From positions 1 to 20,431 of the forward strand of contig NW_021824407.1 of the NCBI RefSeq assembly GCF_006345805.1: DNA of 20,431 bases. The letters run 5' to 3'. This stretch comes from Octopus sinensis (Eukaryota). The position numbers and the translations under genes were made by a program. How positions within the stretch are numbered: the stretch's first letter is position 1; each line of letters starts with the position of its first letter. This document shows, in pieces, positions 1 to 20,431 of the stretch. Under the pieces are notes generated by a model. That model was not told where the DNA came from. It worked only from the letters and a program-made list of their open reading frames with translations, and ran no database searches.

Positions 1-48
1 TAATATAAGTGTTAACCCAACCATCAGCATTATTTGTATCATTAATGC

Positions 49-93
49 GGTTATTATAATTATTATCCACATCTTTATAACCATTATAATTAC

Positions 94-158
<65 letters not shown>

Positions 159-176
159 TCTATTATTACTATTATT
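49..176. repeat. (TTA)n microsatellite, imperfect at edges
   Basis: Direct reading: near-pure ATT/TTA run ~96-158 with degenerate flanks. Confidence 0.9.
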
Positions 177-351
177 CCTTGTCTGACATCTCTTTTTAAA
201 TATCTTTTCTTATATCTTTCTTACTATCTTTGACTATCTTTTAATTTGTAATATTATTATTCATATAACATAGATACCTTCCGTGCAATGGCATTTGATA
301 TCCAGTTAGTGGCTTGCTTCACGTTGATATGCCTTGATGCTTTATGGAAAT

Positions 352-647
352 ATACTAGTTTCAGTCTCTTTCCCTAGTAGTTAATATTGTTCTTAAGCCT
401 GTTACTTAGTCTATCAGTATCCTTTGGCAAACCGCTATGTTACAAAGTAAAGAAAGTAATGTAGGTTGCAAAAACAAAGACTGATATACGACGGCTTTCT
501 TTCAGCTTCTTCTAACAAATCAACACATAAGGCTTTGGTCGGCCCGTGATTATAAGTAGAAGACACCTGAGCGCGTTAATGTGCAGGCAGGATTGAATCC
601 GAAACCATGTGGTTACAAAGCAAGCTTCTTACCACAGAATTGCCTAT
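352..647 (-). mobile_element. Diverged tRNA-derived SINE (octopus-type), same family as 10213-10550
   Basis: Colinear similarity with the 10213-10550 copy (atatacgacggc.ttctttcag, aaggctttggtc.gccc, gaa.cc.gaaaccatgtggtt, caagct.ctta.cacac). Confidence 0.75.
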
Positions 648-719
648 GTGTGTCTTTGGAACCACAACCACCATCACAGGAGGCCGCTACAATCGACAGA
701 TACAGGAAGGCTACCACTA

Positions 720-1262
720 ACGGACATGTTTTCATGAATGACACTGCCAACAAGCACGGGCGGAGTCCCTGCTCAACCTTACCAATGTCTTATTCGTGGA
801 GCAAATTGTGCTCCGACGTGCCAGGGCAAATAATATACTGGATCTCTGTTTCACAAACAATATGAATATCATCCATGATGTGAAATTCACATCGATACTA
901 GTATCGGATCACAATATACCAGAGGTAACTATGTAGGGACCAAAATGAGGTGCGTATATACAACTTGTAAGAAGCCCTTAAAATCTCTTCAGTTTGAATT
1001 TTCATAAAGCAAACTGGAAATCGAATCAGAAAGAGATTTTCGAAAAGGATCCTCGCGCGAGACATTGATATGAAACTGAAACATTTCATAACCGTAATGC
1101 GACCATATGCGACAAATCTGTGCCAGAGCACAAAACGAATACACAAGTACGAGATTCCCAGGGGAAAAAAGTCTTTGAAAAGCCTTTCATAAAGTCCACC
1201 ATGGTATGAAATGTCACAAACTGAGTGATTTCGGCGTGGTCGGAAAACTTGGTGAATGGCTA
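720..1262 (+). mobile_element. CR1/L2-clade LINE ORF2 remnant: APE endonuclease end + linker, joined by an internal deletion to an RT fragment
   Basis: Frame from 748: QQARAESLLNLTNVLFVEQIVLRRARANNILDLCFTNNMNIIHDVKFTSILVSDHNIPEV (LDL and SDH motifs). Then SLNFHKANWK at 991 and ICDKSVP. 1179-1262 reads KAFHKVHHGMKCHKLSDFGVVGKLGEWL, matching the CR1 RT motif KAFDKVdH. In-frame stops present. Confidence 0.88.
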
Positions 1263-1519
1263 CTTATAAAAGAAAAGAGGTGTGTATGTGTTGTGTGTGT
1301 GTGTGTAGAGTAAGTAAATGAGATTAATAAATTTATATATACATTATAAGTACCAGGCATATATCTTTGAAGCATTCTGTGTTAAACAAATTTGGCTAAC
1401 TATATCAAACAATCATATACCAATAAATGCAAGTAAGAATTTAACATCCAGCATAATTTGTCATGTATGACAAGTAATTCCAAATAGCGCTTAGAAGAAA
1501 TTCAAGAACTTCAGAGTAT

Positions 1520-1745
1520 AAGACAAGAAGAACAAGAATAGAGAACATCACGTCTTTAATTTGTGATTGCACTACAGATTACAAACGATCGTTTCTAATG
1601 CGCCAGCGTATTTAGACACATAAAAAGGTATAAAATATCAATCAAATTTATGAATCCGAAGATATATACTAACACAACGTTATCAAGGTCATCCAAAATT
1701 GCTTAAGTTCAAAGTGAACTAAGAAAACAGCTCTTCAGACGAACG
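1520..1745 (+). mobile_element. Possible highly decayed hAT (SPIN/GTF2IRD2/EPM2AIP1-like) transposase N-terminus
   Basis: Frameshifted pieces DKKNKNREHHVFN, KV*NINQIYES, QRYQGHPK, QSELRKQLFRR in the order expected for KRK..E.RvFN / KeYNikRHYE / Y.G / L.KQ..F. Weak. Confidence 0.33.
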
Positions 1746-1804
1746 CATACAAAAAGAACATTAAGAAGAAATATAATGTTTTCAAGAAAAGCAAGTTTAG
1801 TATT

Positions 1805-1808
<4 letters not shown>

Positions 1809-1846
<38 letters not shown>
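1809..1846. repeat. (TA)n microsatellite
   Basis: Direct reading. Confidence 0.95.
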
Positions 1847-1849
<3 letters not shown>

Positions 1850-1912
1850 AGGGGCTTCTTTCAGTTTCCCTCTACAAAGTGCCACGAAGGTGCCACGTAG
1901 TGGGATTGAATA
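1847..1912 (-). mobile_element. Internally deleted fragment of the tRNA-derived SINE
   Basis: gcgaggggcttctttcagtttcc.tctac and ggtgccacgtagtgggattgaa match 10379-10406 and 10472-10493. Confidence 0.7.
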
Positions 1913-2390
1913 CTTTCCAGTGCTCATTTCGCAATGAACATAGGATCTTCCGTAATGGGGGAAAGATTTCGCCTAGCGTTGTATTTATTTCTATTGAATG
2001 TGGCGGATAACGTGCTTTTTATGATGGAGTTTCACCTATTAATATATGTGTATACCTCTATGTTTGTATACATAAATGTGCGTGTGTGTCTGTGGAGAGA
2101 GAGGAGGGGGGAGAGAGAGAAACTGGAAGATAATGCATTCAAAGACACCATTAAATGCTAGAGCATTTTGGTATGTATTTGCTATGCTGTTCAAAGTATT
2201 CTTCATTATAATGGATTGTGAGGATTCCATCTTGAAATTGCGGGAGTGGAATTTGTAAGGATACATTTTTGTCTGTGTATATATTTATGTATATATATAT
2301 ATATATACATGTACAAGATATATACCTAAAATATAAATATACGTAAATATACACATGCAACTATCTCTATATCTATCCATCAAGCTATCT

Positions 2391-2421
<31 letters not shown>

Positions 2422-2625
2422 CCTGTTTGTATACAGACACATTTGCCCAATGTATTCTTACACACATATATACATTTGAGGTAACAACATGAAATGTAAA
2501 TATACGTATAAATGCATATATCTATCTCTTCCTCCCTCTTTTTTTCTACACACACACACACACACTTATATGCACAGACACATATATATATAGGTATATG
2601 TATGCGATGTACATTTGTATTTTTG

Positions 2626-2667
2626 TCTTATATATATATATATATATTTATATATGTGTGTGTGTGT

Positions 2668-2717
<50 letters not shown>

Positions 2718-2752
2718 CTTATGTATATATATATATATACACACACACACAC
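2626..2752. repeat. Compound (TA)n(TG)n(TA)n(CA)n microsatellite
   Basis: Direct reading. Confidence 0.9.
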
Positions 2753-3097
2753 AAGTGCTCTTATTTCATGTTTGAGCAGTCAGTTCTAAGAAAGCCAAAG
2801 CATCGAACTGTAAAAAACTATTCCTCCATCGAAAATACCAATTCTATGAATGCAATCATTGAAAATAGATAAAATAGTCGAACACACATACACACAAACA
2901 TATATATATAGCCCAAAGCAGATAAATACTTAGATTTATTGTGCATACATTTATATACACGAGGGTATACATGTGCACGTGCATATTTATAATGTACACA
3001 CATATACAAACACACAGACGCACAAACATATATATACATACATACACGTTATATATGGATAAACTCGAATTTGTTAAAACACCCACCACACACACAC

Positions 3098-3132
<35 letters not shown>

Positions 3133-3333
3133 TATATACATATGTTGCGTGCGTATATATATAATCCACCTAATGTCACATCACAGAGGTATTTTAGTGC
3201 AAGTGTAGCAATGCAAACAATGGTACCCAAGACTGAAACTTTATAATATATATTAATAAAGAAATAAAACATATGCATATATATAAACATATATGTACGT
3301 ACTACCTCTACATGTACATATACACGCATATAT

Positions 3334-3639
3334 GAGTACAGGACACCAAAGGGACGTCGAACACAAAGAGAAACGAAAACATAGACACAAACCAAAGGAA
3401 CAGGACATTTTTTTAAAAACAACAAAAAATGGAGTACAGGACAGTTAACACAACGAAAAACCCCTTCTTCAGTCGCTAAGGTTTCATCTACTCTACGTTT
3501 CGAAGGATAAAAGCGAGACGCATCTTCGACCAGAAACTTTCCTTCCTGCGAATAGCAAATCAATTAAATTTCTGAGATCTTTCGCAGAGGGGTAAAAAAT
3601 GGTAAAAAATTGGTCAAAAAACAGGACAGTAACGATAGT

Positions 3640-3643
<4 letters not shown>
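3334..3643 (-). mobile_element. Probable Penelope-like terminal (pLTR-type) repeat, related to 10649-10799
   Basis: Starts gagtacaggac like gggcacaggac (10650), has an A-rich arm, and cccttcttcagtcg parallels cccttcatcagttg (10778). Carries acgtttcga, as in 17272. Abuts (TA)n. Confidence 0.45.
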
Positions 3644-3720
<77 letters not shown>

Positions 3721-3910
3721 AGAGTGAAAGAAAGAAAGGAAGGAAGGAAGGGAGGAACAGACAGACAGATACACAAACACACAGACACAGAACTGACACA
3801 CAGACAGACACACACAGGCAGATAGACACACACAAAAAAGTCAGGAAGGCAGATAGACAAACAGGCAGATAGGCAGGCAGACAGGCAATCAGACAGACAG
3901 ATAGATAGAT
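3644..3910. repeat. Compound microsatellite (TA)n(GA)n(GGAA)n(GACA/GGCA)n(GATA)n
   Basis: Direct reading. Confidence 0.9.
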
Positions 3911-4034
3911 TCTTTTGAGGAACGGTGGATCTTGAAGCACACTTAAAAAATGTGAATAGTAACATGTGAAATGTGAAATATGTGAGACTGTCCAAGGGGC
4001 CCAAAGCCATATGTCCTATAGACATGATGCCAAC

Positions 4035-4063
4035 TGTATGTGCGTGTGTATGTGTGTGTGTGT

Positions 4064-4117
<54 letters not shown>
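4035..4117. repeat. (TG)n microsatellite
   Basis: Direct reading. Confidence 0.95.
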
Positions 4118-4118
<1 letters not shown>

Positions 4119-4263
4119 GCAATTATCCTACTTTATCTAATGCCCGCGGCATGGAAGGTAAAATGAAACATATATATTTTGTTATTATTGCTCAGATGAA
4201 GATGAAGATAATGGAAAATAGCTGATTATCCTTATTTTTCTCTATAGGAGACACTGATTAGTA

Positions 4264-4293
<30 letters not shown>

Positions 4294-4294
<1 letters not shown>

Positions 4295-4391
4295 ACGGAA
4301 GCTTTATGAAAATAGACAAAGACCGCAGGTGGAAAACAACAAAGAACAATTGTATTAGTATGGCGCTCAGGAAATATAAATAAAACAAGTC
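4294..4391 (-). mobile_element. Truncated PLE-type terminal fragment
   Basis: gtattagtatggcgctcaggaaa resembles gtattagtggacgctcaggaa (4975) and gtattatttgacgctcaggaaa (17232). Starts directly after (TA)n. Confidence 0.4.
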
Positions 4392-4427
4392 TCTCTCTCT
4401 TCTATATTATATATATATATATATATA

Positions 4428-4819
4428 CTAGCAGTATCGCCGGCGTTGCTCGGGTTTTGTAAGGGAAATAACTATATAAGCATTTTTAGAGATGTAAAGT
4501 ATAATAGCCATCTCAATATGGCTAACCACAATGGGGGGGGGTTACTGTAGCTTTTTACGTTTCTGAGATTTAATAATACATTTTTAGAGAGTTACTTCCC
4601 CTATATAATAGCAAAAAAATGCATTAAAATGGGAAAAATGATGGTAATTTTCTTTTTTAATCGTAGACTCATCGAAGACGCGCGCTAATACCCAGAAGGG
4701 TTCGATATGAATCACGACTATAAGATACCCGCTTTTGGTTACACTGCACCGCAAAATGTGGGAGTAGTTAGGAATCTAAATTGTAGGAGACAGACACACA
4801 ACTTCACTTTATATATAGA
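4428..4819 (-). mobile_element. Non-autonomous Helitron, copy 1
   Basis: Minus strand begins TC (4819-4818) and ends with hairpin CCG-agcaacgc-CGG then CTAG (4431-4428), sitting between A and T. Three more copies in the window. Confidence 0.8.
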
Positions 4820-4854
4820 TATAACATACATATACATACATATATATAATATAT

Positions 4855-4915
<61 letters not shown>

Positions 4916-4919
<4 letters not shown>

Positions 4920-5010
4920 ATCAAAACAAAGCACAAAGAGAAACACAACAACGCGAGGACGTGGAACAAATATAGTATTAGTGGACGCTCAGGAAGGAAG
5001 GGAAGAAGGA
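4916..5010 (-). mobile_element. Truncated copy of the PLE-type terminal at 17170 (stops before the hammerhead)
   Basis: gttaatc.aaacaa...caacgcgaggacgtggaacaaata.agtatta...gacgctcaggaa nearly identical to 17170-17262. Confidence 0.75.
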
Positions 5011-5012
5011 TA

Positions 5013-5018
<6 letters not shown>

Positions 5019-5048
<30 letters not shown>

Positions 5049-5097
5049 TGTATGTATGTATGTATGTATGTATGTATGTATGTATGTATGTATGTAT
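5019..5097. repeat. (TATG)n microsatellite
   Basis: Direct reading. Confidence 0.95.
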
Positions 5098-5271
5098 TGC
5101 TGACACTGCCGGATTCAATGGTACTGCCCAGGTGCTGAAACCATAATAATATGCGTGGGGCACCTGATGAAAGAGGCACGTTGGATTGTTGTTATGGCTG
5201 TGGTATAGTATTGTAATACATCCTTTTATATATAAATATGTGTGTGTGTATGTGTGTATATAGTTCATACT

Positions 5272-5356
5272 AATCAGTACCACTTGAGCACTGATGGCGA
5301 TTCAATCGAATAGCCCCTTCCTGCAAAATATTCAGCCCTGTGAGTATCTTAGAAAA
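5272..5356 (+). mobile_element. Diverged 3' part of a second octopus-type SINE
   Basis: agtaccacttgagcactg..ggcgatt.aatcga.tagcccc.tcc...aaaat.ttcag.cctgtg resembles a recalled cephalopod SINE tail. Not verified by search. Confidence 0.5.
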
Positions 5357-5762
5357 TGTAATTGTAAAGAAGTAAAATTCACTGTGGCGGTTTCCCTCTT
5401 CATGAGGGACATTAGACTTTGCCTTATATTGGACTCTTTTGTCCTGTTTGGTGTTGTTCCTGGCTGCCTCAAGATCGGAGATTCTTGGTAGCAACAGTTT
5501 CCTTTGGTTCTATTCTTTCGCTTCGATCGATCTATTTTCACATTTATTTTCCAGCTTTTCAAGTATGGTCCTTATCACTTAGCAGTGGGTGACCTTGGTG
5601 TTTGACACTGGAACAAAGCTGACTGGTGTAATCGAGGATATTAGCAAATCATCTATTTCCAGTGTTCAGTGCAACCTATTCCCTAACTTCAAGTTTTGTT
5701 GTTGCAGGTTTTCAGGTCTTTAGAATGTCATTATATCTGAGCATTGGGCGGTATTAGTGTCT

Positions 5763-5827
5763 GGCGGCGAGCTGGCAGAAACGTTAGCACGCCGGGTATT
5801 TCGTCTACCGCTACGTTCTGATTTCAA
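5763..5827 (+). mobile_element. Truncated 5' tRNA-like head of a SINE
   Basis: ggcggcgagctggcagaaacgttagcacgccgg with A-box-like TGGCAGAAACG, broken off within a B-box-like gttctgatttcaa. Confidence 0.65.
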
Positions 5828-5872
5828 TACGTATAAATGCATATATCTATCTCTTCCTCCCTCTTTTTTTCC

Positions 5873-6255
5873 ATACTGCAGAAAGGATACCTTCCAATCT
5901 TCTCTGATGGTGAAATGATTAACGAAGACTCTTTATTTCTAGAAAACGGGCTTCTTGTCACACGGCTGATATGGCCCAAGACTTGTTGGATGAGAATGGC
6001 ATTAAAAAGTTTCCGTGGTCAAGCTTGTCACCAGATATGAAGCCTATTGAACTCTCTGTGATATAATGGACAGGACACTTCATAAAAAGAAGAAAGCATC
6101 TTCAAAGCCAGATATTTTGAGACTGCTTCATGAAACTTGGCGTGATATTTTGCAAGAGAATATTCGCATCATAACAATTAATAAATAATTTGAATGTATA
6201 ATTTCAGATTTAAAGTAATTTTAGTGAGTATCAGGGTGTCTACTTACTTCTGTCA
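5873..6255 (+). mobile_element. Tc1-family transposase C-terminal remnant (D34E) plus 3' region
   Basis: With a frameshift near 5950: ILQKGYLP...SLFLENG/ASCHTADMAQDLLDENGIKKFPWSSLSPDMKPIE, and after a second shift LCDIMDR...LLHETWRDI. There are 34 residues between the decayed second D (N in ENG) and E. This matches the Tc1 motifs DgApCHTA and WPxxSPDlNPIE. A possible partial TIR lies at ~6235-6255. Confidence 0.88.
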
Positions 6256-6339
6256 TGTGTGTGTGTGTGTGTGTGTATGTGTGTGTGTGTGTGTGTATGT
6301 GTGTGTGTGTGTGTGTGGTGTGTGGTGTTTTAGGCTGTG

Positions 6340-6555
6340 TCTATATTCATCACACACATCATTGCTCGAAGGCTTGTGTAGCCTAGTTGACGTTCTTGTG
6401 AATTAACGGTTCGGCTAAAAAGACCGTTTGAATAACCACTAGGCTGTAAAAAAAATCGTACTGGGATAATTTCGTTTGATTAAACCTTTTAAGGCGTAGA
6501 ACTAGCATGGCTGCACTCCGATGACTGCGGCAAGTAAAACGTGAGAGATAAAATA
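6340..6555 (+). mobile_element. Old diverged 3' half of the tRNA-derived SINE
   Basis: acggttcggctaaaaagacc, actaggct, aaggcg...ctagcatggctgca...atgactg...caagtaaaa parallel 14945-15075. Confidence 0.6.
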
Positions 6556-6838
6556 ACGTAAAATATTTGCCCAACTGTTGTAACGATAGTGTGAACGTGC
6601 TGTTTCGTTTTTTGTGCATTTATTATAAATATATGTCTGTATATTTGTGTGTGTAAGTGTGTTCGTGTGTGTCTGCGTAAACGTGTGTAGATACACAGAC
6701 ACACAATACCAGGCTCGCATACATATGTAGACTGGAAGATGTTTCAAATGTATAAATACGTTCACACACGTGCATGCATAGATATGTATGGATTTCTATG
6801 TTCGCAGACCTACATGTAAACATATATAGAAATATATG

Positions 6839-6882
<44 letters not shown>

Positions 6883-7585
6883 TGCATGCGTGTGTGTAAG
6901 TCTGTATGTATCTCTGATACATATAGGGTTCACATACACACACTCAGATATTTCTAACATACGTATAGTTGTATTTTTACGTGTTCTAGGAGTCTTATGT
7001 ATATATTTATATGTCTACTTGGATACACACATGCATATATGCATATTCACACAAATATATGTATATAAATGTGTGTGTGTGTGTGTATATATGTACCTCT
7101 GCGTGTGTGCGTGTGTGTTTTTGGTATATACGATTGTATATATGCACCTTCTCCTTTCTAATATATATATGTATATATATATACGTATGTATATATTTTT
7201 ATGAATATGCATACATACATAAATATACATACACAAACACACAAATATATATATACACTAGATACAGCGATAAATTTATAGAAACAGTTATATGTATGTA
7301 TGTATGTATGTATGCCCGTAAGCGTACATGTGTGTGTGTGTGTGTTTGTGTATGTGTGTGTATGCATATATCTATCGTTGTATATACGTTGTTCGTTATA
7401 AACAACACCATGTCGATTTGTTATCGATAGCTAACAAGATTGATAAGCTGAAACGGTGATTGAATTTAGCTAGAAATCAATAAAGTTCACAAATCTCTGC
7501 AGTCAAAATGGCGGTGGCAATTAGCGGAACGTTTTGATGTTAGCTGAATGTATAGGAAAAGTAAGGAGGAAAGAGCTATATATAT

Positions 7586-7632
<47 letters not shown>

Positions 7633-8269
7633 CATAAATATACATACATATTATGTATATACGTATGAGGGAGAGCGAAGGTGATATAGAAGATGATAGC
7701 AATAGAGACCGATAGAAGAGAGAGGGCAATAAAGTGAGAGTGAGAAAGGGAGAGACAGAGAGAGTAAAAGACAGAGACAGTGAGTGGGAGTTAAAGAGAG
7801 AGTGACCAGCGTAACTTCTTCAATGTTGTAATTAAAAGATTCGTAAAATGCTACACGGAGACACACATATACATACATACATATTTACACGCATAAGTGC
7901 GCATATTTTTACACACATATTTGCACATATAAATACGCATAAATATACATATATACATACGTACATATATGTGCATATATATATACATACATACACATAT
8001 ATATTTACATATAGTGTGGAGTAGTATAAAATGTGGATTTAGAGAATCGTGAGGCTATCACATGAAGCACCTCCTACAGTCCCGGCTATCACTTCACATA
8101 ATAATCAATTACAAAGTAGTGTTAAGTGTTAGTGCATCTGAAAATCCAGATACTTGTATACACACACACACACATTAATTATATGTATATATATGTCTGT
8201 GTCTGGGCGTGTGTGTGTTCATAGATAGATAGATATATTCCTAAATATATATATATATATGTATGTATA

Positions 8270-8352
<83 letters not shown>

Positions 8353-8356
<4 letters not shown>

Positions 8357-8550
8357 AGGATGAAAAGGAACACACGAGTCGATATAAATGAAAAAACAAG
8401 TCAAGATAGAAATGCTAAAATAATTTTAAAAAGAACATTTTAGTACAGGCTTCAGTCATTTTGAGACCTTTTCAACTGTAACGAATAAATAATTAAATTT
8501 AGAAAAATTAAAAGAAATGTTTTTTTTAAAGGAATATTTGTATATCCTAC
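8353..8550 (-). mobile_element. Probable PLE-type terminal repeat with degenerate hammerhead
   Basis: Follows (TA)n(TG)n. Same A-rich arm architecture as 17170. Contains the 8442-8478 motif. Confidence 0.4.
8442..8478 (-). ncRNA. Degenerate hammerhead-like motif, U3-A8 core
   Basis: Minus: AG-UUGAAAA-GGUC ucaaaau GACU-GAAG-CCU-GUA-CU. Core 3-8 pair is U-A, but GAAA is GAAG and stem I is only 2 bp. Confidence 0.4.
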
Positions 8551-8858
8551 TACATGTATAAACACAAGGACAGAACTTTTTGGTTCATGCCCACACGTGA
8601 CTAAATTTCTGTTACGTTTTTGGTCCCCTAAAGAAAACAGATAGAACATGCTTTCTATGTTATGTCCCAAGAAGGTTTTTTTACCTCATCACACCTTCTA
8701 TCATATATTTTATGTATATTTTTATATATTTTTTATATATTTTTTATGTATTTTTATATAATTTTATGGCGAAAAGTGCGAGCGATGTATAAGTACGCAG
8801 GCAAGCAGAGTTATAACACAGTAATTTCCTTTGTATAACGGTATTTTTCATAGCGTTT

Positions 8859-8939
8859 TCAATAGCCAGATAACCGAAGAGATGGTGTTGTGGATTTCAC
8901 TTCGGCATGTGAAACTCAGAGTTTTATCTTGACTATCGA
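8859..8939 (+). ncRNA. Type I hammerhead-ribozyme-like motif, core CCGAAGA
   Basis: Stem I AGAUAA/UUAUCU extended by AUAG/CUAU. Core CCGAAGA 8874-8880. Imperfect stem II (AUG/CAU, GUGGA/UUCAC). GAAA 8911-8914. Stem III ACUC-A-GAGU. Triplet GUU, predicted cut after 8923. Confidence 0.68.
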
Positions 8940-9030
8940 GTAATGTAACATATTATTTTATAGATAAATTTTCTCTATTTACATAATATTGAGGTCTCTC
9001 TTTCTTTTCTTTTGTTATCTTACCGTTTTA

Positions 9031-9033
<3 letters not shown>

Positions 9034-9113
<80 letters not shown>

Positions 9114-9135
9114 TATGTATATATATATTATATAT
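9034..9135. repeat. (TA)n microsatellite downstream of the hammerhead-bearing repeat
   Basis: Direct reading. Confidence 0.9.
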
Positions 9136-9504
9136 TTCATAAATATCTACGCACCTCATTGTAAACTACTAGAGAGTTATAAGGTGAAGTATAACCATTC
9201 ACTCTGAGTGCATTGCAGCTAGTAACAGAAACAGCTGTAAGCTAAAGAATCTGCGTAAATCTTGTTTGCTTGTCACTCCATTAGCTTATGTCTTATGGAT
9301 CAACTGTTACCGTGTAATCTTTGGCGCTCCTCTTTCACCAAGTTTTCTCTTTTCAATGCATTATATTAGAGTCCTTCTACAAATGGCTTCATTCAAAGTT
9401 TCCACAAACGTTGAGGATAATGGAATCACAGACGGTCTGTGCTCGTTTTCTACTGAACCTATTACAATAAAAAAAAACGCCTAAGGTTATGGTTAGGGTA
9501 TTGG

Positions 9505-9834
9505 ACCGGATGACTTGCTAGGACTAATGTAAGTCTTCTACACCAGTTGTACTGATCTTCAATAGCAGTCTTCGTAGCCTCAAATTGATATCTAATGGCT
9601 TCCACAGATTGATGTCCTCTTCTTGATCCTCAGGCGCCTGTGGGTTTATGAGTAGTCAGTACCCATGAGTCATAGAGAATCACTGATTCAATAACTGTTT
9701 TTGTAAAAAAAAATCTTCTTCGTGTTGTTAGGTACGGAGGACTTCTATATGATTCTGAGGCTGTCTAAGGCATTCACTACTTTCGTAATCCTTACCTGGA
9801 TACCTGTTTCTGTTGAAGCAATGTTATTTTCCAG
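9505..9834 (-). mobile_element. RTE-clade LINE 3' remnant
   Basis: Minus translation LENNIASTETGIQVRITKVVNALDSLRII*KSSVPNNTKKIFF / KTVIESVILYDSWVLT, then KTAIEDQYNWCRRLTLVLAS. This matches the post-RT RTE pattern YLGS.I..TE.DI..RI.KA...L..IWKS...K...F...VES.LLYG...W.LT and the terminal AM.DR..W. Confidence 0.8.
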
Positions 9835-10212
9835 GTTAGGATTAGGATTAGAGTTAAGGTGGGGACTGCAGTTAGATTTGGCTTTCCATGATGTATCTAC
9901 TCTCAGTATGATTCACACATTGCTATTTTAAAGAAAATTGAAACAATTTGTAAAACAAAATTATTTTTCTTACCTTTCGCGTAAATTATTTATCCTGAAA
10001 ATAAGGAAAATAGATAATTATTAGAAAGGTAATAAGAATATGGAAGACTTCTGGATATGTATATGCATGTATAGATGTATATAGATTGATGGATGCAAGT
10101 TAATACATTATATATGGGTGCATGTGTCCATGTATGTAGGTACGATTGTGCGTTTGTATGTATTTATGTTCATTTATGTTCAACCAGTGACCTAGCATAC
10201 TTTAAAAAATCC

Positions 10213-10550
10213 GGATTCTTTGTAAGCCTAGTACTTATTCTATCGGTCTCTTTTGCCGAACTGCTAAGTTACGGGGACATAAACACACCAGCATTGGTTG
10301 TCAATCGATGTTGGGGGACAAGCACAGACACACAAATATGTTCACACACATAAATACATACATATATATACGTATATACGACGGGCTTCTTTCAGTTTCC
10401 ATCTACCATCTACCAAATTGACTCACAAGGCTTTGGTCAGCCCGAGGTTATAGTAGATGACACTTGCACAAGATGCCACGCAGTGGGACTGAACCCGGAA
10501 CCACGTGGTTGGTAAGCAAGCTACTTAACACACAACCACACTTGCACCTA
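10213..10550 (-). mobile_element. tRNA-derived SINE (octopus OK/OR-type), near complete, with internal (TA/CA) tract
   Basis: Minus 5' end ataggtgcaagtgTGGTTGTGTGTTaag (A box) ... GGTTCAGTCCC (B box, 10495-10485). The 3' half is homologous to 14867-15086. Confidence 0.85.
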
Positions 10551-10648
10551 TATAAACATATATATATATAATATAAATAATATTTATGCATATATATACA
10601 TACGTATATATACATACTTACATCTATACGTATATAAATATCCATATG

Positions 10649-10799
10649 TGGGCACAGGACGTAACAAAACGTGTACAACAAAAAATACGAAGTACGTGTA
10701 CATAGAATATGAACTATTTTTTCGAACAACGAAAGATGCAAATAGAAAACAAGACAAAGAGCACAATAAAAAACGGCCCTTCATCAGTTGTTGGCTGTT
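10649..10799 (-). mobile_element. Truncated PLE-type terminal with CUGAUGA
   Basis: Homologous architecture to 3334-3480. TCATCAG at 10781-10787 is CUGAUGA on minus. Interrupted by the next element. Confidence 0.4.
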
Positions 10800-11050
10800 G
10801 TGGAAGGTGCAAATAAGCCATTTAAAAACATTAAAACAGATTCACTTCAACATTTAATTTATTGCATCATGGAATTTTTTCAGAGAACAGGTCGCGGTTT
10901 CAAAGCGACGAAAATATTTTGACAAATTTAATTTAAACGTTGAAGTGGATCTAACGGTTTACGTGTGTATTTAAATGGCTCGTAAACACCTTCCACTCTG
11001 CAATTGTTTTTGTTTCAGGACATTATCTCAAATCAGGTCACTTGCTTATG
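10800..11050. mobile_element. Short palindromic (MITE-like) element made of two inverted copies of the hammerhead-bearing terminal
   Basis: 10800-10861 is the imperfect reverse complement of ~10927-10997. The right arm matches 14202-14348 and the reverse complement of 11096-11294. Confidence 0.75.
10876..10926 (+). ncRNA. Hammerhead-like motif, G3-C8 family, mutated copy (GAGAACA)
   Basis: UCA-GAGAACA-G-GUCGC gguuucaaa GCGAC-GAAA-AUAU-UU-UGA. U4 is changed to A. Confidence 0.55.
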
Positions 11051-11056
11051 TCCGTA

Positions 11057-11097
<41 letters not shown>

Positions 11098-11148
11098 AGA
11101 TGTACTTGCATAGCGAGTGACTTGATCTGAGATGTTGTGCTGGAACGA

Positions 11149-11956
11149 AAACAATTGCAGCGTGGAAGGTGTTTATAAACCATTTAAGAAACACACAAAA
11201 GCCGTTAGATTCACTTCAACATTTAAATTTAATTTGTCAAAATATTTTCGTCGCTAAAATCCGCGATCTGTTCACTGACAAAACTTCGTGCTGCGTTCAT
11301 GATATATATGTACGTACGTACGTACGTACGTACGTATGTATGTATGTATGTATGTATGTATGTATGTATGTATGTATGTATGTATGTATGTATGTATGTA
11401 TGTATGTATGTATGTGTGTGTATGTATGTATGTATGTATGTATGTATGTATGTATGTATGTATGCATGTATGTATGTATATGTGTGTATGTATGTATGTA
11501 TGTATGTATACATGTATGTATGTATGTATGTATGTATGTATGTATGTATGTATGTATGTATGTGTGTATATATGTGTGTACATGTATCTGCGCATGCATG
11601 TTTACATGCCAATACGCATGTATGTAAGTACATACGTATGTATGTGTATATTTAGGAGAGTGTGTAGACGTGTCTGTGTGTGTGTACATGTGTATGTACA
11701 TGTGAACGTATGTTTATGTAATGATATGTGTCAGTTCAAGTTGTATACATGACTGTTACCTTGTTGAAGTTTGTATATATACACACATATACATTTATAT
11801 AGACACACACATACACACACATATATATGCGTTTGTCCCTCTCACCACGGTGAATGGATACAACGTCTTAGATACATATATACACATATAACCTTATACA
11901 TATATACAAGTACACACAATCATATAGACACTTACACATACACACAAATATACGTA
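11149..11956 (-). repeat. Left inverted arm (reverse complement of 13698-14348 and 15237-15880)
   Basis: Colinear reverse-complement match, including the unique segments gtcagttcaagttgtatacatgactgttaccttgttgaag and gtccctctcaccacggtgaatggatacaacgtcttag. Longer because of (TATG)n expansion. Confidence 0.93.
11233..11282 (-). ncRNA. Type I hammerhead-like motif, core GUGAACA (G3-C8)
   Basis: Minus: UUUGUCA-GUGAACA-GAUCGC ggauuuua GCGAC-GAAA-AUAU-UU-UGACAAA. Confidence 0.68.
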
Positions 11957-13245
11957 AAGGCGGTGCTATTGGAGTAAGGATAGCCGATGGTGTTGCAAAC
12001 CTCGTATGGTGAGACAGACATTTTAAACAGTGCCTAGCGACCCGTAACATCCACTTCACTATGTACTCTCGATATGTTGATGACATTAACCTTGTCGTGA
12101 AATGTAATAATAATACAGACACAGAGACAGACTCTCTACTAAATGAAGAACAGGTGATGACAGCTATACAACACATAGCTGACTCTATTCATAGCAGTAT
12201 AAAAGTTACCGTGGACTACCCCTCTAAACACACCCCAGTAATAGATACCTGTCCTAGATACTGAGCTGTGGATGGAAAATACTATGGTTAACGGAACAGT
12301 TAAACCCTGTATACTCCACTCACACTATTGTAAACCTATGGCTAATCCACTGGTAACCCGTAGTGACTCAGCGATGTCGAGTACTACCAAGCTCAACATC
12401 CTGGTGGCAGACTTCGTAGAGTAATGTGGAATGTATCTTCACTATGCCAACCACAAGAACGACAACACGCATCCAGCACTTCATATTCCGAATGCAACGT
12501 TCCGTATACACACAATATGACAGAATCAGAGTGTACAAAGGAGCGAAAACAAGATTCGAACGCATTCTAAGAGATGACGAAACGGTATATGCCCCCTATA
12601 CCGCAACAAGTTCCGAAATAGGTTAGAGAGAGACACCAACAAAAGAAATAAAACCAATACTTGATAGAAGAAATTTCACTGTGTAATGTTTGTTGACGCC
12701 ACACCTAAGAACGAATTATGTAAGGCATTCAAGAAAATCCTGCACACAACTGGCCTTAAGATCAAGGTTGTAGAAAAGACAGGTACAACTATCAAATCTG
12801 TATTATGTAGATCATATCCATTTGATAGATTCACATGTCAAAATAATTGTGCAGTATGTTCTACAAACCCACATGTGAACTGCAAAACCAAGAGCACTGT
12901 ATACCAAATTAAGTGCCAAGATGGAGCTTGCGCGACTAACCCAGAGTCATACATAGGTGAGACTTCTAGGTGTATCAATGATAGGTTCAAAGAACACCTG
13001 GACAACTACATTAAAAAGAAGCCAAACTCCATCTTCTATCAGCATGCTTTAGACTGCCACAAGGGCTCCTTAGGAGACTTAAGTTAAACATCTTTTCCAC
13101 ACATCCCACTGATGCAATGCTGAGACAGGTCACTGAAGCTGTCTGTATACAAGAATACAAACCACTCTCAACCGAAAATCCGGATGGGGTAACATCCAGA
13201 TTCCACTCGGGAGTACCATTCTATAACACCCCTCACGAGTAGTAA
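11956..13245 (+). mobile_element. Penelope-like retroelement ORF remnant (5'-truncated RT + thumb + C-terminal GIY-YIG endonuclease), pseudogenised
   Basis: KGGAIGVRIADGVANLVW*DR...MYSRYVDDINLVV (RT motifs 4/5); DYPS; IPVLDTELW; HYCKPMA; SAMS; RMQRS.Y; CPLYRNK; CQNNCAVC...NCKTKSTVYQIKCQDGAC...YIGETSRCINDRFKEH...H...H; DAMLRQVTEAVCI; LNRKSGWG. Multiple frameshifts and stops. Confidence 0.93.
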
Positions 13246-13697
13246 TCCATGCATACATGTTGAATGCATGGTACTAAAATGCATATATGCAGTTATATAT
13301 AACCGTACGAGCGTACATTGTTTGATACGTATGTACGTATGTGTTGATGTATATGTGTGCAGACGTGTGTGTATGTGTTGTGTGTGTTGTGTAATGTTAG
13401 TGTATAAGTATGTATATGCATGCACATATGAGTAGGTGTAAATATATATGAATTATATATGTATGCATGTAAAAAAATTAAAAAAAGAATAAATAGAATA
13501 AAATAAAGCAAGTTACAATTTTACCGTTGTCCTTGAAAAGAGTGTCATATACATGTATATATATATGTAAATGTATGTGTGTATGTATGTATGTTATATA
13601 TATATATATATATAATATATATGTGTATCTATGTGTGGGTATATGTATATATGTATGTAGAGATGGATGAGCGTGTATGTGTGATACTTTAAGATTA

Positions 13698-14348
13698 TAC
13701 GTATATTTGTGAGTATGTGTAAGTGTCTATATGATTGTGTGTACTTGTATATATGTATAAGGTTATATGTGCATATATTGTATCTAAGACGTTGTATCCA
13801 TTCACCGTGGTGAGAGGGACAAACGCATATATATGTGTGTGTAGTGTGTGTCTATATAAATGTATATGTGTGTATATATACAAACTTCAACAAGGTAACA
13901 GTCATGTACAACTTGAACTGACACATATCATTACATAAACATACGTTCACAAGTACATACACATGTAAACACACACAGACACGTCTACACACTCTCCTAA
14001 ATAATCATATACATACGTAAGTACATACATACATGCGTATAGGCATGCACACATGCATGCGCACATACATGTACACACACATACTACGCACATACATACA
14101 TACATACATACATACATACATACATACATACATACATACATACATACACACACACATACATACGTACATATATATCACGTACTAACTGTTACTTTCTCAG
14201 ATGCAGCACGAAGTTTTGTCAGTGAACAGATCGCGGTCTGAAAGCGACGAAAATATTTTGACAAATTAAATTTAAATGTTGAAGTGAATCGAACGGCTTT
14301 TGTGTGTTTCTTTATGACTTATAAACACCTTCCACGCTGCAATTGTTT
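13698..14348 (+). repeat. Right inverted arm ending in the hammerhead-bearing terminal
   Basis: Reverse complement of 11149-11956. Followed by (TA)n. Confidence 0.93.
14215..14265 (+). ncRNA. Type I hammerhead-like motif, core GUGAACA (G3-C8)
   Basis: Stem I UUUGUCA 14215-21 / UGACAAA 14259-65. Core 14222-28. Stem II G(A)UCGC/GCGAC. GAAA 14249-52. Palindromic stem III AAUAUU. Predicted cut after 14258. Confidence 0.7.
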
Positions 14349-14409
14349 ATATATATATACGTGTATGTGTGCATGTATATATAGAGATGCATTCATTTTT
14401 TATAATATA

Positions 14410-14790
14410 CTAGCAGTATCGCCCGGCGTTGCTCGGATTGTAAGGGAAATAACTATATAAGCATTTTTAGAGAGTTATAGCCAAAAAATAGCAAAAAAAT
14501 GCATTAGAAATGGAAAAAAAATATGGTAATTTTTTTTTAAATCGTTGACTCATCGTCGACATTTTCAGAGAGTTACTTCTTTATATAATAGCGAAAAAAT
14601 GCATTAAAATGGAAAAAATGATGGTAATTTTTTTTTTAATCGTAGACTTATCGTAGACGCGGCGCTAATACCCAGAAGGCTCGATATGAATCACGACTAT
14701 AAGATACCCACTTTTAGTTAAACTGCACCGCAAAATGTGGGAATCTAATCGTAGGAGACAGACATACAACTTGACTTTTATATATAAAGA
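14410..14790 (-). mobile_element. Non-autonomous Helitron, copy 2
   Basis: A|TC ... CCG-agcaacgc-CGG ... CTAG|T on minus. Homologous to 4428-4819, with an internal ~120 bp repeat. Confidence 0.8.
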
Positions 14791-14866
14791 TATATATAAG
14801 TATATAGATCTAAAAAAATCATATATATATATATGTGCGTGTGTAAATGTGTGTGTGTATGTGTGT

Positions 14867-15086
14867 GTATGTTTGTGTATCTGTGTTTGTCCCCCCCCCA
14901 ACCTCGCTCGACAACCGAAGCTGGTGCGTTTACGTCCCCGTAACCTAGCGGTTTGGCAAAAGAGACAGATAAAGTAAGTACTAGGCTTACAAAGAATAAG
15001 CTCTGGGGTTGACTTGCTCGACTAAAGGTTATGCTCCAGCATGGCCGCAGTTAAATGACTGAAACAAGTCAAAGAATAAAAGAATA
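14867..15086 (+). mobile_element. 3' half of the tRNA-derived SINE
   Basis: Reverse-complement homolog of 10213-10335, plus tail gctccagcatggccgcagttaaatgactgaaacaag-(aaagaata)2. Confidence 0.8.
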
Positions 15087-15745
15087 TATAAGTATATATA
15101 AGTATATTACATACATATATATATACATATATGTATATATATATATATCTATATATATATGTGTATCTATGTGTGGGTATATGTATATATGTATGTAGAG
15201 ATGGATGAGCGTGTATGTGTGTATACTTTAAGATTATACGTATATTTGTGAGTATGTGTAAGTTCTATATGATTGTGTGTACTTGTATATGTATAGGTTA
15301 TATGTGCATATATGTATCTAAGACGTTGTATCCATTCACCGTGGTGAGAGGGACAAACGCATATATATGTGTGTGTATGTGTGTGTCTATAAAATGTATA
15401 TGTGTGTATATACAAACTTCAACAAGGTAACAGTCATGTATACAACTTGAACTGACACATATCATTACATAAACATACGTTCACAAGTACATACATGTAA
15501 ACACACACAGACACGTCTACACACTCTCCTAAATAATCATATACATACGTAAGTACATACATACATGCGTATAGGCATGCACACATGCATGCGCACATAC
15601 ATGTACACACATACATACGCACATACATACATACATACATACATACATACATACATACATACATACATACATACATACACACACACATACATACGTACAT
15701 ATATATCACGTACTAACTGTTACTTTCTCAGATGCAGCACGAAGT

Positions 15746-15796
15746 TTTGTCAGTGAACAGATCGCGGTCTGAAAGCGACGAAAATATTTTGACAAA
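15746..15796 (+). ncRNA. Type I hammerhead-like motif, G3-C8 (duplicate of 14215-14265)
   Basis: Identical motif in the second tandem unit. Confidence 0.68.
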
Positions 15797-15944
15797 TTAA
15801 ATTTAAATGTTGAAGTGAATCGAACGGCTTTTGTGTGTTTCTTATATGACTTATAAACACCTTCCACGCTGCAATTGTTTATATATATATATACGTGTAT
15901 GTGTGCATGTATATATAGAGATGCATTCATTTTTTATAAATATA

Positions 15945-16331
15945 CTAGCAGTATCGCCCGGCGTTGCTCGGATTTGTAAGGGAAATAACTATATAAGCAT
16001 TTTTAGAGAGTTATAGCCAAAAAATAGCAAAAAAATGCATTAGAAATGGAAAAAAAATTATGGTAAATTTTTTTTTAAATCGTTGACTCATCGTCGACAT
16101 TTTCAGAGAGTTACTTCCTTTATATAATAGCGAAAAAATGCATTAAAATGGAAAAAATGATGGTAATTTTTTTTTTTAATCGTAGACTTATCGTAGACGC
16201 GCGCTAATACCCAGAAGGGCTCGATATGAATCACGACTATAAGATACCCACTTTTAGTTAAACTGCACACCGCAAAATGTGGAATCTAATCGTAGGAGAC
16301 AGACATACAACTTGACTTTTATATATAAAGA
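15945..16331 (-). mobile_element. Non-autonomous Helitron, copy 3 (duplicate of copy 2)
   Basis: Same termini and flanks as 14410-14790. Confidence 0.8.
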
Positions 16332-16406
16332 TATATATAAGTATATAGATCTAAAAAAATCATATTATATATATGTGCGTGTGTAAATGTGTGTGTGTAT
16401 GTGTGT

Positions 16407-16626
16407 GTATGTTTGTGTATCTGTGTTTGTCCCCCCCCCCAACCTCGCTCGAACAACCGAGCTGGTGCGTTTACGTCCCCGTACCTAGCGGTTTGGCAAA
16501 AGAGACAGATAAAGTAAGTACTAGGCTTACAAAGAATAAGCTCTGGGGTTGACTTGCTCGACTAAAGGTTATGCTCCAGCATGGCCGCAGTTAAATGACT
16601 GAAACAAGTCAAAGAATAAAAGAATA
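16407..16626 (+). mobile_element. 3' half of SINE (duplicate of 14867-15086)
   Basis: Near-identical to 14867-15086. Confidence 0.8.
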
Positions 16627-16690
16627 TATAAGTATATATAAGATATATACATACATATATATATACATATATTATATATATATATATTAT

Positions 16691-16735
<45 letters not shown>

Positions 16736-16736
16736 C

Positions 16737-17161
16737 CTAACAGTATCGCTCGGCGTTGCTCGGGTTTGTAAGGGAAATAACTATATAGCATTTTTAGAGA
16801 GTTACTTACCCTTATAGATGCCAATTCGGGCTTTCTTAGCCATTTCTGTTTTGGTGTCTTCAAGCCATGAAGTCGTTGTTCTAAAAGAACGCTGGTCTCC
16901 TGACAACGCTTTACGACGTTGATTTCCTTACACTCCCTTCCCCACAGCTTCACGAGGGAGGGAAGAAGGAGTAGAAGCAAACAGGTGCAGGTGTGACATG
17001 GACGCCAACTCCGCCGCCATCGACACACGAAATGGAATAAAAATAATGTTAAATTATTTTTAAATTCGTAGACTCATCGTAGACGCGCGCTAATACTCAG
17101 ACGGGCTGCACCGCAAAATGTGGGAGTAGTTAGGAATCTTACAGTTTTATATATATATAGA
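16737..17161 (-). mobile_element. Non-autonomous Helitron, copy 4, with a different internal segment
   Basis: Same ends (3' CTAG mutated to TTAG; cagtatcgc.cggcgttgctcggg; gcaccgcaaaatgtgggagtagttaggaatct). 16817-17050 is absent from the other copies. Confidence 0.75.
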
Positions 17162-17169
17162 TATATAAA

Positions 17170-17345
17170 GTTAATCCAAACAAGAAAACACAGAAAAAAA
17201 CACAGCAACGCGAGGACGTGGAACAAATAAAGTATTATTTGACGCTCAGGAAAGAAGGGAAGGAGGGTTTAACGTTTCGAGCGGAGCTCTTCGTCGGAAA
17301 CTAGGAGAAGGAAAGATCCCAAGGAGGGAAGACAGAGGAAAAAAA
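17170..17345 (-). mobile_element. Penelope-like terminal (pLTR-type) repeat with hammerhead
   Basis: Second copy at 4916-5010. Contains the motif at 17267-17301. Ends in TA-rich sequence. May extend to ~17620. Confidence 0.6.
17267..17301 (-). ncRNA. Minimal type I hammerhead-like motif, core CCGACGA
   Basis: Minus: GUUU-CCGACGA-A-GAGC ucc GCUC-GAAA-CG-UU-AAAC. Stem I GUUU/AAAC, palindromic stem III AACGUU, triplet GUU. Confidence 0.72.
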
Positions 17346-17744
17346 TATTTTTGCTGGTGGTGCTCAAGAGATCACATGTTGAAAGAACAGAAGTTGAGAG
17401 GTAGACGAATCATGATTTTTAAAAACAAGAGAGTTTCAAAGACAAGGATTGTGTGTAGGTGCGTATGTGTGTGTGTTTGTGTGCAAGGACGACAAGTGTG
17501 TTTGTACGTGTGTGCGTGTGTGTGTATGTATGATGAATAATAGCCATGGCAAGCTAGCTGTCATAAAGGAGTGGCACTTGTTTGTATCCAGCCAGGTCAA
17601 AACCAGGTCAAAAAACAAAGGGGTATATATGTGTGCGTGTAAGTATATGTATCATGCGTGTGTGCTGTTTGTAGTGTGTGCTGTTTGTAGTGTGTGTGTG
17701 TTCGTGTGTTGTATGCGTGGAGTTTGGGTGTGTGGCGAGTAACT

Positions 17745-18802
17745 GTGCGTAACCTAGTGTATGTGTGCGCGTGTGTGTGTAGGGATGTATGTGTGGGTTC
17801 ATTTGTGTGAGTATGTAACGTGTATGTGTGTGCGTGTATGGGTGCGTTTGTATGTGTTTATGTGTATGAGTGCGTGCGCGGCAAGGTGTATATTGTGTAT
17901 GTATATCTGTCGGTGTGTATGTGAGTTTGTGTGTGTTTGTACGTGGGTATGTGTGTGTGCGTGTATAGTATATATATACGTAAATGTGTGTGTGTGTGCG
18001 TATGTGTGTACGTGCGTGCGAGTGAATGTATGTATATATGCGTGCGTGTGTGTACAGTATAGAGGCTTATATGTGTGTTTATATGTTTATATGTGTGTAT
18101 GAATGTATGTATGTATGTGTGTATGTGTGTAAGTGTGTGTGTGTATGTATGTGTGTATGTATGTGTATGTATGTATGTGTGCATGCGTGTATGTGTGTGT
18201 GAATGTATGTATGTATGTATATGTATGTGTGTGTATGTATCTATGTATGTATGTGTGTACGTATGTGTGTGTATGCTTGTATGTGTGTATGTGTGTATGT
18301 GTATGTATGTGTGTAAATGTATGCGTGTGTGTATGTATGTATGTGTGTATGTGAGTGTATGTGTGTATGTATGTGTGTGTATGTATGTGTGTGTGTGTGT
18401 ATGTGTGTATATGTATGTGTATGTATGTGTGTATGTATGTATGTGTGCCTGCGTGTATGTATGAATGTGTGTGTGTATGTATGTATATATATGTGCGTGT
18501 GTGTGTATGTATGTATCTATGTATGTATATATGTGTGTATGTATGTGTGTGTATGTGTGTATGTGTGTGTATGTGTATGTATGTATGTATATGTATGCGG
18601 GTGTGTATGTATGTGTGTATGTGTGTGTGTATGTGTGTATGTATGCGTGTGTGTATGTATGTATGCGTATATGTGTGTGTATGTATGTATTTATACCGGC
18701 GTGTAAGAGTGTATGTGCGTGTATGTGCGTGTATGTACGTATGTATGTATATGTATGTGTGTGTGTGTATGTATGTATGTATCTATGTATGTAGTGTATG
18801 TA

Positions 18803-18833
<31 letters not shown>

Positions 18834-20340
18834 GCATGCGTGCATGTGTGTATGTGTGTGTATGTATCTATATATATATATATGTGTGTGTATGTGTGTG
18901 TATGAGTGTATATGTGTGTGTATGTATGTGCGTATGTATGTATGTATGTATGTGTGTGTATGTATGTATGTATGTATGTATGTATGTGTGTGTATGTATG
19001 TGTGTAAGTGTGTGTGTGTGTGCATGTATGTCTGTATGTACGTGTGTGTGTATGTATGTGTGTGTATGTATGTATGTGTGCGTGCGTGTGTGTGTATGTG
19101 TGTGTGTGTGTTATGTATCTATGTATGTATGTGTGTATGTATGTGTGTATATATGTATGTATCTGTGTGTATGGATGTATGTGTGTATGTGTGTGTGTAT
19201 GTGTATGTATGTATGTATATGTATGCGTGTGTGTATGTGTATGTATGTATGTATATGTATGCGTGTGTGTATGTATGCATGTGTGTATGTGTGTAAGTAT
19301 GTATGTATGTGTGTGCATGTAAGTGTGTGTGTATGTATGTATGTACGGGTGTATGTGTGTAAGTGTGTGTGTGTAAGTGTATGTGTATGTATGTATGTAT
19401 ATGTACGCGTGTGTGTATGTATGTATGTGTGTATGTGTGTGTATGTGTGTATAGTATGGGTGTGTGTGTATGTGTGTGTGTATGTATGTGTATGTATGTG
19501 TGCATGCGTGTATGTGTGCATGTGTGTGTGTCTCTATGTATGTATGTATATAAATGTGTGTGTGTATGTATATATGTGTCTATGTATGTATGTGTGTATG
19601 TATGCGTGTGTGTGTGTATGTATGTATGTGTGTGTATGTATGTGTATGTATGTGTGTATGCATGTATGTCTGTATGTAAGTGTGTGTGTGTATGTATGTG
19701 CGTATGTATGTGTGTATGTGTGTGTGTATGTATGTGTATATATGTAATGTATGTGTGTATGTGCGTGTGTGTACGTATGTATGTATATGTATGTTTGTGT
19801 GTATGTATGTATACGTATATGTGTGTGTATGTATGTATGTATGTATGTATCTATGTATGTGTGTATGTGTGTGTGTATGTATGTTTGTATATGTATGTGT
19901 GTGTATGTGTGCATGTGCGTGTATGTGTGTATGTATGTATGTGTATGTGTGTATGTATGTGTGTGTATGTATGTTTGTATGTGTGTCTGTATGTGTGCAT
20001 GTATGTGTGTATGTATGAATGTATGTATGTATGTGTGTACGTGTGTGTGTATGTATGTGTGCATGTATGTGTGTATGTATGTATGTATGTATGTATGTAT
20101 GTGTGTGTATGTATGTGTATGTATGTATGTTATGTGCGTGCGTATGTGTGGGTATGTGTGTGTATGTATGTATATGTATGTGTGTGTATGTATGTATGTG
20201 TGTATGTATGTCTGTGTGTGAATGTATGTATGTGTGCATATGTGTATGTGTGGTGTATGTATGTGTGTATGTAATGTATGAATGTATCTATGTATGTATT
20301 ATGTGTTTTTACGTATGTATGTGTGTGTGTGAATGTATGT
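17745..20340. repeat. ~2.6 kb compound (TG)n/(TATG)n low-complexity tract
   Basis: Direct reading. Source of the long MYVC/HTYI ORFs. Confidence 0.95.
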
Positions 20341-20431
20341 TTTTGGGGGGGGGGGGAGTTGTGTGGACGTAAGGTACATGCGCGTGCTTGTGTGCGTGTG
20401 TGCGCTTACGTGCGTGTGTCTGTGCGTCTCA

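Follow-up and report, generated by a model that had tools for sequence, protein, structure and literature searches.

Hammerhead ribozymes of Penelope-like elements

Minimal hammerhead ribozymes (min-HHRs) have been described for metazoan Penelope-like elements (PLEs) (Cervera and De la Pena 2014, PMC4209133). They belong to type I, have a short stem I and a short palindromic stem III, are located in the pLTR and occur as thousands of truncated copies, all of which is also true for the families described here. The G10.1-C11.1 pair and an extra base between positions 9 and 10.1 are shared as well, here by families A and B. A U3-A8 variant with ~1,300 matches in S. mansoni resembles our family D. 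The rows consulted in Fig. S3 of that study contain CUGA or UUGA cores only; neither G3-C8, U4C or A6U nor a cephalopod is found in these rows.

For the Poseidon element PAc of the green anole (Frangieh 2024, PMC11167929), the pLTR hammerhead adjoins the start of the ORF, a likeness to the present elements, and two 3' ends give a short tail, as in family A. Its core is the canonical C3-G8 and G3-C8 was engineered there, whereas G3-C8 is the natural majority in family A. Among natural core variants (Perreault 2011, PMC3088659), U3-A8 is known, U4C is tolerated in a viroid and A6C is slow but active in a phage. In the consulted parts of that survey such variants are rare and do not include G3-C8 or A6U, whereas the variants here are family majorities. 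The small PLE-associated variants (Lunse, Weinberg, Breaker 2017, via PMC6765202) share a diminished stem III, cleavage as dimers (proposed here) and the PLE link. Non-LTR retrozymes (bioRxiv 10.64898/2026.07.22.740005) likewise carry a type I hammerhead and are PLE-related; however, they are non-coding tandem repeats, whereas the families here are coding PLEs.

The literature already covers the class, its link to PLEs and the occurrence of U3-A8 in PLEs, as well as that of U4C in a viroid. Since class and PLE link have been known since 2014, the advance lies in the variants and not in the kind. The largest survey aside, no published natural G3-C8 or A6U was found, and Lunse 2017 may already list some of these cores.

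Motifs and their carriers in the window

The window, i.e., the whole stretch of 20,431 nucleotides of Octopus sinensis contig NW_021824407.1 that was analysed, contains all seven motifs and cores placed there by the initial annotation (Table 1). In agreement with that annotation, none of the seven carries a canonical CUGAnGA, positions 3 and 8 are Watson-Crick complementary in all of them, and the four carrier repeats are unrelated (best cross-family DNA E 0.053; proteins 21-33% identical where alignable). The seven represent about five insertions, since the motif at 11233 belongs to the inverted partner of the one at 14215, and the motif at 15746 is part of a tandem duplicate of 96% identity.

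Table 1. Elements and hammerhead motifs in the window (core: positions of the core letters in reading direction).
Feature	Position	Strand	Core	Remarks
Family D PLE 3' end (pLTR), 5'-truncated	8356..8544	-		Longer copies carry a GIY-YIG ORF
Hammerhead motif D	8442..8478	-	8475-8469	UUGAAAA (U3-A8), 4-bp stem II; window copy with three lesions
Family C PLE 3' end, begins in last ORF codons	8546..9034	+		RT/GIY-YIG frame in longer copies
Hammerhead motif C	8868..8929	+	8874-8880	CCGAAGA (U4C), long stem II, near-palindromic stem III, U17
Hammerhead motif A, older separate insertion	10876..10926	+	10883-10889	GAGAACA; 83% to 14215; private U4A
Inverted 5'-truncated partner of family A insertion	11096..11956	-		Matches 13698-14348, plus longer tail
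Hammerhead motif A in inverted partner	11233..11282	-	11275-11269	GUGAACA (G3-C8), A10.1 lesion
Family A RT + GIY-YIG ORF, Penelope-like, broken, 5'-truncated	11956..13223	+		YVDD, CxxC linker, YIGET; frameshifts, stops
Hammerhead motif A in 3' pLTR	14215..14265	+	14222-14228	GUGAACA; ~1 kb past ORF; A10.1 lesion
Hammerhead motif A in tandem duplicate, no independent insertion	15746..15796	+	15753-15759	GUGAACA; 13547-15194 vs 15084-16733, 96%
Family B PLE 3' part: pLTR + long (CATA)n-rich 3' region	17135..20431	-		79-85% to L248/L097
Hammerhead motif B, sole intact copy of seven	17267..17301	-	17297-17291	CCGACGA (U4C), U17

The motif at 14215 combines a 7-bp stem I, an extra G, a 5-bp stem II and the palindrome AAUAUU, with a predicted cut after U14258. 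Motif B has a 4-bp stem I, an extra A, a 4-bp stem II and the palindrome ACGU. A short palindromic stem III is found in the other families as well (ACUC-R-GAGU in C; ACCGGU, together with A17, in the majority of D). The family majorities of A-D agree with the hammerhead core boxes (N3-A9, GAAA; G5, A6, A9, G12-A14, A15.1-U16.1, H17). Stem II is closed by G10.1-C11.1 in A and B. In C, it needs a bulge or extra base ahead of G12, and older copies of this family read CUGAAGA. In D, position 11.1 is C in 17 and U in 17 copies, so that half of them have G-U at 10.1-11.1, and in the predicted fold U3 pairs with A17, which resembles the inhibitory C3-G17 pairing (PMC3884650).

Lesions relative to the family majority are present in six of the seven window copies: A10.1 in place of G in three family A copies, U4A and a stem I mismatch in the copy at 10876, loss of the first stem II pair in the family C copy at 8874 and the three lesions at 8442. 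The latter had been singled out as degenerate, which is correct, and its family majority is intact (GAAA for GAAG, palindrome CCGG for CCUG); however, damage is not confined to it. At core places 14222-14229, no alternative letter reached 3% in four sequencing runs with four organism labels. Around 3490-3560 (- strand) there is a possible eighth motif, which was left out of the count: it has GAAA-CG-UA and its stems pair, but no core can be recognised. The repeat search of the window was dominated by microsatellites. Among the best 150 of 289 Rfam rows, which were microsatellite-driven or weak, no hammerhead family was present.

The suggested Penelope origin was corroborated. In the upstream direction, all four families run into RT/GIY-YIG ORFs, and their 5' ends vary. 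The description of the carriers as non-autonomous repeats had to be given up: A-D all stand behind such ORFs, and in some copies the frame is open over 1,042 aa (A) or 1,008 aa (B). Because the motifs lie downstream of PLE ORFs and family B has complete pLTR-ORF-pLTR copies, the carriers are mostly truncated ends of coding elements. Of 29 loci found via the ORF (window excluded), 24 have motif A 3' of the ORF and on its strand, and 17 of the 20 extended ORF loci of family B have motif B in this place. In loci L295 and L296 motif B is present both 5' and 3' of the ORF; the two copies flanking the ORF in full-length family B elements are identical, and the 380-nt pLTR pair of L295 is 98.7% identical. 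In L243 the pLTR runs into an ATG frame, which starts ~75 nt past the predicted cut. The family B element of the window ends at the contig edge, before its ORF. In longer copies, the RT/GIY-YIG frame of family C spans 468 aa and stops 186 nt short of the motif, and family D has a GIY-YIG ORF that contains a Neptune-type CxxC linker and stops ~690 nt upstream of the motif.

This fits the layout of PLE (EN+), a single ORF with RT (DKG, YxDD) and, at its C-terminus, GIY-YIG, the RT of family D being read in part. The CX2-5CxxC linker between RT and EN, which would fit the Neptune clade and is also a feature of Nematis (PMC8557442), is present in A, B and D and absent in C. In Pfam, GIY-YIG scored above the cut-off in family D alone (E 6.5e-5, L180) and below it in A (E 3.8e-4, window ORF), B and C. 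A Pfam search of the whole 1,042-aa family A frame gave no GIY-YIG match, and a PDB sequence search with the family A protein gave 0 matches. The pLTRs, 5' truncation, inverted 5' partners and a tail belong to the PLE (EN+) layout as well and are present here. Head-to-head pairs of the same family number 42, and the 113 family A 3' ends fall into 51 long, 37 short and 25 other ones.

Non-autonomous ribozyme repeats of the retrozyme or SINE kind, unrelated to coding elements, would fit the shortness of most copies (~200-400 nt shared) and a tblastn search that linked B', a sister family of B outside the window, to no ORF in 25 copies examined. Against this, A-D reach upstream RT/GIY-YIG ORFs with variable 5' ends, and tandem arrays of 150-400 nt are absent from the window. 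For A-D this explanation is refuted, and overall it is highly improbable.

Abundance, covariation and constraint

The high abundance proposed for these motifs is borne out by exact pattern matches genome-wide: 3,703 for A (G3-C8), 8,918 for B and 3,104 for C (both mostly U4C). B', which departs from the core boxes at A6, has at least 13,218 pattern matches with A6U fixed. Reversed-pattern controls of these counts gave 0 matches. For family D the loop length of the search was wrong, so its 65 short-loop matches are no genome count; 2,042 first-look candidates were not accepted as copies. That a CUGAnGA search would miss these motifs holds for most copies and not for all, as 28/100 B and 13/100 C among the matches listed are canonical, compared to 0/100 in A and 0/65 in D. 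All 17 ORF-linked family B loci carry U4C.

Relaxed descriptors also match shuffled DNA (3.2, all classes, per 600 kb), which would be expected of chance matches. However, the observed numbers lie far above the shuffles. With a strict descriptor 3/7 motifs were found in the window vs a mean of 0.125 (max 1) in 40 shuffles, and 600 kb of randomly placed genome stretches gave 8 matches with a 3-8 pair and A6 vs 0.4 in 5 shuffles. A random sample of 60 x 10 kb held 4 (A), 6 (B), 4 (C) and 0 (D) matches, too few for statistics. Together with the empty reversed-pattern controls and the fixed place of the motifs in PLE pLTRs, the excess over the shuffles already refutes chance, whose probability is negligible.

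The covariation of positions 3 and 8 claimed in the initial annotation is real. Family A has G3-C8, its sister family (48-49% protein identity, 2 loci) has U3-A8 at the same place, and U3-A8 is also found in D. A Watson-Crick 3-8 pair is the majority state in all families, the exception being a G3-G8 mismatch within A (4/100 among the matches listed, an unbiased figure; 12/109 copies in a biased sample). Segmental duplication of the G3-G8 copies was ruled out. Their 3' junctions differ, which indicates that this lineage spread as separate insertions. In 58 B and B' copies the outer stem I pair is G-C in 27, C-G in 18 and G-U in 4, and G at position 17 occurs in 1/58. Among 100 listed B' matches, positions 3, 4, 6 and 8 are 97-99% fixed, and position 7 varies (U49 A21 C16 G14, hand tally). 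In a subfamily of B whose frames are intact, the 4-bp stem I contains a U-U mismatch (13/33 copies).

It was further expected that core and stems are better kept than their flanks, which applies to A and B and gave no significant signal in C and D. Here, columns with shared variation were compared between structure and flank; the p values are indicative only, because copies share ancestry. In gapped alignments the ratio is 3/30 vs 38/147 for B (p 0.044) and 0/30 vs 39/136 for B' (p 1e-4); for A it is 0/42 vs 11/123 including the loop (p 0.035). C (1/41 vs 16/216, p 0.21) and D (2/29 vs 6/152, p 0.88; a young, similarity-selected sample) are not significant. An anchored ungapped test (p 1e-8) was inflated by the search pattern and flank indels and was replaced by the gapped one. 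Loop II is conserved too in B and B'.

Probable self-cleavage and other possible uses of the fold

A hammerhead-type fold is supported for the motifs. The seven are best explained as minimal type I hammerhead motifs in the pLTRs of four unrelated PLE families, and in the source elements such motifs likely still cut their RNA slowly, as protein-assisted dimers; from sequence, we give this a probability of roughly 55%. A transcript through tandem pLTRs would join two motifs, and their palindromes may pair to form a stable stem III. The PLE's own protein would aid folding of the RNA, and the cut after position 17 would trim the precursor a short way upstream of the ORF. Under selection on the source elements, the catalytic geometry would be preserved and slow cores tolerated, and we propose that for this reason every family drifted to a variant of its own. 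The majority of genomic copies would be truncated, decaying passengers, among them six of the seven in the window.

In favour of this are the PLE context, the 3-8 and stem I covariation, the constraint in A, B and B', the pattern at positions 7 and 17 and the uniform letters at 14222-14229. It is also in line with the weak cleavage of PLE min-HHRs as dimers (PMC4209133) and with the protein-assisted Poseidon HHR, in which C3G/G8C gave partial rescue (PMC11167929). On the contrary, the G3-G8 lineage, the U-U stem I subfamily, the extra base of C, the lack of significant constraint in C and D, the G-U and U3-A17 pairs of D and the conserved loop II of B and B' count against it. The same applies to the reduced in vitro activity of U4C and A6C (PMC3088659) and to the Poseidon element, for which insertion in vitro did not need cleavage and reads ending at the site were absent (PMC11167929).

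Vestigial ribozymes, i.e., dead hammerheads that are carried passively and whose variants became fixed by chance via an amplified source copy, would explain the damaged window copies, the absent constraint signal in C and D and the rise of U4C over canonical cores in two families, including every ORF-linked B locus. This is rather unlikely, since the block is strongly conserved across B/B' subfamilies of 70-97% identity, with a compensatory stem I change, and G3-C8 requires a double change.

Less easily set aside, and possible though clearly behind slow self-cleavage, is a fold that is selected as an element which the PLE protein uses for binding or dimerisation, acting in RNP assembly or placing the start of reverse transcription, with variant cores that lack a useful cutting rate. 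Amplification of the G3-G8 and U-U lineages, the A6U fixed throughout B' and the conserved loop II of B/B' would fit. The same holds for Poseidon, where insertion in vitro does not depend on cleavage (PMC11167929), and for Naiad PLEs, which thrive without canonical HHRs (PMC8557442). However, the persistence of a 3-8 pair as G-C, U-A or C-G, the freedom of position 7 and the rarity of G at position 17 are hallmarks of the catalytic conformation.

Hammerheads of PLEs are puzzling, since they cut poorly in vitro and cutting is dispensable for one element. Here, the family majorities of near-intact elements have G3-C8, U4C (in two independent cases), U3-A8 and A6U, and their canonical and mismatched relatives are built-in controls for selection on the fold vs selection on cleavage. 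The variants could widen the rules of hammerhead searches. More tentatively, the PLEs of this genome may run on working hammerheads with G3-C8 (A) and A6U (B'), cores unreported from nature, which dimerisation and the element protein would keep active. If true, CUGAnGA searches would overlook ~26,000 motif copies, and the families would amount to a mutagenesis series made by nature, in which G3-G8 is a step between canonical and G3-C8 cores.

Hammerhead motifs of the window

All seven hammerhead motifs of the initial annotation are present in the window with the cores it described, and the four carrier repeats (families A to D) are indeed unrelated, with no DNA similarity between them. Three of the seven match a strict descriptor, for which shuffles of the window give 0.125 each, and lesions account for the failure of the remaining four. 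Randomly placed genome stretches totalling 600 kb yielded eight matches with a 3-8 pair and A6 versus 0.4 in shuffles, and chance matches can practically be dismissed. The seven motifs reflect about five independent events: the motif at 11233 is the inverted partner of that at 14215, and the one at 15746 sits within a tandem duplicate. Six deviate from their own family majority in core or stems, with B alone intact. The D copy, which had been called degenerate, is itself lesioned, whereas its family majority has GAAA and the palindrome ACCGGU restored.

The tandem duplicate (about 1.53 kb, 96% identical) includes unrelated repeats and represents either a real duplication or an assembly artefact. 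Of two further abundant repeats, one is presumably a cephalopod SINE and the other helitron-like. Furthermore, a dispersed repeat on the reverse strand displays GAAA-CG-UA and flanking stems with no recognisable hammerhead core (7 matches in 6 loci, 1.6 Mb of genome sequence).

Features of the window and of other loci (L-numbers) of the same genome
Feature	Position	Remark
Motif A	10876, 11233, 14215, 15746	window, family A repeat
Motif B	17267	window, family B repeat
Motif C	8874	window, family C repeat
Motif D	8442	window, family D repeat
Broken RT/GIY-YIG ORF	11956-13223	window
Tandem duplicate	13547-15194 / 15084-16733	window
Dispersed repeat	3330-3640 (-)	window
First further abundant repeat	10215-10540, 14832-15087, 16372-16627	window
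Second further abundant repeat	4418-4870, 14401-14834, 15935-16374, 16672-17120	window
D (-)/C (+) junction	8544/8546	window
Family A 3' region	13230-14200	window
Family B 3' region	18070-20340	window
Family B terminal repeat fragment	4894-5009	window, without hammerhead part
B' examples	L008:1901(-), L296:9053(-), L313:4849(+) and others	outside window
A sister family	L255:3552, L256:4528	U3-A8
Further single candidates	L015:2452, L024:2126, L063:5132/5038, L064:176 and 9695, L297:6837	other stems
G3-G8 lineage of A	L008, L010-L012, L019, L021, L025, L193, L257, L315-L317

Abundance and core variants

The genome (2.72 Gb, 13,516 contigs) was searched for exact pattern matches with the core unconstrained, and reversed-pattern controls gave 0 for A, B and C. 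With 3,703 matches for A, 8,918 for B and 3,104 for C, the proposed high abundance of non-canonical motifs was borne out, each of these three families reaching thousands. B', a sister family of B, is the most abundant of the families counted (13,218). Among the first 100 matches listed per family, all on C1, A contains 85 GUGAACA, 4 GUGAAGA, 2 CUGAACA and 9 other cores, none canonical; B contains 62 CCGACGA, 28 canonical and 10 others; and C contains 81 CCGAAGA, 13 canonical and 6 others. UUGAAAA is present in 60 of 65 matches of a short-loop pattern, a subset of D. B' has the core CUGUNGA, with A6U fixed (U in 99 of 100 matches listed), position 7 free and stems as in B, the outer stem I pair being switched to C-G. 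Extrapolated from these fractions, a CUGAnGA search would miss an estimated ~26,000 matches of A, B, C and B' and still catch ~2,900, so its supposed blindness is only partial.

A sister PLE (Penelope-like element) family of A (48-49% protein identity) carries a U3-A8 minimal hammerhead at the same place, with the palindrome AAUU. Single candidates with other stems and the cores UUGAUAA, UUGAAAA, CCGAUGA, CUGACAA and CUGAUGA suggest additional PLE families.

Carrier elements

The broken ORF of the window lies about 1 kb upstream of the motif at 14215. Motif A follows downstream on the same strand in 24 of 29 other ORF-found loci (within the 1.5 kb covered) and in 6 of 7 extended ones, some shared with the 29. 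One A copy has a 1,042-aa open frame, and at L243 the terminal repeat (pLTR) runs into an ATG frame ~75 nt past the predicted cut. Motif B is located downstream of the ORF in 17 of 20 extended loci, always with CCGACGA; L295 and L296 each comprise a full pLTR-ORF-pLTR unit with a 1,008-aa frame, the L295 pLTRs being 98.7% identical across 380 nt. Motif C occurs 186 nt after a 468-aa RT/GIY-YIG frame and motif D about 690 nt after a GIY-YIG frame. Pfam support is weak, since only D exceeds the GIY-YIG cut-off; the PLE motifs DKG, YxDD and YIG were found in the ORFs. The loci examined include 42 same-family head-to-head inverted pairs and two alternative 3' ends, both described as PLE hallmarks in passages of PMC8557442 and PMC11167929.

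These results confirm the proposed PLE origin, and the carriers are therefore truncated ends of coding PLEs. Their earlier designation as non-autonomous repeats is thereby displaced and very improbable; for B', tblastn with 25 copies revealed no ORF link.

The 5' ends of families D and C face each other across a single base, and microsatellites flank the pair on either side. The arrangement resembles a PLE inverted partner, yet from unrelated families. It may be one double-ended insertion from two RNAs; among 44 head-to-head pairs lacking a TA run, 2 join different families. The 3' regions of A and B consist of long (TATG)n/(CATA)n arrays (1-4 kb). Since these belong to the PLEs, the elements disperse microsatellite-like DNA. 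A B terminal repeat fragment is also present.

Selection on the fold and putative cleavage

Because copies decay neutrally after insertion, only subfamily-shared changes are informative. Columns with shared variation were compared between structure and flank, with p values that are only indicative owing to common ancestry: B' 0/30 versus 39/136 (p 1e-4), A 0/42 versus 11/123 (p 0.035; 4 of those 11 in loop II) and B 3/30 versus 38/147 (p 0.044). The signal is not significant in C (1/41 versus 16/216, p 0.21) and absent in D (2/29 versus 6/152, p 0.88). The variation pattern of core and stems is more telling for fold selection. Among 100 B' matches listed, positions 3, 4, 6 and 8 are 97-99% fixed and position 7, the sole free core position, varies (U49 A21 C16 G14). 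Across B and B', 57 of 58 copies have U, A or C at position 17, and G-C gives way to C-G in the outer pair of stem I. In four public runs (four organism labels, probably close relatives), other letters at the core places 14222-14229 are all below 3%, and the single common stem change leads to a U-G pair. Location, layout and covariation are apparent from the copies themselves; that the motifs are a vestige seems rather improbable.

The motifs match PLE minimal hammerheads in layout and location, not in the canonical core, and their cleavage is putative. This class was published in 2014, with U3-A8 and an extra base following A9 among the forms described there (PMC4209133), and U3-A8 is shared with family D and the sister family of A. 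For U4C, a viroid hammerhead is a precedent. For natural G3-C8 or A6U, the literature search gave engineered G3-C8 only, although the largest PLE variant survey (Lunse 2017) may include them; the search gave no cephalopod PLE ribozymes. The initial observation is upheld and its interpretation supported in part. G3-C8 and A6U would be new variants within a class already known.

Several features count against activity. A G3-G8 mismatch lineage of A multiplied as separate insertions on several chromosomes, stem I of the B subfamily that retains intact frames contains a U-U mismatch, and the C motif has an additional base preceding G12. In D, U3 is paired with A17 in the predicted fold, resembling the inhibitory C3-G17 reported in PMC3884650. 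U4C and A6C lower in vitro activity, according to data in PMC3088659. For an anole PLE, PMC11167929 describes cleavage that requires protein, only partial rescue by C3G/G8C, and in vitro insertion for which cleavage is dispensable. The public sequencing datasets listed as containing the sequence include no RNA run, a result neutral as to expression. Retention of the fold for binding rather than cutting is a less likely alternative.

We favour, at a probability of roughly 0.55, slow cutting by protein-assisted dimers. By analogy with related elements, two motifs of a tandem pLTR transcript would be joined via the stem III palindrome with help from the PLE protein, and would cut slowly directly upstream of the ORF. 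Selection would then maintain the catalytic geometry and permit slow cores. Tentatively, tens of thousands of natural hammerheads in this genome, with G3-C8 or A6U, may be active, a possibility to which we give less than even odds.

Follow-up and report, generated by a model that had tools for sequence, protein, structure and literature searches.

The 20,431-nt stretch of Octopus sinensis contig NW_021824407.1 analysed here (the window) contains a fragment of a Penelope-like element (PLE) reverse transcriptase (RT) gene between two long inverted arms, each with a hammerhead-like motif. This arrangement raises the question of whether gene fragment, arms and motifs arrived as one insertion, and whether the microsatellite-rich DNA that follows the gene belongs to the same element. 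The answer is likely that positions 11096–14348 are one decayed, 5'-truncated PLE insertion in (TA)n with an inverted copy of the 3' end upstream, an arrangement with published precedent; the earlier note had proposed this from the letters alone, and the present analysis supports it. We infer the individual steps, namely a single event, the priming sites, and the parts played by an intron and by cleavage. The insertion consists of the following parts:

11065–11095: left target flank, (TA)n (TRF, (AT)15.5)
11096–11148, minus strand: 53-nt tail at the left inverted end only, extending the frame of the ORF start, without a partner at the right end
11149–11956, minus strand: left arm, which repeats the 3' end of the element in inverted, 5'-truncated form (self-BLAST, global alignment)
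11233–11282, minus strand: minimal type I hammerhead-like motif with G3-C8, cleavage predicted after 11240
11956–13226, plus strand: 5'-truncated, broken PLE ORF (tblastn with P0002, E 1.7e-66), stop codon at 13224–13226
13227–14214, plus strand: microsatellite-rich spacer of ~990 nt, putatively 3' UTR, promoter and 5' UTR with a candidate intron; family sequence over the part compared with contigs, to 14005
13698–14348, plus strand: right arm, the element's 3' end (pLTR region) in the ORF sense (self-BLAST, global alignment)
14180–14200, plus strand: candidate 3' splice site (branch-point-like heptamer, pyrimidine tract, CAG), 21 nt before the hammerhead core and absent from the left arm
14215–14265, plus strand: minimal type I hammerhead-like motif with G3-C8, cleavage predicted after 14258
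14314–14348, plus strand: ATG and 11 codons, presumed start of the next ORF unit; same order in the related loci L003, L010 and L002
14349–14359: right target flank, short (TA)n, ~(TA)5

The arm coordinates given previously are right: 11149–11956 is the reverse complement of 13698–14348, and self-BLAST pairs the arms in two blocks (11478–11956 with 14175–13698, and 11149–11565 with 14348–13932). In the global alignment the left and right arms share 637 matches against 39 mismatches (94.2% ungapped); identity is 96.6% in the inner arm with the microsatellite excluded (342 matches, 12 mismatches) and 95.6% in the hammerhead part (130 matches, 6 mismatches). Outside the microsatellite, 18 substitutions separate the arms. 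Their lengths, 808 versus 651 bp, differ mostly by surplus TATG repeats on the left, and ~20 nt of the right arm (14180–14200) are absent on the left. The arm match terminates at 11956, the first base of ORF homology in the tblastn with P0002, so that the RT does begin exactly where the arm ends. The outer ends had both been described as abutting (TA)n. This holds on the right, at ~(TA)5; on the left the mirrored arm halts at 11149 and only the 53-nt tail reaches (TA)n. No clear target-site duplication was seen around 11096–14348, both ends lying within (TA)n.

Both arms end in open codons. On the minus strand, an ATG at 11183 begins 29 codons that stay open as far as (TA)n, and on the right the ATG at 14314 lies 49 nt past the hammerhead motif; these codons are likely the start of the ORF. 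Inverted 5' copies, tails and (TA)n targeting belong to the described PLE layout (PMC8557442), and a published pLTR encodes 12 aa, or 22 with its tail (PMC3846280). The locus has the inverted 5'-truncated copy and one-sided tail of EN+ PLEs, together with a pLTR that carries a hammerhead and an ORF start, the resemblance of the encoded peptides being weak. Terminal peptides of the window are similar to the start of P0051, at shuffle p 0.003 for a neighbouring copy and 0.0095 for the left arm; eight N-termini were tried in this test, and other windows gave the left-arm peptide a higher score. BLASTP of the window's terminal peptides returned no matches, a tblastn with homolog N-termini as queries yielded nothing beyond noise in the window, and a search for further relatives of the P0051 N-terminus recovered P0051 alone.

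The ORF is a remnant from RT motif B' onward, with YVDD, thumb, a CxxxCxxC linker and a GIY-YIG domain with CCHH residues, the Cys/His positions being assigned by comparison with Fig. S2 of PMC8557442. It spans profile positions 296–713 of 735 in a 38-protein family alignment; complete relatives are 870–1050 aa long, and several hundred N-terminal residues are lost. Pfam matches the GIY-YIG domain at E 3.7e-4 and 21.2 bits, against a curated cut-off of 22.6. Stops at 12010 and 12662–12667 and frameshifts near 12245, 12416, 12579, 13072 and 13163 interrupt the frame, and part of these lesions may be assembly errors. A GIY-YIG domain with CCHH within the RT ORF is as in EN+ PLEs, and so is kinship of the RT with telomerase, seen in motif B' and YVDD in the window and in low-TM fold matches of a relative: for a model of P0018 (pLDDT 87), the top three fold matches are telomerase chains (E 3e-7 to 7e-7, TM ~0.3). 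Searched by sequence, the PDB yielded two weak matches, both to bacterial RTs.

As the earlier note described, each arm carries a hammerhead motif, the right one in the ORF sense, and the two share GAUCGC against GGUCGC near 10890. The core in both is GUGAACA plus GAUCGC. A descriptor scan that allowed C-G, G-C or U-A at positions 3-8 returned three sites in the window, at 14215, 15746 and 11233 (minus strand), all of them G3-C8, compared with 0.1 matches per shuffled window. The stems comprise 7 bp (I), 4 bp with an additional A-C mismatch or bulge (II) and a short palindrome (III), the last implying cleavage as a dimer (cf. PMC4209133). The type I core is present (paired 3-8, GAAA, NUH, stems I and II), with 39 of 42 cells paired versus 31–50% in slid controls. 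The G10.1-C11.1 pair that follows the extra nucleotide in minimal type I hammerheads is lacking in the arms: both have A-C at this position and the neighbouring copy has G-C, and a bulged-A register restores G-C. That neighbouring copy, with GGUCGC near 10885–10890, shows a U4A change and keeps G10.1.

Other searches with these motifs were negative. No covariation occurs among the three distinct window copies, a hammerhead family is absent among the 150 of 173 Rfam window matches listed, and the MFE folds of four motifs are no stabler than shuffles (z 0.0 to -0.55). A covariance model, R1, built from 13 relatives scores the four window copies at only E 0.69–2.3, under three chance matches, and the exact 23-nt hammerhead end has no matches among metagenome contigs. 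Double swaps at 3-8 partly restore activity in vitro (PMC11167929, PMC8495972), and U3-A8 occurs naturally (PMC3088659, PMC4209133). For the G3-C8 motif the prediction is weak cleavage, confined to dimers, and the A at stem II position 10.1, common to both arms, may weaken cleavage further. A natural G3-C8 hammerhead was not found among the papers listed in literature searches; Lunse et al. 2017 may already report such variants.

Support for joining the hammerhead terminal to the ORF comes from relatives, not from other copies of this exact family. Among 77 related loci, some of them near-duplicates, 30 reach the ORF end and 26 of these have at least 150 nt downstream (four were dropped). Thirteen of the 26 contain a minimal hammerhead 100–392 nt past the ORF end (0.08 per shuffled set) by a descriptor relaxed after motifs had been seen by eye; a stricter scan finds eight of 26. 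Positions 3-8 are paired in all 13, as C-G in eight, U-A in three, A-U in two and G3-C8 in none, and stem II covaries across the set. In 20 of the 77 related loci, Rfam gave no match at gathering score. One locus (L003) is a head-to-tail unit of stop, hammerhead, ATG and ORF; the termini of two others (L010, L002) run from a hammerhead-like motif through an ATG and ~7 codons into (TA)n; and a fourth (L039) has a hammerhead-bearing inverted copy upstream of its ORF.

The spacer was followed by contig coverage of 11900–14005 only, in four of 24 listed sequencing runs, one per organism label. Relative to the ORF median, the median summed depth in all four runs is 0.54–1.09x in four post-ORF bins and 0.98–1.72x in four arm bins, with three simple-repeat bins and the bin spanning the ORF end omitted; listed single contigs have mostly depth 4–54 and bins total hundreds or thousands, and summed depth does not equal copy number. 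Since spacer and inner arm lie at family depth, they are not single-locus sequence. Other copies with a different terminal and a single-locus 13698–14200, which had been named as signs of a mere local inverted duplication, are not what is found: spacer and inner arm are multi-copy, and ORF relatives carry hammerheads at the same position. Contigs at least 99% alike make up 9–14% in three runs and 5% in one, most being below 95%, and 22–37 variant contigs cover 13952. The contigs contradict indels at 13778 and 13906 in the right arm.

These data also bear on a reading in two events, by which the arm would belong to a numerous non-autonomous derivative of PLEs, made of spacer and pLTR, that was inserted, or inverted and duplicated, beside a truncated ORF. 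Depth in the arm bins matches or exceeds that of the ORF bins (0.98–1.72x), coverage is thin at 13235–13239 (depth 7, 60, 0 and 31, about one contig), and independent pLTR pieces cluster locally (10774–10860, 10864–11060), all of which would fit two events. Among the contigs listed for 11900–14005 in the four runs, none bridges ORF and arm. The ORF is ~12% off a deep family contig and the arms are ~4% apart, a difference that needs an explanation by subfamily or homogenisation. However, the arm/ORF junction is exact, the arms are far closer to each other than to the neighbouring copy, the order stop, hammerhead, ATG and (TA)n repeats in relatives, and a single-end tail fits the published pattern. 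Two events are therefore an unlikely explanation, and a single insertion is preferred.

Less probable still is a spacer of host origin, captured in this one copy between ORF and pLTR as described for Pen1_Av of Adineta vaga. Precedent exists in unique spacers of 0.9–1.5 kb (PMC3846280), and the spacer resembles the window's microsatellite-rich host DNA and far exceeds the 99–391 nt of the 13 relatives, but its non-repeat bins stand at family depth on many contigs in four of four runs. It is conceivable that a founder captured the spacer and that the family was then amplified. Of the two origins that the earlier note had offered, single-locus host DNA does not hold, with multi-copy sequence in all four runs, and a long 3' UTR survives as one part of the putative content. 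On the preferred reading, in which the spacer belongs to the family, whether it holds a retained 5'-UTR intron is about evenly balanced. Penelope has an intron that ends at stem I (PMC4209133). The splice motif at 14180–14200 occurs twice window-wide versus 4.0 expected, not above chance; of the relatives scanned, L012 and L050 have the longest spacers, and both show donor-like sites and an acceptor, which lies 11 and 25 nt upstream of the core; and in the window several GT candidates leave the donor unfixed.

Two further features lie beside the insertion:

10864–11060, plus strand: neighbouring solo pLTR with tail, of a related subfamily, outside this insertion (85.5–87.5% to the arms)
15084–16733, plus strand: tandem duplicate of 13547–15194 with a third arm copy (95.9%; no substitutions and 30 indels of 1–2 nt over 1464 bp)

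The first explains a palindrome of 430 bp (10864–11294) that had been taken as the element's pLTR. That the hammerhead terminal is the element's pLTR is supported; that the whole palindrome is the pLTR is not, its left half (10864–11060) being a separate insertion. The halves are 85.5–87.5% alike, which indicates two insertions at one (TA)n, and a single MITE-like unit was rejected on this similarity against 95.6% between the arms. Pairs on opposite strands have already been described (PMC4209133), and a further independent pLTR piece lies nearby at 10774–10860.

In the tandem duplicate, the lack of substitutions together with 30 small indels points to a false duplication from noisy long reads, and judged from these letters it is probably an assembly artefact. 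The third arm copy at 15237–15880 inside it had been overlooked. A true retrozyme-like tandem was considered for this third arm and rejected, since the arm sits in the probable false duplicate. In non-LTR retrozymes, short units follow one another in tandem, at least two in a row; every unit bears a hammerhead, and there is no ORF (bioRxiv 10.64898/2026.07.22.740005); here an ORF is present, and the sole second motif on the same strand falls within the probable false duplicate. An assembly fold-back as the origin of the inverted arms themselves is highly improbable: the adjacent tandem duplicate appears artefactual and the sequencing runs contain at most 0.32 of the stretch's words, none half, but a fold-back read predicts indels only and the arms differ by 18 substitutions, a 20-nt segment and the 53-nt tail.

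A single insertion could have proceeded as follows. The family unit would be a head-to-tail transcript of ORF, spacer, hammerhead and next ATG, with the promoter and a retained 5'-UTR intron, enlarged by microsatellites, within the spacer. A nick in (TA)n would be made by the element's own GIY-YIG nuclease, and the RT would start a few codons into the next ORF start, at one of two sites ~53 nt apart, which would leave one end with 11 codons and the other with 29, the tail. Two internal RT starts have been given as the explanation of such tails (PMC11167929). One cDNA, the first, would extend back to RT motif B' (11956) and the second would halt at 13698, followed by head-to-head joining.

In itself the insertion illustrates a known pattern cleanly. 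Its hammerhead could be of wider use: a natural G3-C8 in an amplified family, with C-G, U-A and A-U relatives, is a ready series for testing selection on PLE ribozyme cleavage, which was found dispensable for insertion in vitro (PMC11167929). A lineage with a C-terminal nuclease and a telomerase-sized fingers insertion, if true, bears on the kinship of PLE and telomerase RTs. Duplex folds of the arms pair 342 of 357 bases in one part and 132 of ~142 in another, and long inverted arms, if present in many copies, could be a source of dsRNA; that read-through dsRNA forms here and is acted on by ADAR or small-RNA pathways is a guess. The runs listed as sharing words with the stretch include no RNA, which carries no information on expression.

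Among known PLE groups, Nematis is one of the closest comparisons. The locus shares with it the C-terminal GIY-YIG with CCHH and the short CX2-5CxxC linker before it (the next Cys is 7 aa away both in the window and in 97 of the 147 homologs that show the pattern), a likeness drawn from nuclease and linker motifs. The relatives differ in a TDKS-type motif and in an RT3-RT4 distance of 130–135 aa, versus 63 in C. remanei Nematis and 118 in human TERT (hand count, Fig. S1, PMC8557442). This distance holds in all 54 measurable homologs (of 253 proteins) in 17 of 17 locus measurements, and in all 11 that allow the measurement out of the 25 proteins most similar to the window ORF, in a sampling whose motif pattern favours this lineage; the window copy is without the RT3-RT4 region, so the result rests on relatives. 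Canonical PLEs are described as having no RT3-RT4 insertion (PMC8557442), and all measured relatives depart in this from Nematis, Neptune and Penelope-Poseidon. Neptune was further rejected for its long linker (~25 aa) after CxxC, against 7 aa in the window; Naiad and Chlamys for an N-terminal nuclease, which here follows the RT; and Hydra for its CCHH-less, CxCX5C linker type, with CCHH residues and CxxC present here. No paper on a clade combining a 130-aa RT3-RT4 with a C-terminal nuclease came up among those listed in literature searches, apart from the ones cited here.

Pen2/Pen2a_Av (PMC3846280; PMC8557442, Fig. 2) is similar in its 5'-truncated RT/GIY-YIG ORF with an inverted 3'-end copy at the 5' junction, first codons in the pLTR, a one-end tail and an unclear TSD; it differs in arms of ~200 bp, not 651–808 bp, and a tail of 30–40 nt, not 53; the family-wide ~1 kb spacer is a further difference here. 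With metazoan PLE minimal type I hammerheads (PMC4209133) the motif shares the extra nucleotide between 9 and 10.1, the palindromic stem III and the position in the pLTR; it has G3-C8 in place of C3-G8 or U3-A8, an A10.1-C11.1 mismatch (or bulged A), and U17. The 5'-UTR introns of Drosophila virilis Penelope and Chlamys-3_cRei (PMC8557442, PMC4209133) likewise have their acceptor right before stem I, where the candidate acceptor lies here, and are kept in the genomic copy; here the acceptor is predicted, the donor is unfixed and microsatellites would lie inside. Tentatively, and with considerable doubt, these traits might mark an undescribed PLE lineage with a C-terminal GIY-YIG, an RT fingers insertion of 130–135 aa (human telomerase 118), all four Watson-Crick pairs at 3-8, and a family that multiplied here with G3-C8 as its natural core and kept a 5'-UTR intron filled with microsatellites. 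The architecture is ordinary and the lineage is a variant, set apart by its G3-C8 core, by a 1-kb spacer found across the family and, in its relatives, by the long RT insertion.

To the left of the probable Penelope-like element (PLE) insertion at 11096–14348 lie two pieces of pLTR, the PLE terminal region that holds the hammerhead and the start of the ORF, and these are arranged head to head. In the copy at 10864–11060, the frame from the ATG at 10975 stays open up to (CA)(TA)n. Both pieces are described below, together with hammerhead-like motifs elsewhere in the window and in related loci (L-numbers).

Window 10774–10860, minus strand: inverted fragment of another pLTR variant, carrying its own short ATG frame
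Window 10864–11060, plus strand: solo pLTR of a sister subfamily with a tail (one-sided extension beyond the pLTR); G3-C8 core, U4A change, G10.1 intact
Window 17257–17309, minus strand: motif resembling a hammerhead; C3-G8 core, U4C change
L012 2798–2850: A3-U8-core hammerhead
L024 1500–1551: A3-U8-core hammerhead
L050 1698–1751: A3-U8-core hammerhead

The 17257–17309 motif is perhaps a member of another PLE-derived family. It adjoins a repeat that recurs at 4894–5009.

Self-comparison of the window reveals a tandem repeat of 13547–15194 and 15084–16733 that differs by no substitutions and by 30 indels of 1–2 nt; this is probably a false duplication originating from noisy long reads. The window also contains an AT-rich dispersed family (14407–14790, 4403–4800 and 16725–17140; 80–90% alike) whose copies begin after TA runs, an inverted pair of short repeats (10215–10378 and 14832–14997; 81.5% alike) that may be SINE-like, and a degenerate 2.3-kb TATG array at 18070–20340.

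Across window 11900–14005, A>G places outnumber T>C places in the contigs of all four sequencing runs, each with a different organism label (51/27, 43/24, 47/28 and 44/27, all counted against one common reference). RNA editing is not adopted as a reading of this excess, because the strand is A-rich (736 A versus 591 T) and the reference is common to the runs.

Among the relatives, the L050 spacer is rich in CA/TATG and has splice-like signals. L001 1–6055 has an open frame of 1632 aa, tandem repeats of 105 bp and direct terminal repeats of 936 bp. In the homologous protein P0018 and 53 further homologs, which belong to a PLE lineage with a C-terminal nuclease, 130–135 aa separate the RT motifs RT3 and RT4.
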